IMG/VR virus record: IMGVR_UViG_3300044591_002232
Location: 62,001-126,000 of that record
Length of the DNA: 64,000 nt
Direction: 5' to 3' (one strand)
Shown: piece after piece, positions 1 through 64,000 of the stretch
How positions within the stretch are numbered: the stretch's first letter is position 1
How the letters are laid out: each line of letters starts with the position of its first letter
Notes under the pieces: model-generated
Seen by the model: only the letters and a program-made list of their open reading frames with translations
What the model was told of the DNA's origin: nothing
Databases searched by the model: none
Translations under genes and position numbers: made by a program

Positions 1-78
1 AACTACAGTTCATGGACCCCAAGAAAAAAGACTATTATGGAACTACTTGGAGACAAGATTCGTAAACTTCTTTCTTGA
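1..78 (+). CDS. 3' end of hypothetical protein (partial)
   Basis: Open frame from base 1 (NYSSWTPRKK...RKLLS*); stop overlaps the next start. Confidence 0.4.
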   Translation, partial: NYSSWTPRKKTIMELLGDKIRKLLS

Positions 79-431
79 ACATGAAACTCCTCGCAATCGG
101 GCTCAACAAACAACCAGAATACAGCGAGGCTTATGAGGTCGGAGAATGGATGGAAGGTAAAAAATTGGCCGACTATTCTCTATTTGCATACAGCGAACGG
201 GCCGGAATTATCCAACAAATAAACACCGACCCAAGAACACCGAAAGATTATAAAAATTGGCTCAAAATGCTAATCAGACCAATTATAGTAATTTGTGATA
301 ATGACGTTGCCGGGGAACAATTAGCCGAATTCGGTGATTATGTAGAGGTCATTCCTGAAGGTAAAGATCTGGGGGAATCTTCTGATGATTATGTTCAGTT
401 TCTTGTAAATAACTATTGTGCCGATTTTTGA
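75..431 (+). CDS. Hypothetical protein with Toprim-like C-terminal half (probable chimera)
   Basis: C-terminal IIVICDNDVAGEQLA...GKDLGE resembles Toprim DxD; N-terminal half resembles ORF 1209-1415. Confidence 0.65.
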   Translation: MNMKLLAIGLNKQPEYSEAYEVGEWMEGKKLADYSLFAYSERAGIIQQINTDPRTPKDYKNWLKMLIRPIIVICDNDVAGEQLAEFGDYVEVIPEGKDLGESSDDYVQFLVNNYCADF

Positions 432-497
432 ACTGACCACTCAGGCCGCCCTCGGGTGGCCTTTATGGCCTATACTACTTTCAGTTCAACCACAATT

Positions 498-638
498 ATG
501 ACTCTCACCGGATTTGAATACGCTAGTTTGGTGTTCTTTATTTTTCTGGCTCAAGCAAATAAGAACACTCCATCTATTCCAATTATTACTTTTATGTTTG
601 GCGGTTTGACTTTGTTTTTTATGATTGTTGGTAAGTAA
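498..638 (+). CDS. Small membrane protein
   Basis: ATG 498 after promoter; hydrophobic, 46 aa. Confidence 0.5.
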   Translation: MTLTGFEYASLVFFIFLAQANKNTPSIPIITFMFGGLTLFFMIVGK

Positions 639-641
639 TTT

Positions 642-809
642 ATGATTACAAGAATTTTTTCTGTTGGACTAGGAATTTTTCTAATTATCCTAATCCTATT
701 TTTCAGGGGACTGCCAGTTTTAGTTCTTCTAAAAATGTTTCCCCTGATTGCCCTATTTCTTCTCGCAATTGCTTTTATAATTGCGGGAATTGCCTCAGAT
801 TCAAATTAA
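642..809 (+). CDS. Small membrane protein
   Basis: Read manually: MITRIFSVGLGIFLIILILFFRGLPVLVLLKMFPLIALFLLAIAFIIAGIASDSN. Confidence 0.55.
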   Translation: MITRIFSVGLGIFLIILILFFRGLPVLVLLKMFPLIALFLLAIAFIIAGIASDSN

Positions 810-837
810 TTTGTCCTTTACTCTCTTAAAAATTACT

Positions 838-978
838 ATGGAACCAACCGTTACAATCACAAAAAAAGAATATGAAAGCCTGCTTGAAGACTCTAAAATT
901 CTCCAAGCACTTTATGCTGGAGGAGTAGATAATTGGGAGTGGTATGGCGAATCCCTGGCATCCCTTGAAGATTCCTGA
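838..978 (+). CDS. Small conserved phage hypothetical protein
   Basis: ALYAGGVDNWEWY motif typical of a phage family; ATG 838. Confidence 0.7.
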   Translation: MEPTVTITKKEYESLLEDSKILQALYAGGVDNWEWYGESLASLEDS

Positions 979-1018
979 TTTTATTTTTTAACTATCCTTT
1001 ACTCTTTTTTAAAACGTT

Positions 1019-1129
1019 ATGTCTACTGGTAAAATTGTTATTGGCGCCGTTGGTGTTCTTGGTGTTCTTCTAATCAATGGGGCGCCTATTCTCTCACTCT
1101 CTGACAAGGATTTTGTCACTACAAAGTGA
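1019..1129 (+). CDS. Short membrane-anchored ORF ending in the promoter repeat
   Basis: MSTGKIVIGAVGVLGVLLING...; TGA lies at the box I copy. Confidence 0.4.
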   Translation: MSTGKIVIGAVGVLGVLLINGAPILSLSDKDFVTTK

Positions 1130-1208
1130 CCAATTCTCAAACTGACCACTCAGGCCGCCCTCGGGTGGCCTTTTTGTTTATAATGACTAAGTACATCTAA
1201 ACAATCCC

Positions 1209-1415
1209 ATGAAACTTCTTGTTGTTGATCTCAAAAATCCACAGAACTCAGAATACATGAACATACACAATTTTGAATCTTGGATGTCAGGAAAGGCTCT
1301 GAAAGACTACATGTTTGCGAAAGTAAGTGAAACCGGATATTCTCAACTGATTATATTGGATACATACACCCCAACACCATTGAAGCACCAGATTCTTAAC
1401 CAATTGCTTTTCTGA
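1209..1415 (+). CDS. Hypothetical protein (paralog of the N-terminus of 75-431)
   Basis: WMSGKALKDYMFAKVSETG vs WMEGKKLADYSLFAYSERAG. Confidence 0.7.
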   Translation: MKLLVVDLKNPQNSEYMNIHNFESWMSGKALKDYMFAKVSETGYSQLIILDTYTPTPLKHQILNQLLF

Positions 1416-1419
1416 AACA

Positions 1420-1971
1420 ATGCCAAAAAAGAAATCTCCTAAAATTCAAATAGTTAAGGAACTTTCTTTTGATGATGTGATTCAGTCCGAAAAGATTTAT
1501 TCTTCTAGATTTTTTGGAACAGCCAAAAGAATTAAACTTCTTAAAAAACTTGGACATACTTGCGTTTCATGTGGACGATCTGCGTCCAGGCTACAAAAGT
1601 GTAAGGATTTAAAAGATAACAATAGAATTTTCTGGCGCATTCTCTCTGAAGATGATATGGAGATCACTATTGATCATATTAAACCCAAATCATTAGGTGG
1701 TAAGGACACATTGGAAAACTATCAGACAATGTGTTTAGAGTGTAATGTTAACAAAGGAAACACTCTTGGCCTAGTTCGTTTTACTGATTATAAAGGAAAT
1801 ATCTCTGGAAAAGAACTTTGGTTAAAGTGTAAAAAGTGGATATATAAGGGCATTATTGACCGAATTGATGTCAATCCTTATACGGGAAATCCTGAAATTT
1901 TTATCATCAGTGAACGTGGTTCATGCTACAAAATAAACAACAATGCCTTTATCAATCTTAAAAATGACTGA
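1420..1971 (+). CDS. HNH endonuclease
   Basis: CVSC...TIDHIKPKSLGGKDTLENYQTMCLECNVNKG, classic Zn-binding HNH. Confidence 0.85.
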   Translation: MPKKKSPKIQIVKELSFDDVIQSEKIYSSRFFGTAKRIKLLKKLGHTCVSCGRSASRLQKCKDLKDNNRIFWRILSEDDMEITIDHIKPKSLGGKDTLENYQTMCLECNVNKGNTLGLVRFTDYKGNISGKELWLKCKKWIYKGIIDRIDVNPYTGNPEIFIISERGSCYKINNNAFINLKND

Positions 1972-2185
1972 ATTTAACCACTATTTAAGGGATGTAGTAA
2001 ACGAGTACGATGCGTGGTATCCTCAATTGAGATGGGGGCAGATTTATCTTTATGTTCTTTCTAAAAAACAGCCAAATCTGGTTTGTTTTATTGTGGAAAA
2101 CAGAAAACTAGATCCATTTTATAATGATAAAAAAATCGAAGAATTTCTTATTTTTGTCAGAGAAAACTGGGGTAATTATGACTAA
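1964..2185 (+). CDS. Hypothetical protein
   Basis: ATG 1964 overlaps upstream stop; QLRWGQ...DPFYND motif. Confidence 0.7.
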   Translation: MTEFNHYLRDVVNEYDAWYPQLRWGQIYLYVLSKKQPNLVCFIVENRKLDPFYNDKKIEEFLIFVRENWGNYD

Positions 2186-2414
2186 GTTTAAAATAGCCAG
2201 AACTTTAAAAAATATAAAGAATGATCCGAGGGTGGATTTCATTTCAGATGAAAGAAGTGGTTGGAACAATGATGGCATTTGGATTTACCTAAAATCTCCT
2301 TATTGGAATTCTTTTTCCGAAACATCTGCTGTTCATGAATTCTCTGTTGCAGAATGTTTGGAAGTTTTCAATAATTATGTGGAAGAGAATCCTGATTATT
2401 GGAAGACGATGTGA
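2178..2414 (+). CDS. Hypothetical protein
   Basis: ATG 2178; stop inside the box I repeat. Confidence 0.7.
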   Translation: MTKFKIARTLKNIKNDPRVDFISDERSGWNNDGIWIYLKSPYWNSFSETSAVHEFSVAECLEVFNNYVEENPDYWKTM

Positions 2415-2519
2415 CACTCCTCAAACTGGCCACTGGGGGCTTCCATGCCCCCCTTTCCCTTGGCATAATAGGTTCATCAGGGGGAAAGCCCTGAATTCAC
2501 CAACAAACTTTTATTCATT

Positions 2520-2798
2520 ATGAACCGCGCAGAAACTATCCGTGAATTTCTTAAGGAATCTGGTTCCACTATCATCTCTGTAGAATTTGTAAAAAAGAAC
2601 GGCGAATCCCGCAAGATCCAATTTAACCCGCGTGATCGCCAAGAAATTGTAGGAACCGGCACTAATTCCACCAACCCTGACATTATTCGCGTGAGGGATT
2701 TTAAGATTGCAAAAGATCAAGGTGAAAAAGCCTGGCGGTCTTTTGATGTCAATCGTGTAATTTCTATCACCTCAAACGGAAACACCTTTAACTTCTGA
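2520..2798 (+). CDS. WYL/SH3-like fold phage protein
   Basis: SVEFVKKNGESR...AWRSFDVNRV pattern; follows promoter at 2413. Confidence 0.65.
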   Translation: MNRAETIREFLKESGSTIISVEFVKKNGESRKIQFNPRDRQEIVGTGTNSTNPDIIRVRDFKIAKDQGEKAWRSFDVNRVISITSNGNTFNF

Positions 2799-2816
2799 TC
2801 ATAAATCAACAGATTA

Positions 2817-3053
2817 ATGCTAAAACTCTCTTACAGCAGAAAAAATGACCCATTTAAATATGTGACTGTTCTTGGAGACCCATTAGGTATTTCTGATCTT
2901 TATTGGCAGTTGACTCATAACTATCGGCCACAAGATGGGGCAGAAATAGGAGAAATTAAGATCACAAATCTTGATGGTGTAGAATTGGATATTAAAGAGT
3001 TTTTACGAAATCCATTTGGCCAAATTACACCGCTTTCTTCTTTTTCAGATTAA
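2817..3053 (+). CDS. Hypothetical protein
   Basis: ORF track, operon position. Confidence 0.65.
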   Translation: MLKLSYSRKNDPFKYVTVLGDPLGISDLYWQLTHNYRPQDGAEIGEIKITNLDGVELDIKEFLRNPFGQITPLSSFSD

Positions 3054-3167
3054 TGCTTTACATTAAAATCGCAATCATTGTTTCTCTTGATCTTATTGGA
3101 ATTATGGGTGATTGAGATATTCCTGCCCATGAATGTAAAGGGCCAATTAATTCTTGTTTGAAACTCT

Positions 3168-3192
3168 GAGGCCCCATAAGGCCTCTTTTTTT
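3168..3192 (+). terminator. Intrinsic terminator
   Basis: GAGGCC-CCATAA-GGCCTC followed by a T tract. Confidence 0.8.
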
Positions 3193-3195
3193 GTC

Positions 3196-3201
3196 TAAAT
3201 A
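3196..3201 (+). promoter_or_regulatory. T4-type late promoter TAAATA
   Basis: TAAATA about 20 nt upstream of ATG 3223. Confidence 0.6.
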
Positions 3202-3222
3202 GTAGAAAATACTTACAATCTA

Positions 3223-3552
3223 ATGGAAGAAGTTATTCTATTTTTGATGCAAGAAGGTTTCGCATCTGATGTAAAAAGCGCAATTCATATTTATGAGGCA
3301 ATGAGTGACGAATGGTTAGACACAATCGACGAAAAACTTTCCTATACACAGGGCCAACCATTACCCAAAAAAGATCAAGAAGCACTTAAAACAATTCAAC
3401 AGAGATTATATGGCCCAGGCGGTCCTTATGAAGGTAAACGTGGAATTACTTCCACTGGAAATAGACAATCCACCCCTAGAGTAACTTTAGGTGATAATTC
3501 CAAACCAACCACAAAAAGAAAAGTAACCAGACAGACATTTGAAGTAAAATGA
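3223..3552 (+). CDS. Putative internal head protein family member
   Basis: FLMQEGFASDVKSAIHIYEAMSDEWL domain shared with 30192-30806; late promoter. Confidence 0.65.
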   Translation: MEEVILFLMQEGFASDVKSAIHIYEAMSDEWLDTIDEKLSYTQGQPLPKKDQEALKTIQQRLYGPGGPYEGKRGITSTGNRQSTPRVTLGDNSKPTTKRKVTRQTFEVK

Positions 3553-3917
3553 CCCAAAGATCCCAAGAAATAATTAGAACAATCAAAAAAGCCGGATCCG
3601 AGGCCGGTGACCGCACCCTAGACCTTAACCGCAAGGAAGTTGAGGACCTGAGGCAAAATACAAAGAAGACCTACAAACAATTTCTTGAGGCCGTAAATCC
3701 AAAACTTGGAATGAGCAAGTCTTATGGTGATTCAGACTATCAAGAAAGGTTACAAAAACAAAGAAAGAAAGAACAAGAAAAAAAAGAAGCCGGGAGACAA
3801 AAAACATCAGACGAACTGTATAAAGAAAGAACCAGAGGGAGAGGAATTAGAGCAACCAATAAAGAAGGCCAAAAAGGATGGATTAAAAATGGTAAATTTA
3901 CAGTAGGCGATTGGTAA
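3549..3917 (+). CDS. Basic hypothetical protein, putative internal head protein
   Basis: Internal KTYKQFLEA motif; ATGA-coupled to 3223 gene. Confidence 0.6.
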   Translation: MTQRSQEIIRTIKKAGSEAGDRTLDLNRKEVEDLRQNTKKTYKQFLEAVNPKLGMSKSYGDSDYQERLQKQRKKEQEKKEAGRQKTSDELYKERTRGRGIRATNKEGQKGWIKNGKFTVGDW

Positions 3918-3983
3918 ACTGTCCACTCATGTCCTTCAACGGGGCATTTTTTGTTTATAATCGTTGAAATTCATCACAAAACA

Positions 3984-4166
3984 ATGGATAAAAAAGAAAT
4001 TAAGGCCGCGATTAAGGAAATTGAGCAAGAACAACTCTCTAGAGAATTGAGGCAAAGTTTTATTGAAAAGGGCGTTTATGGATGGTATCGAGATCCTGAA
4101 ACTCCTGATTGTAAAATCACAAAAAAGGGGTGGATGAAAAGGGGAATTATCACCTGGGTCGGTTGA
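3984..4166 (+). CDS. Hypothetical protein
   Basis: ATG 3984 after promoter 3906. Confidence 0.6.
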   Translation: MDKKEIKAAIKEIEQEQLSRELRQSFIEKGVYGWYRDPETPDCKITKKGWMKRGIITWVG

Positions 4167-4237
4167 GGAACTGTCCACCACTAATCACCCAACCCATCAC
4201 TGTCGTTTAAACTGATTCCAGTTAAACAATTTTCGTC

Positions 4238-4546
4238 ATGGCCACTCAGGAACAGAAAACTATTTGGCTCATTGGAGCCGTGGAAAAACTGGGCAATTTG
4301 GGTTTTATGAATAGTCTTTCTCATAGGCTAGATGAGTATGGTATTTCTATATTTTGGGAAGTTGATGAAATCAGGGATATTTTGTTTGAAGATAATAATG
4401 AACTAAAAATGTACATTTATGGGTGGTTTCATGAGGATCTTGATGATGAAGATCTAGATGATCTTTATGATATTGTTTTAACTTTTAAAAATAATAGAAA
4501 TAAAGTATTTACATACGGAATGAATAACTTTCTTCTTGTTAAATAG
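4238..4546 (+). CDS. Hypothetical acidic protein
   Basis: Follows promoter 4158. Confidence 0.7.
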   Translation: MATQEQKTIWLIGAVEKLGNLGFMNSLSHRLDEYGISIFWEVDEIRDILFEDNNELKMYIYGWFHEDLDDEDLDDLYDIVLTFKNNRNKVFTYGMNNFLLVK

Positions 4547-4556
4547 TTAAAAAGTC

Positions 4557-4682
4557 ATGAACACTCCCAATTGGCAACACAACTCCGAGAAGAAAAAGAA
4601 AACTCGGGGAATTTCTAAAAACAAGATAAAAGCAAGAAAACAAGCGTTAAATCACCTTAAAAGAAAGTTTAGGGTGATTTGA
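4557..4682 (+). CDS. Small basic conserved cyanophage-type protein
   Basis: Read manually: MNTPNWQHNSEKKKKTRGISKNKIKARKQALNHLKRKFRVI. Confidence 0.6.
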   Translation: MNTPNWQHNSEKKKKTRGISKNKIKARKQALNHLKRKFRVI

Positions 4683-4777
4683 TCGAGGAGGTCAGTATTG
4701 TATCACTGATTATGGATCCTGTCAAGTCCTAGGGTCAATTGTTTAAAATCCACACTAACCACTCACTATTCTTTATT

Positions 4778-5206
4778 ATGAAACTCATTTCTATTGACGA
4801 AAAATGGCCAACAGAAAAAGATACTGATAAAAATGGAAAGATTTGGGTGTATCGTATACCGTCTATGACTAAATGGGATAGGACTGGTCAGCTGTTTAAA
4901 ATTTCTTTGGAACAATATACTGAACCACTTAATGTTGAAATTATTCATTTTACCCAGCCATATAAAAAGGTTGGAGATAATCAGTATATTCATTCACCCC
5001 AAAAATGTACTAAGTTGGAGTATACTAAATTATCTAGAACAGCATATAATAACAGAATCCAATGGCCTTATTGGATACCTGGACATATTCTACTTGAACC
5101 AGTCGAAAGAGACGACAATAAAAAAGCGATAATCAGTAGTAATTTTCCTATTGTTAAAGGACATGTTACACTTGAAGAATACAATAAAATTATTAATAAA
5201 AAGTAA
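4778..5206 (+). CDS. Hypothetical protein
   Basis: ORF track; likely ATG 4778. Confidence 0.65.
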   Translation: MKLISIDEKWPTEKDTDKNGKIWVYRIPSMTKWDRTGQLFKISLEQYTEPLNVEIIHFTQPYKKVGDNQYIHSPQKCTKLEYTKLSRTAYNNRIQWPYWIPGHILLEPVERDDNKKAIISSNFPIVKGHVTLEEYNKIINKK

Positions 5207-5246
5207 TTAATATAGAATATAGCTCCCGCATCTTCGGAACAAACCA

Positions 5247-5342
5247 ACTCTACTGGAAGTCAGAATAAAAGTCAAGCGACCATGTGACAATAACAAAATC
5301 GTCATAAGGACTATTGACTCATTTTAGACTTCATGCTAAATT
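5247..5342. promoter_or_regulatory. Divergent sigma70-like promoter pair
   Basis: Minus: TTGACT(5275-5270)-17-TAGAGT(5252-5247); plus: TTGACT(5314)-17-TAAATT(5337). Confidence 0.6.
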
Positions 5343-5370
5343 ATCTTTGTTGATTGAGGAATCACTTTTT

Positions 5371-5634
5371 ATGGAACTAACTTTTGACAATCTTAAAGTT
5401 ATTTCAGCATATAATTTTGTTGAGTTCATTGATATACCATCTGGAGACGTGATTTTTGTTTTGAAATCAGGTGAACATTTTTCAGATGAATTACTAACTT
5501 CTGATGCGTTTAAGACTCTTTTTTGCTTGATCTATAATGAGGGTATTGTTTGCGGAAAATCAATGGGTATTGTTTGCGGAAAATCAATTTTGAAAAGGCA
5601 AATTGAACGGGTTCTTGACAAATGTGATTGTTAA
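5371..5634 (+). CDS. Hypothetical protein
   Basis: ATG 5371 after GAGGA; contains a 24-bp in-frame tandem duplication. Confidence 0.65.
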   Translation: MELTFDNLKVISAYNFVEFIDIPSGDVIFVLKSGEHFSDELLTSDAFKTLFCLIYNEGIVCGKSMGIVCGKSILKRQIERVLDKCDC

Positions 5635-5681
5635 GGTAATTAAAGAACTAACACAACAACCAACCTTTTTCTAATTAAATT

Positions 5682-6056
5682 ATGAACGACCAACTTCAGG
5701 CTCAAGTTTCTCAAATTCTTGCCGAGATTATGACTTCGGTGGGAGAAGTTAAAGACTTTTCTTTTGCTCAACTTCCAGACATTGCCCAACAATATATTTC
5801 TTATGGTCTGTGGATTAACACTTTTTATGCGATTGGGTTAGTTGTTTTTATTATTGGACTATTGGTGAGTATTGGATTCATTGTTCAACTAGCAAAAAGA
5901 GAGCATAATAGTGAAATTCTTATATTTATTACGTTTCCTATAGTTTTTTTAATTTTTAGTGTTGGCGGACTAGGCTCTAAAATTCATGATCTAATTCTAA
6001 TTCATAATGCCCCGAAAGTGTGGTTCATTCTGGAAATTAAAAATCTTCTTTCTTAA
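5682..6056 (+). CDS. Phage membrane protein
   Basis: Two hydrophobic segments; C-terminal APKVWFI. Confidence 0.7.
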   Translation: MNDQLQAQVSQILAEIMTSVGEVKDFSFAQLPDIAQQYISYGLWINTFYAIGLVVFIIGLLVSIGFIVQLAKREHNSEILIFITFPIVFLIFSVGGLGSKIHDLILIHNAPKVWFILEIKNLLS

Positions 6057-6140
6057 GTAGACACTTTCATAACTGTCCACTAATTCACCACTAGACCACC
6101 ATTTACGCCTTATACTGATCTCAGTTAAACATTTTTAGCC

Positions 6141-6611
6141 ATGACCACCAAAACACAACTCCAAACCAAAATTCAAGAACTGGAATCCGAGCTTCAAGAG
6201 TTCAAACAACAACTGAATAACTACAAAGAGACACCAACCATCGAAACCGCCAAAGTTGGTGATGTTCTAGAAGACGGTTGTATCGTCCTTAAAAAAGAAA
6301 ATGGTGTCGCTCTTTTGGTGGCCCCAAAATCAACCGAGGTTTATGTTACTTGGAGTAAAGAGTTTTCAACAGTATTCAAGAAACTAGAAGAACAAGGATT
6401 TAATCCTTCTCAGTTCTTTATTCCAACCGAAGAACAACTGAATCTTGCCTATAAGACCATTCCTCAACACTTCGCCAGCACCGGCTATTGGTCTTCTACA
6501 GAGTTTAATGCTACTAACGCTTGCATCGTGGGCTTATTTAATGGCTTTGCGTACACCAGCTATAAGACGGCTACGAACTGCGTGCGTGCCTTCCGGTGTG
6601 TTACTTATTGA
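6141..6611 (+). CDS. DUF1566/C-type-lectin-fold protein, probable DGR target
   Basis: IPTEEQL...YWSSTE...VRAFRCV signature; NNC/NNT-rich 3' region 6471-6611. Confidence 0.7.
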   Translation: MTTKTQLQTKIQELESELQEFKQQLNNYKETPTIETAKVGDVLEDGCIVLKKENGVALLVAPKSTEVYVTWSKEFSTVFKKLEEQGFNPSQFFIPTEEQLNLAYKTIPQHFASTGYWSSTEFNATNACIVGLFNGFAYTSYKTATNCVRAFRCVTY

Positions 6612-6710
6612 ACCTTGAATTTTGATACTTGATACTTGGGATTTTCATGATAAACTCTAAGAATTTTCTGGAGAAAATAGAGTCGCAAACCTGATTCTTG
6701 CCACAAACTG

Positions 6711-6899
6711 ATGGAAACTGTTACTGTAATCGCAAAATCTAAAAAGGCCAAGAATCGCCTGGCCAATATGATGAATCGAGATCCTATTTGCATTGTGGAA
6801 CAGCACAAAGACAATAGGATCTTTTTAAGATCATCAAATGGTTCATACTTTTTTTGGGTTAATCTGACAAATGATTTGAATTGGTCTATTGCATCTTAA
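6711..6899 (+). CDS. Hypothetical protein
   Basis: ORF track; coherent operon position. Confidence 0.65.
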   Translation: METVTVIAKSKKAKNRLANMMNRDPICIVEQHKDNRIFLRSSNGSYFFWVNLTNDLNWSIAS

Positions 6900-6917
6900 A
6901 CTTATCCCCAACTTAAA

Positions 6918-7241
6918 ATGATTACTGCAACACAAATCCTAAATTTTCTAACGAAGGCCGAAAAATTGGGAATTAGTACTGATTTTGTTCAAAATGATGA
7001 AGGTTATAAAATAAATCTCTATTATGATTGGCAGGGTAATAAAGATTATTATTACAAAATGGTTTTCATAAAAAACGATAATACTTCAGACTGGGATGCT
7101 GGCGATTATACCTATGATGATATGGTAGATTACTTTGACAAAGAAATTGAAAAACAATTAGCCAGAGAATCCAAGGCCAAAAAACGTAAAGAATTCTTAG
7201 AATCTCTCACTCCAGAACAAAGAGAATTGCTGGAGCCGTGA
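6918..7241 (+). CDS. Hypothetical protein
   Basis: ORF track; stop is the TGA of the repeat GTGACAC. Confidence 0.7.
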   Translation: MITATQILNFLTKAEKLGISTDFVQNDEGYKINLYYDWQGNKDYYYKMVFIKNDNTSDWDAGDYTYDDMVDYFDKEIEKQLARESKAKKRKEFLESLTPEQRELLEP

Positions 7242-7327
7242 CACCTGACTAACTGGCACAAGCACCCGACCAGACACACCAATTCTCTTTTATACTGTCT
7301 TCAGTTCACCCAACTAACCAAAAAATT

Positions 7328-7909
7328 ATGTTGACTCCAATTGATTTCAAAAACAACTATTTTTCTCTGCTTACTGAAAGTCAGTCTATTACTGGAGTGA
7401 CTCCAGGAGTGACTCCAAAGTATGATGAATATAAGGATGTAACCGAAGATGATAAGTTTACTGTAGAGCAATGGAGTAATCTTGTAAAGGTTGCATCAAT
7501 CATCAAGGCAAATGAAAACCGGTTTGAGATGCAAACCTGGCACAAAAAATCAGAATGTGGTACAATTCATTGTATCGCAGGCTGGGCAGAATCTCTTGTA
7601 AAAAAGGATACAAACTATTTGGATACAAAAGATACTTGGATTACGGCCACAGATGTTCTATCTGAATATGCCGAACCATTCTTTTTTATTGAAATAAATG
7701 CTATCATTCCTGGGTTGGGCTTTCCTGGGGTGGGAGATTATGATTCTATCGTGGATAAGAGGAACGAGCACAAAGGACTTCCAGAACAACTGGTAATGAA
7801 GTGGTTCATTGACCCAATTCTTGAGGAAGCACGTAAAGAATCTCATGAACTTTCTAGTGAAATCAGCCAGTTTATTCAAAAAGCCCAGGGAGAATTTGCT
7901 CTGGCCTGA
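7328..7909 (+). CDS. Hypothetical protein with CGTIHCIAGW motif
   Basis: ORF track; follows promoter 7240. Confidence 0.75.
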   Translation: MLTPIDFKNNYFSLLTESQSITGVTPGVTPKYDEYKDVTEDDKFTVEQWSNLVKVASIIKANENRFEMQTWHKKSECGTIHCIAGWAESLVKKDTNYLDTKDTWITATDVLSEYAEPFFFIEINAIIPGLGFPGVGDYDSIVDKRNEHKGLPEQLVMKWFIDPILEEARKESHELSSEISQFIQKAQGEFALA

Positions 7910-7928
7910 TTATTAAACCATTAAACAA

Positions 7929-8156
7929 ATGTCACTTTCTTACGATCTGCTCCAAATTTCTTTTCAAAACAATTCAACCATTGAAAAAGTCAAAAAATCT
8001 CTTAGACTCGCCGCAGAAGATGGTTATATTTCAACTGAAATAACAGGTATTGATGATGAATACGTCGATATTATTGCTGCCTATTTGAAAGCTGAAGGAT
8101 TTAAATTATGGAATTATAACAAATTTACCAAAATTTTGTTTGTATCATGGGAGTGA
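7929..8156 (+). CDS. Hypothetical protein (paralog of 9497-9733)
   Basis: Shared SFQNNSTIEKVKKSLRLAAEDG. Confidence 0.75.
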   Translation: MSLSYDLLQISFQNNSTIEKVKKSLRLAAEDGYISTEITGIDDEYVDIIAAYLKAEGFKLWNYNKFTKILFVSWE

Positions 8157-8234
8157 CACCTGATTAACTGGCACAAGCGCCCGACCAGACACGCCAATTC
8201 TCTTTTATACTGTCTTCAGTTCATTCAACTCATT

Positions 8235-8444
8235 ATGCAATTGACTAAAAGGTATCTTTGGAAAATTCTTTCTGAAGATGGACTACTCAAGGATCCTATG
8301 CACACTTGGGGCGATTGTATTTTTAACCGGTGGGGTTATCAGACAAAAGAAGATGCAATCACAGAATTTCAGCGTCTTATGGATATTGGTCTACATCCGC
8401 CAACCTGTATTCTCATTGAAGAATACTCCACCTTTCAAAATTAA
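8235..8444 (+). CDS. Hypothetical protein
   Basis: Follows promoter 8155. Confidence 0.7.
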   Translation: MQLTKRYLWKILSEDGLLKDPMHTWGDCIFNRWGYQTKEDAITEFQRLMDIGLHPPTCILIEEYSTFQN

Positions 8445-8452
8445 TCAAAATC

Positions 8453-8614
8453 ATGGAATTTAATCTTAAATGGTTTAGTATTTATGCTGAACTCACTGTA
8501 ACAGGATCCAATTTTTCTATTGAATCTGGTTGTCTTAATGAACAAGAACAGATTGAACTAGCCAAGCGATTGAGGGAAATTGCTGATCAATTGTATGTTG
8601 AGGAAACTGTGTGA
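8453..8614 (+). CDS. Hypothetical protein
   Basis: Read manually, 53 aa; ends in GTGTGACAC. Confidence 0.55.
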   Translation: MEFNLKWFSIYAELTVTGSNFSIESGCLNEQEQIELAKRLREIADQLYVEETV

Positions 8615-8650
8615 CACATACAAATAATTAACCCCTAAAACATTTCTATT

Positions 8651-8962
8651 ATGGCCATCGAAATTTGTTACTCATGGGAAGCTGCTACCATTAGTGATTA
8701 TAAACCACTAGATGATATAACAGGTTGGCAGACTTGCCCCAACTGTGGAGAGCATCCACGTACCTGGGTGTTTGACAATGGGAATTATGCAAAATGCCGG
8801 TGTGGACATAAGTATGAAGGTGGAGTAGCCGCCGAAACAGTTTATGAGGCATGTGGTAAAAGAAAAATTCCTTATCTAGAATGGAAAGATTTTCTACGAG
8901 TAGCATGGAATAATCACTGTGAACTAATTCGGTCTCATACACTATCTAAGGAAATCAAATGA
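8651..8962 (+). CDS. Zn-ribbon (Lar-like) protein
   Basis: CPNCGE...CRCG. Confidence 0.6.
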   Translation: MAIEICYSWEAATISDYKPLDDITGWQTCPNCGEHPRTWVFDNGNYAKCRCGHKYEGGVAAETVYEACGKRKIPYLEWKDFLRVAWNNHCELIRSHTLSKEIK

Positions 8963-9147
8963 TTAACTTTTTTCATCGCCTTTTTCTTGCCAAGACTGAA
9001 GATGATTTGAGACTAGAAAGTTTAAGAGACATTAACGAACAATTAAAAGAGACTAATGATAGGTTAGAAGAAACCTCCGCCAAACTAAAAGAAAGTGTTG
9101 ATAGATGTATTGATAGACTGAGGAACAAGCGGAGGACACCTGACTAA
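8959..9147 (+). CDS. Coiled-coil hypothetical protein
   Basis: ATGA overlap; C-terminal TPD* encoded by the promoter repeat. Confidence 0.65.
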   Translation: MINFFHRLFLAKTEDDLRLESLRDINEQLKETNDRLEETSAKLKESVDRCIDRLRNKRRTPD

Positions 9148-9214
9148 CTGGCACAAGCACCCGACCAGACCTACCAATTTTCTTTTATACTGATTCCAGT
9201 TCAACCAACTCATT

Positions 9215-9418
9215 ATGGCACTTTCTCAAAACCGATTTGTTGATTTGGGTCAACAAATCTATCAACAAATGGTTAAAGAGTATCACGACCTCCTTCACCA
9301 CGATGATACTTATGGTGAACTTGTGGAAAATAGAACCACCTATCGAATGTTTGCTGAAATGTCCTTTGCGGCAGCAGAAGAGTTTGTAGAAGTATTCCGC
9401 AATCAAGAAGACAACTGA
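9215..9418 (+). CDS. Hypothetical protein
   Basis: Follows promoter 9135. Confidence 0.7.
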   Translation: MALSQNRFVDLGQQIYQQMVKEYHDLLHHDDTYGELVENRTTYRMFAEMSFAAAEEFVEVFRNQEDN

Positions 9419-9496
9419 AATGACCAAAACTTACAATTTTCAGGTTACTAAAGAACAACTTAAAGTAATTTCTACCTTTTATAACTAATTGAAATT

Positions 9497-9733
9497 ATGA
9501 CACTTTCTTACGATCTACTTCAACTTTCGTTTCAAAACAACTCAACTATCGAAAAAGTCAAAAAATCTCTTAGACTCGCCGCAGAAGATGGTCTTATTTC
9601 TTGTGAAATAGACAATATCGAACAGGAGGAGGTTAGTATTATTATTGCCTATTTGAAAGATGAGGGGATTAAATTGTGGAATTACAACAAATACACTAAA
9701 AGTATTTTTGTTTCATGGGTGACACCTGATTAA
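9497..9733 (+). CDS. Hypothetical protein (paralog of 7929-8156)
   Basis: See paralog. Confidence 0.75.
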   Translation: MTLSYDLLQLSFQNNSTIEKVKKSLRLAAEDGLISCEIDNIEQEEVSIIIAYLKDEGIKLWNYNKYTKSIFVSWVTPD

Positions 9734-9804
9734 CTGGCACAAGCACCCGACCAGACCCACTGATTCTGCTGTATTCTACATTTGTCGTTAAGGGAATTCA
9801 ACCC

Positions 9805-10566
9805 GTGAACCTGACTCTCAAGTTTTCTTTTGGCAACAACAAATTGGCCAATGATACTCTGATTTTCAATCTCCCGGCTGGCAAAACCTGTCCTGGCGCC
9901 GATAAATGCCTGGCTTTTGCTAAGGAAGTCGATGGTAAACGAATTCTAGTTAATGGCTCTCAAATGGAGTTTCGTTGTTTTGCTGCATGTTCTGAGGCCC
10001 AGTATCCGGCTGTTTATGATGCCCGTCAGCACAATTGGGAAACCGTAAAGAATCTTATTAAAACTTTTGGTGTAGGCAAGGCCGGTAAGATTGTGGCCGA
10101 TCAGATCCAGTCTGTTCGTAAAAAGTCTACTAAACTTGTTCGGGTCCACGGAAGCGGCGACCTGTATTCTGCTGATTATTTTGCAATGTGGATGCACGTC
10201 TGTCGCCTTATTCCCGATCTTACTTTTTATGCTTATTCTAAGAATCTTCCCATGATTCTTGAGTATGGAATGGATATGTTGCCCAAGAACTTCTATCTTA
10301 CTGCCTCTAAAGGTGGCAAGTTTGACTACCTTATTGATGAAGGATTCTTCCCACGTTATTCTGTTGTGGTCAAAAATGATGCCGAAGCAGAAGCAATGGG
10401 TCTGGAAGTTGATCATGATGATTCTCATTGCTACAAGCAAGATGGGCCATTTGCTCTACTTGTTCATGGTAATCAGCCTGCTGGTAGTGAATGGCGCGAG
10501 GCGATTAAAGAGCGTAAAATCAACAATCAATTCACTGGGTATAATAAAAAGAAAGCGGCTGTGTAA
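9805..10566 (+). CDS. GP88-like protein (radical-SAM-related fold)
   Basis: FNLPAGKTCPGA...CFA...VRVHGSGDLYS...FYAYSK pattern. Confidence 0.7.
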   Translation: MNLTLKFSFGNNKLANDTLIFNLPAGKTCPGADKCLAFAKEVDGKRILVNGSQMEFRCFAACSEAQYPAVYDARQHNWETVKNLIKTFGVGKAGKIVADQIQSVRKKSTKLVRVHGSGDLYSADYFAMWMHVCRLIPDLTFYAYSKNLPMILEYGMDMLPKNFYLTASKGGKFDYLIDEGFFPRYSVVVKNDAEAEAMGLEVDHDDSHCYKQDGPFALLVHGNQPAGSEWREAIKERKINNQFTGYNKKKAAV

Positions 10567-10571
10567 TACTC

Positions 10572-10598
10572 AAAAAGAGGGGTAAATCCCCTCTTTTT
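10572..10598. terminator. Bidirectional intrinsic terminator
   Basis: AAAAAGAGGGG-TAAAT-CCCCTCTTTTT. Confidence 0.85.
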
Positions 10599-10722
10599 AT
10601 TTAAATTTTATTTTAGATAAAATTCTGTGGTTTTTATGGTGTGAACATTTTCCGATTAATGTCATATGCATTGCCCGATGATCTAAACCATTATCTCTAC
10701 AAAATTCCCTTAAATTTATAAT
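10597..10722 (-). pseudogene. C-terminal remnant of a homing endonuclease (NUMOD1-like DNA-binding domain)
   Basis: IINLREFCRDNGLDHRAMHMTLIGKCSHHKNHRI...*, similar to the C-terminus of 27756-28949; no start codon. Confidence 0.55.
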
Positions 10723-10803
10723 GTGCCTTGAGATTCAATATATTTTCTAATTGTTTCTGTTGATACTTCTCCTTTTGTGGTGGTTTTCTTTGTTGTATTT
10801 CAT
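10716..10803 (-). pseudogene. tnpA: Internally deleted IS200/IS605 Y1 transposase
   Basis: MKYNKENHHK joined out of frame to GEVSTETIRKYIESQG, the Y1 C-terminal helix; divergent from tnpB. Confidence 0.65.
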
Positions 10804-10855
10804 TTTATCTTGAAGTATTTAATTTGCTAAATAATAGTAGGTAATCATTCATTTA

Positions 10856-12064
10856 ATGTTGGTCCAAAAATCGGTTAAACTTAGAATCTATCCAAATAAC
10901 AAACAAGATGTTATTCTTCTTGAAAAGCATTTTGGTTGCAGGAGATTCGTGTATAATCATTTTCTAGAAATATTTAATGAAAATTACCACCAGGGTAAAA
11001 AGAAGTTGTCCTATGTTGATGCCGCCAAGATTCTTGTTGACCTTAAAAAGTCAGAAGAAGCTCAATGGTTGAAAGAAGTTAATTCGCAATCTCTTCAGGC
11101 AACGCTTAAGGACTTAGATGGGGCTTTTGATAGGTTTGATAGGAAAATAACCGAGTTTCCTAATTATAAGACTAAAAGAAAATCCAGAGCATCATTTAAG
11201 GTCCCTCAGCATTTTGATATTGATTGGGAAAACAATCTTATTACTATCCCTAAATTTAAGACTCCATTTAAGTTTAGTGGAAAGTACAAGGGTGACCTGG
11301 TTAAAATTAATTCTGTTACTATTTCAAAAACTCCTTCTGGAAAGTATTATGCTTCCGTTCAAGGAGAATTTGATATTCAACCAAAACCACAAGTTGAAAA
11401 CTGTATCGGGATTGATTTGGGAATTAAGGATTTGGTCATTACTTCTAATGGCGAAGTTTTTCCAAACAAAAGATTCCTTAAGAGAAAATTAAAAACTCTT
11501 AAGTATATCCAGAGACAACATTCTAAAAAGAAAAGAAATTCAACAACAAGAGAACGATGGAGAAAAAAGTTAGCAATTCATTATGAAAAAGTAACTAATC
11601 AAAGATTAGATTATCTTCACCAAATTACTTCTCAACTCATTAACGAAAACCAAGTTATTTGTATTGAGAATTTGAACGTGAAAGGAATGGTCAAGAACCA
11701 TAAATTAGCCCAGGCCATTAGTGATGTTGCCTGGGGCACACTAGTTAGACTGTTAGAGTATAAATGTCAATGGAACTCAAGAGAACTTGTTGTTATCGAT
11801 AGATTCTATCCTTCAAGTAAAACTTGTAGTTCTTGCAGTCATTTGATGGCGGAAATGCCTCTAAATGTAAGAGAATGGACTTGTCCTTCTTGTGGAACGG
11901 TTCACGATAGAGACATCAATGCTGCCAAAAACATTCTAATTCAAGGATTAAATATTCTGTCTGGTTCAGGAACTGAGTCGGACATTAAACAAAAACAGCA
12001 GGAGGCGTCTTCAATAGAAGAGTCTGTGAATGCTGAAACCGCGATGTCTTCAGCTTCGCGGTAG
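10856..12064 (+). CDS. tnpB: RNA-guided endonuclease TnpB
   Basis: N-terminal HTH (LRIYPN...FGCRRFVYN), RuvC-I GIDLG, RuvC-II IENL, Zn finger CSSC/CPSC, RuvC-III DRDINAA. Confidence 0.95.
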   Translation: MLVQKSVKLRIYPNNKQDVILLEKHFGCRRFVYNHFLEIFNENYHQGKKKLSYVDAAKILVDLKKSEEAQWLKEVNSQSLQATLKDLDGAFDRFDRKITEFPNYKTKRKSRASFKVPQHFDIDWENNLITIPKFKTPFKFSGKYKGDLVKINSVTISKTPSGKYYASVQGEFDIQPKPQVENCIGIDLGIKDLVITSNGEVFPNKRFLKRKLKTLKYIQRQHSKKKRNSTTRERWRKKLAIHYEKVTNQRLDYLHQITSQLINENQVICIENLNVKGMVKNHKLAQAISDVAWGTLVRLLEYKCQWNSRELVVIDRFYPSSKTCSSCSHLMAEMPLNVREWTCPSCGTVHDRDINAAKNILIQGLNILSGSGTESDIKQKQQEASSIEESVNAETAMSSASR

Positions 12065-12088
12065 TTCATGATAAGGGTTGTTATGCCA
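11930..12088 (+). ncRNA. Putative TnpB omega/reRNA with guide from about 12069
   Basis: Expected position overlapping the tnpB 3' end; hairpins at 12008-12021 and 12038-12062; 5' boundary uncertain. Confidence 0.55.
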
Positions 12089-12636
12089 AATACGGTCCCG
12101 TGGCCATCCATTGGCGCAAGGTTTCCAATAAAGAACGGGGCACCGATTGGGATGGTTTTGTAAAACAAATTGCGAGGCTCCCTAAAAATCAACTTTGGCG
12201 TCATGGACAGGCCGGTGATCTACCCCATAATAATGGAAACATTGATTACATCAAACTCAAAAAGTTGATCACGGCCAATACAAATAAAAGGGGCTACACC
12301 TATACTCACCATATTCTCAACGAGCACAATCGCATCTGCATTGAGAACGCTAATGCAAGGGGTTTTGCAATCAATGCTTCTACTGAATCAGTAGAAGTTG
12401 CAGACAAGGTAATGTCCGAATATGGAATTCCGGCAGTTGCGGTTGTTCCTTCTGATAAGACCGAGAGGTTTTATCAAACAGAATCTGGCAGAAAAGTTAT
12501 TACCTGCCCGGCCACTATTCATGATAATGTGAATTGCGCTACGTGTGGTCTTTGTGCAGTCACTGATCGGGAGTTTATTATTGCCTTCCCGGCTCATTCT
12601 CCTGCCAAGAAAACAGTTAATGAGATTGTTGGGTGA
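12070..12636 (+). pseudogene. 5'-truncated GP88-related (DUF7227-like) gene
   Basis: Frame continues upstream of GTG 12100 as DKGCYAKYGP to the IS right end; the expected N-terminal Cys segment is absent; may still be translated from GTG 12100. Confidence 0.55.
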
Positions 12637-12638
12637 AA

Positions 12639-12911
12639 ATGACTATTTTTCATGGTGGATGTATTACCTGTGAAAGTCAGGAAATTTATGGCGAATCTAG
12701 GTGTAGTGGTTGTCAATATTTCGAGGATAATTGGAATTTACCGGATTTAGCATACAGGGATGGAGATCCTTTTTATAATTTTGTTGCCCCATCATCGACA
12801 TTTGATTTTTATACCTATCAAATGTTTCTAGATGTTGCTAGACCAGAAGAATTAGAGGGAGATTATTGTAGTTTTGATACTTATGATAAATTAGGTGTGA
12901 CACCTGAATAA
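12639..12911 (+). CDS. Hypothetical Cys-containing protein
   Basis: CITC...CSGC; C-terminal TPE* from the repeat. Confidence 0.6.
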   Translation: MTIFHGGCITCESQEIYGESRCSGCQYFEDNWNLPDLAYRDGDPFYNFVAPSSTFDFYTYQMFLDVARPEELEGDYCSFDTYDKLGVTPE

Positions 12912-12977
12912 CTGGCACAAGACCCACCACCACCAGACCATTCTAGCCTTACAATAATCACAGTTCAAAAAAACACC

Positions 12978-13490
12978 ATGTTTTCTTCTCTGATTCCTTT
13001 CTCTGGTTTTTATGGATCTATTCATAATTCCTACATGGATGATGTTCTTGAAATGCGAGAGGCCGAAGTAAGTGATTGGAGAAATGTATTTGAGGAATAT
13101 GCAAAAGAATATGTCAAAAAACTAGCCGAGTGGATGGATGTTTCTCTTGAATATGAAGAACTAATTTCACCCAAAGAATATAATTTTATGAATGATCGAA
13201 TCTTTGCAGAGATCAGCCGTTCTGATTTTGCCAAGATTTTGTGTGCCGTAAGAGGCACCACATTGAATAACAAGGTAAGGCAAATGTTCACTTCTCGTAG
13301 TGGATTTATTTCTCATTATCCCAATCGCATTTCAGAATGGGGTCGAATTTCCACCTGGGATCATAACCAGATTGGTGCTGTTCTTGCAGCCTATGTAGAC
13401 AAATACCGGGAATCTGACGATATTGAGGCAAACATTGCAGAATCCATTTATGAGGATGGAACTCTTGAATCTATTATGCTGGAGGGTTGA
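12978..13490 (+). CDS. Conserved phage hypothetical protein
   Basis: IPFSGFY...SPKEYNF...FTSRSGFIS. Confidence 0.75.
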   Translation: MFSSLIPFSGFYGSIHNSYMDDVLEMREAEVSDWRNVFEEYAKEYVKKLAEWMDVSLEYEELISPKEYNFMNDRIFAEISRSDFAKILCAVRGTTLNNKVRQMFTSRSGFISHYPNRISEWGRISTWDHNQIGAVLAAYVDKYRESDDIEANIAESIYEDGTLESIMLEG

Positions 13491-13492
13491 TT

Positions 13493-13792
13493 ATGATTAA
13501 AACTACTTCCTGGATTACATTAGACGGCTATTCTTGTTTTAGGGCAATAGAAGGAACAGATCCAAATGAAGTTAAGAATAGGGTAGCATTTATTGAGAAA
13601 ACCGCCAGGATTAGAATTTCCCCTTATGATGATAGTAAATGTTGGTCAGAAGATTACAAAAAATGGAGATATGGGCCGAGAGGCGTAGGGGGATCTGGTG
13701 ATGCAGAAAAAAAAGAAATTTATGGATTTTATCCACCTTGCCGGGAATGGTGCGATAAACGATTGATCCTTCTTGGTTATGAATTAGGTTAA
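13493..13792 (+). CDS. Hypothetical protein
   Basis: ORF track. Confidence 0.65.
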   Translation: MIKTTSWITLDGYSCFRAIEGTDPNEVKNRVAFIEKTARIRISPYDDSKCWSEDYKKWRYGPRGVGGSGDAEKKEIYGFYPPCREWCDKRLILLGYELG

Positions 13793-13796
13793 TATA

Positions 13797-14057
13797 ATGC
13801 ATAAACGAAATTATTATTACGAAGTCAGGTGTGAGGGTGGAGAATTTTTTGATATTTCACCCAAATATAATTTTGAAAGGTCAGCCAATTATAGGTGGTT
13901 TCGTAGATATAATACAGCCCATGATTTTTGTAGGCAACTAAAATCTCTCGGTCTAGAACCATACATTGAGAAATGGATTAAACTATCCAAACGGTCTCCA
14001 AAATATAGTAAACCTGGCACCCATCGAGTCATTACTTTCTTACCCAATTATGATTGA
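13797..14057 (+). CDS. Hypothetical protein
   Basis: ORF track. Confidence 0.6.
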   Translation: MHKRNYYYEVRCEGGEFFDISPKYNFERSANYRWFRRYNTAHDFCRQLKSLGLEPYIEKWIKLSKRSPKYSKPGTHRVITFLPNYD

Positions 14058-14442
14058 ACTATTTTTATTGATTCTTCCACCTGTCGCAGTGCATTTCTAT
14101 TTTAAGAACATTTCTAAAAAGTTTGAGGAGGCCAAGACCACTGAATTTTATTGTGAGATGCGAGAATTTCTAAAATATAGGAATTCTCATGTTCGTTTTG
14201 GTCTTGCGTTAAATCGAAAACTACCAATTGAGTTTTTAGATGTATTGACAGCAGACAAGAATAAAGAAGTAAAATATATTGCAACAATGAATTATAATCA
14301 CAGGACATATATGGCAAATGAGTATTCAGATTTTTATAATTTAGTTAATGGTGATCAGGAATTACTGGACACTTTTCTCTCAATTTCCCCAGTTATTCTC
14401 GACGATTATTTGTATCTTTATGGCAAGCGTGACAGTCTGTGA
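14050..14442 (+). CDS. Hypothetical protein with N-terminal TM segment
   Basis: ATG 14050 overlaps upstream stop. Confidence 0.65.
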   Translation: MIELFLLILPPVAVHFYFKNISKKFEEAKTTEFYCEMREFLKYRNSHVRFGLALNRKLPIEFLDVLTADKNKEVKYIATMNYNHRTYMANEYSDFYNLVNGDQELLDTFLSISPVILDDYLYLYGKRDSL

Positions 14443-14508
14443 ACTGTCCACTGACCTACCACCAACAATCAATTCTCTTTTATACTGATCTCAGTTCAAC
14501 CAATTCCT

Positions 14509-14922
14509 ATGAAAGTCTCTAATCGACGTGTTACATCTCTTAATGGTGATCCACTTGGTCTATTTATTCTTGATTGTTTTGTTATTCTGGATCAAAAAAA
14601 CCAAAACCGAGTAGCTAAGGCTGTAGAGCTTCTTGAACAAGAACTATTTGAACCAACTACACCTAAAGATGAATATGATGTGGTTCTTACAATTGATGGT
14701 GTGGAGATTGATCTAGAACAAGTTGTTAATTATTGGTACAAACGTCAAGAGGGGACTCTTAATTATAGGGCTCTAGAACTATTCAAAGAAAAAACAGATT
14801 CAATTGAAAATCAGATGCGCGAAACAATTTTAGCAGTACAGGAACAATTTAATGATCTAAAAATGTCCGTGGCCGAAAAGTTCGGAACTTCTTATGATCC
14901 TTATGAGGATACTTTTATCTAA
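14509..14922 (+). CDS. Hypothetical protein
   Basis: Follows promoter 14431. Confidence 0.75.
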   Translation: MKVSNRRVTSLNGDPLGLFILDCFVILDQKNQNRVAKAVELLEQELFEPTTPKDEYDVVLTIDGVEIDLEQVVNYWYKRQEGTLNYRALELFKEKTDSIENQMRETILAVQEQFNDLKMSVAEKFGTSYDPYEDTFI

Positions 14923-14930
14923 TTTTTATC

Positions 14931-15191
14931 ATGGCTCTTTCTATTCAGCAACAAATTGCCTCTATCAAAAATCAACTAGCCCAGCTAGAAGATCGAATTA
15001 AAGAAGAGAATTCAAAAGTGGAAAAAACTTTTACAATTACGTTTGAATATAAAACTGATAGTGAATTTTGGGGAGGAGAGGAACCTACTAGTTCTATGAT
15101 TTTTGAATCAATTGCGCATAGTTTTAATGAAATTCATTATGCAATGCAGATTGGTGATGGTTTGACTCTTAAAGAAGTTAAAGAAGTGTGA
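14931..15191 (+). CDS. Coiled-coil hypothetical protein
   Basis: ORF track; stop in the repeat. Confidence 0.7.
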   Translation: MALSIQQQIASIKNQLAQLEDRIKEENSKVEKTFTITFEYKTDSEFWGGEEPTSSMIFESIAHSFNEIHYAMQIGDGLTLKEVKEV

Positions 15192-15270
15192 CACTTCCCA
15201 AACTGTCCACTGATCCACCCAAACCAGCCCACCATCCATCATAATAAGGAAGTCCCAAGCAAATCACACT

Positions 15271-15456
15271 ATGGACAACGAACTTTATTCTTTCTCTCTT
15301 GCGCTTCATGGAAATGATCTTAATGCAATGATTCCATGGCTTTGTAATTTTTGGGCGCAGCATTACAATTTTCTTGTTGATCTTCCTATTTTTGAGGAAT
15401 ATGAGCAAGAATGGTTCCGGCAACAATACAATTTCAACAAAATCTACGATTGCTGA
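15271..15456 (+). CDS. Hypothetical protein
   Basis: Follows promoter 15190. Confidence 0.65.
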   Translation: MDNELYSFSLALHGNDLNAMIPWLCNFWAQHYNFLVDLPIFEEYEQEWFRQQYNFNKIYDC

Positions 15457-15611
15457 TGTCTTTCATTCTTGCCTCTGACATTCAAACCCAGCAAACTATC
15501 TGGGTTGCTTATAAGGATGAAGAAATGTGTCTTTTTCGTGGCGATCCGGTGACTGCGACTGCAGTACAACTGGCAAATCACTATTCGGTTCTTTATTCTC
15601 AAGACAAATGA
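15456..15611 (+). CDS. Hypothetical protein
   Basis: TGATG coupling. Confidence 0.55.
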   Translation: MSFILASDIQTQQTIWVAYKDEEMCLFRGDPVTATAVQLANHYSVLYSQDK

Positions 15612-15832
15612 TCAAATCAATTGAATCTATCACTCCACGAGATAATCACTTCATCGTGGAGGCAATTATTGAGGATGGAGTAATGGTTTCTGGGGCCACC
15701 CTTTATGATCCACCAGAATATGCAGATTGTATCTGTCGTGCAGAAATTTCTCTTCTTGAAGAAGAGATTACAATTGATATTCTTGAAGAAATGGATATTG
15801 AATGGATGCCAATTGATGATCGGGACTGGTGA
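15608..15832 (+). CDS. Hypothetical acidic protein
   Basis: ATGA coupling. Confidence 0.65.
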   Translation: MIKSIESITPRDNHFIVEAIIEDGVMVSGATLYDPPEYADCICRAEISLLEEEITIDILEEMDIEWMPIDDRDW

Positions 15833-16014
15833 TGAAAATTGATCTTTCTAAGTTTGTAGGTCAAGAAGTAGAGGCAACTCTACAATGTGGAGAAAAAATT
15901 GTCGGAGTCGTGACTTATGAAATCAGTTATAGTGAAACTAAACTTAATTATAAAGTTGGACTGAAAAATTGTGATACATTTACTGTTGATGGTTTTATCG
16001 GCCTGATTGGTTGA
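15832..16014 (+). CDS. Hypothetical protein
   Basis: TGATG coupling. Confidence 0.55.
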   Translation: MKIDLSKFVGQEVEATLQCGEKIVGVVTYEISYSETKLNYKVGLKNCDTFTVDGFIGLIG

Positions 16015-16058
16015 ATCGTTACCCATTCTCTCCATGCAACATTATCAAAATTAAACCC

Positions 16059-16391
16059 ATGAAAAAGTATCAAAAACTAGAGCAACAAGTCGAGGATCTT
16101 CAAAAAGAAATTGAACGACTGAAAGAAGAAGAAAAAGAGAATACACTCCCTAAAGATTTTATACTAGATCATGCCCTGTCATTCTTAGATTGTCCAAATT
16201 TTTTGGATCTTGTCAATATGTTTACATGGCATAGTTCACCCCAAGGTCAGGTTTATTGGGAGGACCTTTATACTGAAATGAATAATTATCAATCCGAATC
16301 AGGTGACAATCCTGATTATAAAGTACCGGACGAGGCTATTATTCAGATTCAAAAATGGGTGATTGAATTTTATAGAAATAAGCTACGATAA
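16059..16391 (+). CDS. Hypothetical protein with N-terminal coiled coil
   Basis: MKKYQKLEQQVEDLQKEIERLK... Confidence 0.7.
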   Translation: MKKYQKLEQQVEDLQKEIERLKEEEKENTLPKDFILDHALSFLDCPNFLDLVNMFTWHSSPQGQVYWEDLYTEMNNYQSESGDNPDYKVPDEAIIQIQKWVIEFYRNKLR

Positions 16392-16495
16392 TTTCTCTCT
16401 GCTCTTTATAATATGCCAGTCACCAAACTGGCACAAGCGCCAACCTCTGACCACCTTCCTAGACTTACAATAGTCTCAGTTCAACCAAACCAGCC

Positions 16496-16876
16496 ATGAA
16501 AAAAACCATTAACGGAAAAGAGTACACTATTGGATGGGGCGCCAATCTTCGGGACGCCATTCTTCAGTACGCCGATCTTCGGGACGCCGATCTTGAGGGC
16601 GCCAATCTTCGGGACGCCGATCTTCGGGACGCCATTCTTCAGTACGCCGATCTTCGGGACGCCGATCTTCGGGGCGCCAATCTTCTGGGCGCCAATCTTG
16701 TGGACGCCGATCTTGAGGGCGCCAATCTTCGGGACGCCGATCTTGAGGGTGCCAATGTAAAGAATACAATTCTTGAAAAGAAAGAAGTTCTTGATGATAA
16801 GGACAAGAAAATTCAGGAATTAGAAAAAGAACTTAAAGAACTTAAAAACAAAATCAAGTCTCTTTTGGACACCTGA
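16496..16876 (+). CDS. Pentapeptide repeat protein
   Basis: A(N/D)LRD/ADLEG repeats and C-terminal coiled coil; follows promoter 16415. Confidence 0.9.
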
Positions 16877-16948
16877 CTAACTGGCACAAGCGCCAGACTC
16901 ACCAGACCATTCTACCTGCTACAATAACCTCAGTTCACAACCACTCAA

Positions 16949-17233
16949 ATGAACACCCTAGAACTTCGCCGCCAACGTGTGAGTCAACTGATTAAAGAGG
17001 GGAGAGTTATGAATGACGCCCTTAGGCGTAAGAACAAAATTAAAGTCGCCCACGAACAAAAAGTAGAACAAATGGCCGATGTTATTCTGAGGCAACTGGC
17101 CACTAATTCCACACCAATTCGCAAGGTAACACCAATCAAACAAAATGCACCTGAAGCAAATGTTTTCTTGAAAACAAATGCAAAAACCGATAAACTCGCA
17201 ATTAAGGCAGCAAAAATTATTCAAAAACTATGA
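16949..17233 (+). CDS. Basic hypothetical protein
   Basis: Follows promoter 16868. Confidence 0.7.
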   Translation: MNTLELRRQRVSQLIKEGRVMNDALRRKNKIKVAHEQKVEQMADVILRQLATNSTPIRKVTPIKQNAPEANVFLKTNAKTDKLAIKAAKIIQKL

Positions 17234-17376
17234 ATTATTATCCTCCAGATGCAACTGTTCAAATCCGCCGAACAAGAATTAAAGGCAGTTGCAGATAAGT
17301 ATGGATTTGATCTTAGATTGGTAGATGATAATAAAGGTACTTGGTATTTCTATCCTGAAATTTATTCTGCTTGATT

Positions 17377-17547
17377 ATGAAATCTTCCCATGATTTGAAA
17401 CTCGTTTATATGTTAGACGAGGCAGTTTCTTCAATGAAAAAAGGCGAGGGGATTAGGAGTGGTTTTTATTTACGTGCGGCATACAATTATGTTCATGGAA
17501 TAAACTCTAACGAGGTAGAAATTGCTCTTGAAAATTACTATTCTTGA
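17377..17547 (+). CDS. Hypothetical protein
   Basis: Read manually, 56 aa. Confidence 0.5.
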   Translation: MKSSHDLKLVYMLDEAVSSMKKGEGIRSGFYLRAAYNYVHGINSNEVEIALENYYS

Positions 17548-17549
17548 TT

Positions 17550-17734
17550 ATGAACAATTGGATCCCAGTAAATGTCCAATGAATGGCGATCTATAGAAGT
17601 TATTTTCACTGATGGAAAAGGACAATGAGCAAGTTGATCTTGAAATGGGAGCAGATTATTGGATAATGAAAGGTCCTGATGCTTATATTGTTCAAAATGT
17701 GACTCATTGGAAAATGTTAGACAGCCTCCCATAA
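17550..17734 (+). pseudogene. Frameshifted DUF551-like gene
   Basis: MNNWIPV / MSNEWRSIE start and VTHWKMLDSLP end lie in different frames. Confidence 0.45.
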
Positions 17735-17769
17735 AAGGGATTCTTTCACTTTTTCTCGATCCCAGACCG

Positions 17770-18348
17770 CTACCCTTCCTCCTGTCGAATCTGATGAAGG
17801 ATTTTTTTTAAACCTCTCTGATTCGCGTACATATCCATCAATTCTGTAACCATTTCATCTATAAAGTCAAATTCTTTACCCTGATAGGCTCCTTTTATCA
17901 CTGCTGCCTTATAAAAAAGTTTCAATTCGGCCACTAATTTATCGGATAGGATGGATTCTTTTTCCAGATCATTTATCATTTCCGGTCTGGTGCGTGGCCG
18001 CCCCATCTTATGATCCTTTTTAACGCGGTATTTATCTACGCTTATGATATTTTCCAGTGAATTATCGTAAACATCATCTGATCTGTGAATGAAGTATTTT
18101 CTATGATTACTTTTAGGAATAAAAAGTTTCCCTACCAGTATATGCACGTAAAAGGCTCTTGTTACACCATTCTTTCCACATAGTATAACTTTGTTATAAC
18201 TGGGACCTATTCCACTCTTAAAAAATGCTTTCTTTTTTAGTCCTTTATTTTTCTGTCTGTTGGAATATACATTCCCATGAATATCTACAAAATACCCAGA
18301 GAAATCTTCAAGACCTTCTATTTTAGAGACTTCTTTTAGATTGTTCAT
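17770..18348 (-). CDS. NUMOD4/HNH-type endonuclease-like protein
   Basis: YFVDIHGNVYS...YVHILVGKLFIP...IHRSDDVYDNSLEN; GGA RBS and minus-strand TAAATA upstream (about 18371-18376). Confidence 0.7.
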   Translation of the reverse strand: MNNLKEVSKIEGLEDFSGYFVDIHGNVYSNRQKNKGLKKKAFFKSGIGPSYNKVILCGKNGVTRAFYVHILVGKLFIPKSNHRKYFIHRSDDVYDNSLENIISVDKYRVKKDHKMGRPRTRPEMINDLEKESILSDKLVAELKLFYKAAVIKGAYQGKEFDFIDEMVTELMDMYANQRGLKKILHQIRQEEG

Positions 18349-18439
18349 TGTTATAATTCCTTAACCTAGTTATTTATTTTTATGGCAGTCTAAAATTTGG
18401 GCGAATATACGTCCTTACGGCAATTTTTTAGTATTCGTG

Positions 18440-18660
18440 TATAATATATTTGTACTATTTGTATTATTTCGTAGTATATCTGTATTATTTTGTTTTTATG
18501 TAGTAGTATATCTGTATTATTTTGTTTTTATGTCTATATTATTTTATATTTTATAATTTAGTCTTTTTTATGTAGTAGTATATCTGTATTATTTTATATT
18601 TTATATTTTATATTTTATAATTTATAATTTAGTCTTTTTTATGTAGTAGTATTGGCCTGC
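18440..18660. repeat. AT-rich tandem repeat tract
   Basis: Three copies of TAGTATATCTGTATTATTTT and two of TATAATTTAGTCTTTTTTATGTAGTAGTA. Confidence 0.8.
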
Positions 18661-19063
18661 ATAAAATACACAACCCACAATTATATCATAAAAAACAGAA
18701 AAGATCATAAAAAACAGACACTTTCGCAACTGTCCACCACATAAAGATGCTAAATATAATTGTGATAAGAATTGTTTTTTATAATGAACACCCAGGAATC
18801 ATTGATTCGGTCACTGTTCTAAACAAAAGACAATTGTTCTCTCTTTATTATAAACCTCTTACATACTCCTACGGGATAAAGTATTAAAGTTTATAAGAAA
18901 GTCGAACATCGTGTATTATACAATAAAATACTAGGTTTGCCCCAGTTTGGATAAAAAATCCAAAAATCTTTAGGGGTATTTGTTGTATGTGTCACTTTAT
19001 GAACTGTCCACTGGGACCGGTTCTTATGGGTTACACTGTATGAGTCAACCACACCAGACACAA

Positions 19064-19342
19064 ATGGCAACAATTTCTCTTGATACTTTCCATAATCTTT
19101 TGGCAGAGGCCTATGCTGTAGTCTTGAATGATACTCTTTACTTTGTTGGTTATGATATGGATGATTCCCCATACATTGCTGATAATGATGGAGGTGATTG
19201 TGTAGACCTATCATCGGTTGATGGTGAAATTGGAATTGATGAAACTGGAGTGTGGTTTTATCTTGCAGAGCAACCAATTCGTATCAGTTTTCTTATGATT
19301 AAGAAGTTCAATCATGCTGATATTTGTCATCTGAAAGAATGA
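19064..19342 (+). CDS. Hypothetical acidic protein
   Basis: ATG 19064 after promoter 18991. Confidence 0.7.
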   Translation: MATISLDTFHNLLAEAYAVVLNDTLYFVGYDMDDSPYIADNDGGDCVDLSSVDGEIGIDETGVWFYLAEQPIRISFLMIKKFNHADICHLKE

Positions 19343-19353
19343 CATAAAAATCT

Positions 19354-19386
19354 AATCCAGGGTGTTTATACTCTGGATTTTTTTCT
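19354..19386 (+). terminator. Intrinsic terminator
   Basis: AATCCAG...CTGGATT plus T tract. Confidence 0.7.
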
Positions 19387-19409
19387 ATTCTTTATAAAAA
19401 TATAATATG

Positions 19410-19451
19410 GCAGGATAAGTGTCCAGTTTTATATCATTGCGACCCTTCGCT
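19410..19451 (-). repeat. Element B copy 1 (candidate sRNA core)
   Basis: GCAGGATAAGTGTCCAGTTTTATATCATTGCGACCCTTCGC; minus-strand promoter not evident. Confidence 0.7.
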
Positions 19452-19616
19452 GATTTAATTTTGAGCGGGTGGGTGTCTCCTATCGACTGAGTTTATTCTA
19501 GTTGCTAGTAACGCGGAGAAGGGCATAAGTGTGCCAGTTGTTTAAGTGTCACAAGGCCCTGACCAGTCACGCATTATCTCCCTTATAATAAGCTAGTCAT
19601 TACACCATTATCGTCA

Positions 19617-19826
19617 ATGGAATTTCTTAAATTAACCGATTGGCAAACTCGTGAGCCAGTTTACCTAGATCCAAATAAAATACTCTTTATTCAGCAAATA
19701 GCCGAACATGATGATTATCCTCGACGCACTCGTATAGACATTATTGGCAGTTCCCAGATTTTTCTTGTTTCGGAAGATGCTGACCAGATAGCTCTTGTTA
19801 GTGGTAGGGGGTTTCAGGATATTTAA
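19617..19826 (+). CDS. Hypothetical protein
   Basis: Follows promoter 19533. Confidence 0.7.
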   Translation: MEFLKLTDWQTREPVYLDPNKILFIQQIAEHDDYPRRTRIDIIGSSQIFLVSEDADQIALVSGRGFQDI

Positions 19827-19878
19827 TAAAAACCAATTTCACCACATCTTATAATAAACCAGTCAACACAAAAACACC

Positions 19879-20040
19879 ATGGGACCAATTACTTTTAAGG
19901 ACTTTTGTGTTATTTTTGTTTTTTCGGTTATTTTCGTTTTAATTACATCTGCATTTGATGCGGCTCTTATTAAAATGAATCTATTGCAATCAAATCAAGT
20001 TACGGAGTGTGCCAGTTGTTTAAGTGGCACAAGGTCCTGA
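19879..20040 (+). CDS. Small membrane protein
   Basis: Read manually; runs through the promoter repeat. Confidence 0.45.
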   Translation: MGPITFKDFCVIFVFSVIFVLITSAFDAALIKMNLLQSNQVTECASCLSGTRS

Positions 20041-20091
20041 CCAATCATCCATTCTCTCCCTTTACAATAAAAGGGTCAACACAAAAACACC

Positions 20092-20244
20092 ATGGGACAA
20101 ATTAATTTTTCAACCATTCGTACCATTTTTGTTTGTTTAGTCATGGGAGCTTTTCTGTTTGTTTGTATGTCAACGACGATGTATAGATTTATTCTTATGC
20201 TCGATCTAAACTCACAAAATCCAGTTTGTGTAGGGAGGATCTGA
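20092..20244 (+). CDS. Small membrane protein
   Basis: Read manually, 50 aa; follows promoter 20011. Confidence 0.55.
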   Translation: MGQINFSTIRTIFVCLVMGAFLFVCMSTTMYRFILMLDLNSQNPVCVGRI

Positions 20245-20250
20245 AGTATA

Positions 20251-20280
20251 AAGGAGAGAATAAATCTCTCCCGTTTTTTA
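20251..20280 (+). terminator. Intrinsic terminator
   Basis: GGAGAGA-ATAAA-TCTCTCC plus T tract. Confidence 0.7.
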
Positions 20281-20295
20281 TAATAATATAAAAGT

Positions 20296-20349
20296 GCAGG
20301 AGTAGTTTCTCGTTTTATGTAATCACGCCCCTGCGTTGTTTATAGTATA
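20296..20349 (-). ncRNA. Element B copy 2 (candidate sRNA)
   Basis: Conserved core, hairpin ACGC-AGGG-GCGT, minus-strand TATACT at 20349-20344. Confidence 0.55.
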
Positions 20350-20509
20350 AACTATAAAAACCTGGACCGTGGTTGATGGTGTGCCAGTTGTTTAAGTGGC
20401 ACAAGGTCCTGACCAATCATCCATTCTCTCCCTTTACAATAAAAGGGTCATCACCAACGTAACGTGTGATGAAAACCCACCACTAAAATCTCTACAACTC
20501 CTGTTTCCC

Positions 20510-20710
20510 ATGACTCAAATCACTCTAACCTCTGGTGAAATCCTGGACATTATTTCAGTCTTGTGTGATGAAGAGCAGGCAGTTTATGATAATAGCCCAC
20601 ATCTGTCGGCTTATTATCTGAACATGGTTCAACAATTCGAGGCTGTTTATAATAAACTCCAAGAATTGCCTGGTGAAAAAATAGTTGCAAACCTTATTCT
20701 GGCTGCCTGA
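20510..20710 (+). CDS. Hypothetical protein
   Basis: ATG 20510 after promoter 20383. Confidence 0.65.
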   Translation: MTQITLTSGEILDIISVLCDEEQAVYDNSPHLSAYYLNMVQQFEAVYNKLQELPGEKIVANLILAA

Positions 20711-20713
20711 ATT

Positions 20714-20842
20714 ATGATTATCATTTACCGTGCTAATCAGTGGGAGTTGTTTCGTGCTCCCCAGGATATAAACGAGGCCTGGGAGCTGGCGGTTAAATTA
20801 ACTTTGGAATCTGGCGTTCAGCATTACGTTGGGCGCGTCTAA
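20714..20842 (+). CDS. Small hypothetical protein
   Basis: Read manually, 42 aa, followed by a terminator. Confidence 0.55.
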   Translation: MIIIYRANQWELFRAPQDINEAWELAVKLTLESGVQHYVGRV

Positions 20843-20895
20843 AAATATAAAGGAGAGATTTATTCTCTCTTTTCTTTTTATAATAATAAAAAATT

Positions 20896-20937
20896 GCAGG
20901 AGTAGTTTCTAGTTTTATGTAATAACGCCCTTGCGCT
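20896..20937 (-). repeat. Element B copy 3 (candidate sRNA core)
   Basis: GCAGGAGTAGTTTCTAGTTTTATGTAATAACGCCCTTGCGC; possible minus-strand TATAAT at 20964-20959. Confidence 0.7.
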
Positions 20938-21097
20938 TGTGTGGTTGTCTTAAGACCATTATAACGCCTCTGGCGGGCTCCTGGGGGCCTCTGGTGATCA
21001 TTCCTGCTTATGGGTCCAATCAGATAATCTTATCAGTAAAGGTCTTGACTTATCGGTGGTGGTGGTTTATTCTTTAGAAGTCGCTGGGATTCCTCCC

Positions 21098-21766
21098 ATG
21101 AAAAAGTATTCTCTGGTTATTAAAGAGCATGAAGAATACGGTGGACTAGGTATAGTTGTAGATACTGGTCGTAATTATTTTGAGCCAGGATTGGATGGGC
21201 TAGTTGTTGCCCATGACATTCTAGAACATACTGTAAAGCCACACTCTTGTGGTTATACTGATGAGCTTATGGCGATTGGCGGTTATATTGCCGGGAGAGT
21301 TGCGTGTGGATATAATTCTAGAGGTTATAGATCAGCCTCGATTGATGATGTAAGTAGTGATATTCAGTCTCTACTCACTGCCTCATTAAATGGTGATGAT
21401 TATGATTTTACAAAAATTGATAAGTGTAATTCGTATCTGCAGGATCAGTGGATTATGGATAAACTCAGGAAAAACGTAAGAGAAGGTATAATTGAGGCCC
21501 TGGATGAATGGTCTGATGGTGAATATGGTGAAGAAGAATTGGCCGATTATGATATTGATTCCATCGTTGGATGGATCTGTAAGGGTTATCAGATGTTTAA
21601 GAAAAGATTTTCTAATATGTATTCTTATGATCATTTGTTTACATCTATTCGTAAGGCAGCGGATAATTTCCTTAGTGATGCAATTGAGGGACAAACTGCT
21701 ACTTTATGTGTCGATTTTTCGTCATGTAATGTATACATAAAAGACGAAAACGGCTGGGATTATTAA
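21098..21766 (+). CDS. Hypothetical protein with VAHDILEH motif
   Basis: ATG 21098 after TTGACT(21045)-17-TATTCT(21068). Confidence 0.75.
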   Translation: MKKYSLVIKEHEEYGGLGIVVDTGRNYFEPGLDGLVVAHDILEHTVKPHSCGYTDELMAIGGYIAGRVACGYNSRGYRSASIDDVSSDIQSLLTASLNGDDYDFTKIDKCNSYLQDQWIMDKLRKNVREGIIEALDEWSDGEYGEEELADYDIDSIVGWICKGYQMFKKRFSNMYSYDHLFTSIRKAADNFLSDAIEGQTATLCVDFSSCNVYIKDENGWDY

Positions 21767-21852
21767 ACAATAGACAGTTCAACAACTGGCACAAGGGGAC
21801 TGTTTATGGTCCCCATCTCACCCTATATTAAGCAAGTCAACCGGACACGATC

Positions 21853-22104
21853 ATGCAAACCACCATCCACCACACTGATAACGAAGGGTCCACCCCGGTT
21901 TGGATCACTTGGTTTTCACAATCCGATTGTGATCAACATAATGAAGCCGAAGGATTGCGTGAAACTTCTGGTGATAATTTGTATGAACCAGGTTACTATT
22001 GGGCAGTTTGTTCTCCTGGTTGTATTCCTAATTCTGAGTTTTTTGGCCCATTTGTTACAACTGAAGAGGCCGAAGATAATGCTAATGAGGTATTGAATTA
22101 TTGA
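21853..22104 (+). CDS. Hypothetical acidic protein
   Basis: Follows promoter 21773; PGYYWAVCSPGCIP...GPF motif. Confidence 0.7.
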   Translation: MQTTIHHTDNEGSTPVWITWFSQSDCDQHNEAEGLRETSGDNLYEPGYYWAVCSPGCIPNSEFFGPFVTTEEAEDNANEVLNY

Positions 22105-22114
22105 TAATTCGTAT

Positions 22115-22146
22115 AAAAGAGTTAGTTAATTCTGACTCTTTTTTGT
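22115..22146. terminator. Bidirectional terminator
   Basis: AAAAGAGTTAG-TTAATT-CTGACTCTTTT. Confidence 0.7.
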
Positions 22147-22170
22147 TGTTTTTTATAATAATAAAAAAGT

Positions 22171-22238
22171 GCAGGATAAGTGTCTCGTTTTATGTTATTG
22201 CGGTCCTCCGCTTGTTTTCTTTTGTTGTTTATAGTATA
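22171..22238 (-). ncRNA. Element B copy 4 (candidate sRNA)
   Basis: Identical to copy 5 over 68 nt; minus-strand TATACT at 22238-22233. Confidence 0.6.
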
Positions 22239-22354
22239 ATCCATAAAAACCTTAATCGTGACTGATGGTGTGCCAGTTCCATAAGTGTCACAAGGCCCTG
22301 ACCACCAACCCATTATCTCCCTTATACTAATCCAGTCAACCAGACAATTCTCCA

Positions 22355-22738
22355 ATGGCCACTATCTCTGACAAAATAGCCAAACAACTTGAGGAGATTG
22401 AAAATAGGGCTTATAAGGAAATTGATGCAATTGCAGAACAATACTTTGAATCAACTGTTGTTCCATTCTGTAAAGAGAATGATCTAACTTTTGTGGTAGG
22501 TATGGGTAAGATATTCTTTTGTAATGAGAAATATGATCTGAGTTTCCATGAGTCTGACGAGATTCCAGATGTTAATGAGGATCTTTTAGAGCTAGACGAA
22601 GATGATCTTTATCCTTGTGAAAAATATGCTTTAGAGCACCCATTGGCCAAGGAAAAACTAAGAGAGATTTTCGATGTTCTTAACATTATAGTTTTCAAGT
22701 TTGAGTTTGGTTTTAGTGTTCCTAACTTCCAAGGATAA
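22355..22738 (+). CDS. Hypothetical acidic protein
   Basis: Follows promoter 22272. Confidence 0.75.
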   Translation: MATISDKIAKQLEEIENRAYKEIDAIAEQYFESTVVPFCKENDLTFVVGMGKIFFCNEKYDLSFHESDEIPDVNEDLLELDEDDLYPCEKYALEHPLAKEKLREIFDVLNIIVFKFEFGFSVPNFQG

Positions 22739-22836
22739 TTATTTTAATTGTGCCAGTTGTTTAAGTGGCACAAGGTACGGTGATCGTCTGGTTTTTATGG
22801 GTTACAGTTGACTAGTCAACCAAGGGAACGCCTCTC

Positions 22837-23036
22837 ATGTCTTGCCCCTATCAGAACAACGGTTTTGCTAATCGTGGGGAGTATCTTGATAATTTGCGCG
22901 AAGAATATGGTAGCCTAGTTGATGTTCTGACCAACATCTTGCCCCTAGTGAAGATTTTGACGGGCTAGTTACAGAACTGGAAGACGCTATGGATTCTGGG
23001 GAATATGACGAAAAAGAATTTCTCACCTTGATCTAG
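22837..23036 (+). pseudogene. Frameshifted conserved phage gene
   Basis: MSCPYQNNGFANRGEYLDNLREEY...LP continues as SEDFDGLVTELEDA if one C is added at the C-run 22942-22945. Confidence 0.6.
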
Positions 23037-23070
23037 TTAATTTACCAACTTTCCTTCATTCTTTATAGTT

Positions 23071-23250
23071 ATGTCTGTCACACTTAGCGGTTATTGTATT
23101 CGCATGGCTTTACTTGATCGCCGTAGAGAATTGATCCGGTGCGCGTCTATCACTAAAGATGCTACTTTTGATTCTAAGATTAAAGAATTGGATGACGCAT
23201 TGGTTCAACTTTGGTACGCAAAGGAAATTATACTAACTGAAGTAGTATAA
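23071..23250 (+). CDS. Hypothetical protein
   Basis: Read manually, 59 aa, followed by a terminator. Confidence 0.6.
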   Translation: MSVTLSGYCIRMALLDRRRELIRCASITKDATFDSKIKELDDALVQLWYAKEIILTEVV

Positions 23251-23254
23251 AAAA

Positions 23255-23297
23255 CAGTGACCCGCGAGTTCTTTATACTTACGGGTCACTTTTGTTT
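23255..23297. terminator. Bidirectional terminator
   Basis: GTGACCCG...CGGGTCAC flanked by A and T tracts. Confidence 0.75.
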
Positions 23298-23320
23298 AGT
23301 ATAAAAAATAGTATAAAAAA

Positions 23321-23411
23321 GCAGGATAAGTGTCTCGTTTTATGTTATTGCGGTCCTCCGCTTGTTTTCTTTTGTTGTTTATAGTATAAAACACTTTTCC
23401 AGTATTGTCAA
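23321..23411 (-). ncRNA. Element B copy 5 with consensus minus-strand sigma70 promoter
   Basis: TTGACA(23411-23406)-17-TATACT(23388-23383) firing into the conserved core. Confidence 0.7.
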
Positions 23412-23521
23412 GCATTTTATGATTAGTGTTGCTTATCAATCCCATAAGCACCGCTGATCGTTAAAGGCTTGACCTAGTGGGGCTGATCTGGTATTCTTTA
23501 AAGGTAATCGGGTTTCACCCC

Positions 23522-23965
23522 ATGACTGTTTCATTCGTTGATTTTGCAGCTTTCCAGGATGCTCAGAATAAAATTCAATTGAATGTCAGGAAGTATTGTC
23601 TCCAGTTGATTGATGCCCTGAAGGATAATTATCGGAATTATGCTATTCGCGGACATCAAATTTTCATCGATAGGGAAGAATCAGTTGAGTATCATCAATC
23701 TTGTATTGATAAACTGAAAGAGGGACATTCCGACATTGATTATGAAATTGAGTCGGGTAGTAAGTATCACAAAATCATTATGATTTCTTATGGTGGATCA
23801 CGTTCGGTTCATTGTTTTGTTGATAAAAAGACCGGGGAAGTTTATAAATCAGCAAGCTGGAAATCCCCTGCTAAAGGTATTCGATTTGATCTGCGATTGA
23901 TCAAAGATCGTGAATGGTTGTTTGAAAATGCCGATTGGAGTGGTGGTTATCTTTACAAGAGATGA
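23522..23965 (+). CDS. Conserved cyanophage-type hypothetical protein
   Basis: KYHKII...RSVHCFVDKKTGEVYKSASWKSPAKG; promoter TTGACC(23469)-17-TATTCT(23492). Confidence 0.8.
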   Translation: MTVSFVDFAAFQDAQNKIQLNVRKYCLQLIDALKDNYRNYAIRGHQIFIDREESVEYHQSCIDKLKEGHSDIDYEIESGSKYHKIIMISYGGSRSVHCFVDKKTGEVYKSASWKSPAKGIRFDLRLIKDREWLFENADWSGGYLYKR

Positions 23966-23978
23966 ATCGAATAATTAT

Positions 23979-24003
23979 AAGAATCCTTCGGGATTCTTTT
24001 TTA
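23979..24003. terminator. Intrinsic terminator with UUCG tetraloop
   Basis: AAGAATCC-TTCG-GGATTCTT plus T tract. Confidence 0.85.
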
Positions 24004-24027
24004 TTGTTTATAGTGTATTATTATAGT

Positions 24028-24118
24028 GCAGGATAAGTGTCTCGTTTTATGTTATTGCGGCCTTCCGCTTGTTTTCTTTTGTTGTTTATAGTATAACACC
24101 GATCCATAATACTGTCAA
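24028..24118 (-). ncRNA. Element B copy 6 with consensus minus-strand sigma70 promoter
   Basis: TTGACA(24118-24113)-17-TATACT(24095-24090). Confidence 0.7.
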
Positions 24119-24208
24119 GGTTTTATTGATAAGTGTTCCTGATCGGTCCAGGGCTTGACGGATCGGCCCTGATCTGCAATACTTAAAGGGTCAAAGGCAA
24201 TTCAAGCC

Positions 24209-24499
24209 ATGAACATGACAAAAAAGGGCTACATTTTCACTTCTGAAACTGAAGTCGAAAGGGGAATTAAAGCCTCTTCTCTAGCAGAGGCTACCGGAAA
24301 ACTTCCCGATAGTTTTAAGTGGGATGATTATTATGTCGAAGAACTTTATCACATTGCCAAACTGGGTGATAATGGTAAGTGGGAAATCATCGAATCCTTC
24401 TGGGATTATGATAATGCCGATGCAAAACTTGATTCAGTTTGTGATAAGTATCCGAGTGCTTATGTGGAGATTACCTATAATGGAGTTCCTGTAGGTTAA
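24209..24499 (+). CDS. Hypothetical protein
   Basis: Promoter TTGACG(24155)-17-AATACT(24178). Confidence 0.75.
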   Translation: MNMTKKGYIFTSETEVERGIKASSLAEATGKLPDSFKWDDYYVEELYHIAKLGDNGKWEIIESFWDYDNADAKLDSVCDKYPSAYVEITYNGVPVG

Positions 24500-24512
24500 T
24501 TTACAGTAACTC

Positions 24513-24545
24513 GTGGCCTGGAGTTTCTTATACTCTGGGCCACAA
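24513..24545 (+). terminator. Terminator hairpin
   Basis: GTGGCCTGGAG...CTCTGGGCCAC. Confidence 0.65.
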
Positions 24546-24577
24546 CTTTATTTTGTTTTTTATAATAATAAAAAAGT

Positions 24578-24668
24578 GCAGGAGTAGTTTCCCGTTTTAT
24601 GTTATCACGCTTTTGCGCTCTTTTTATTTTGTTGTTTATAGTATAGCAGCAGTGACCCATAAAGTCAA
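24578..24668 (-). ncRNA. Element B copy 7 with minus-strand sigma70 promoter
   Basis: TTGACT(24668-24663)-17-TATACT(24645-24640). Confidence 0.7.
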
Positions 24669-24778
24669 GGTTTTATTCATAAACATATTTTATCAGCCCC
24701 ATAAGCACGGCTGATCGTTAAAACCCACCACTAGCCTCTAGAGCTGCTACACTATGGGAGCAGTCAAGGGAACAACCC

Positions 24779-25180
24779 ATGATCAAACTCACCGGAACCG
24801 CTCTCCTGGCCCACCGTGAGGCCTGCCGTGCTGCTGGTGTCAGCAATGCTATTATTGTTCGCTCTGCCGGTTATATTGGAACCCGCAAGGATGGCAGCGA
24901 GCGGCTACAATTTACCGAGTATTATGAGAATGTTCTCATTGCCAAAGGTGAAATGTTCCGCATTAAAATAGACGTGGCCGAGATTACCCCAGCCGGACTA
25001 CAGCCCGTGTGGGGATATTCGTTCACTACGACTACTAAAAACCACCAGAGTATTGCCCGTAAAGTGCGGGAACTGACTCAACTTACCAATGTTAAATGCA
25101 ATCGAACTGTCAAAGATGGGGTGATTCGTTTACAGCCCAAGGGAACGAATGAAATGATTGCTTATAGTTTGCCCGCATGA
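24779..25180 (+). CDS. Hypothetical protein
   Basis: ORF track, cassette position. Confidence 0.75.
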   Translation: MIKLTGTALLAHREACRAAGVSNAIIVRSAGYIGTRKDGSERLQFTEYYENVLIAKGEMFRIKIDVAEITPAGLQPVWGYSFTTTTKNHQSIARKVRELTQLTNVKCNRTVKDGVIRLQPKGTNEMIAYSLPA

Positions 25181-25257
25181 GTTAGTAACAATCAGTGGCC
25201 CTGGAGTTCTTTATACTCTAGGGCCTTTATTTGTTCTTTATACTTTATTATTTTATG

Positions 25258-25300
25258 GCAGATTAAGTGTCTTGTTTTATATCATTGCGGCGCCCCCGCT
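25258..25300 (-). repeat. Element B copy 8 (candidate sRNA core)
   Basis: GCAGATTAAGTGTCTTGTTTTATATCATTGCGGCGCCCCCGC. Confidence 0.7.
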
Positions 25301-25476
25301 CTTTTTATTTTGTTGAAATAATACTAGGAAAGATCAGGCCAGGCCGTTGTATCGGCTGATACCAAACGGCCATCAGCGGATCTTATCAGTCGAATCCTGG
25401 AAACGGTAGCGGTTGATACAGAACGGCGAGCCGAAACGTGGGATTATTAAAGGGTCAAACAACCGGAGCCGATCCG

Positions 25477-25884
25477 ATGACAACCGCCACTCTCAACCGT
25501 TACACTCTCAACTGGGAAGCCTACTCTACGTGGCCGCCTGCTGATGATGACATCGGTGGAATCTACACCGATTGTGTACACTTCTACGCTGTTGGTGGAT
25601 ACAAGTTTGAGGTATCATTCCGCATCGGTCAAGGTAGGCAACTGGGCTTGCTTTTCTGTGAGGTTGTTATGGTTTATCCTAACCGGATTGATACCAATAA
25701 GTTGCATTATTGCATGGGGCAGTTTTATAAAAACAGTGGCGCAAAATTGTTTGCCCAATTTGCTCTGAACCACTTTATTGAGACGGAAACATGGAGCGTA
25801 TGCCCATCATTTCAGCCGGTTGATTATATCGATGGCGAGCCATGTACGCTTGGCGGTGATGAGATCGTGAGCGAAATTATCTGA
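25477..25884 (+). CDS. Hypothetical protein
   Basis: ATG 25477 after GGAG. Confidence 0.7.
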   Translation: MTTATLNRYTLNWEAYSTWPPADDDIGGIYTDCVHFYAVGGYKFEVSFRIGQGRQLGLLFCEVVMVYPNRIDTNKLHYCMGQFYKNSGAKLFAQFALNHFIETETWSVCPSFQPVDYIDGEPCTLGGDEIVSEII

Positions 25885-25955
25885 GTTAGGTACATCAGGG
25901 GAGGGCACAGTCTCTCCCCTAATTCTCTCAAACCTCCTATCTCCCAGTGTTAACA

Positions 25956-26189
25956 ATGGCCACAGAATACGCCACTCCAGCAGACTTCCAACGGTGGGAA
26001 GATCATGCTAAAGTGTTAGATTGTTACAGTCTGGTTCATGTTATCAAAGACTGTCAATCTGCGGCCCGCAATATGAAGGGCTGGAATAATGTAAGGGAAG
26101 GTTACTACATCGACCAGGCCTGTACTTATGGGATGGAGCTAACACGTAGGAACCGACAATTGCCTGCTGGTTTGCGTCATCGAGTCTGA
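25956..26189 (+). CDS. Hypothetical protein
   Basis: ATG 25956; followed by hairpin 26200-26237. Confidence 0.7.
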   Translation: MATEYATPADFQRWEDHAKVLDCYSLVHVIKDCQSAARNMKGWNNVREGYYIDQACTYGMELTRRNRQLPAGLRHRV

Positions 26190-26260
26190 CACAGTTAGTA
26201 TCACGAACTCACCCCTAATCTTCGTGGGTTCGTGATATTATTACAGTTTATTACGAGCAG

Positions 26261-26289
26261 TTGACAGTATGGGCGGGGTGTGGTATGAT
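26261..26289 (+). promoter_or_regulatory. Near-consensus sigma70 promoter
   Basis: TTGACA-17-TATGAT with TG extension. Confidence 0.7.
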
Positions 26290-26672
26290 CGCGGCCTGGG
26301 CCTAATCCATAAGCCCCCATAAAAATCAAAGCCTTTTAATCCAAAAGTCAATATAGGGATACAATTAGGCCCCCTTATATAACCCGATAATTTTTCATAA
26401 AATACTTTCAACCAAAAATGACTTTTTATTTACAATATTATCAAAAAAATCGCAGGGGAGTTTTTTACGAAAATACCCCTTTAATAGAAATAAAAGGATA
26501 TAAGATAATAGAAAGAATATTATTAAAAAATTTAAACTAAACCCCCATTTTCCACCAAAAACCCGAATCAATTTCCCATAAACCAAAAAATTTCCGCCGG
26601 GTAAAAATCGTCATAAATAGTCGGCTCATAAAAATGACGCGAATTTAACTTAATTATTAGGAGAATATTAAA

Positions 26673-27665
26673 ATGCCACGAGGTTTCACAGTTAAATCAA
26701 AAAATACATCAGATAATCTTGATTTTCAGGATCTAGAAAATCATATCAAAAGACTTTCTGAAGAAATTCAAAAAAATTCGTCTAAACAAGAGTCGTTCTT
26801 ACCAGAACTACAACAATACCAGCAACAACTTAATGAATATTATAATAAAGTAAAAGCCAAGATGAGGGGTAAGAAAATCGTTTTCTGTCTTCCTGGAAGA
26901 TCTTGTTCTTATGCATTTCTAAAAAGTTTTGTTCAACTATGTTTTGATCTAGTGAACAATGGAATGGGAATTCAAATTTCTCAGGATTATTCTTCCATGG
27001 TGAACTTTGCAAGATGTAAGGTTCTTGGCGCGAATGTCACAAGTGGTCCCTGGCAAGAACCCTGGCAAGGAAAACTAGAATATGATTGGCAATTATGGAT
27101 CGATAATGACATTGTTTTTAATTCTGAAAAATTCTGGCAATTGTGTGATCTTGCCGTAAAGGACGTTCCTTCTGAAAAAGAATTTGATAAAGAAGAATAT
27201 CCTCTATGGGAAGTTTCTGATGAGGAACTTGAATCTATGCACAAGTCAGATTTTAATGTACGAAAAGAGCGGGTTCGGCGTTTGTCGAAATATGTGAATC
27301 CTATGGTGAGTGGCTGGTACAAAACTGAAGACGGACGGACTACCTCAGTGGCTCATTGGCTAGAAGCCGATGATTTTGTAAAAAACGGTGGCGTTATGAA
27401 TCATGAGACCGCCGAAAGTATTTCTAAGAGAAAGAAGCCTTTTTCTGTCGATTATGTTGGTGGTGGGTGGCTTATGATCTCTAAAGGAGTTTTTGAGAAT
27501 ATCAAATATCCTTGGTGGGGTCCTAAACTTCAAACTTTTGAGAATGGGATATCTGACTATGCAGGTGAGGACGTGTCACATGCGTTAGACGCAAAAGAAC
27601 TCGGTATTGAGATTCTAGTTGACCCTAGGATATGGGTAGGCCACGAAAAAATTAGAATTTTATAA
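26673..27665 (+). CDS. GT-A fold glycosyltransferase-like protein
   Basis: WIDNDIVF DxD motif, GGGWLMI, GEDV, VGHEK; late promoter TAAATA at 26614. Confidence 0.8.
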   Translation: MPRGFTVKSKNTSDNLDFQDLENHIKRLSEEIQKNSSKQESFLPELQQYQQQLNEYYNKVKAKMRGKKIVFCLPGRSCSYAFLKSFVQLCFDLVNNGMGIQISQDYSSMVNFARCKVLGANVTSGPWQEPWQGKLEYDWQLWIDNDIVFNSEKFWQLCDLAVKDVPSEKEFDKEEYPLWEVSDEELESMHKSDFNVRKERVRRLSKYVNPMVSGWYKTEDGRTTSVAHWLEADDFVKNGGVMNHETAESISKRKKPFSVDYVGGGWLMISKGVFENIKYPWWGPKLQTFENGISDYAGEDVSHALDAKELGIEILVDPRIWVGHEKIRIL

Positions 27666-27755
27666 TACTATTTATAAAAAATCTCATAATACCCTAATAA
27701 GACTTCACGGGAGAGTACTCCGTGTATAACGGGGGGTTGATAAATCGGAGGACCC

Positions 27756-28949
27756 GTGTTACAATTCATGGGTCCTTCACACGACATAAAAATGCAAAAA
27801 ATAAAAATTAAAGAGCACGCTGGTTACTATTTCTCCTATGATCCAGAAGATCCTACGGTTCCAGTAACCATCAATAGTAACTGGAGAAAAACGGGTAAAA
27901 CACCAGCCGTTATTAACGAAACCTATAGCCGTCCTCTAAAGTCCGCCGATGATAGGGACCGGCTATACGTAACCATCGCAACCATGGGTAAAAAAGAAAG
28001 ACTTTATCTTGATACCCTGGTTGCATCCTACCTTGTCCCCAACCCTAATAATCACAAAAGAGTAATCCATAAAGACGGGAGCATCTACAATTGCCACCCA
28101 TCCAATCTAAAATGGGCAACCGAAAGTGAATTTAGAGAATTTGCTGTTTCAATAAATCGGGCAAAGGGTCGTACCAAACAATTTCTTGCCACCTATAAAG
28201 ATGGAACCACAGAAGTTGTAACGGGATTTTTAAACTTCCTCGACAAAAAAGGAATAACCGAACACACTCTCTATCGTCTTCGTAAAGGAGAAATTAGTGA
28301 ATATAATGGTCTGGTTTCTTTTGAAGAGATTAAGCGAACAATAAAAGGTAGATCACCTAAAAAAGAACCCCTCCAAATTGATCTAACTGGTTTCGATATT
28401 GTAGAACTAGACGATTGGCCCGGTTATTATGTTGTCTATAAAAAAGACGATGTTAATACTCCTGTAAGAATCTTCAGTAAATGGAAAAAGGAAAAAGAGG
28501 GAATGGTTTTGTGCGAGAATTTTGTAAGAGAAACTACCCAACACATTCATAAGACGGGATATCCCGAAGTTAACATGAAACTTCCCGGTGAAAAGAAGAT
28601 CGTCAAGAAATTACATCGTCTAGTCGCAAAACAATTGGTCGAAAATCCTGATCCAGAAAATTTTGTTACTGTTGATCATATTGACTGGAATAAATTAAAT
28701 AGCCACCCATCTAATCTTCAGTGGATGACATCTGCCCAGAATTCGGCCAAAGGAGGCCCCACAGAAGATGGAGTTTATGTTCCGAAAAAATATGAAATTA
28801 CATATGCAGATGGTCGAAAAGACGTTGTTGACAATTTAAACAAATTCTGTAAGGATAATAATTATTCTCATGGTTGTGCATATGCAATGGCCAATGGTAG
28901 AAATTCTATTCATAAGGACATCATAAAAATCCAAAAAATCGAAACATGA
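27756..28949 (+). CDS. Homing endonuclease with two tandem HNH modules
   Basis: VIHKDGSIYNCHPSNLKW and VDHIDWNKLNSHPSNLQW, each followed by a NUMOD1-like domain; start may be 27756, 27768 or 27792. Confidence 0.8.
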   Translation: MLQFMGPSHDIKMQKIKIKEHAGYYFSYDPEDPTVPVTINSNWRKTGKTPAVINETYSRPLKSADDRDRLYVTIATMGKKERLYLDTLVASYLVPNPNNHKRVIHKDGSIYNCHPSNLKWATESEFREFAVSINRAKGRTKQFLATYKDGTTEVVTGFLNFLDKKGITEHTLYRLRKGEISEYNGLVSFEEIKRTIKGRSPKKEPLQIDLTGFDIVELDDWPGYYVVYKKDDVNTPVRIFSKWKKEKEGMVLCENFVRETTQHIHKTGYPEVNMKLPGEKKIVKKLHRLVAKQLVENPDPENFVTVDHIDWNKLNSHPSNLQWMTSAQNSAKGGPTEDGVYVPKKYEITYADGRKDVVDNLNKFCKDNNYSHGCAYAMANGRNSIHKDIIKIQKIET

Positions 28950-29077
28950 TAAATATCCTGTATAAAAACCGAATAATTTACAATCACATACCAGACGAAG
29001 AAGTAAATAAAATTCTTCTTGAACTGGCACTTAATGATGACATTGATGAAAACGAAATTACAATTGAGGAAATTTAA
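28946..29077 (+). CDS. Small acidic conserved hypothetical protein
   Basis: Read manually, 43 aa, ATGA overlap. Confidence 0.6.
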   Translation: MINILYKNRIIYNHIPDEEVNKILLELALNDDIDENEITIEEI

Positions 29078-29209
29078 ATGAAAGCCAAGAAAACACAAGA
29101 CATCAATCCGGTACAGAAAAAGAGCCGACAAGGAGCCGGTCGTAATACTAAATATGCGGCCACTAGTCGTAATAATGCACGTAAAGTTTACAGGGGCCAA
29201 GGAAAATAA
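29078..29209 (+). CDS. Small basic conserved cyanophage-type protein
   Basis: KKSRQGAGRNTKYAATSRNNARKVYRGQGK. Confidence 0.7.
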   Translation: MKAKKTQDINPVQKKSRQGAGRNTKYAATSRNNARKVYRGQGK

Positions 29210-29792
29210 TATTTCCAATAAAGAATGGTCTATTATAAATCCAAAAGATCTTTGGGTGTATAATAAACTTCAACTATCCAAAAGTCTTGGATATAATTGT
29301 GGTCCATGTGGAGTAGACGTTTTAGAATCGAATTATTACATAATCCGCCCCGCCATAAACTTTTGTGGTATGGGGCGGTTTTCACGTATTGAATGGTTAG
29401 AAAATTCGACCGATGACTTGCATCCAGGTGAATTTTGGTGTGAAGTCTTTCAGGGAGAGCATTTGAGCGTTGACTTTATTGATAAAAAACCACTTCTTGT
29501 GGTAAAGGGCTATAAAAACCCAAAGAATCCTTCTTATAAGTGGAACTGTTGGCAAAAAGTGGATAAAGAAATTACCTTTCCAGAAATATTAAACGAGTTG
29601 GTTGGTGATTATCCCTGTATAAATTGCGAATTTATTGGCGGGAAACTGATAGAGGTCCAATTTAGAAGAAACCTAGATTTTAGATGGGGTAATTCTATAG
29701 CAATTCCCGTTTGGTCTGATGACCAGAAACACAGTAAATTAAAATTTGTAAAAGACGAAGATTACTTAAGACGTGGATTTTTTATTGATTAA
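29154..29792 (+). CDS. Conserved hypothetical protein (start uncertain)
   Basis: DLWVYNKL...GYNCGPCG...HPGEFWCEVF...LIEVQFR. Confidence 0.7.
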   Translation: MRPLVVIMHVKFTGAKENNISNKEWSIINPKDLWVYNKLQLSKSLGYNCGPCGVDVLESNYYIIRPAINFCGMGRFSRIEWLENSTDDLHPGEFWCEVFQGEHLSVDFIDKKPLLVVKGYKNPKNPSYKWNCWQKVDKEITFPEILNELVGDYPCINCEFIGGKLIEVQFRRNLDFRWGNSIAIPVWSDDQKHSKLKFVKDEDYLRRGFFID

Positions 29793-29814
29793 ATGAACTA
29801 TCCGGGATTTCCCC

Positions 29815-30195
29815 TTAGTTCGATTTTGGATCATAAATCATCGTATCAGAAACCGAATAATCTTTATTTCTTCCTGTATTCGGTTTAAAGCCTTTTTTTC
29901 TATAAAAAGTATCTAATTTCTTTTTATACCCCTTTTCGGCCTGTGGGGTAAGAGTAACTCTTTTATTCTGTTTCTTTGCGACGTTTTGCATGGCCCTGAC
30001 TGCTCTAGAGCCAATTCCTTGACCTCGCTTTTCTTTAGGTACTTCTAAGGTTTGAAGTCTTATCGTATCACCATGACTTGGATAAGAATGGAGTTTCATA
30101 CCAGGATGCTTTCTTTCCCAGTTTTTGGCAGTTGTTTGGGGAGCATCTGGTTTTGGTGTTTTTGCCTCGGTTATAAACTCCTTATAAGTCTTCAT
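29815..30195 (-). CDS. GNAT-family acetyltransferase with capsid-targeting-like leader
   Basis: RGQGIGS acetyl-CoA motif A, FYRKKGF; N-terminal MKTYKEFITEA. Confidence 0.75.
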   Translation of the reverse strand: MKTYKEFITEAKTPKPDAPQTTAKNWERKHPGMKLHSYPSHGDTIRLQTLEVPKEKRGQGIGSRAVRAMQNVAKKQNKRVTLTPQAEKGYKKKLDTFYRKKGFKPNTGRNKDYSVSDTMIYDPKSN

Positions 30196-30806
30196 TTGTC
30201 ATCTTCCACATATTTAACAGAATGTCTATACCCACCAATCTCCTGATCCATTCGGTCTGCTCGGTTTTTTGCTCTTTTTTTATTTTTGTAAGGTTTTCCT
30301 ATAGGCCTTGACTCTGAATCACTAGAGCCATGGGGGTCGGGTCCATAAATTTGATAAGGAGCCTCTGTTAAAATATCAACCAGCCATTCGTCACTCATGG
30401 CCTCTAAAATTCTGGTAGCCGATTCATAATCACTTACATAACCCTCAGAAACTAGAATGTCTATAATGTATTCAATATTTTCTGACATAGAAAAGGCTTT
30501 TTTTAATTTATCTTGAAGTTCCCTCTTATCCTGTTGTCTATGCAAATAAGTATTAGTTTTTGTCCCAGCTGTTCTTTCTTTATCCAGAGAAGGATTTTTC
30601 TTATGTCTAGACACTCTCATTTTATTAACAAGATTTGCGGTATCCTTATCCCTGATCATAATAGTATTATCCTTATCAATTCCATGAGCATTATCGGCCC
30701 ATCTAATATTTCTTCTTTTTTGTTTATCATCTTTGCTCATATTTAAATGAACTTCTGCCTTATTGGCCTCATAAACCGCCAAATAGGCCTCAAATAACTC
30801 GTCCAT
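30192..30806 (-). CDS. Putative internal head protein
   Basis: MDELFEAYLAVYEA; SEGYVSDYESATRILEAMSDEWL domain; minus-strand TAAATA at 30835-30830. Confidence 0.65.
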   Translation of the reverse strand: MDELFEAYLAVYEANKAEVHLNMSKDDKQKRRNIRWADNAHGIDKDNTIMIRDKDTANLVNKMRVSRHKKNPSLDKERTAGTKTNTYLHRQQDKRELQDKLKKAFSMSENIEYIIDILVSEGYVSDYESATRILEAMSDEWLVDILTEAPYQIYGPDPHGSSDSESRPIGKPYKNKKRAKNRADRMDQEIGGYRHSVKYVEDDK

Positions 30807-30914
30807 GTATTTTTCTTTATACATAAAACTATTTAGTATCGACCTAAATACCACTGGTGATTCAGAAACCACCCAAAAAGTTTCTCTTAAAACTCAATTT
30901 AAGGAGACAAATCA

Positions 30915-31109
30915 ATGACTGATCGTAATGCACAATTTATGAAAGAAATGTGGGGAACCACTTCTCTTGTAACTGATTATAAACCAGAAAAAAAGAAACT
31001 TCTAAGAGAAGTTACTGATGAAAAATTCAAAAAAGAAGAGGAACAAAAAGAGACCGAACTTTTTGATGCCTGGGATTATGGCCTGGATTCACTCACTCTA
31101 AATACCTAA
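30915..31109 (+). CDS. Conserved hypothetical protein
   Basis: AGGAG RBS; MKEMWGTTSLVTDY. Confidence 0.7.
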   Translation: MTDRNAQFMKEMWGTTSLVTDYKPEKKKLLREVTDEKFKKEEEQKETELFDAWDYGLDSLTLNT

Positions 31110-31114
31110 TAAAA

Positions 31115-31507
31115 ATGGCAATTCGGACCAGTAGGCAGTTTAAAGATATCAGTGCAACCTTTCAAATTAATCCCTTGAATAAGGATGCGATTGCTATTAA
31201 AAATGAAACTGCCATCTCCAGGTCCGTTCGTAATCTAATTTTTACTCAGATCGGTGAGATTCCATATTCCGATATTGGAAGTTCTGTAAACAGACTTCTA
31301 TTTGAGAATATAGACTCTTTCACCTCAACCGCACTTGAAAGTGAGGTACGAAATGCCCTTACAAATGAACCCCGAATAAATGTCAGAGAAGTCATCATTA
31401 CACCAGATTTTGATAACAATGCATTTAATGTAAGATTGACCTATGATATCATCGGAATTGATGTTCCACCTCAACAGTTAACCTTGGCCCTAGTTTCAAC
31501 ACGATAA
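31115..31507 (+). CDS. gp25: Baseplate wedge subunit gp25
   Basis: AISRSVRNLIFTQIGE...NEPRINV; late promoter at 31099; precedes gp6. Confidence 0.9.
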   Translation: MAIRTSRQFKDISATFQINPLNKDAIAIKNETAISRSVRNLIFTQIGEIPYSDIGSSVNRLLFENIDSFTSTALESEVRNALTNEPRINVREVIITPDFDNNAFNVRLTYDIIGIDVPPQQLTLALVSTR

Positions 31508-33405
31508 TGGCTCTTACTCAGTTTACTAATCTAGATTTTGATCAAATTAAGGTTTCTATTAGAGACTATCTAAGAGCCAGTTCAGAATTTACTGATTATG
31601 ATTTTGAAGGATCTAATTTTAGTATTCTGATCAATACTCTGGCCTATAATACCTACATCAATTCTTATAATGCAAATGCGATTGCAAATGAGGTCTTTCT
31701 TGATAGTGCTACTCTAAGAGAAAATGTCGTCTCTAGGGCCAAAGAGATTGGCTATCTTCCAAGATCCAGAACCGCAGCGCGGGCTAATATTTCATTTTTT
31801 GTAGATACCAATAATTTAACTACTAATCCTTTAACTCTGACTCTTAAAAGAGGAACCGTGGCGGTTTCTTCTTCTCAATTTAATGGAAGAAACTTTACTT
31901 TTTCAATTTTAGATGATATTACTGTTCCGGTTGTTGATGGTCTGGCCTTTTTTGATAATATCACGGTTTATGAAGGTAATTTTATTGTAGAAAACTTCAC
32001 TTTTTCTGGAAATCGGAGATTTATTCTTTCAAATATTGGAATTGACACTTCTTTGATTTCTGTTACTGTAAGAGAAAGTGAGCAATCAAACTTTTCTTCT
32101 AAGTATAACCTTAGTAGGGATATTTTTGAGGTCAGATCTGATTCAAAAGTGTTCTTTATTCAAGAAATTGAGGATGAATATTATGAAATTTTCTTTGGAG
32201 ATGGTATTTTTGGCAAAAAACTAGAAAATAATAACTATATTGACATAACTTACCTAACATCATCAGGTGAAGAGGCTAATGGTGCTCGGTCTTTTTCATT
32301 TTCTGGTCGTATTTTTGATAATAATGGAGGCATTGTTAACAATGACATCTCCAGAATCACCGTCAACACCCCTGCATTTGGTGGAAAATCCATCGAAAGC
32401 CTAGATTCTATCAAAAGATACGCCCCGAGGCTCTATTCGGCCCAAAATCGGGCTGTCACGGCGGCTGATTATGAGGCCATAGTACCTCAAATTTATCCCG
32501 AAGTCGAGTCAATTTCGGCCTTTGGAGGTGAAAACCTGACTCCACCTCAATTTGGTAAGGTTTTTATCAGTATAAAGCCCATAAATGGCGAATTCTTATC
32601 AAATAATGTAAAAGACAACATTAAAGCTGCTCTCAGAAAGTATGCAGTGGCCGGAATTGTTCCTGAAATTATTGATCTTAAGTATCTTTACATCGAATTT
32701 GACACGTCTGTTTACTATAATCCCAATTTTACGGTCTCCCCAGAGGCCCTAAGGTCCAATTTGATTGAGATTATTCAGTCTTATGCAAAATCAACCGAAT
32801 TAAACAAATATGGTGGAAGATTTAAGTATAGTAAATTTCTTAATTTAATTGATGAATCATCCGAGGCAATTACTTCTAACATCACAAAGATCAAAATTAG
32901 AAGAAACTTGAAAGTGGAGGTCAATAAATTCGCCACATATGAAATTTGTTATGGAAATGCGTTTCATATTAGAAATCAAAATGGAAATAATATAAAATCC
33001 TCTGGTTTTTATATTCCTGGGATCAATTCAGTCGTTTACTTGGCCGACCTTCCTTCTTCTAATGATTCTGGAAGTCTCTATCTGTTTACTCTTTCTGATG
33101 ATGAATCAATTAATATCGTTAGAAGAAACGTAGGTGAAATTCATTACACCAAAGGAGAAATAATTTTATACCCAATAAATATTAGAGATACTGTTAAAAA
33201 GTTTGGTTTTGATAATATTATAGAAATTGCAGCAATTCCTAGATCCAATGATGTGATTGGATTACAGGATCTCTATTTACAATTGGATACCTCAAATAGT
33301 ACCGTAAACATGATTGTTGACAATATCTCATCCGGCGCAGACATCACAGGATCAAACTACATATCTACATCAAGTTACCTAGAAGAAAAAATTATTAGAC
33401 GATGA
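31507..33405 (+). CDS. gp6: Baseplate wedge subunit gp6
   Basis: LDFDQIK...DYDFEGS...LAYNTY; RAVTAADYE. Confidence 0.93.
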   Translation: MALTQFTNLDFDQIKVSIRDYLRASSEFTDYDFEGSNFSILINTLAYNTYINSYNANAIANEVFLDSATLRENVVSRAKEIGYLPRSRTAARANISFFVDTNNLTTNPLTLTLKRGTVAVSSSQFNGRNFTFSILDDITVPVVDGLAFFDNITVYEGNFIVENFTFSGNRRFILSNIGIDTSLISVTVRESEQSNFSSKYNLSRDIFEVRSDSKVFFIQEIEDEYYEIFFGDGIFGKKLENNNYIDITYLTSSGEEANGARSFSFSGRIFDNNGGIVNNDISRITVNTPAFGGKSIESLDSIKRYAPRLYSAQNRAVTAADYEAIVPQIYPEVESISAFGGENLTPPQFGKVFISIKPINGEFLSNNVKDNIKAALRKYAVAGIVPEIIDLKYLYIEFDTSVYYNPNFTVSPEALRSNLIEIIQSYAKSTELNKYGGRFKYSKFLNLIDESSEAITSNITKIKIRRNLKVEVNKFATYEICYGNAFHIRNQNGNNIKSSGFYIPGINSVVYLADLPSSNDSGSLYLFTLSDDESINIVRRNVGEIHYTKGEIILYPINIRDTVKKFGFDNIIEIAAIPRSNDVIGLQDLYLQLDTSNSTVNMIVDNISSGADITGSNYISTSSYLEEKIIRR

Positions 33406-36400
33406 GAATTCCCGTTTCAACGATTGTAGATTCCCAATTACCACTTTTTGTAAGAGAAGAATATCCTCTATTTTCGGAATTCCTTCGTCAATATTATCTT
33501 TCCGACAAATCGGAAGAACTTATTCAAAATTTAGATAAAAATATTGATCTAGATGTAGTCTTTAATATTCGATTAGAGGCAATATTAGATCAAAATGTCG
33601 GTTTTAATGATACCACAATTACTGTTGATTCCACAGAAGGATTTCCGGATAATAATGGTCTAATTAAAATCAATAATGAAATTATCTTTTATAAATCAAA
33701 ATCAGAGACTCAATTTATCGGTTGTGTCAGAGGATTTAGTGGAATTACGAAACTTGATAGAAAGTTCCTAGAATTTTCTGAATCAGAAAGTGAGAGACAT
33801 TCAAGTGAATCTGTTGTTTTAAATTTGAGTGCCCTATATCTTCAGCAATTTGCAATACAAACCAAAAAGAAAATTATTCCAGGATTTGAAGATAGAAAAT
33901 TCTTCTCCGGTCTAAATGCATCTAATTTTGCAAAAAATGCCAAGTCTTTTTATTCTTCTAAGGGTTCTGATGAATCTTTTAGAATGTTGTTCGGGGCTCT
34001 TTATGGTAAGCCTGTTGATGTTATCAAGCCAAGAGATTTTCTAATTCGCCCATCAGATGCCCAGTATAGGGTCACCAAGGACCTCGTAGTGGAGGTTATT
34101 TCTGGTGATCCTTATGGTCTGATCAATTCCACTCTTTATCAGGATGCTACTTCATCCATAGAACCAGCCCAGGGGACGGTTATTGAGGCCACCAAGATCA
34201 TAAGAGACAATAAAGAATATTTTATTATTAGTCTTGATTTTGATTATAATCGAGATGTGGATGCATCTGGTACAGTAAAAAGTGAATTCAGTATTCACCC
34301 CAAAACATTATCCACTTCTAGAGTTAATTCAGGATCAGCCCATATTGATGTTGATTCAACCGTTGGGTTTCCAGATTCTGGTGAGTTAAAAATCAACCTA
34401 GAAGATGGAACAATCTTAACAGTATCTTATCAAAGTAAGGTTTTAAATCAATTTTTAGATTGTTCTGGTATTTCAAATACTATTCCAGAAAAATCAGAAA
34501 TTAAAATTGATAATTTGATTTATGGATTTGATAACAATGGAAATAGAGTTGAATTGTTTGTAAATGGGGTACTTGGTGATATTGATTATATTGACAATAC
34601 CTTCTATTATGAGCCAAAAGAAAAAATTAAAATCAAGACTTTAGGCGAAGACATTTCCGAACTGAAGGCTAACAACTGGTTCTTTAATATTTCAGTTACC
34701 TATGATGTTCAGGCAATTATAATAGAAGATTCTTCTAATTTTTCTTATAGGGTTTCTCTTTTTGATGAACATAATTTCGTAATTGGCGATTCCTTTACTC
34801 TCTACGCCTCTGATGATTCAAACTATAATGGAACCATAAACTTTGTAGAAAATGAGAAAATCGTAATTATCACGGGTACTGGTCCGTTAAACGAGATTTT
34901 ATCTTATACCATAAGAAAGAATATTTCAAAAGTAAATGTCCAGTCTGAAAAATATTCTAATATAAGCATCTTTAATTCAAATGTTCAAAACATTTACACT
35001 GATTATGATAAGAGTGTTTATGTTTCGTCACCGTCTCTCCCAACATATCTAGGATTTCCTCTTGAAATCAACGATTTTACTCTGACCATTCCTTCTGGTG
35101 ATTATGATGGCCTAGATCAGATAGTATTTTCCAGACCACACGGCCTGTTTACAGGAGAATCTGTTGTTCTTAAAAACCAAAATTCAATCGCAACGGATGG
35201 TTCTTATATTGTTTTTGTTGTTTCTATAGATACAATAAGACTAGCAAAAAGCCCAGAAAATATTATTTCTAATGAATTTGTTGTCTTCTCTGGGCAAATC
35301 TCAAATGGTTCTCTTGAGCCCCTAGGTTTTAATGACTTAAATTTCAATAGGCTTCCACTTCGACCACAAAATATCATTAAAAAATTAGAATCTCCTATCT
35401 TAAAGGACAAAGAAGAGGTTACTGAATCCGGAACTGTTGGTATTCTAATTAATGGGGTTGAAATTTCAAACTTTAAATCAGAAGATTCATCTTTCTATGG
35501 ACCTATTACATCTGTTGATGTTCTAGATGGTGGTGATAGTTACAATGTAATTCAACCACCCACAATAAATGTTGTTGACACAGTTGGCACTGGGGCCTCA
35601 TTATCTGTTGCGGTTGAGGGCTCTCTTGAGAGAATTGATGTAATTGATCCAGGGTTTGATTATCTTGATGTTCCACAAATTAAAATCACAGGTGGAAATG
35701 GTGCGGGTGCCGAAGCCACAGTAAAATTGGTTTCATTTATTCATTCTGTTGAATTTAATTCAGAGACAGCGGTTGATACTATAAATGACATTATTGTATT
35801 TACCGAGGATCACAAATTTGCAGATAATGAAGAGGTTATTTATAGAACCGACAACCAAAAGAATGTTGTCGGTATTGATACAAACTCAAAATACTATGTA
35901 AAGCCTCTTGATGCAAAAAGAGTTCAGTTATACTTTGCTCTTGATCAATCTACCCCAATTAATTTAAGTGGAATTGGGACCGGAATTCATTCATTGACTT
36001 CGATTAGTTCAAAGAAAAAAATTTCAAGAATAGAAGTCACAAATTCTGGTTCCGGGTATAAAAATAAGAGAGTAAAAATTGTTGGAATTAATACTGCATC
36101 AGATTCTTTGATTATTAATAATCATGGATATGTTTCTGGTGAGATTGTTGAATACAAGACTTCTGGATCACCAATTGTTGGTCTTGCCCAGACTACTCAA
36201 TATTACGTTACTGTCATTGATAACGATCAAATTAGACTTTCAGATACCTCTTCAATTGAAAGAGCCGATGTCAATTATAAAAAGAAAAAGTATGTAGATA
36301 TTTTATCATTACCTTCTGGAAATCATTATCTAAATTATCCCGAAATTAAAGTAGAGCTTTCTGGAAGAATAGGTATTTCCACTTTTTTGGGGCAAGATTT

Positions 36401-39400
36401 TAGAGGGCAAATTCAGCCGGTATTTTCTGGTAAAATTCAATCTATCCAAATAGATCAAGGCGGGCAGAATTATGGTTCAGCAAATATTTTAAATTATCAA
36501 AGAAAGCCCAATTTAATTATACAAGAAGGAAGAAATGCCCAAGTAACTCCAATTATCGTAAACGGTTCTATCTCTAGAGTAATTGTCAACTCCTCTGGTA
36601 GTGGATACCAGCAAATTCCAGAATTAGTTGTTGGTCCGGTGGATACCGGGGTCAATTTAACTCCTGTTATTGTTGAAGGAAAATTAGTTCAAGTAATTGT
36701 TGTTAATGGTGGACAAAATCTTAATCCAGATAATACTATTATTTCTGTAATTCCAAAAGGCTTTAATGCAAAGTTTAATGTAAATATAGCCTCAAGAAGA
36801 GTCAATCTAGTACAAAAATTAATATCGGGTGAAAATATAACAAAAGATGATGGTTTCTTGGCAAGAAACGTGAATTCTCTTGAATATACCCATCTTTATG
36901 CTCCAAGATCACTAAGAAGATCCCTACTTAGAAAAGTCGGAAATGTAAATGTCAGAGATTTAAACGTTGTTCAGGGGAAAGAAATTGCCTCAAATGCACA
37001 TTCCCCCCTTATTGGCTGGGCCTATGATGGAAATCCCATCTACGGACCCTATAGTTATGCAAATGGAAATTCTGGACAGGTAAGGGCTCTTAAATCTAGC
37101 TATAGAATAAAAACCACAACTGAACTAAGTCAAGAAAATAGACCCCCATTATCTATTTTCCCTATTGGCTTTTTTGTGGATGATTACTTGTTTGATGGTA
37201 GTGGAGACCTCGATGAGAATAATGGAAGATTCTGTATTACTCCAGAATTTCCCCAAGGAACCTATGCGTACTTCTGCACCATTTCAAATATTGTTGCAAG
37301 TTCTGGGCCATTTTTTAATTATTTTACTCCAGTGTTTCCTTATATTATTGGTCCAACATATAAAAATAAAAAAACATCACAAATTGACAAGTTTGAAGAT
37401 TTGGGAAATAAGATTTTAAGAAATACCACCCCATATAAACTATTAAATGATACAAGTAGATATGAATTCCTCTTAAATCCGAATAAAATAAAAGAAGAAT
37501 CTCTAGAGATCATAAAAACCAAAACTTCTTTTGTTGATGGTTTTGAAATTGTTGAATCTGGAAGTAATTATAAAGTTGAAGATTCTATTACTTTAAGTGA
37601 TGGGACAATTGCGAGAGTTAATGAAATTCAAGGTGTCGGGGTTTATTCAATTGGTGTTTCTCATACAACATTTTCTGGTCTAGAAATCATTCCATTTAAA
37701 AACTCACATATTGGCCTTTTTGAAAATCCACATAATATAGAAACCACTACCCCCTTTAGACTAAATTCAGAATTTGAACTCAACAAAAAAATAAAAGCAA
37801 CTCCGGTTCAAACTACTCTGTCACTATCGGCTCCTGTTGAACCGGGGGCTGTTACTGGATTCGTCACATATTTTAGTGTAGATGGTAATTTAAATTTCCC
37901 ACTTAAAGAGAATGATGTTTTTATTATTAATAACGAAAAAGTAAGAGTTCTTTCAATTGATTCAAAAGCATCTAGAATTAAAGTGCAGAGAGGATATGGT
38001 GGGTCTTCGGTGGGCATTTCTACTTACCCAATAAATACAACTCTTTCTGAAGATTCAAGAAAACTTACATTTAATATAGGTATTTCTACTTATTATAATT
38101 TTAAATTGAATCGGGAATACTATTTTAATCCAGTAGAATCTTTAGGAATTGGAACAGTAGGTATTTCTACTGTATTTTTCTCAAATCCTGGTCTTGGTGT
38201 TACATTCCTCACTATTCCTAATAAGACTATACTACTAGAAAATCATCAACTAGTTTCTGGAAATTCTCTATTCTATTCCAGTAACGGTGGCAGTCCAATT
38301 CAAGTTTCATTTAGTGGAATTGGGACGACTACCCTCCTAGAAAATCAGGAACTATTTGTAAACAAAATTAACAACGATCTCATTTCAATTTCCACCACAA
38401 GACAATCAGGAAATGAATTAAGTTTTGTTTCAATAGGAACCAGTGATAATCATAGTTTCAAAACAAATTTTGAGGGTAATTTTATTGCAAATATTTCAAA
38501 TAATAAAGTAAATGTAATCACAAATTCCAATCACGGTTTAAGTCTTCTTGACCAAGTAAATGTTAATGTTGTAAGTGGAATTACCACAAGTTACAGTATT
38601 TTTTATAATGATCATAATCGAAGATTCTGTGTCAATAAAAGATTCATAGATTCTATTGATGTTTTAACTAATGTTATTACATCAAATAATCATAAATTTA
38701 GACTTGGCGAAAAAGTAATTTATAATGAAACCTCTCCTATTGGTGGATTAACAGGCCAGGGAATGTATTATGTCATTCCCATCACTAAAAATCAGTTTAA
38801 ACTGGCCAATTCCTATTATGATGCGGTGACACCCCCACTAGAAGAAATTAATCTGACTTCTTCCGGTTCGGGTTTCTTCTATTCAATAAATCCAAAAATA
38901 GAAATTATTAAAAATCAAAATATTATTTTTGATGTTTCTGATTCCTCACTTTCTTATACAATTTCTGGGGAAATCTTTCCGGCATTTACATTAAGGTTAT
39001 ATGAAGATAAAGACCTGATTAATGAGTACTTTACATATAATCTGGCTCAAGAAGGAATAGTTGGAATTGATAGTACCGCAAAATATAAATTAACCACTGA
39101 AAATATTAAAGATAATTTATATTATGCTATCATCCCAACTTCGGAAGCCCCGGTCATTAAAAGAGAAATATCTTTTGACTTAGAGCAAATTGAGGCCTTT
39201 GGTTTACAAAAAATAGATAGCAAATATTCTGGGCCACATGAAATCATTTCAGTTGGCTCCACCACTTTCTCTTATGAACTTTTTGATTATCCAGAGGCAA
39301 ATTCTTATCAAAATTCAATAACTTACACAACAAATTCTAAGACTGCTATTGGACCTATTCACAATATTAAAGTAACTAATATAGAATATTCAAATACCCT

Positions 39401-41828
39401 GCCAGTAATAGATAAAATTGAAACACAATCTGGAACTGATGCTGTAATAAATCCAATTTCTAGCGATATTGGCCAAATTGAAAATACTAAGAAGTTAGAT
39501 ATTGGTTTTGATTATACTGTTGATTATACAATTAGACCAAAGGCAAATCTTCCTCAAATTTTAAGAATTGCGAGATTGTTCCAGTTGGAGTCAGTTACAG
39601 TAACTGAAAGAGGATTTGGATATTCATTTGCTCCAGATTTAATTCTGATTGATAAAACAACGAGAATCCCTCATACTGCGGAGTTAGATTATGATCTAGA
39701 TTCAAATCTGGTTAAAATAATTCAAAATACAAATAAAATTACAGATAATGGTGCTGAAATAATTCCAGTAAATAATGATAATGGGTTTGAAATTTCCGCA
39801 ATCACTTTTAACTCCGGAACAAAAATTGTAACGGTTCAATTAAAAAATCCTTTTAATAGTGTTGATGAATTTCCATTTTCTACTGGCGAATTTGTTTATA
39901 TTGAAGGAGTTTCTGCCATTAGTGGTTCTGGCTATAATTCAAGTAATTATGGGTATCAATATTTTGAAATTCTTTCCGGAAATGCTAATATTGGTGGCCT
40001 GGCTAATTTTACATTCGCCCTAGATCAAATAAATCCAGGAACAGTAGATGATTTCTATACTAGTGGTTTCGCTATTCCTCAGAAATATCTACCCTCTTTC
40101 GATATTAAACTAAAAACCAATATTTATCTTCGGGGTGAAAAATTTAGAACTCTTTCTAATAAGATTGGTGAAGTTATTAATTGGGATGTTGATAATTCTA
40201 TTCTCAAGGTAATTTCAGTAGATAAGATCAATACTGATGATATAATTTTTGGAGTAACAAGCAAGAACTATTCCGAGGTTACTTATGCATATTTACCGGA
40301 AGCATATATTGATATTGAACCAAGTTCAGTCGTACAAAAAGGCTGGAATAGCAATGTAGGGTTCTTAAATGATTCTCTTCAAAGACTGCATGATAGTGAT
40401 TATTATCAATATTTTTCATATGATTTAAGATCCGAAGAACAATATGTGGATTGGACTGATACCGTTGATTCATTAAATCACACTGCTGGTTTTAAAAAAT
40501 TTGGAAATCTTTTAATCAACACGACTCACGATAATGTTGGTTTCAACACAGAACAAGGTATTGGAACAGTTGAGGTTATTAATGATATTCAAAATGTTTT
40601 AGATGTGAATTGTGTCTATGACTTTGATTTGGTCACGGAAAATTATTTTGATATTGATGGTGTAACAAGTTCAAATGAAATCTACTTTAATAATAAAAGA
40701 ATCCAAAATTATATTGAATCAGTTGGTAATAAAGTTGTTCTCATTGACGATATTTCTGATAAATTTTTACCAGTTATAAGAGAAAATAATGTAGACATTG
40801 ATACTTTTAATAAATTTTTATATAGATTTAAAAAGTACACTATTCACATTTTTGATAGAAATGAACCTCAGGATTCTCAGTCTCTTTTGATTAATCTCTT
40901 GCACGATGACATCATTGTGTCAATAAATCAATATGTTGTAAATGATTCCATAAAGGAATTAGGAACATTCAACGCCGAGGTTAATGGTCTAAATATTAAT
41001 CTTAAATTTTTCCCATTTGATATTTCTAATAAAGTCTACTCTGTGAATACTTTTTCATTCAATATCAGTGATTCTGATGATGAACTTGGTTCCATTTCTT
41101 TAGGTGATGTTGTACAAATTAATTCACACAAAACAGTTGGGGTTGGGACAAGTACTAATACAATATTAAGTATTCCAGATTCAAAATCTGCAGCAAAGGT
41201 TCTTATTGTATATTCCGATAAAGAAAATGGAAACTATTATTCTGATGAAATAAACTATGTTCATGATGGGACAAACGTAATTTATAATTCTTATGGTGGT
41301 TTAAATATGGGAAATCCTTCTGGTGTGGGATCATATAATATTTACCTAGAAAATTCAGAAGTTAAAATTGATGTAGAACCGAACAGCTCCGCACCGTATG
41401 AAGTAAATTCTTTGTCCATTGAAATCTCAGGTACAACATCTACTAGCACTAGTTCTTTTATTATTAGTGGAAATAAATTAGATAGTTCTTATGTTGGCGT
41501 GGCTACTACTTCAAAAACCCTGATTTATTCTTATGATAATGATTTTAAGGCAGGTTCGCATCAAATATTAATTCAAGATAATAATTCAAGTTCTATCAAT
41601 TATACGGAATTATTAACCATGTTAAATAGTTCAAATCAAGAAATATATTCAGTGGAATTTGGTGATCTAAATATACAAAATTCAATAGGACAATTGGAAG
41701 TAGAATATTCAAATGTCAATGGCGATTTAGAAATATATTTTACCCCCTTTAGTAGTTCTGATTATGAAGTTAGGGTTTTTAGTAATTTAATTTCACGATT
41801 TAGAAGATCCGATACATTAATTCCATGA
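33402..41828 (+). CDS. gp7: Baseplate wedge initiator (gp7-like), 2808 aa
   Basis: SQLPLFVREEYPLFSEFLRQYY, FYSSKGSDES, C-terminal HTAGFKKFG; synteny. Confidence 0.75.
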   Translation: MRIPVSTIVDSQLPLFVREEYPLFSEFLRQYYLSDKSEELIQNLDKNIDLDVVFNIRLEAILDQNVGFNDTTITVDSTEGFPDNNGLIKINNEIIFYKSKSETQFIGCVRGFSGITKLDRKFLEFSESESERHSSESVVLNLSALYLQQFAIQTKKKIIPGFEDRKFFSGLNASNFAKNAKSFYSSKGSDESFRMLFGALYGKPVDVIKPRDFLIRPSDAQYRVTKDLVVEVISGDPYGLINSTLYQDATSSIEPAQGTVIEATKIIRDNKEYFIISLDFDYNRDVDASGTVKSEFSIHPKTLSTSRVNSGSAHIDVDSTVGFPDSGELKINLEDGTILTVSYQSKVLNQFLDCSGISNTIPEKSEIKIDNLIYGFDNNGNRVELFVNGVLGDIDYIDNTFYYEPKEKIKIKTLGEDISELKANNWFFNISVTYDVQAIIIEDSSNFSYRVSLFDEHNFVIGDSFTLYASDDSNYNGTINFVENEKIVIITGTGPLNEILSYTIRKNISKVNVQSEKYSNISIFNSNVQNIYTDYDKSVYVSSPSLPTYLGFPLEINDFTLTIPSGDYDGLDQIVFSRPHGLFTGESVVLKNQNSIATDGSYIVFVVSIDTIRLAKSPENIISNEFVVFSGQISNGSLEPLGFNDLNFNRLPLRPQNIIKKLESPILKDKEEVTESGTVGILINGVEISNFKSEDSSFYGPITSVDVLDGGDSYNVIQPPTINVVDTVGTGASLSVAVEGSLERIDVIDPGFDYLDVPQIKITGGNGAGAEATVKLVSFIHSVEFNSETAVDTINDIIVFTEDHKFADNEEVIYRTDNQKNVVGIDTNSKYYVKPLDAKRVQLYFALDQSTPINLSGIGTGIHSLTSISSKKKISRIEVTNSGSGYKNKRVKIVGINTASDSLIINNHGYVSGEIVEYKTSGSPIVGLAQTTQYYVTVIDNDQIRLSDTSSIERADVNYKKKKYVDILSLPSGNHYLNYPEIKVELSGRIGISTFLGQDFRGQIQPVFSGKIQSIQIDQGGQNYGSANILNYQRKPNLIIQEGRNAQVTPIIVNGSISRVIVNSSGSGYQQIPELVVGPVDTGVNLTPVIVEGKLVQVIVVNGGQNLNPDNTIISVIPKGFNAKFNVNIASRRVNLVQKLISGENITKDDGFLARNVNSLEYTHLYAPRSLRRSLLRKVGNVNVRDLNVVQGKEIASNAHSPLIGWAYDGNPIYGPYSYANGNSGQVRALKSSYRIKTTTELSQENRPPLSIFPIGFFVDDYLFDGSGDLDENNGRFCITPEFPQGTYAYFCTISNIVASSGPFFNYFTPVFPYIIGPTYKNKKTSQIDKFEDLGNKILRNTTPYKLLNDTSRYEFLLNPNKIKEESLEIIKTKTSFVDGFEIVESGSNYKVEDSITLSDGTIARVNEIQGVGVYSIGVSHTTFSGLEIIPFKNSHIGLFENPHNIETTTPFRLNSEFELNKKIKATPVQTTLSLSAPVEPGAVTGFVTYFSVDGNLNFPLKENDVFIINNEKVRVLSIDSKASRIKVQRGYGGSSVGISTYPINTTLSEDSRKLTFNIGISTYYNFKLNREYYFNPVESLGIGTVGISTVFFSNPGLGVTFLTIPNKTILLENHQLVSGNSLFYSSNGGSPIQVSFSGIGTTTLLENQELFVNKINNDLISISTTRQSGNELSFVSIGTSDNHSFKTNFEGNFIANISNNKVNVITNSNHGLSLLDQVNVNVVSGITTSYSIFYNDHNRRFCVNKRFIDSIDVLTNVITSNNHKFRLGEKVIYNETSPIGGLTGQGMYYVIPITKNQFKLANSYYDAVTPPLEEINLTSSGSGFFYSINPKIEIIKNQNIIFDVSDSSLSYTISGEIFPAFTLRLYEDKDLINEYFTYNLAQEGIVGIDSTAKYKLTTENIKDNLYYAIIPTSEAPVIKREISFDLEQIEAFGLQKIDSKYSGPHEIISVGSTTFSYELFDYPEANSYQNSITYTTNSKTAIGPIHNIKVTNIEYSNTLPVIDKIETQSGTDAVINPISSDIGQIENTKKLDIGFDYTVDYTIRPKANLPQILRIARLFQLESVTVTERGFGYSFAPDLILIDKTTRIPHTAELDYDLDSNLVKIIQNTNKITDNGAEIIPVNNDNGFEISAITFNSGTKIVTVQLKNPFNSVDEFPFSTGEFVYIEGVSAISGSGYNSSNYGYQYFEILSGNANIGGLANFTFALDQINPGTVDDFYTSGFAIPQKYLPSFDIKLKTNIYLRGEKFRTLSNKIGEVINWDVDNSILKVISVDKINTDDIIFGVTSKNYSEVTYAYLPEAYIDIEPSSVVQKGWNSNVGFLNDSLQRLHDSDYYQYFSYDLRSEEQYVDWTDTVDSLNHTAGFKKFGNLLINTTHDNVGFNTEQGIGTVEVINDIQNVLDVNCVYDFDLVTENYFDIDGVTSSNEIYFNNKRIQNYIESVGNKVVLIDDISDKFLPVIRENNVDIDTFNKFLYRFKKYTIHIFDRNEPQDSQSLLINLLHDDIIVSINQYVVNDSIKELGTFNAEVNGLNINLKFFPFDISNKVYSVNTFSFNISDSDDELGSISLGDVVQINSHKTVGVGTSTNTILSIPDSKSAAKVLIVYSDKENGNYYSDEINYVHDGTNVIYNSYGGLNMGNPSGVGSYNIYLENSEVKIDVEPNSSAPYEVNSLSIEISGTTSTSTSSFIISGNKLDSSYVGVATTSKTLIYSYDNDFKAGSHQILIQDNNSSSINYTELLTMLNSSNQEIYSVEFGDLNIQNSIGQLEVEYSNVNGDLEIYFTPFSSSDYEVRVFSNLISRFRRSDTLIP

Positions 41829-44800
41829 GCAATATTTCCTTTTCTTCTGGTTATGGTGAATATGTTAGCGGTGAGTTCTCTGGTGGGACTGCGTTTGAAC
41901 TTAAATCAAACGATAGATTTATTTTTTCTAGAGAATTTCTTGGAAATTCTTCATCATTTATAAATTTGACAGAAGATTGGTTCATCTTTACTCAACACAA
42001 TTTTATAACCGGGGAAGAGCTGATTTATAAATCAGACATTTCACCAATTAAAATCATTCCCACTGTAATTTCTGGTATAACAACTGATATTCTACCATCT
42101 AAACTTTATGCAGTGAAAGTTGATGTTTCAACCATAAGAGTATCCGCAACAAAAGAAGATTCTCTTCTGGCCGAACCAATTTATCTTGATTTAGATGATT
42201 ACGGATCTGGCAATCACTCAATATCATCTAAAGATCCAAATAAAAATACAATTATTACACTCAACAATATTATTCAAGATCCTATCGTATCAACAGCAAT
42301 TACTTCCTTTATTTTGGAATCAATAAATGATTCTGATCTATCAGTTCCTGTAAATAATCCCAATATTTTTAAAGGCGGTGAGTTATTTAAAATTGACGAT
42401 GAATATTTTAGAGTTCTTTCAGTTGGAGTAGGGACAACTAATAATCTATTTTTTGAAAGGGAGCTTCTAGGGACTGTTGGGGTTTCCCACACTTCAAATT
42501 CTGTTGTAACAAAAGTTAAAGGGAATTATAATATTGTAGATAGCTTTATTCATTTTACATATCCGCCCTATGGTAATTTCTTTGATTTAGAAAATGGTCT
42601 AACTAATGGATCTACTTTCAGTGGAAGGGTTTTTTTGAGATCTGGAATAAAAAATACCGATAAGGGACCTTATGATACCAATTACATCTTTGATGATATT
42701 TCACAACAGTTTGATGGACTGACTAAAAGTTTTAATCTTAAAGTAAATGAAAGTGATGTCACTGGAATTTCTACAGACAATACAATTCTCACAATTAATG
42801 ATGTATTCCAACCACCCTCTAGATTAACTGGCAACCCTATTCAGGGGGCCTATGTTTTAGAAGAAAATGTTGGAGTCACTTCCATTACATTTACAGGCAA
42901 CACAAATTTTGCAGAATATGACGTTAATTTGACTGAACTCCCTAGAGGAGGTATCATTTTTTCTGTTGCTTCTACTGAAGGATTCGGTTATCAGCCTCTG
43001 ATTTCTGCAGGTGGTACTGCAATCGTTTCCGCTGCAGGGACAATTCGATCAATCTCAATTGGTTATAGTGGTTCTGGTTATCGAAGTGGTATTCAGACAG
43101 TCAACGTTGGGGTTGGTTATAGTAACGTAGTCGGAGTAGATCTAGAAATTATCGGGACTGCGACCATTTCAAGTGGTGGAATCACAACAGTTGTAATTAG
43201 TAATCCAGGTTCTGGTTACACTTCTACAAACCCTCCAAGTGTTTATTTTGATGCGCCTCTAACATATTCAAATATTCCTTTGATTTATTCATCGGGATCT
43301 TCTGGAGTTGGAACGGAAGCAAGAATTAACATAGTAGTGGGACAGGGCTCTAGTGTTATCGATTTTACCTTAGATAATTTTGGTTATGGTTATCAGGGAG
43401 GAGATATATTAACTATTGCTGGAATTCCAACTACTAGCAGCGCAAACTTCAAAGAATTTAAAATCACCGTTGATAAAATCTTTAATGATGATTCTACAGT
43501 TAGAACAATTGGAGAGTTGATTATTTTTGACCCAATAGATAATCAGTTTAATGGAAGAAGAAGAGCATTTTCTCTAAGATTAAATGGACAGCAAACTGCC
43601 ATTCTTGCTAAAGTTGGATCTGATTTAAATGTAGAAAACTCTCTTCTGGTTTTTATCGATACAGTACTACAAGTTCCAAGAGAGTCTTATGAATTTGATG
43701 GTGGTAGTATTTTAACATTTAAAGAACCACCAAGAATTGGTTCAAAATCTACAATTCTGTTTTATGGTGGAACTGATAATGTAGATACTGAACTCAGAGA
43801 AGTGATTGAGACCGTTAAAATTGGGGACACTCTTACTATATTTGATAATGTAGATCGATTTAGAGATCAAAATTCAAGAACTGTCCAAGACATTATTTCT
43901 GCGGATACCGCAAGAACTAATATTTATAATAGACAAGGAATTTCAGTAGATGATGAAGTTCGTCCTGTTGAATGGTGCCCTCAAAATGTTGATAAATTTA
44001 TCTCTGGAATTCTAGTTACCAAAGACAGGATAATCTATGAATCACTAATCTATCCAACCGCATTTGCAATTTCTGGTATTGGTAGCACTTCTAGTGAAAT
44101 ATTCGTTGATAATGTCAAAACATTTTTTGATAATGCAAATGAATCTCCTGTAACGAACAACATACGAATAATCTCTCAAGCAGTACAGGAACAATGTTTA
44201 TTGTCGGCTGTTGTTTCTGTCGCTGGAACAATTTCATCAATTAATATTGATAAACCAGGATTTGGGTATTTCTCGACCCCACAAGTTTCAATTTCACCTC
44301 CAGTTGGATTGGGGACAACTGCGATGGCAACTGCAACAGCTCAAATAAATTCTAGTGGAATTGTCACTTCAGTGAATATAATTAATTCAGGGTTTGGTTA
44401 TACTTCAACTTCCCCTGTTTATGTTATTGTAGAATCACCAAGACAGATAATTGAAATTGCAGAAGAAGTCTCTTATCAAGGAGATTTTGGTATTATTTCT
44501 GGAATTGGAACTACTACAGGATCTATCATATTTGATCTTTATATTCCAAAAGAATCCTATCTAAGAAATTCGACCATCAATCAAGTTGGAGCCGGAATTT
44601 CTGGTTCAAGTGGAATTTCTACTGGTTATTATTTCTATGTGAGCAATACTTCTGTTGGTTCCACTATTTCTTCATTGGATTCTGGAAATAACGTAATAGG
44701 TATTTCTACTCAGTTTATAGACAATGTTTATCAGGTAGTTTCTACCACAACAAAGCAAAAAGTTGTAATTGGTGTTGGACTAACAACAGTGAGTGAGGTC

Positions 44801-44995
44801 GTTGTTAAGGTCAATAATAACTCTTCTCTTGTTGGGGTGGCTGGAAGTGGATATTATGGTGATTATAGTTGGGGAAGAATATATAATGTATCTAAATCTG
44901 GATCTAGCGAATTTGATTACTATGCACCAGGAATTACCACTTCTACAGTAATTCAGAGGCTTAATCCTCTAAAATACCTTGATTATTTGGTCTAA
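41825..44995 (+). CDS. Virion structural protein (baseplate-associated)
   Basis: GSGY Ig-like repeats; position between gp7 and gp8. Confidence 0.7.
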   Translation: MSNISFSSGYGEYVSGEFSGGTAFELKSNDRFIFSREFLGNSSSFINLTEDWFIFTQHNFITGEELIYKSDISPIKIIPTVISGITTDILPSKLYAVKVDVSTIRVSATKEDSLLAEPIYLDLDDYGSGNHSISSKDPNKNTIITLNNIIQDPIVSTAITSFILESINDSDLSVPVNNPNIFKGGELFKIDDEYFRVLSVGVGTTNNLFFERELLGTVGVSHTSNSVVTKVKGNYNIVDSFIHFTYPPYGNFFDLENGLTNGSTFSGRVFLRSGIKNTDKGPYDTNYIFDDISQQFDGLTKSFNLKVNESDVTGISTDNTILTINDVFQPPSRLTGNPIQGAYVLEENVGVTSITFTGNTNFAEYDVNLTELPRGGIIFSVASTEGFGYQPLISAGGTAIVSAAGTIRSISIGYSGSGYRSGIQTVNVGVGYSNVVGVDLEIIGTATISSGGITTVVISNPGSGYTSTNPPSVYFDAPLTYSNIPLIYSSGSSGVGTEARINIVVGQGSSVIDFTLDNFGYGYQGGDILTIAGIPTTSSANFKEFKITVDKIFNDDSTVRTIGELIIFDPIDNQFNGRRRAFSLRLNGQQTAILAKVGSDLNVENSLLVFIDTVLQVPRESYEFDGGSILTFKEPPRIGSKSTILFYGGTDNVDTELREVIETVKIGDTLTIFDNVDRFRDQNSRTVQDIISADTARTNIYNRQGISVDDEVRPVEWCPQNVDKFISGILVTKDRIIYESLIYPTAFAISGIGSTSSEIFVDNVKTFFDNANESPVTNNIRIISQAVQEQCLLSAVVSVAGTISSINIDKPGFGYFSTPQVSISPPVGLGTTAMATATAQINSSGIVTSVNIINSGFGYTSTSPVYVIVESPRQIIEIAEEVSYQGDFGIISGIGTTTGSIIFDLYIPKESYLRNSTINQVGAGISGSSGISTGYYFYVSNTSVGSTISSLDSGNNVIGISTQFIDNVYQVVSTTTKQKVVIGVGLTTVSEVVVKVNNNSSLVGVAGSGYYGDYSWGRIYNVSKSGSSEFDYYAPGITTSTVIQRLNPLKYLDYLV

Positions 44996-45018
44996 ATAGC
45001 TAATAAAAATCATAACCA

Positions 45019-46599
45019 ATGTCTGCAATTATAACTGATAATCTAAGAATTCTGAGAGCCAAACAGTTTGTTGAAACTGCCGCAACTACAAACTACTACA
45101 GTTTTATTGGGCTTCCTAATCCTTCTGATTATTATGCTGACTGGAATATTTCCCCATTGGCGCCTAAGGATAGTTTTGAGCAAGAATCCGACTATTGGGA
45201 TACAATGATTGCTCTAAAGAAGATTTTTTCAACTGATGTTCGCCAGGCAGTCAGAAAAATTAGATGGGAAAGTGGAATTACTTATGATATGTATCGTCAT
45301 GATGTAAGTCGAACAAAAACCACTATTCCTTCTGGAGCGACTAGTTTATATTCCTCTAATTATTATGTTGTAAATAGTAACTATCAGGTTTATATTTGTT
45401 TAAACAATGGGATTTCACCAGAAAATCCAGGTGGGAGGCAATCTCAGTTTGAACCAAAATTTACAGATCTAGAACCTAGAGCAGTCGGAACCGGAGTAGA
45501 TGGTTATATTTGGAAGTATCTTTACACTTTAAGTGCAACTGATATTATTCGTTTTGATAGTATAAACTTCATTCCAACCCCACAAAATTGGGGGGAGGAT
45601 GAGCAGTCGTTTTTAATTAAGAATAATGCGGAGAATAGTGGTCAAATCAAAATTTGTACTGTTACAAATAGAGGTGATTACAGTAATGTTTCAGGAATCC
45701 GGAACCGAGTTTTCCGAAATGTTCCAATAAAAGGTGATGGCTCTGGGGGTCTAGTCACAATCACGTTTAACAATAATGCTCAGGTAGAAAATGTCTTCGT
45801 AGCGAATGGTGGACAAAATTATACTTATGGGCGAATTGACATTCAGGCTGGGGGACTCCCAAATCCAACGACTCTACCACAATTTGATGTGATTATTCCA
45901 CCAAAAGGGGGACATGGTTTTGATATTTATAATGAACTAGGAGCATTTTATGTTTCAGTTTATTCTAGAATTGAAAATGATTTTGATAACCCGGATTTTA
46001 TCACTGGAAATGAAATCGCCAGGATTGGTATAGTAGAAAATCCTCTTAGATTTGATTCCTCGGAGGTTCTCACAGATGATAAAGTAAGTGCTCTCAATGC
46101 AATTAAACTTGTTGGAATTACAAATCAGAGTGATTATCAATCAGCAACCTTCATCTCAGATTCCTTTATCACCCAGACGGTTGGTCTAGGTGTCACGGCT
46201 GTTGGAAGAGTGGTATCTTATGATAGAAACACTGGAGTTCTTAAGTATTGGCAAGACAAAACACTAGCCGGATTTACTACAGCAGGAATTCAAACATCAG
46301 CGACATATGGATTTAATCTAGAAAAATTTACTGCAACTCCGGCAACCGGTGGCAGTGTCACAATTTCTGGTGGAAGTATTGATTTAAATATTGATACCTC
46401 TTTCGGTTCTATTGCAAATCCTGGCATAACAACCACCATAAATAATAGGACATATAGATTAGGTCAATCATTCATTAATGGCCTGGCAAATCCAGAGGTC
46501 AAAAAACATTCTGGATCTGTCATTTATGTTGATAATAGACCGGCTATTACAAGATCTCAGAATCAAAAAGAAGACATTAAGGTAATTCTACAGTTTTAA
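45019..46599 (+). CDS. gp8: Baseplate wedge subunit gp8
   Basis: W.SG.TYDMYRHD, VYICL.NG, DGYIWKYLY; late promoter at 44993. Confidence 0.88.
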   Translation: MSAIITDNLRILRAKQFVETAATTNYYSFIGLPNPSDYYADWNISPLAPKDSFEQESDYWDTMIALKKIFSTDVRQAVRKIRWESGITYDMYRHDVSRTKTTIPSGATSLYSSNYYVVNSNYQVYICLNNGISPENPGGRQSQFEPKFTDLEPRAVGTGVDGYIWKYLYTLSATDIIRFDSINFIPTPQNWGEDEQSFLIKNNAENSGQIKICTVTNRGDYSNVSGIRNRVFRNVPIKGDGSGGLVTITFNNNAQVENVFVANGGQNYTYGRIDIQAGGLPNPTTLPQFDVIIPPKGGHGFDIYNELGAFYVSVYSRIENDFDNPDFITGNEIARIGIVENPLRFDSSEVLTDDKVSALNAIKLVGITNQSDYQSATFISDSFITQTVGLGVTAVGRVVSYDRNTGVLKYWQDKTLAGFTTAGIQTSATYGFNLEKFTATPATGGSVTISGGSIDLNIDTSFGSIANPGITTTINNRTYRLGQSFINGLANPEVKKHSGSVIYVDNRPAITRSQNQKEDIKVILQF

Positions 46600-46601
46600 T
46601 C

Positions 46602-49600
46602 ATGCCACAGGAAACCAATCTAAACGTATCTCCATATTTTGATGATTTTGATGCGGATAAGAATTACTACAAGGTTCTATTTAAACCAACTCAACCTGTT
46701 CAGGCAAGAGAATTAAATAGTCTCCAATCTATTCTACAAAATCAAGTAGAGCAGTTTGGGAATCATATTTTTAAAGAAGGATCCGTTGTAATCCCAGGTC
46801 AGCTTTCAATTGATAATCCATTTCATGCGGTGGAAATTGAGCCCCAATTCAATGGAATTCCAGTTTCTGCATATTTTAATGAAATTCTAGGAAAAACAAT
46901 CCGAGGATCTCTAAGTGGAGTCAGTGCAAAGGTTGTTTATGTTTTAGATCAAAGACTATCAGAAAGAAATAATTATACTCTTTACGTTCAATATCTAGAA
47001 AGCGGTGGGCCAAACTTTGAAAACAAGGTTTTCCTAGATGGTGAATCAATAATCACAGAAAATTCAATTACATATTCCGGAATCACCATTCAGGCTGGTC
47101 AAGAAATTGTCACAACAATTGCGGCAAATTCAACCTCAGATGGTTCGGCTGTAAATGTCGCCTCTGGTGTTTATTTTGTAAGGGGGGTTTTTGCAAGAGT
47201 AAATTCGCAGCGAATTCTTCTTGATCAATATGGAACTCAGCCATCTTACAGAGTTGGCTTCAATATTATTGAAAGAGTGGTAAATGCTCTAGAAGATGAA
47301 AGTCTTTATGATAATTCTCAAGGTTTTTCTAATTATGCGGCTCCAGGTGCTGATAGATTTCAAATTGAACTAGAACTTAAAAAATATAATATAAATGATA
47401 ATCCGGATAATTTTGTTGAAATTCTTCGGGTAATTAATGGTCAGCCTCAGTTTTTTGAAAGAAATGCTCAATATAGTCTTATCAGGGATGAGCTTGCAAG
47501 AAGAACTGCTGAAACTAATGGTGACTATTATGTAAGGCCATTTACGCTATTCGTAAGAGATTCCCTGAATGATAGGACCTTAACAAATGGTATCTATTTT
47601 GAGGAACAAAGAACCGTAAATGGAAATACACCATCAGAAGATGTGATGGTGTATGAAATTGGCCCAGGAAAGGCCTATGTTAATGGTTATGACGTTGAAA
47701 CAATTTCCCCTAGACTCTTAGAAGTTCCTAAGACGAGGGAAACAAAAACGCTAGAGAGGCAGGTTATTCCATATAATGCTGGTCAATTGATCGCTCTCAA
47801 CAATGTTTATGGGGCTCCTTATATCGGGATTAAGACCGATACTACTGTTAGTTTGATTGATCGTAGACTTGGGACCAACAAATCAGTTGCGGTTGGTACT
47901 ACTATTGGTGTGGCAAGAGTTTATGATTATGTTCCTGAAAGTTCATATTCTGACAATACAAGTATTCTTGATCTAAGACTATTCGATATTCAGACATTTA
48001 CCAAAATTACTCTGACTACTGAAATCACACAGGCAACTCCTGCACTAATTAAAGGAAAACGGAGTAATGCTTCTGGATTCTTGTATCAAAATACATCAAA
48101 TAGTAAAGAACTACTTCTTTATCAGGTCTCTGGTCAATTTTCAAATAACGAACCAATTACAATCAATGGAATTGATAATGGAAGACTTATTAGTAGTGTA
48201 GAGGATTATTCAACTTCTGATATTAAATCCATATATTCTACTTTTAGTGGGAACACTTTTAATGCGGATCTTGTTTTAGAAAATAAAATTCTTATTGCCC
48301 CATCTGGTTCTCTGTTTAATATTACTGCCGCATCGACTGGAATTTCAACAGTATCTTCAGGTCTAAGCACTGATTTTCTACGAACTATAAAGGCAGGAGA
48401 TGTTGTCTCATACGCTGTTCAAAATCTTGATGATGTCGTTTATAACAGAATAGTATCAATTTCACCAACCGGAAGAAGTTTTACCATTACCGGAATAACA
48501 ACTGTTCCGGGTATTTGTGATGGAAGACTTCCTTCTTCTAATGTTACAGTAACCAATATTGTAAAACTAACTTCTTCAATTTATTCTGAAAATTCTTCAC
48601 TACTGACTCAATTAAACCGTTCTAATATCTCTTCTATCAGTCTAGACAATAGCGAAATTTTCCAAAGAAGAGTTTTTTCTAATCAGACTATTACTTCATC
48701 AACCATTCTTCTAACAATAACTGATGAGGATGTCTTTTTTGATGGTTTTGATGAGGATAAGTATCTTATTTCATATTCCGATGGGACCATAGAGCCACTG
48801 AGGCGGGATAAATTTAGTCCTGTTGGCAATTCTGGAAAGCAAGTGCAGTTTACAGGCCTTACCAAGGCATCTGGAACCGCAACAGTAATCGCAACCGTAA
48901 AAAATATTAAACCAAATTCTAAGGCAAAAACCTTAAATAAGGCAAATGTTCTTACTATTAGTAATTCTAAATTAACTTCTTCTGGTATTGGAACTACCAC
49001 ATTAAATGATGGTTTGACATATAGTCAGGTCTATGGAACCCGAGTACAAGATGATGAGATTTCACTTAATGTGCCAGATGTAGTTAGAGTTCTTGCGGTC
49101 TACGAATCATCTTCTACTTCTGATCCACAACTTCCGAAACTACAATTTGGATCGTTCAGCGGACAAACCAATAGTAACCAAGACTTGTTTATTGGGGAAC
49201 AAATTACAGGAAAAACATCCGGAGCAGTTGGTTTAATTATCAACCGAATTGGAGTGGATGAGATTGAATATGTGTATCTCAACACTTTTAAATTTGCAGA
49301 AGACGAGATTATTACGTCAAAAGAATCCAAAATTCAAGCAACAGTTCTTTCAAGAACTTTAGGTGATAATAATGTCACTCAAAACTTTATTTTTGATGAT
49401 GGGCAGAGAGAAACAATTCTAGATTATTCTAGAATTGTCAGAAAAAGGAATGTAATTGAACCATCAAAGAAATTAAAAATCGTCTTCCAAAATTACACTA
49501 TTGATGCAAATGATACCGGAGAATTTGTATCAGTAAATAGTTACCAAAATGAAGATTTCAAACATAATATTCCTTATATTAATAATGTAAGATTAAGTGA

Positions 49601-52600
49601 TTACATTGACCTGCGGCCAAGAGTTGCTCCATACTCTGCGAGTTCAAGATCTCCATTTGAGTTTATTTCAAGAAACTTTGCGGCTGATGGCCAATATTCA
49701 AACTATGTTCTTGCCCCAGAAAATAATCTAATTCTTTCATACTCCTATTATCTCCCAAGGATAGACGTAGTTTTTCTGAATCCTAATGGAACCTTTGAGG
49801 TTGTGCAGGGGACTCCTTCTGATACTCCACAACTTCCGGAATTCAAGGCAAATGCTTTTGATATTGCGGTCCTTAATATTCCCCCCTATGTCTATGATGT
49901 AAAGAATATTCTGGTCAATATGTCAGAACACAAGAGATATCGAATGGATGATATCTCTCTTCTTGAAGAAAGAATTAGCAGGGTTGAAGAATTTACTGTA
50001 CTTTCTGTCCTAGAAAGTAAAACAGAGAACTTTGTTATTAAAGATGCTGAGACTGGACTAGACCGATTTAAATCTGGCTTCTTTGTTGATGATTTTAAGA
50101 ATCATGCGTACCATGATCTTGAAAATCCAAATTTTAAATCTTCAATTGATAAAGAAAAGAAAATTTTAAGACCACTACACTATACAACATCCCTAGATTT
50201 GCAACTTGGATCTGAGGCCATTTCAGGTATAGGGCAAACATTTGATCCAAATGCTGACCAGAGTTTTGTAAGTGATCTTGGGTCTATTGGAATTAAAAAA
50301 ACCGGAGATTTGATTACCCTTGATTATGATGAGGTTGTTTTCCACGAACAACAATTTGCCACAAAAACTGAAAGTGTTACCGCATTCCTTGTTCGATATT
50401 GGTCTGGTTTGTTAAATCTAAACCCTCCATTGGATACATGGGTTGATGAAAAGGCTATTACAACAAATAGTTTTAACAGAGTAAGATCGGTTAACCGCTT
50501 ACCAAATGCTAATATAACGGTTGTTAATAATGTAACAGAAAATGATGTGGTCTTCCGAAAGGCCCCAAATTCTCAGGCCGGTATTCAACCATTTGATTGG
50601 ATTGGAAATGCCCAGAAAAGATTAGCCCAAGGTGGAAAATTTGATGTTGCTGGAGCGGCATCTCAAGGTAGTAGAAGAGCACTTGTTATTGGTAAGAATT
50701 TTAGAGGAGAAACAAGAACTCTTGAAATTGTAAATGGCAATACTATTAGAATCGATGGTCTCCACTGGAGAACCGGGGATCTGGCTCTATTGACCAAATA
50801 TGTTCCCGCAGATGTTGCAAATCAATTTATAAACAGAATGCAGGCTGGGGGATTTGCAGGAAGAGGTGGAGCACTGGAATTCACCCCACCAACAATCGCA
50901 GAAACCAGAAAGACTTCAACTACAACAAAGAGCACTTCCAATACTATTACCACCGTTACCCCAGAAAGAATAGTTGAGCGCGAGACTCAGACATCTTCAC
51001 TGTCTCACTATACTGAGCCAGTAAGATACCTAAGAAACCGAAACATAGAATTTGTTTCTAAAGGTCTAAAACCAAGAACACGATTTTATCCATTCTTCCA
51101 GGGAGTAGATATCAGCAACTATGTAACTCCTAAGTTACTTGAAGTTGAAATGGTTTCTGGTAAGTTTGTTGTTGGTGAGACTGTTGTTTCTGATCCGACT
51201 TTTACCAGCCAAAATGTTTCATTTAGACTTTGTACTCCCAATCACAAAGAAGGTAGATTTAACAACCCAACTGAAACATTCAGGTTTAATCCTTATAATC
51301 AACAATCATTTGAACGATCATATAGTGAAACTTCTGCTGTTCTTAATGTAGATACTAGATCTATGGAACTTGCATCAGAGACTCGATTTTTTGGGCAGGT
51401 TGCTCCAAGAATGAGAATTATTGGAAGAACCTCCGGTGCAGTTGCTACCATTCGACGAATTAGACTTCTTTCTGACAATAGCGGAACCCTAATTGGTTCG
51501 TTTAATGTTCCTGATCCAAATGTAAGAGGAAATCCCCGTTGGATTAATGGTGAAAATAATTTTATATTAATTGATACTCCTTCACTTGATCAAATAAAAT
51601 TAGTCGAATTTATTCCTAATTCAAGAATCAATGAAAGTAGTGCCGAGGCTGAATTTACTTCTAGTGCTATAACTAATATTGCAGAGACAAATATTCTCAC
51701 TACAAGAAACATTAAAATTATTCCACCAAGAAATATTAATACAACAACTATTACTAATGTAACAACCAATACAACGACAGTTTCTCAAAATGTTGTCCCT
51801 AGTTCTGTTCAAATTCAACAACCTTATGATCCTCTGGCCCAATCATTCTATGTGTTTGAAGATACAGGTGTATTCCTAACTTCTGTTGATGTCTATTTTG
51901 AAACTAGTGATTCGGATAATGTTCCAGTAACTCTTCAAATTAGACCACTTCTTGCTGGGGTTCCTAGTAATATTGTAGTACCTTTCTCTGAGGTTACTCT
52001 TACTCCGGATCAGATTAATCTTTCTATTAATGGTTCAGTTCCAACCAAATTTACATTCCCATCTCCTGTTTATTTACAAGGTCCTCAACAACAAACAGTA
52101 AGACAGGCGCCAATTGCAAGCGAATCTTCAGCAGAATATGCAATTGTTTTGATTTCAAACAGCCCAAATTATAGGGTATTTGTTACTGAGCTTGGTCAAA
52201 ATGATATTCAAAGTAGAATTAGAATAACCAAACAGCCTACACTGGGAAGTATGTTTAAGTCCCAGAATGGAACTGTGTGGACACCCTCTCAATTGGAGGA
52301 TCTAAAATACAAAATTTATAGGGCACAGTTTAAAAATGAAGGTATTTTAAAATTCTTTAATCCAAAACTTGATATTGGAAATGGTAAGAAAACCGTCACC
52401 GGCCCTAATCAATTTGAATTCCTATCAAAGAGAATTATTGTTGGTCTAGGTTCAACTGGTTATTCTTCTGCGGTTCAAGAAGGTGTCACTATTACTCAGG
52501 GTAGTGCTTCGGCTACTCTAATTGGAATTTCTGGTAGAATCACAACTGGCGCAGGAGCCGGAACAACCATAAGCAATGTTGGTTTTGGTTATACTAATGG

Positions 52601-54335
52601 GACCTTTACTAATGTTAATCTGGTTACAGAGACTGGATTTGGTCTAGGTGCAGTTGCAACTGTTGGTGTAGCTAATAGTGTTATTGGTTCTATTAATATT
52701 ACTAATGGTGGGATTGGTTATAAGGTGGGCGATTCTCTTCTGATTCCACCTCTTGGACAAGGCCTAGGAATTAATGGTCGAATTACCGTTACCAATATTG
52801 CATCGCCTAACACATTTGTTCTCGATGAAGTACAAGGAACCTTTAATGTTGGGGTATCAACGGTCAACTTTATAAATTCTTCTGGAATATCAAGTGCAAT
52901 TGGAGCAGGTATTACAGTAACTTCCATTACCGAGGATCAATTCTTTGATGGTCTTCATATGAAGGTCTATCAACAAAATCATGGTATGCATTCATTTGAA
53001 AATTATGTAGAAATTAATGATTTTAGACCACTTAATTCTGGTACTAATTCTACAACATCATCTGAAATTACATCAACCCAAAATACAATTCCACTTCAAT
53101 CATCAGCTGGATTCAATATTTTTGAAGGGGTGACAGTAAGTCCAATAAATCCTGGTTATGCAATTATCGGTAATGAGGTCATCAGATACACTGCAATTTC
53201 CGGGAATACATTAACTGGTGTTACAAGAGCAGTTGATGGAACTCAGGCAATTGCATATGCGAATAATACTTTTGTTTATAAGTATGAATTTAATGGAGTA
53301 TCACTGAGAAGAATTAATAAAATTCACAATTTTGCGGAAGTAGATTCAGCCAATACTGGAAAATTCCCGATTGATTTGAATAGTTACTTCATTAAGATTG
53401 ACATGAGTGATACCGATTTTGATGGAAAATCAATTGGAACTAACAGAGAAAACAATCTCTATTTCAGGCAGCATGTACAAGGTGGACAAACCGGAACTGT
53501 TATTTCTAATAACATCCAGTACGAATCAATTACTCCAAATATTGCAAGTATTATTCCGGCAAAAACAAATATTTCAACCAAAATTAGGACCTTCACTGGT
53601 TCTAGTGTTGGTGGAAATGAAAAGCCATTTATAGACAGAGGATTTGAAATTATTCCCCTTGATACGCAAACCTATTTCACAGAGCCAAAATTAATTTGCT
53701 CTTCTGTAAATGAAGAAAGATTTATTACTAACTCTCCTGGAAATAGATCATTGTCTTTTGAAATGCTATTTACAACCGATGATACTAGGGTTTCTCCGGT
53801 TGTTGATACAATTAATACCTCTGTTGCTCTAACATCAAACTTGATTAATAATTCAAATGGAATTGGCGAATTAGCAACGTATTCAACCGATACTTTAGTG
53901 AGAGGAGATAATGATTCTCACGAGGCTATCTACATTTCAAAACCAACTCGTCTGAAAATCCCCGCCAATGCGATCAAGGTGATCTTAAGTGCAAGTCGCA
54001 ATGATTTAAATGATGTTCGGGTTCTTTATCAAATTTTCCGAGATGATGAATCCAATGTTAATCCTTCCTTTGAACTATTTCCTGGTTATAAAAATTATGT
54101 AGTCGATGGGTTTGGAATTAAGAGAGTTATTGATGTTTCTAAGAATGATGGATCTTCAGATTCGTTTGTCAAAGAAACTTCAGATAGAACATTTAAGGAT
54201 TATGAATATTCAGTGGATGATCTTCCTGATTTCAATGCATTTGCCATCAAAATTGTCATGGCAAGTAGTAACCAGGCGACACCCCCTCTGATTCGCCAAC
54301 TCAGGGCAATCGCAACCATTAAACCGAGGATTTAA
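46602..54335 (+). CDS. VrlC/DUF4815-like large virion structural protein
   Basis: PYFDDFD..KNYYKVLFKP...QARELN; DRFKSGFFVDDF; DPLAQSF. Confidence 0.8.
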   Translation: MPQETNLNVSPYFDDFDADKNYYKVLFKPTQPVQARELNSLQSILQNQVEQFGNHIFKEGSVVIPGQLSIDNPFHAVEIEPQFNGIPVSAYFNEILGKTIRGSLSGVSAKVVYVLDQRLSERNNYTLYVQYLESGGPNFENKVFLDGESIITENSITYSGITIQAGQEIVTTIAANSTSDGSAVNVASGVYFVRGVFARVNSQRILLDQYGTQPSYRVGFNIIERVVNALEDESLYDNSQGFSNYAAPGADRFQIELELKKYNINDNPDNFVEILRVINGQPQFFERNAQYSLIRDELARRTAETNGDYYVRPFTLFVRDSLNDRTLTNGIYFEEQRTVNGNTPSEDVMVYEIGPGKAYVNGYDVETISPRLLEVPKTRETKTLERQVIPYNAGQLIALNNVYGAPYIGIKTDTTVSLIDRRLGTNKSVAVGTTIGVARVYDYVPESSYSDNTSILDLRLFDIQTFTKITLTTEITQATPALIKGKRSNASGFLYQNTSNSKELLLYQVSGQFSNNEPITINGIDNGRLISSVEDYSTSDIKSIYSTFSGNTFNADLVLENKILIAPSGSLFNITAASTGISTVSSGLSTDFLRTIKAGDVVSYAVQNLDDVVYNRIVSISPTGRSFTITGITTVPGICDGRLPSSNVTVTNIVKLTSSIYSENSSLLTQLNRSNISSISLDNSEIFQRRVFSNQTITSSTILLTITDEDVFFDGFDEDKYLISYSDGTIEPLRRDKFSPVGNSGKQVQFTGLTKASGTATVIATVKNIKPNSKAKTLNKANVLTISNSKLTSSGIGTTTLNDGLTYSQVYGTRVQDDEISLNVPDVVRVLAVYESSSTSDPQLPKLQFGSFSGQTNSNQDLFIGEQITGKTSGAVGLIINRIGVDEIEYVYLNTFKFAEDEIITSKESKIQATVLSRTLGDNNVTQNFIFDDGQRETILDYSRIVRKRNVIEPSKKLKIVFQNYTIDANDTGEFVSVNSYQNEDFKHNIPYINNVRLSDYIDLRPRVAPYSASSRSPFEFISRNFAADGQYSNYVLAPENNLILSYSYYLPRIDVVFLNPNGTFEVVQGTPSDTPQLPEFKANAFDIAVLNIPPYVYDVKNILVNMSEHKRYRMDDISLLEERISRVEEFTVLSVLESKTENFVIKDAETGLDRFKSGFFVDDFKNHAYHDLENPNFKSSIDKEKKILRPLHYTTSLDLQLGSEAISGIGQTFDPNADQSFVSDLGSIGIKKTGDLITLDYDEVVFHEQQFATKTESVTAFLVRYWSGLLNLNPPLDTWVDEKAITTNSFNRVRSVNRLPNANITVVNNVTENDVVFRKAPNSQAGIQPFDWIGNAQKRLAQGGKFDVAGAASQGSRRALVIGKNFRGETRTLEIVNGNTIRIDGLHWRTGDLALLTKYVPADVANQFINRMQAGGFAGRGGALEFTPPTIAETRKTSTTTKSTSNTITTVTPERIVERETQTSSLSHYTEPVRYLRNRNIEFVSKGLKPRTRFYPFFQGVDISNYVTPKLLEVEMVSGKFVVGETVVSDPTFTSQNVSFRLCTPNHKEGRFNNPTETFRFNPYNQQSFERSYSETSAVLNVDTRSMELASETRFFGQVAPRMRIIGRTSGAVATIRRIRLLSDNSGTLIGSFNVPDPNVRGNPRWINGENNFILIDTPSLDQIKLVEFIPNSRINESSAEAEFTSSAITNIAETNILTTRNIKIIPPRNINTTTITNVTTNTTTVSQNVVPSSVQIQQPYDPLAQSFYVFEDTGVFLTSVDVYFETSDSDNVPVTLQIRPLLAGVPSNIVVPFSEVTLTPDQINLSINGSVPTKFTFPSPVYLQGPQQQTVRQAPIASESSAEYAIVLISNSPNYRVFVTELGQNDIQSRIRITKQPTLGSMFKSQNGTVWTPSQLEDLKYKIYRAQFKNEGILKFFNPKLDIGNGKKTVTGPNQFEFLSKRIIVGLGSTGYSSAVQEGVTITQGSASATLIGISGRITTGAGAGTTISNVGFGYTNGTFTNVNLVTETGFGLGAVATVGVANSVIGSINITNGGIGYKVGDSLLIPPLGQGLGINGRITVTNIASPNTFVLDEVQGTFNVGVSTVNFINSSGISSAIGAGITVTSITEDQFFDGLHMKVYQQNHGMHSFENYVEINDFRPLNSGTNSTTSSEITSTQNTIPLQSSAGFNIFEGVTVSPINPGYAIIGNEVIRYTAISGNTLTGVTRAVDGTQAIAYANNTFVYKYEFNGVSLRRINKIHNFAEVDSANTGKFPIDLNSYFIKIDMSDTDFDGKSIGTNRENNLYFRQHVQGGQTGTVISNNIQYESITPNIASIIPAKTNISTKIRTFTGSSVGGNEKPFIDRGFEIIPLDTQTYFTEPKLICSSVNEERFITNSPGNRSLSFEMLFTTDDTRVSPVVDTINTSVALTSNLINNSNGIGELATYSTDTLVRGDNDSHEAIYISKPTRLKIPANAIKVILSASRNDLNDVRVLYQIFRDDESNVNPSFELFPGYKNYVVDGFGIKRVIDVSKNDGSSDSFVKETSDRTFKDYEYSVDDLPDFNAFAIKIVMASSNQATPPLIRQLRAIATIKPRI

Positions 54336-54337
54336 TT

Positions 54338-54559
54338 ATGTCTTATATCAAGGTAAAGGATAATGAACATCTTCTAAGAGATGTAGATTCTAATGGTATT
54401 ATTAATAACAATACCGAAGAATATAAAAATTATGTTAATGCCTACATCAGGCAGATGAGTTCAAAGGCCAGAATAGAAGAATTGCAAAGTCAGGTTGATG
54501 ATATTAGAAGTGATGTTAAAGAAATCAAAGAACTAATTTTAAAACTATTAAATAGTTAA
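54338..54559 (+). CDS. Small coiled-coil conserved protein
   Basis: Conserved position before gp13. Confidence 0.7.
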   Translation: MSYIKVKDNEHLLRDVDSNGIINNNTEEYKNYVNAYIRQMSSKARIEELQSQVDDIRSDVKEIKELILKLLNS

Positions 54560-54564
54560 AAAAA

Positions 54565-55383
54565 ATGGCAAAACCATCTTCTAGACAAGAACTTGTAGAT
54601 TATTGCAAAAGAAAACTGGGAGCACCGGTTTTGGAAATAAATGTTGCTGAAGAGCAAATTGATGATCTGGTTGATGATGCAGTTCAATTCTTCCAAGAAA
54701 GACACTTTGATGGAGTTTCTCAGACTATTCTAAAATATGAGATAACCCAAGAAGATATTGACCGCGCCAGAGGAAGAACCGGAGAAGGTACATACACCCA
54801 AGTTGGTATTGCAAAAACCTATACATATAAAGAAAATTCCAATTATATTGAAATTCCAGATCATATTATAGGTATTAATAAGGTCTTTAAATTATTTGGA
54901 AGTCAGAGTCTTGGTTATGGAATGTTCAATTTTAAATATCAACTGTTTCTTAATGACATTTATTACTGGGGATCTACTGATATTTTAACCTATTTTATGA
55001 CCAAGAGATATCTTGAAGACATGGACTGGATTTTAAGTCCAGATGCTATGGTTAGATTTAATAAAAGAGACTCTAAACTTTATATCGATGTTGACTGGGC
55101 AACGGTTTCTCCTGGAAATATTTTACTTATTGATTGTTATAGAGTCCTGGATCCAACTGATTCAACAAAAGTATGGAATGATAGTTTTCTTAAACCATAC
55201 TTAACGGCCCTCATAAAAAGGCAATGGGGACAGAATCTTATTAAGTTTAGAGGTGTAAAACTTCCTGGTGGGGTTGAATTAAATGGTCGGGAAATTTATG
55301 ATGATGCCCAAAGAGAAATTGATATAATTATTGAACGCATGAGTTCCTCGTATGAGATGCCATGTTTCGATTTAGTTGGATAA
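54565..55383 (+). CDS. gp13: Neck protein gp13
   Basis: MAKPSSRQELVDYCKRKLGAPVLEINV. Confidence 0.92.
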   Translation: MAKPSSRQELVDYCKRKLGAPVLEINVAEEQIDDLVDDAVQFFQERHFDGVSQTILKYEITQEDIDRARGRTGEGTYTQVGIAKTYTYKENSNYIEIPDHIIGINKVFKLFGSQSLGYGMFNFKYQLFLNDIYYWGSTDILTYFMTKRYLEDMDWILSPDAMVRFNKRDSKLYIDVDWATVSPGNILLIDCYRVLDPTDSTKVWNDSFLKPYLTALIKRQWGQNLIKFRGVKLPGGVELNGREIYDDAQREIDIIIERMSSSYEMPCFDLVG

Positions 55384-55453
55384 TTTATGTTTTATAAATC
55401 TCTTTATTCTTTAGTCTCTCAGTAGTTTACCTAAATTAAGAATTCAGTAAAAA

Positions 55454-56860
55454 ATGTTAAATCCATTCTTTCTTCAGGGCTCAAAAACCGAGCAGGGTCT
55501 CATAAACGACCTAATAAAAGAAACGATCCAAATTCACGGGATAGATATTTATTATCTTCCTAGAGAATATGTCACAAAAAGAACTGTAATTAGAGAGGTT
55601 ATAGAATCTAAATTTTCTTCTGCATATCCAATCGAGGCCTATATTGACACCTATGAAGGTTATGAAGGAGCCGGGGTTCTTCTCAGTAAGTTTGGAATTC
55701 AGCCTAATACGGACCTAAATTTAATTATTTCAAAAGAAAGATACGAAACCTATATTACTCCACTTTCAAAGACTAATCCAAAAATACCACTCCCAGAAAG
55801 ACCAAAAGAGGGCGATTTGATTTGGTTTCCATTAGGAGATAGATTATTTGAAATTAAATTTGTTGAACATGAGACCCCATTTTATCAGTTACAGAAAAAT
55901 TATGTTTACAACCTAAGGTGTGAACTCTTTAGGTATCAAGATGAAATTATTGATACTGGATTTATCAATATTGACGATAATATAAAGGATTCTGGATTCA
56001 TTGAGGTTTATACAATGATTGGAATTGGATCCCAAGCATCTGCATCGGCAACTATTGTAAATGGTGGAGTTCGGTTTGTAACAATTACAAATAGAGGGGA
56101 TGGGTATTCTTCCGCTCCTCTGGTTGTATTCGGGGATCCTCCACCGGGAGGTCAAACAACAACTGGTATTGCAACCATGATTTCTGGTATTGTTGATCTT
56201 TGTGAACCTGACGAAACTTTACAGAGAGTTCAGGGAGTTCAAATTACAAATGCCGGGTTTGGTTACACTGTTGCGCCTAGAGTAACTTTTATTGGTGGGG
56301 GTGGTGCCGGAGCCGAAGGATTTGCAACAATTGGCGATGGTATTGTTGGAATTGTAACAATCATCAATGGTGGATCTGGATACTCTTCCTCCCCACTAGT
56401 TACTTTTGTCGGAGCCGCAACAAGTACTGCTTCTGCAACTTCAGTATTGAATAATGGAGTTGTTTCACAAATACTTGTAAGCCATGCTGGTCTTGGCTAT
56501 ACCACAATTCCACAAGTTGTAATAGGGTCTCCATTTAGTTCTGGTTTTGGAACCTACATTTTCAATGAGGAAGTAGTTGGAAGTGCCTCCAGTATGACAG
56601 CAAGGGTCAGAGACTGGAACGCAACTACTTTACAGCTCCAGCTTGGAAATTCATCTGGAGAATTTTTACCAGGAGAATTAATTGTTGGTCAAGAATCTGG
56701 CGCATCTTATCAGATCCGCCAGTCTCCAGAATTGTTGACAGTAGATGAGAGAGAAGAGCAAGGATTAATTGTTGATAAATATAAACAAAATGACGATATT
56801 CAAATTGCGGCAAATGAAATTCTAGATTTTAGTGAAAGAAACCCCTTTGGTACACCATAA
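55454..56860 (+). CDS. gp14: Neck protein gp14
   Basis: IQIHGIDIYYLPR, PKEGDLIWFP, YNLRCELF. Confidence 0.9.
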   Translation: MLNPFFLQGSKTEQGLINDLIKETIQIHGIDIYYLPREYVTKRTVIREVIESKFSSAYPIEAYIDTYEGYEGAGVLLSKFGIQPNTDLNLIISKERYETYITPLSKTNPKIPLPERPKEGDLIWFPLGDRLFEIKFVEHETPFYQLQKNYVYNLRCELFRYQDEIIDTGFINIDDNIKDSGFIEVYTMIGIGSQASASATIVNGGVRFVTITNRGDGYSSAPLVVFGDPPPGGQTTTGIATMISGIVDLCEPDETLQRVQGVQITNAGFGYTVAPRVTFIGGGGAGAEGFATIGDGIVGIVTIINGGSGYSSSPLVTFVGAATSTASATSVLNNGVVSQILVSHAGLGYTTIPQVVIGSPFSSGFGTYIFNEEVVGSASSMTARVRDWNATTLQLQLGNSSGEFLPGELIVGQESGASYQIRQSPELLTVDEREEQGLIVDKYKQNDDIQIAANEILDFSERNPFGTP

Positions 56861-57861
56861 TGTTTGAGCACTTTTATTACGAGGCCATAAGAAAAACTGT
56901 AATTGCTTTTGGCACTCTATTTAATAATATCTATATAAAGCACAAAAATGATGAAGGAAATGTTGTATCAACTCAAAGGGTTCCCTTTGCTTATGGTCCC
57001 ACCCAAAAATTTCTGGCAAGGCTTGAGCAATCGCCCGATTTAAGTAAGCCAATTCAAATTACAACCCCAAGAATGTCAATGGAGATTGTTGGGCTTTCTT
57101 ATGATTCCCAACGAAAAGGAAATACCATGAGGGGATTTACCGCAAAAGATGAACAAGATAAGCCAAGAAAATCATATCTCCCGGTTCCCTATAATGTAAA
57201 TTTTGAATTAAGTATTTTTACTAAGTTAGAGGATGATATGTTTCAAATTGTGGAACAAATTCTTCCTTATTTTCAACCACATTATACAATTACAATCGTT
57301 GCAATAGAAGAAATTCAAGAGAAAAAAGATATTAAGTTTAATCTTGATAATATCTCAATTACTGATAATTATGAAGGAAACTTTGAGGATAGAAGGGCTC
57401 TTATCTGGACTTTGAAGTTCACCGCAAAGACCTATATGTTTCTTCCAGTCTCTTCGGACTCGATTGAATCCAGTATTATTAATAGAGTTTCTATTGGATT
57501 TGCTGCTGGAAGTGATTCTTCTACTATTTCTAATGATATCAGAATTGCAGTAACACCAAGAGCAACTCAAAATTATACAGGAACGGTGGTTACTAAAGTT
57601 TCTAAAGATGTTTTGTCTGGTGATCAGTTTATTGATGTAGAGGAATCTGTAAATCTTACAAAAGATACTCTTATTCAAATTAATAATGAGACTCTTTATA
57701 TCGAAGAAATTACAGGGACAACAATTAGAGTTCAAAGAGGAATTTTTGATACAAAACCCCAATTACATGTTCTTGGCTCCGATTTGTTAAATATAACTAC
57801 AGTAGATAACATACTCATTCCCCCGAATTCTAATTTTGGATTTCTCTCTGTTTTTAATTAA
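56860..57861 (+). CDS. gp15: Tail sheath stabiliser/terminator gp15
   Basis: FGTLFNNI, VPFAYGP.QKFL, PVPYN, QILPYFQP. Confidence 0.92.
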   Translation: MFEHFYYEAIRKTVIAFGTLFNNIYIKHKNDEGNVVSTQRVPFAYGPTQKFLARLEQSPDLSKPIQITTPRMSMEIVGLSYDSQRKGNTMRGFTAKDEQDKPRKSYLPVPYNVNFELSIFTKLEDDMFQIVEQILPYFQPHYTITIVAIEEIQEKKDIKFNLDNISITDNYEGNFEDRRALIWTLKFTAKTYMFLPVSSDSIESSIINRVSIGFAAGSDSSTISNDIRIAVTPRATQNYTGTVVTKVSKDVLSGDQFIDVEESVNLTKDTLIQINNETLYIEEITGTTIRVQRGIFDTKPQLHVLGSDLLNITTVDNILIPPNSNFGFLSVFN

Positions 57862-57863
57862 TT

Positions 57864-58319
57864 ATGACAACTAAAAAATTCCAGGCTCTTAATGACACTT
57901 TTGAAATTGAAAGCGAGGTTGTTTCAACAGAAATTGAAAAGGTAGAACCCAAGTCAATAGTCAAGGGTTCTTCTGATATTACAGTAGACTATGAGTATTC
58001 TAGGGCCACATTAATGTCCCTAGTCGAAAAGGGACAAGAAGCGATTAATAGTGTTTTAGAATTAGCACAAGAAACTGATTCGGCAAGATCTTTTGAAGTG
58101 GTTGGACAATTAATCAAAACTGTTGCGGATGCTACAGAAAAACTTATGGAAAACCAGAAGAAACTTCGTGATCTTGAAGAGGAGAAAACTTCTGGCAATG
58201 TAACCAATAATGCACTTTTTGTTGGAACAACAAGTGAAGTATTGAATTTATTAAAAAATGAATTGAAAATTAAGCCTAATAAAACCATAAATAATAAGAA
58301 GAACAAGGATCAACAATGA
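57864..58319 (+). CDS. gp16: Terminase small subunit gp16
   Basis: DYEYSR..L, ARSFEV, NNALFVGTT. Confidence 0.9.
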   Translation: MTTKKFQALNDTFEIESEVVSTEIEKVEPKSIVKGSSDITVDYEYSRATLMSLVEKGQEAINSVLELAQETDSARSFEVVGQLIKTVADATEKLMENQKKLRDLEEEKTSGNVTNNALFVGTTSEVLNLLKNELKIKPNKTINNKKNKDQQ

Positions 58320-59572
58320 AAAATCTTTCAGAAGACCATAAAGAAATTCAGTCAGGAAAAAAATTAGATGATGAAGGGTATATGGTTAAAGTGGAGATGG
58401 ATAAAATAGAGCAATCTTTAGAAAAACTTCGGAAGATTATTAAAAAACCGGATATGCAACTTCCAGCCTGGGTCCAGATGAAACTCACAAAATCGAGTGA
58501 TTATTTGGATATTATTGCTGATTATTTGGCTTCTGATGTAAAAATGGAAGAGAATACTTCATTCACTATTAATAAAGAAAAGCATGAAAAAGTAAAATCT
58601 AGCGCAAACAGGACAAAAAAAATAGAAGGACTAACACGATCTCCAAATCCTAATGAAGCTAAAGTGGCCAAAGGAAAATTGGGAACTCAACTTCCACCGA
58701 TTGTCAAAGAAGAAACATCTCTTGTAGATAAAATCCTTTCTGAAATGCTAGGCGATAAGCCTGGAATAGATATCAAGAAAACAAAATCCTTAGATAAAAT
58801 TGCAAAAAAACATAAAGTATCTGTTGAATACCTTGAAAAGCAATTAAAAAAAGGAATCAAAATTGAAATGGAGCACACCACTGATAAGGGGGAGGCCGAA
58901 ATTATTGCTCTTCATCACTTAGAAGAAATTCCTGATTATTATACCCATCTCAATAAGATGGAAAAAAGTGTTGAGATGGAAGAGGCTAAGAAATACATGA
59001 CCAAAGATGAGGATCCTTGTTGGAAAGGTTATGAAATGGTCGGATTTAAAAAGAAAAGGGGTAAAAAAGTTCCTAATTGTGTTCCGGTGAGTGAAGCGAC
59101 AACTCGCCTTCCAATGCAAACTGGTCAGCTTCTTAGAGTTTTGGTCAATTGGCGAGGAAAGCATCTATCGGTTCAAATGTTCTTCCCACAACTTGGAACT
59201 CCAAAAAGAAATGAGATTGCTTATGTGGTAAATCAGATTTATCCAGAAGCTAGAGTAATTTCTTATGTTCCTTGTGAGATGGATTCTAGTACTCCGATTG
59301 TTCAGGTTAAGGAAGACTGGCAGAAAGTTAATAAAAAAGACAGAGTTGATGGAATGAGTCAGAAAGCCGTAAATACTTACCGTAGAGAAAATCCAGGTTC
59401 TAAATTACAAACTGCTGTTACAGAAAAAAATCCAACTGGTAAAAGAATGCAGAGAAGGACTAATTATTGCACAAGATCCAAAGGTCAGCAAGAAATGCAT
59501 AATATTAGTTGCTCTAAAACTCCAGATAAACCAATTTGTAAAGCAAGACGCCGCTGGAATTGTAAAAATTAA
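58316..59572 (+). CDS. Modular hypothetical (probable head-associated) protein
   Basis: LPAWVQ.K, EMEHT..ALHHL.E.PDYY and CWKGY..VPNCVP modules. Confidence 0.7.
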   Translation: MKNLSEDHKEIQSGKKLDDEGYMVKVEMDKIEQSLEKLRKIIKKPDMQLPAWVQMKLTKSSDYLDIIADYLASDVKMEENTSFTINKEKHEKVKSSANRTKKIEGLTRSPNPNEAKVAKGKLGTQLPPIVKEETSLVDKILSEMLGDKPGIDIKKTKSLDKIAKKHKVSVEYLEKQLKKGIKIEMEHTTDKGEAEIIALHHLEEIPDYYTHLNKMEKSVEMEEAKKYMTKDEDPCWKGYEMVGFKKKRGKKVPNCVPVSEATTRLPMQTGQLLRVLVNWRGKHLSVQMFFPQLGTPKRNEIAYVVNQIYPEARVISYVPCEMDSSTPIVQVKEDWQKVNKKDRVDGMSQKAVNTYRRENPGSKLQTAVTEKNPTGKRMQRRTNYCTRSKGQQEMHNISCSKTPDKPICKARRRWNCKN

Positions 59573-59581
59573 TTAATTATT

Positions 59582-61687
59582 ATGTCTGATAAACATTATA
59601 TGGGTAATCCGCTCTTAAAAAGAGCGAATGTTGCCAATGAGTTTTCTCAAGAACAATTATTTGAATTAGCAAAATGTGCGGTTGATCCAGTTTATTTTGC
59701 CAAAAATTACATAAAAATTGTTAACGTTGATGATGGCCTTGTACCATTTGATATGTGGCCTTTTCAAGAAAAGATGCTCAGAACTTTTCATGAGAACCGT
59801 TTTACCATTTGTAAACTACCTAGACAACCATTAGAAAATAATACCCCAATTCCAACACCAAATGGTTATACCAAAATTAAGGACCTAAAAATAGGGGATG
59901 TTGTTTATGATCTAAGTGGAAATAAAACAAAAGTAATAAACAAAGTAAGTTATAAAAACACAGAAAAGTGCTATAAATTATCCTTTAAAGGTCAACATTT
60001 TGAGGAAGATATTGTTTGTGACAAGGATCATTTCTGGCGAGTTTATATAAATGAAAAACCAATTGTATTAACTGCTGAGCAGATTTCTTGTATTAAAGAA
60101 AAAATCACTCTACAAAGAACAAAATTTAATACATTAGTAAATAATTGGAATGAAATTATTGAATTAAAATCAATAAAAGAAGTTAAACCAACTAGTGTTT
60201 CCTGTATTGAAGTAGAAAATAAAGATCACTCTTTTTTATGTGGAAAGAATTTTATTCCAACTATTAATTCTGGGAAAAGCACTACTAGCGTTTCTTTCCT
60301 ACTTCATTATGCTATTTTTAATGAAAAAGTATCCATAGCCATTCTTGCAAACAAAGCATCATCAGCAAAGGATATTCTCTCTAGGCTTCAAGTATCATTT
60401 GAAAATTTACCAAACTGGATGCAACCTGGAGTTAAGTCCTGGAATAAAACATCATTGGAATTAGATAATGGTTCTAAGATCATCACAGCCTCTACCTCAG
60501 CATCATCGGTTCGTGGTGGTTCTTATAATATTATTTTTCTAGACGAATTTGCTTTCGTTCCAAATAATATAGCTGTCAATTTTATGAATTCCGTGTATCC
60601 TACTATTTCTTCTGGTAAAGAAACTAAAGTTATCATATGCAGCACTCCCCAGGGATTAAATTATTTCTATAAAATGTGGGATGAGGCAATAAAAAAATTA
60701 AACGATTATGTTCCTCTTGAAATTAATTGGAATGATGTTCCTGGGAGAGATGAAAAATGGAAAATAAAAACCATCGCAAACTTGGGTGGTGGAGAAGTAG
60801 GGGCAAGAGCCTTTGATCAAGAATTTTCATGTTCTTTCCTGGGATCATCAAATACCCTGGTTTCAGCATCAAAACTGTCATCAATGACTCATAAATCCCC
60901 AATAAGATCTAAAAAAGGTCTGGATATTTATGAAGATCCCATAGAAGGCCATCAATATATGATTAATGTTGACGTAGCAAGAGGAGTTGATCTTGATTAT
61001 TCTGTATTTACAGTTATTGACATAACGAAAATGTCTTATAAATTAGTAGCAAAATATAGAGACAATCAAATTAAACCAATTATGTTTCCATATATCATTA
61101 AAGATGCTGGTTTACATTATAATAAGGCATTTGTACTTTGTGAAACAAATGATGTGGGTGATCAGATCGCAACTGGACTTCATTATGATCTTGAGTATCC
61201 AAATCTATTGACTTGTTTTATTAAAGGAAGAAAGGGACAGGTTTTGGGGCAGGGATTTGGTGGAGACAGAGTTGATTATGGTGTAAAAATGTCCGCTAAT
61301 GTGAAGAAAATCGGATCTCTCAATTTAAAAATGTTACTTGAATCAGATAAATTAATCATTGAAGATTATGACACGATCAGCGAACTCTTCACCTTTGTCC
61401 AAAAATCAAATACCTTTAAGGCCGAAGAAGGGAAAAATGACGACTTGGTTGATTGTCTTGTTACTTTTTCCTGGGCTTCCACCCAAGAATACTTCCGAGA
61501 AATCACTGATGACGATATAAGAAAAAGATTATTTAAAGAAAATGAAGAGCGTGAAGAAGATGACAGTATTTTACCAATAGGTTTTATAGAAACCGGAATA
61601 GAGCCCGAGACCTTTGTTGAAAAAGATTTACTCTGGAATGTAGTTTCTCCGGATGAACTTGTTTCTTTGTGGGATTATAGTTATTAA
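59582..61687 (+). CDS. gp17: Terminase large subunit gp17 (intein-containing)
   Basis: Walker A RQ|SGKS split by an insert; Walker B IIFLDEFAF; RNaseH-like DVARG, DDLVD. Confidence 0.95.
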   Translation: MSDKHYMGNPLLKRANVANEFSQEQLFELAKCAVDPVYFAKNYIKIVNVDDGLVPFDMWPFQEKMLRTFHENRFTICKLPRQPLENNTPIPTPNGYTKIKDLKIGDVVYDLSGNKTKVINKVSYKNTEKCYKLSFKGQHFEEDIVCDKDHFWRVYINEKPIVLTAEQISCIKEKITLQRTKFNTLVNNWNEIIELKSIKEVKPTSVSCIEVENKDHSFLCGKNFIPTINSGKSTTSVSFLLHYAIFNEKVSIAILANKASSAKDILSRLQVSFENLPNWMQPGVKSWNKTSLELDNGSKIITASTSASSVRGGSYNIIFLDEFAFVPNNIAVNFMNSVYPTISSGKETKVIICSTPQGLNYFYKMWDEAIKKLNDYVPLEINWNDVPGRDEKWKIKTIANLGGGEVGARAFDQEFSCSFLGSSNTLVSASKLSSMTHKSPIRSKKGLDIYEDPIEGHQYMINVDVARGVDLDYSVFTVIDITKMSYKLVAKYRDNQIKPIMFPYIIKDAGLHYNKAFVLCETNDVGDQIATGLHYDLEYPNLLTCFIKGRKGQVLGQGFGGDRVDYGVKMSANVKKIGSLNLKMLLESDKLIIEDYDTISELFTFVQKSNTFKAEEGKNDDLVDCLVTFSWASTQEYFREITDDDIRKRLFKENEEREEDDSILPIGFIETGIEPETFVEKDLLWNVVSPDELVSLWDYSY
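59828..60268 (+). mobile_element. Class 3 mini-intein (147 aa)
   Basis: PLENNTPIPTPNG...DHFW...SCIEV...IPTIN|S; no endonuclease domain. Confidence 0.88.
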
Positions 61688-61701
61688 GCTCTCCTTTTTT
61701 C

Positions 61702-61707
61702 TAAATA
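61702..61707 (+). promoter_or_regulatory. Late promoter TAAATA
   Basis: Upstream of the gp18 RBS GGAG. Confidence 0.65.
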
Positions 61708-61737
61708 ATTAATAGCAAGTATATAAAGGGAGTACAA

Positions 61738-63918
61738 ATGGCTACACCTCAATTATCTCCTGGGGTTCTAATTAGGGAAGTTGATCTCACAGTAGGTCGT
61801 GTTGACAATATTTTAGATAATATTGGCGCTATTGCTGGACCTTTTCCAATTGGTCCTGTCGAAGAAGCAGTAGACATCACCACAGAACAGGAACTTATCA
61901 ACGTTTTTGGTAAACCAAAAAATGAAGACTCTCAATATGAATATTGGATTTCAGCATCCTCTTATCTATCTTATGGCGGTATTCTTAAAGTAGCCAGAGT
62001 TGATGACGACAATCTGGTTACTGCGAATGCAATTCGCAATGCTGCTGGTGTTTCTACTGCCGGAGAACCGACTCTAAAAATCAAAAACTTTGATGATTAT
62101 GAACTAAATTATGATGATGATCTGGCCAACTACGTCTTTGCTGCCAAGACTCCTGGTACTTGGGCAAATGGCCTAAAAGTTTGTGTGATTGATGACAAAG
62201 CTGACCAAATTCTGACTGTAAACTCTTCTACCAGATCTGCCGCATCAGTTGGTTTTGGTGTAACAGTTGCTCTTACTAATCAGGTCATTGCCGGAGCCGG
62301 GTCAACTAGCCTCTTTAATGGCCACCTGAAGGGTATTATTACCGGAGTTGGGGCTTCCACTCTTGACGTAAAAATCACCTCGGTTGTTGCCTCTGGTACT
62401 ACTGTAGATATCCCAGTAACTTATCAGCAAAGAAATCAGGCGGCTTCTATTCTGGCTGGCAATACCATTTCAGTTGTAAACAGCTCAGGTTCTGCTACCA
62501 CTACTCATACTCTTGCTGCTAGTTCAGTAAAAGACTGGTATGATGAGCAATTCCTTGAGCTGGATAATAGCCGAATTCTATGGAGTTCTATTGCTCCTAA
62601 ACCAACCACTACTCAGTTTGCCCTAGAGCGTAGTGCCAAAAATGATTCCATTCATGTTGCCATTGTTGACGATAGCGGTAGCGTAACCGGAATTCAAGGT
62701 AATCTGATAGAGAAGCATCTGTTCCTCTCCAAGGCATCTGATGCAATTTCTGCAGTAAATCCTGCGCAGAAGAATTTCTGGAAGATTTACATCGCCCAGT
62801 TCTCCAATTATGTTTATGCTGGCGATAACCCTTCAGACAATTCTAATCCAAATGAAGTAGTAGTACAAACTGGATTTGCCTCTGGTTTTACTGGTCTTTC
62901 CACTTCACAGGGTCAATGGAATCTTCCTGCCCAAGACAAGACCTTCAGCGCCCTAGGAAACGTTACTTACAATCTCTCTGGTGGTAAGAACTACACACCA
63001 ACTGATGGCTACACCGCAACTCTGGGTGGTCTTGTTAGTGCATATCGCCTCTTCTCTAACCGAGATGAAATTGAGGTTGATTATCTAATTATGGGTCCTG
63101 GTCTTGGTAATAAATTTGAATCACAGGCAAAGGCCCAAGAACTGATTTCAATTGCGAATAATCGTAAGGATTGTATTGCAGTGATTTCTCCTCATCGGGG
63201 CGATGTAGTAGACATCAGTGACTCAAATCAGCAAACCGATGAGATTATTGAGTTCTTCTCCCCATTGAGTTCTTCTTCCTATGCTGTTTTTGATAGCGGT
63301 TATAAGTACACCTTTGATCGTTTCAATAACAAGTTCCGTTACATTCCTTGCAATGCTGACGTTGCAGGTCTAATGGTAAGAACCGCGATTGAACTTTATC
63401 CTTGGTTCTCTCCTGCTGGTCAGCAAAGAGGTATCCTAAACAATGCTATCAAACTGGCCTACAATCCAAACAAGGCCCAGAGAGATCGTTTGTATCCTCT
63501 ACGGATCAATTCCATTGTAAACCAGCCTGGTATCGGGGCTCTTCTGTTTGGTGACAGAACTGCTCTTGGATTTGCCTCAGCATTTGATCGTATCAATGTC
63601 AGAAAGCTATTCCTTACTGTTGAAAAGGCTCTTGAAAGAACTGCTCAGGCTCAACTCTTTGAGCTGAATGATGCCATTACCAGAGCAAACTTTATCAATA
63701 TTGTTGAGCCCTATCTAAGGGATGTTCAGGCAAAACGAGGTCTGATTGATTTCCGGGTGATCTGTGACGAAACTAATAACACTCCAGATGTTATTGATAA
63801 TAATGAATTTAGAGCAGACATTTTCCTAAAGCCCACCAAGTCTATCAACTATGTAACTCTTACATTCGTTGCTACTAGAACTGGGGTTAGCTTTGAAGAA
63901 GTGACTGGACGAGTTTAA
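61738..63918 (+). CDS. gp18: Tail sheath protein gp18
   Basis: SPGVLIREVDL, PWFSPAG, FDRINVRKLF, KSINYV. Confidence 0.96.
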   Translation: MATPQLSPGVLIREVDLTVGRVDNILDNIGAIAGPFPIGPVEEAVDITTEQELINVFGKPKNEDSQYEYWISASSYLSYGGILKVARVDDDNLVTANAIRNAAGVSTAGEPTLKIKNFDDYELNYDDDLANYVFAAKTPGTWANGLKVCVIDDKADQILTVNSSTRSAASVGFGVTVALTNQVIAGAGSTSLFNGHLKGIITGVGASTLDVKITSVVASGTTVDIPVTYQQRNQAASILAGNTISVVNSSGSATTTHTLAASSVKDWYDEQFLELDNSRILWSSIAPKPTTTQFALERSAKNDSIHVAIVDDSGSVTGIQGNLIEKHLFLSKASDAISAVNPAQKNFWKIYIAQFSNYVYAGDNPSDNSNPNEVVVQTGFASGFTGLSTSQGQWNLPAQDKTFSALGNVTYNLSGGKNYTPTDGYTATLGGLVSAYRLFSNRDEIEVDYLIMGPGLGNKFESQAKAQELISIANNRKDCIAVISPHRGDVVDISDSNQQTDEIIEFFSPLSSSSYAVFDSGYKYTFDRFNNKFRYIPCNADVAGLMVRTAIELYPWFSPAGQQRGILNNAIKLAYNPNKAQRDRLYPLRINSIVNQPGIGALLFGDRTALGFASAFDRINVRKLFLTVEKALERTAQAQLFELNDAITRANFINIVEPYLRDVQAKRGLIDFRVICDETNNTPDVIDNNEFRADIFLKPTKSINYVTLTFVATRTGVSFEEVTGRV

Positions 63919-63953
63919 TTATAAACCCATTAACTTAAGGAGGATTTTCTAAA

Positions 63954-64000
63954 ATGTCTACTTTACGCACAATCAACGGTTTTAAATCAGCCCTAAAAGG
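63954..64000 (+). CDS. gp19: Tail tube protein gp19 (5' end, partial)
   Basis: AGGAGG RBS; MSTLRTINGFKSALK; follows gp18. Confidence 0.75.
   Translation, partial: MSTLRTINGFKSALK

What the first reader, a model, noticed from the sequence alone, without database searches (positions are those of the whole stretch)
20995..25388. Second operator family (box II) in tandem pairs with 22-bp phasing
Seen: a 19-bp imperfect palindrome at 21017 (CAATCAG-ATAAT-CTTATCA), 23442 (CCATAAG-CACCG-CTGATCG), 24127 (TGATAAG-TGTTC-CTGATCG), 24699 (CCATAAG-CACGG-CTGATCG) and 25370 (CCATCAG-CGGAT-CTTATCA). Three have a partner exactly 22 bp upstream (20995, 23420, 24677). These cassettes lack box I; three have near-canonical -35 boxes 8-9 bp downstream. 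In three units box II lies between back-to-back promoters. Inference: a separate regulon with cooperative binding of a second regulator on one helix face, controlling both the cassette genes and element-B RNAs.
Basis: partly seen in the sequence, partly recalled or inferred. Interest (0 to 1): 0.6.

Follow-up and report, generated by a model that had tools for sequence, protein, structure and literature searches.

The report
Paired operator at cyanophage early promoters
A short palindromic DNA motif, often in pairs exactly 22 bases apart, sits just upstream of early-gene promoters in this freshwater cyanophage and in unrelated cyanophages; its layout matches the binding site of a LysR-type regulator that the phage does not encode, so these phages may use a host regulator to control their first genes.

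Summary
All five 19-bp palindromes and the three partners 22 bp upstream are at the stated coordinates. The core ATMAG-N5-CTKAT occurs 7 times in the window against 0.55 expected.

The window belongs to a 250-kb T4-like cyanomyovirus. Its closest isolates are Synechococcus phages B3 and B23.

The refined motif is ATMAGC-N3-GCTKAT. It recurs in relatives and in B23, and all 16 adjacent pairs are exactly 22 bp apart. The core lies 10-11 nt upstream of the -35 box of the gene promoter. In three units it lies equally close to a strong divergent minus-strand promoter.

The strict pair occurs in 106 IMG/VR stretches against 11 for a reversed control. Carriers include T7-like cyanopodoviruses, where it precedes the first early promoter.

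The layout (15-bp dyad, 7-bp gap, 15-bp dyad, T-N11-A) equals the canonical OxyR/LysR tetramer site. The same sequence pair lies 4 nt before an OxyR-like LysR gene in six bacterial metagenome contigs. The phage encodes no LysR or XRE helix-turn-helix domain.

Best reading: this is an operator for a host LysR-type regulator that acts on both divergent promoters. Binding and its effect are inferred, not shown. A phage-encoded binder remains a rival.

The parts
20995..21013 (.). Box II, distal weak copy (core ATCATTCCTGCTTAT at 20997-21011) of the 20896 unit
   Evidence: It matches 7 of 8 key half-site positions and lies exactly 22 bp from the proximal copy. It ranks 11th genome-wide with a matrix not trained on it.
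21017..21035 (.). Box II, proximal copy (core ATCAGATAATCTTAT at 21019-21033)
21045..21073 (+). Sigma-70-type promoter TTGACT-17-TATTCT of the cassette gene 21098-21766
   Evidence: The -35 box starts 9 nt after the 19-mer.
23383..23411 (-). Divergent promoter TTGACA-17-TATACT reading into element B
   Evidence: 11 of 12 matches. Its -35 box lies 10 nt from the distal core.
23420..23438 (.). Box II, distal copy (core ATTAGTGTTGCTTAT at 23422-23436)
   Evidence: It is conserved in L009, L014 and L015.
23442..23460 (.). Box II, proximal copy (core ATAAGCACCGCTGAT at 23444-23458)
23469..23497 (+). Promoter TTGACC-17-TATTCT of gene 23522-23965 (DUF7717)
24090..24118 (-). Divergent promoter TTGACA-17-TATACT reading into element B
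   Evidence: 11 of 12 matches.
24127..24145 (.). Box II, single copy (core ATAAGTGTTCCTGAT at 24129-24143), 10 nt and 11 nt from the two -35 boxes
24155..24183 (+). Promoter TTGACG-17-AATACT of gene 24209-24499
24640..24668 (-). Divergent promoter TTGACT-17-TATACT reading into element B
   Evidence: 10 of 12 matches.
24677..24695 (.). Box II, distal weak copy (core ATAAACATATTTTAT at 24679-24693)
   Evidence: It matches 6 of 8 key positions here. The orthologous site in relatives reads ATAAGTGTATTTTAT, 7 of 8.
24699..24717 (.). Box II, proximal copy (core ATAAGCACGGCTGAT at 24701-24715), upstream of gene 24779-25180
25349..25362 (-). NtcA-type box GTATCGGCTGATAC (GTA-N8-TAC), 22 nt upstream of the minus-strand -10 box TAGTAT (25326-25321)
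   Evidence: This is one of only two such 14-mers in the genome (0.46 expected). The spacing is read directly from the sequence.
25370..25388 (.). Box II, single copy (core ATCAGCGGATCTTAT at 25372-25386) between two NtcA-type boxes
25406..25419 (+). Second NtcA-type box GTAGCGGTTGATAC, upstream of the -10-like GATTAT of gene 25477-25884
20896..20920 (.). Element B core preceding the box II pair. The other four cores in box II units are at 23321-23345, 24028-24052, 24578-24602 and 25258-25282.
   Evidence: There are eight copies in the whole genome, all between 19410 and 25282.

Best explanation
Box II is a protein-binding operator. Its core is a 15-bp interrupted palindrome, ATMAGC-N3-GCTKAT, with position 3 variable. 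It occurs singly or as two dyads separated by 7 bp, which gives the 22-bp phasing.

It lies in the regulatory spacer of repeated early-gene cassettes of a freshwater T4-like cyanophage. Each cassette reads: gene, terminator hairpin, element B, operator, sigma-70-type promoter, conserved AGTCAAC leader. The operator abuts the promoter without overlapping it. The core ends 10-11 nt before the -35 box, which puts its centre near -53. A second dyad is centred near -75. In three units the same spacing holds towards a strong divergent promoter that reads into element B.

The layout is that of a LysR-type (LTTR) tetramer site: a dimer of dimers on two T-N11-A dyads, two helical turns apart, on one face of the DNA, next to the -35 box and between divergent promoters.

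The phage encodes no LysR-type protein, and unrelated cyanophage lineages carry the same module at promoters that host RNA polymerase must use first. The binder is therefore most likely a host LTTR. RbcR/CbbR is the nearest published half-site match. Such a regulator would tie the firing of these early cassettes and of the divergent element-B transcripts to the host's metabolic state.

Shown here: the motif, its enrichment, its conservation, its fixed geometry and its occurrence across lineages. Inferred: that a protein binds, which protein it is, and whether it activates or represses.
For: 1. Enrichment and position. The core occurs 7 times against 0.55 expected in the window and 8 against 1 in the genome. 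The clustered sites are intergenic.
2. Conservation. There are 48 distinct box II contexts downstream of element B in 9 related IMG/VR contigs and in B23. The half-sites are near-invariant and the spacers vary. B23 (MN695335) has 7 cores against 1 control, including two perfect pairs 22 bp apart in the syntenic small-ORF array.
3. Phasing. All 16 adjacent pairs are exactly 22 bp apart.
4. Geometry. Among 67 unique strict pairs in IMG/VR, TTGAC lies exactly 10 nt (22 cases) or 11 nt (5 cases) outward of the core. The reversed control shows none. In the T4-like clade the promoter-proximal centres fall at -52 to -54 (17 units), -75 (5) and -86 (3). These are steps of 22 and 11 bp. Three units lie at -58 or -59.
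5. Spread across lineages. The strict pair occurs in 106 stretches, against 11 for the reversed control, 38 at 21-bp phasing and 26 at 23-bp phasing. Carriers include T7-like cyanopodoviruses, identified by RNA polymerase, primase-helicase, terminase and ThyX, with polymerase 46% identical to S-CBP2, Syn5 and P60. In these the pair precedes the first early promoter. The unselected flank positions show the same biases in both sets.
6. No shared phage regulator. The genes shared between this phage and the other loci are HNH, RlpA-like and helicase genes. The MarR-like first gene of one T7-like group is absent from this genome, from the 23-bp class and from cultured phages.
7. LTTR layout. The canonical OxyR site is ATAG-N7-CTAT-N7-ATAG-N7-CTAT (PMC5720770), the same 4-7-4-7-4-7-4 frame. 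Six GC-rich bacterial metagenome contigs carry ATAAG-N5-CTTAT-N7-ATAAG-N5-CTTAT; it ends 4 nt before the start codon of a 301-aa LysR regulator in the four contigs where that start is intact. That regulator's best NCBIfam match is OxyR.
8. Half-site match. The Synechocystis RbcR consensus is ATTA(G/A)-N5-(C/T)TAAT (review PMC13249358).
9. The phage lacks LysR HTH_1, XRE HTH_3 above cut-off, and MotA.
10. Neighbouring host-factor sites. NtcA-type boxes flank box II at 25349 and 25406. Use of NtcA sites by cyanophages is published (PMC3037559).
Against: - No host genome could be scanned, so the motif has not been seen in a picocyanobacterial regulon.
- No expression or binding data exist. Only DNA metagenomes hold this phage.
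- About 80% of the phage's ORFs have no family assignment. Two of the three Pfam batch lists were truncated, so an unrecognised phage DNA-binding protein cannot be excluded.
- One T7-like lineage encodes a MarR-like winged-helix protein directly downstream of the pair. It could be that lineage's binder.
- Position 3 of the half-site is T, as in RbcR, in only about 10% of half-sites.
- Three units place the site out of phase, at -58 or -59.
- ATAAG/CTTAT palindromes at 21-bp spacing also serve other, unrelated AT-rich viral contigs in classical repressor positions. Half-site similarity alone is therefore weak evidence.
- The marine cyanopodoviruses Syn5, P60 and S-CBP2 have no core match.
Confidence: 0.5

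Rival explanations
1. Box II is the operator of a phage-encoded regulator that no family model recognises. An early or middle protein would bind the pairs cooperatively and shut off, or autoregulate, both divergent early promoters.
For: - Most ORFs of the phage have no family assignment.
- One freshwater T7-like group has a MarR-like winged-helix gene as the first gene after the pair.
- The box II-controlled 133-aa protein at 24779-25180 is conserved across the clade. It folds confidently (pLDDT 92.6) with an N-terminal helix-helix-hairpin-helix domain that weakly resembles AraC-type helix-turn-helix domains, Z about 4.
- Phage repressors commonly use tandem palindromes about two helical turns apart.
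Against: - No protein is shared between this phage and the T7-like carriers apart from HNH, RlpA-like and helicase proteins.
- The MarR-like protein is absent here, from the 23-bp T7-like class and from cultured phages. It is unrelated to the 133-aa protein.
- The fold searches gave no significant DNA-binding match.
- The sites sit upstream of the -35 box rather than over the -35, the -10 or the start site.
- In T7-like phages the sites sit at promoters that must fire before any phage protein exists.
Confidence: 0.27
2. Box II binds a host factor that is not an LTTR, for example a Fur-, MarR-, GntR- or CRP-family dimer. Two dimers would occupy the pair independently.
For: - The evidence from other phage lineages argues for a host factor but does not name its family.
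- Half-sites such as GATAAG resemble parts of Fur- or SlyA-type boxes. This comparison is from memory.
- In other carriers, motifs resembling RpaB (HLR1) and LexA sites lie next to the pairs. This shows that these regions collect sites for diverse host factors.
Against: - The 15-bp dyad, 7-bp gap, 15-bp dyad frame with T-N11-A, and the position abutting the -35 box between divergent promoters, match the LTTR layout exactly.
- The spacings of Fur (7-1-7), CRP (5-6-5) and NtcA (GTA-N8-TAC) sites do not fit.
Confidence: 0.15
3. Box II has no binding function. It recurs only because whole intergenic cassettes were duplicated and shuffled by recombination, as in PeSL modules. The palindromes would be passengers, or recombination or structural elements.
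For: - Units 23321, 24028 and 24578 are about 70% identical over 178 nt.
- The same promoter modules are joined to different genes in relatives, as expected for PeSL-type shuffling (PMC2839356, PMC4122927).
Against: - The half-sites stay invariant while the spacers and flanks diverge, even in units that otherwise cannot be aligned.
- The 22-bp phasing and the 10-nt distance to the -35 box are kept in phage lineages that share no other DNA.
- The same pair precedes a bacterial LysR gene.
Confidence: 0.05

Closest known systems
OxyR-type LysR (LTTR) tetramer operators: ATAG-N7-CTAT-N7-ATAG-N7-CTAT, as in the oxyR-oxyS divergent region of E. coli
   Same: - Two 15-bp T-N11-A dyads are separated by 7 bp, giving 22-bp phasing on one face of the DNA.
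- The site lies upstream of and abutting the -35 box.
- It sits between divergent promoters, one of which drives a short non-coding transcript. The oxyS parallel is from general knowledge.
- An OxyR-like LysR gene in bacterial metagenome contigs carries literally ATAAG-N5-CTTAT twice at its own start.
   Different: - The half-site letters differ: ATMAG(C) against ATAG.
- No LTTR gene lies next to the sites or anywhere in the phage.
- The sites occur in a lytic phage, repeated in several cassettes.
- Binding has not been tested.
RbcR (CbbR/Ycf30) sites of cyanobacteria, consensus ATTA(G/A)-N5-(C/T)TAAT (Bolay et al. 2022, via review PMC13249358)
   Same: - Both have a 5-5-5 architecture.
- Four of five half-site positions agree (A, T, -, A, G).
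- Variants with T at position 3 (ATTAG, CTAAT) occur among box II sites.
- RbcR belongs to the small set of regulators listed for Prochlorococcus MED4.
   Different: - Position 3 is mostly A or C here; T makes up about 10%.
- RbcR sites are reported near -90 (activating) or -10 (repressing), not near -53 and -75.
- Nothing is known of the RbcR motif in Synechococcus-Cyanobium hosts.
PeSL (promoter-early stem-loop) cassettes of T4-type phages (Arbiol 2010, PMC2839356; Comeau 2014, PMC4122927)
   Same: - A repeated terminator stem-loop plus a sigma-70-type early promoter flanks small variable ORFs in a hyperplastic region of a T4-like genome.
- The modules are joined to different genes in relatives.
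   Different: - The spacer here is much longer, about 250-300 bp.
- It carries an extra conserved element (element B), a divergent promoter and one of at least two operator families.
- Dense PeSL arrays were reported as not seen in the cyanophage S-PM2 (PMC4503421).
NtcA and Pho boxes in cyanophage promoters (Sullivan et al. 2010, PMC3037559)
   Same: A cyanophage promoter carries the recognition site of a host metabolic regulator. NtcA-type boxes flank box II in the 25258 unit.
   Different: - The motif, the presumed regulator family and the tandem layout all differ.
- Box II sits upstream of the promoter core and does not replace the -35 box.
Lambdoid CI/Cro operators (OR1-OR3)
   Same: Tandem 15-19-bp palindromes lie about two helical turns apart between divergent promoters. 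Cooperative binding is plausible.
   Different: - Box II does not overlap the -35 or -10 boxes.
- No CI/Cro-type gene is present.
- The phage is a lytic T4-like virus.

Membership tests
LysR-type (LTTR) operator | Interrupted dyad with T-N11-A | tested here: met
   In ATMAG-N5-CTKAT, T at position 2 and A at position 14 are separated by 11 nt. These positions are 99-100% conserved in 94 half-sites.
LysR-type (LTTR) operator | Two dyads about two helical turns apart (recognition and activation sites, OxyR frame 4-7-4-7-4-7-4) next to the -35 box | tested here: met
   All 16 pairs are 22 bp apart. The core lies 10-11 nt from TTGAC. The frame is identical to the published OxyR consensus.
LysR-type (LTTR) operator | A cognate LTTR gene, usually divergent from the target | tested here: not met
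   PF00126 finds nothing in the 249,820-bp genome at E <= 1. The divergent partner is element B, not a regulator gene. A host-encoded LTTR would be required.
LysR-type (LTTR) operator | An LTTR protein binds the site | not testable with these tools
   This needs EMSA, footprinting or a pull-down. Indirect support: the same sequence pair lies directly before an OxyR-like LysR gene in six bacterial contigs.
RbcR regulon site | Match to ATTA(G/A)-N5-(C/T)TAAT | tested here: inconclusive
   The architecture and four of five half-site positions match. Position 3 is T in about 10% of half-sites.
RbcR regulon site | The motif is present upstream of RubisCO and carbon-concentrating genes in the host | not tested
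   No host genome was reachable.
PeSL cassette | Stem-loop terminator followed by a sigma-70-type early promoter, repeated between small ORFs of a T4-like hyperplastic region | tested here: met
   Terminator-like hairpins and promoters were found. Eight repeated units lie between 19.4 and 25.3 kb. T4-like structural genes lie downstream.
PeSL cassette | Modules mediate gene shuffling between close relatives | tested here: inconclusive
   Homologous genes carry different upstream modules in relatives and in B23. No recombination junction was analysed.
Lambdoid CI/Cro operator | Operators overlap the -35 and -10 boxes of the divergent promoters, and a CI/Cro helix-turn-helix gene lies adjacent | tested here: not met
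   The sites lie 10-11 nt outside both -35 boxes. No HTH_3 match exceeds the cut-off.
T4 MotA middle promoter (Mot box TGCTT) | MotA activator gene present, with the box centred near -30 | tested here: not met
   PF09158 is absent. Box II is centred near -53.
NtcA-activated promoter (for the boxes flanking box II at 25349 and 25406) | GTA-N8-TAC placed about 22 nt upstream of a TAN3T -10 box | tested here: met
   On the minus strand, GTATCAGCCGATAC-N22-TAGTAT. The plus-strand copy has GATTAT in place of TAN3T. Relatives show the same arrangement.

The most novel reading that the evidence does not exclude
Unrelated cyanophage lineages, T4-like myoviruses and T7-like podoviruses of freshwater and estuarine picocyanobacteria, have each placed the tetramer site of one host LysR-type regulator next to their earliest host-polymerase promoters. 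The likeliest candidate is the carbon-status regulator RbcR/CbbR. In the T4-like clade this site is combined with NtcA boxes. The start of infection, and a family of divergent short transcripts, would then be gated by the host's carbon and nitrogen state.
Probability: 0.25. Interest if true: 0.8.

Novelty: new variant of a known kind. Interest (0 to 1): 0.65.

Why it matters
How cyanophages time and tune their earliest transcription is poorly understood. They lack the MotA and AsiA factors of T4, and only NtcA and Pho boxes are known as host inputs.

A conserved operator shared across lineages, with a fixed position relative to the -35 box, gives a concrete and testable handle on this question. 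It names a DNA probe. It names cultured systems: B3/B23 with their Synechococcus-Cyanobium hosts, and S-CBP1 with Synechococcus CB0101. It also names a short list of candidate proteins.

If a host LysR-type regulator binds, infection success would be coupled to the host's carbon or redox physiology. That matters for models of phage-driven mortality of picocyanobacteria. The cassette design could also be reused as a regulated divergent promoter part for cyanobacteria.

Tried and rejected
- DNA similarity searches of the region and of one intergenic unit against cultured phages found nothing useful.
- Pfam and PHROGs on the cassette proteins gave only DUF7717, phrog_818 and phrog_7111. No DNA-binding family appeared.
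- The minus-strand gene 17770-18348 next to the array has no family match.
- Pfam scans of 301 small ORFs of the genome, in three batches, listed no classical repressor. Two of the lists were truncated at 25 families.
- Direct searches of the genome for HTH_3, LysR HTH_1, MotA C-terminal domain and hli were negative or below cut-off.
- The 133-aa box II-controlled protein (24779-25180) was folded with pLDDT 92.6. Foldseek against the PDB and the wide VIA search gave no convincing match, best Z 4.9. The ESM Atlas gave only weak leads, DUF8033 and Kyano_Gp96. It remains an untested candidate, not evidence.
As a result, host genomes could not be scanned for the motif.
- The genome search 'relatives' is not available for a virus record.
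- Rfam found nothing credible in 18.3-26.7 kb.
- RNAalifold on element B found only a 4-bp hairpin with modest covariation. An element-B small RNA is therefore plausible from its promoters but unproven.
- No RNA sequencing run holds the region.
- The generic NtcA promoter pattern is not enriched genome-wide: 12 matches against 19 expected. Only the two strict boxes beside box II stand out.
- The papers of Doron et al. 2016 and Bolay et al. 2022 are not in the library.
- IHF, Fur, CRP and MotA-box readings were considered and rejected on spacing or on absence of the factor.
- The large protein searches (search for homologous proteins, the search of protein representatives) and complex prediction were not used. 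No claim here rests on them.

Full report
**What the window is.** The window is bases 62001-126000 of a 249,820-bp IMG/VR virus record with direct terminal repeats and 37% G+C. Baseplate gp6 and gp8, neck and gp15 families mark it as a T4-like myovirus. Its gp15 is 74% identical to that of Synechococcus phages B3 and B23. Those are freshwater cyanomyoviruses isolated on members of the Synechococcus-Cyanobium complex (PMC7171214). The region is present in at least 24 lake-water DNA metagenomes. No RNA run holds it.

**The setting.** Between about 19.0 and 26.2 kb lies a plus-strand array of small ORFs, almost all without family assignment. The array is built from repeated units. Each unit reads: gene or genes, terminator hairpin, a conserved 'element B', an operator, a sigma-70-type promoter, a conserved AGTCAAC leader, and the start codon. 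Element B has eight copies in the whole genome, all in this array.
- Three units carry box I, with the core CAGTT-N4-AAcTG.
- Five units carry box II.
- The design is an elaborated form of the promoter-early stem-loop (PeSL) cassettes of T4-type phages (PMC2839356; PMC4122927).

**Checking the observation.**
- The core ATMAG-N5-CTKAT has 7 matches in the window against 0.55 expected. No shuffle out of 100 reaches 7.
- The whole genome has 8 matches, against 1 for the reversed control.
- Five matches are the clustered intergenic sites. Two lie inside long ORFs and look like chance. One, at genome position 235841, is intergenic but overlaps a -35 position.
- The partners at 23420 and 20995 rank 10th and 11th genome-wide with a matrix trained without them. 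The partner at 24677 is degenerate here but better preserved in relatives.
- The -35 boxes 8-9 nt downstream and the three back-to-back promoters are confirmed. The minus-strand TTGACA/T-17-TATACT sites are the best promoter-like matches in the region.
- Three of the units are paralogues about 70% identical. Independent evidence therefore had to come from elsewhere.

**Conservation in relatives.** An exact-pattern scan for the element B core found nine related viral contigs.
- In these, box II recurs 100-125 nt downstream of element B, in front of many different genes.
- There are 48 distinct contexts. They sharpen the motif to ATMAGC-N3-GCTKAT, with near-invariant A, T, A and G in each half-site and free spacers.
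- All 16 adjacent pairs are exactly 22 bp apart.
- The cultured phage B23 has 7 cores against 1 control. Two of these are perfect pairs 22 bp apart, in the syntenic array upstream of its baseplate genes.

**Geometry.**
- In paired units the order is: minus-strand -35 box, 10 nt, dyad, 7 nt, dyad, 10 nt, plus-strand -35 box.
- The single site at 24127 lies 10 and 11 nt from the two -35 boxes.
- If the start site is placed at the conserved GTC leader, the promoter-proximal dyad centres fall at -52 to -54 in 17 unique units, at -75 in 5 and at -86 in 3. These are steps of 22 and 11 bp. Three units lie at -58 or -59.
- In the 25258 unit, box II lies between the only two strict GTA-N8-TAC boxes of the genome, 25349-25362 and 25406-25419, where 0.46 would be expected by chance. 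The left box lies 22 nt upstream of a minus-strand TAGTAT, which is the canonical architecture of an NtcA-activated promoter.
- In relatives the minus-strand -10 box (TAnnnT) is kept, while its upstream partner is either TTGACA or an NtcA-type box. This supports a real divergent promoter.
- Use of NtcA sites by cyanophages is published (PMC3037559).

**Beyond this clade.** I scanned the IMG/VR viral contigs for the strict pair and for three control patterns.

| Pattern | Stretches in IMG/VR |
|---|---|
| Strict pair, 22-bp phasing | 106 |
| Reversed (non-complement) control | 11 |
| Pair at 21-bp phasing | 38 |
| Pair at 23-bp phasing | 26 |

- Among 67 unique 22-bp pairs, TTGAC lies exactly 10 nt (22 cases) or 11 nt (5 cases) outward of the core. 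In the 23-bp class it lies at 11 nt in 12 cases. The reversed control shows none.
- Carriers include further T4-like contigs and several T7-like lineages.
- One T7-like group has T7-type RNA polymerase, primase-helicase, terminase and ThyX. Its polymerase is closest to the cyanopodoviruses S-CBP2, Syn5 and P60, at 46% identity. In this group the pair sits directly upstream of the first of the early promoters at the genome's left end.
- Positions that were not part of the search pattern show the same biases in the T4-like clade and in the other contigs. The base before the half-site is G or C, the one before that is not G, and the first spacer base is C or T. This argues for one binding specificity.
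- Among cultured podoviruses, only S-CBP1 (host Synechococcus CB0101) has a core. It is a perfect ATAAGCAACGCTGAT near its left end. Syn5, P60 and S-CBP2 have none.
- The 21-bp class is mostly a different, AT-rich set of about 15-kb contigs. Their palindromes lie between the -10 box and the start codon. The half-site alone is therefore not diagnostic.

**Who binds?**
- The phage has no LysR HTH_1 domain, no XRE HTH_3 above cut-off and no MotA. The listed Pfam families of 301 small ORFs include RegA, gp33 and an LSM domain but no repressor. Two of those lists were truncated.
- The genes shared between this phage and the other carriers are HNH endonucleases, an RlpA-like protein and a helicase, none of them near the sites.
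- One freshwater T7-like group encodes a weakly MarR-like winged-helix protein as its first early gene. That protein is absent from this genome, from the 23-bp T7-like class and from cultured phages. It is unrelated to the 133-aa box II-controlled protein of this phage.
- That 133-aa protein folds confidently but matches no DNA-binding fold convincingly.
- In short, unrelated phages share the operator, with the same phasing and the same distance to the -35 box, at promoters that host polymerase must use first. They share no candidate regulator. This favours a host protein.

**Which kind of protein?**
- The dyad is T-N11-A, and two 15-bp dyads are separated by 7 bp. This is exactly the frame of the canonical OxyR site, ATAG-N7-CTAT-N7-ATAG-N7-CTAT (PMC5720770).
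It returned six GC-rich bacterial contigs carrying ATAAG-N5-CTTAT-N7-ATAAG-N5-CTTAT. In the four contigs where the start is intact, the pair ends 4 nt before the start codon of a 301-aa protein.
- That protein has LysR HTH_1 and substrate-binding domains. Its best NCBIfam match is OxyR, at 254 bits, below the equivalog cut-off of 329. This sequence pair is therefore used in nature at the promoter of an LTTR gene.
- Among cyanobacterial LTTRs, the published RbcR consensus ATTA(G/A)-N5-(C/T)TAAT shares the architecture and four of five half-site positions (PMC13249358).
- For Prochlorococcus MED4, a preprint lists a very small set of regulators that includes RbcR (10.64898/2026.04.15.718746).
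- I therefore read box II as an LTTR-tetramer-type operator that most likely recruits a host LTTR. The placement abutting the -35 box and the in-phase positions suggest contact with RNA polymerase, and so activation or a two-state switch, rather than simple occlusion. That step is inference.

**Limits.**
- There are no transcript or binding data.
- Whether the site activates or represses is unknown.
- Element B has no Rfam match and only a 4-bp conserved hairpin. 'Element-B RNA' rests on promoter geometry alone.

Noticed in passing
window 25349-25362 and 25406-25419: The only two strict GTA(T/G)C-N4-G(A/C)TAC 14-mers of the genome (NtcA consensus GTA-N8-TAC) flank box II. The left one lies 22 nt upstream of a minus-strand TAGTAT -10 box. 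In relatives the same box replaces the -35 TTGACA of the divergent promoter.
   Followed up: partly
window 19410-25282 (eight copies: 19410, 20296, 20896, 22171, 23321, 24028, 24578, 25258): Element B has a 25-nt core, GCAGGAKWAGTKTCnnGTTTTATRT, followed by a small GC hairpin with compensatory changes and a T-run. It is confined to this array. It has no Rfam match, and only a 4-bp hairpin is conserved. It may be a divergent short transcript or a DNA-level site; this is unresolved.
   Followed up: partly
window 19528-19549, 20006-20027, 20378-20399, 21775-21796, 22267-22288, 22747-22768: Box I (GTGCCAGTTGTTTAAGTGGCAC, core CAGTT-N4-AAcTG) occupies a similar upstream position, centred near -56. 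Its promoters have poor -35 boxes. B23 has the variant CCAGTTTTCTAACTGTCC.
   Followed up: partly
window 10856-12064, plus two more copies elsewhere in the genome: TnpB / IS605 OrfB (Cas12f-like TNB, RuvC and helix-turn-helix domains) is encoded in the phage. Three copies were detected genome-wide.
   Followed up: no
window 18430-18660: An AT-rich tract of degenerate tandem repeats (units such as TTTTATGTAGTAGTATATCTGTATTATTT) lies between the lone minus-strand gene 17770-18348 and the plus-strand cassette array. B23 has an equivalent tract. It could be an origin or a promoter cluster.
   Followed up: no
window 22837-23026: The 43-aa ORF 22837-22968 appears to continue in another frame, reading ...DFDGLVTELEDAMDSGEYDEKEFLTLI. 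Relatives have an MSNPYIANGFANR... homologue. This may be a frameshift or a broken gene.
   Followed up: no
genome 235841-235855 (outside the window): A sixth intergenic core, ATAAGTTTTTCTGAT, ends 10 nt before a TATTAT -10 box with an AGTCC leader. It therefore overlaps the -35 position. A box I half-site (AACTGTCCAC) lies just upstream.
   Followed up: partly
L071 and L243 (about 246-330); L050, L269 and L090: In another group of viral contigs the box II pair is followed by GTTGCAAAATGTTACAAAAGC and then TTGACT. This is an HLR1-like direct repeat, the RpaB site type, recalled from memory. The pair is preceded by AGTAC-N4-GTACT palindromes that resemble cyanobacterial LexA boxes.
   Followed up: no
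L105 6244-6513 and 12 other loci: A freshwater T7-like cyanopodovirus group encodes a 90-97-aa MarR-like winged-helix protein (MarR_2, E = 0.0012) as the first gene after the operator pair. It has no homologue in cultured phages.
   Followed up: yes
KC310802.1 (S-CBP1) 46213-46227 = L152 914-928: The cultured cyanopodovirus S-CBP1 (host Synechococcus CB0101) has one perfect ATAAGCAACGCTGAT about 43 nt upstream of a TTGACA near its left end. The downstream sequence matches uncultured contigs that carry 23-bp pairs.
   Followed up: partly
genome-wide: The phage encodes an LSM-domain protein and a homologue of T7 gp5.9 (a RecBCD inhibitor), together with RegA and gp33.
   Followed up: no
L166-L197 (21-bp class, about 15-kb contigs of 33% G+C): A different viral family uses ATAAG-N5-CTTAT pairs at 21-bp phasing, placed between the -10 box and the start codon of divergent genes. 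This is a classical repressor position.
   Followed up: no
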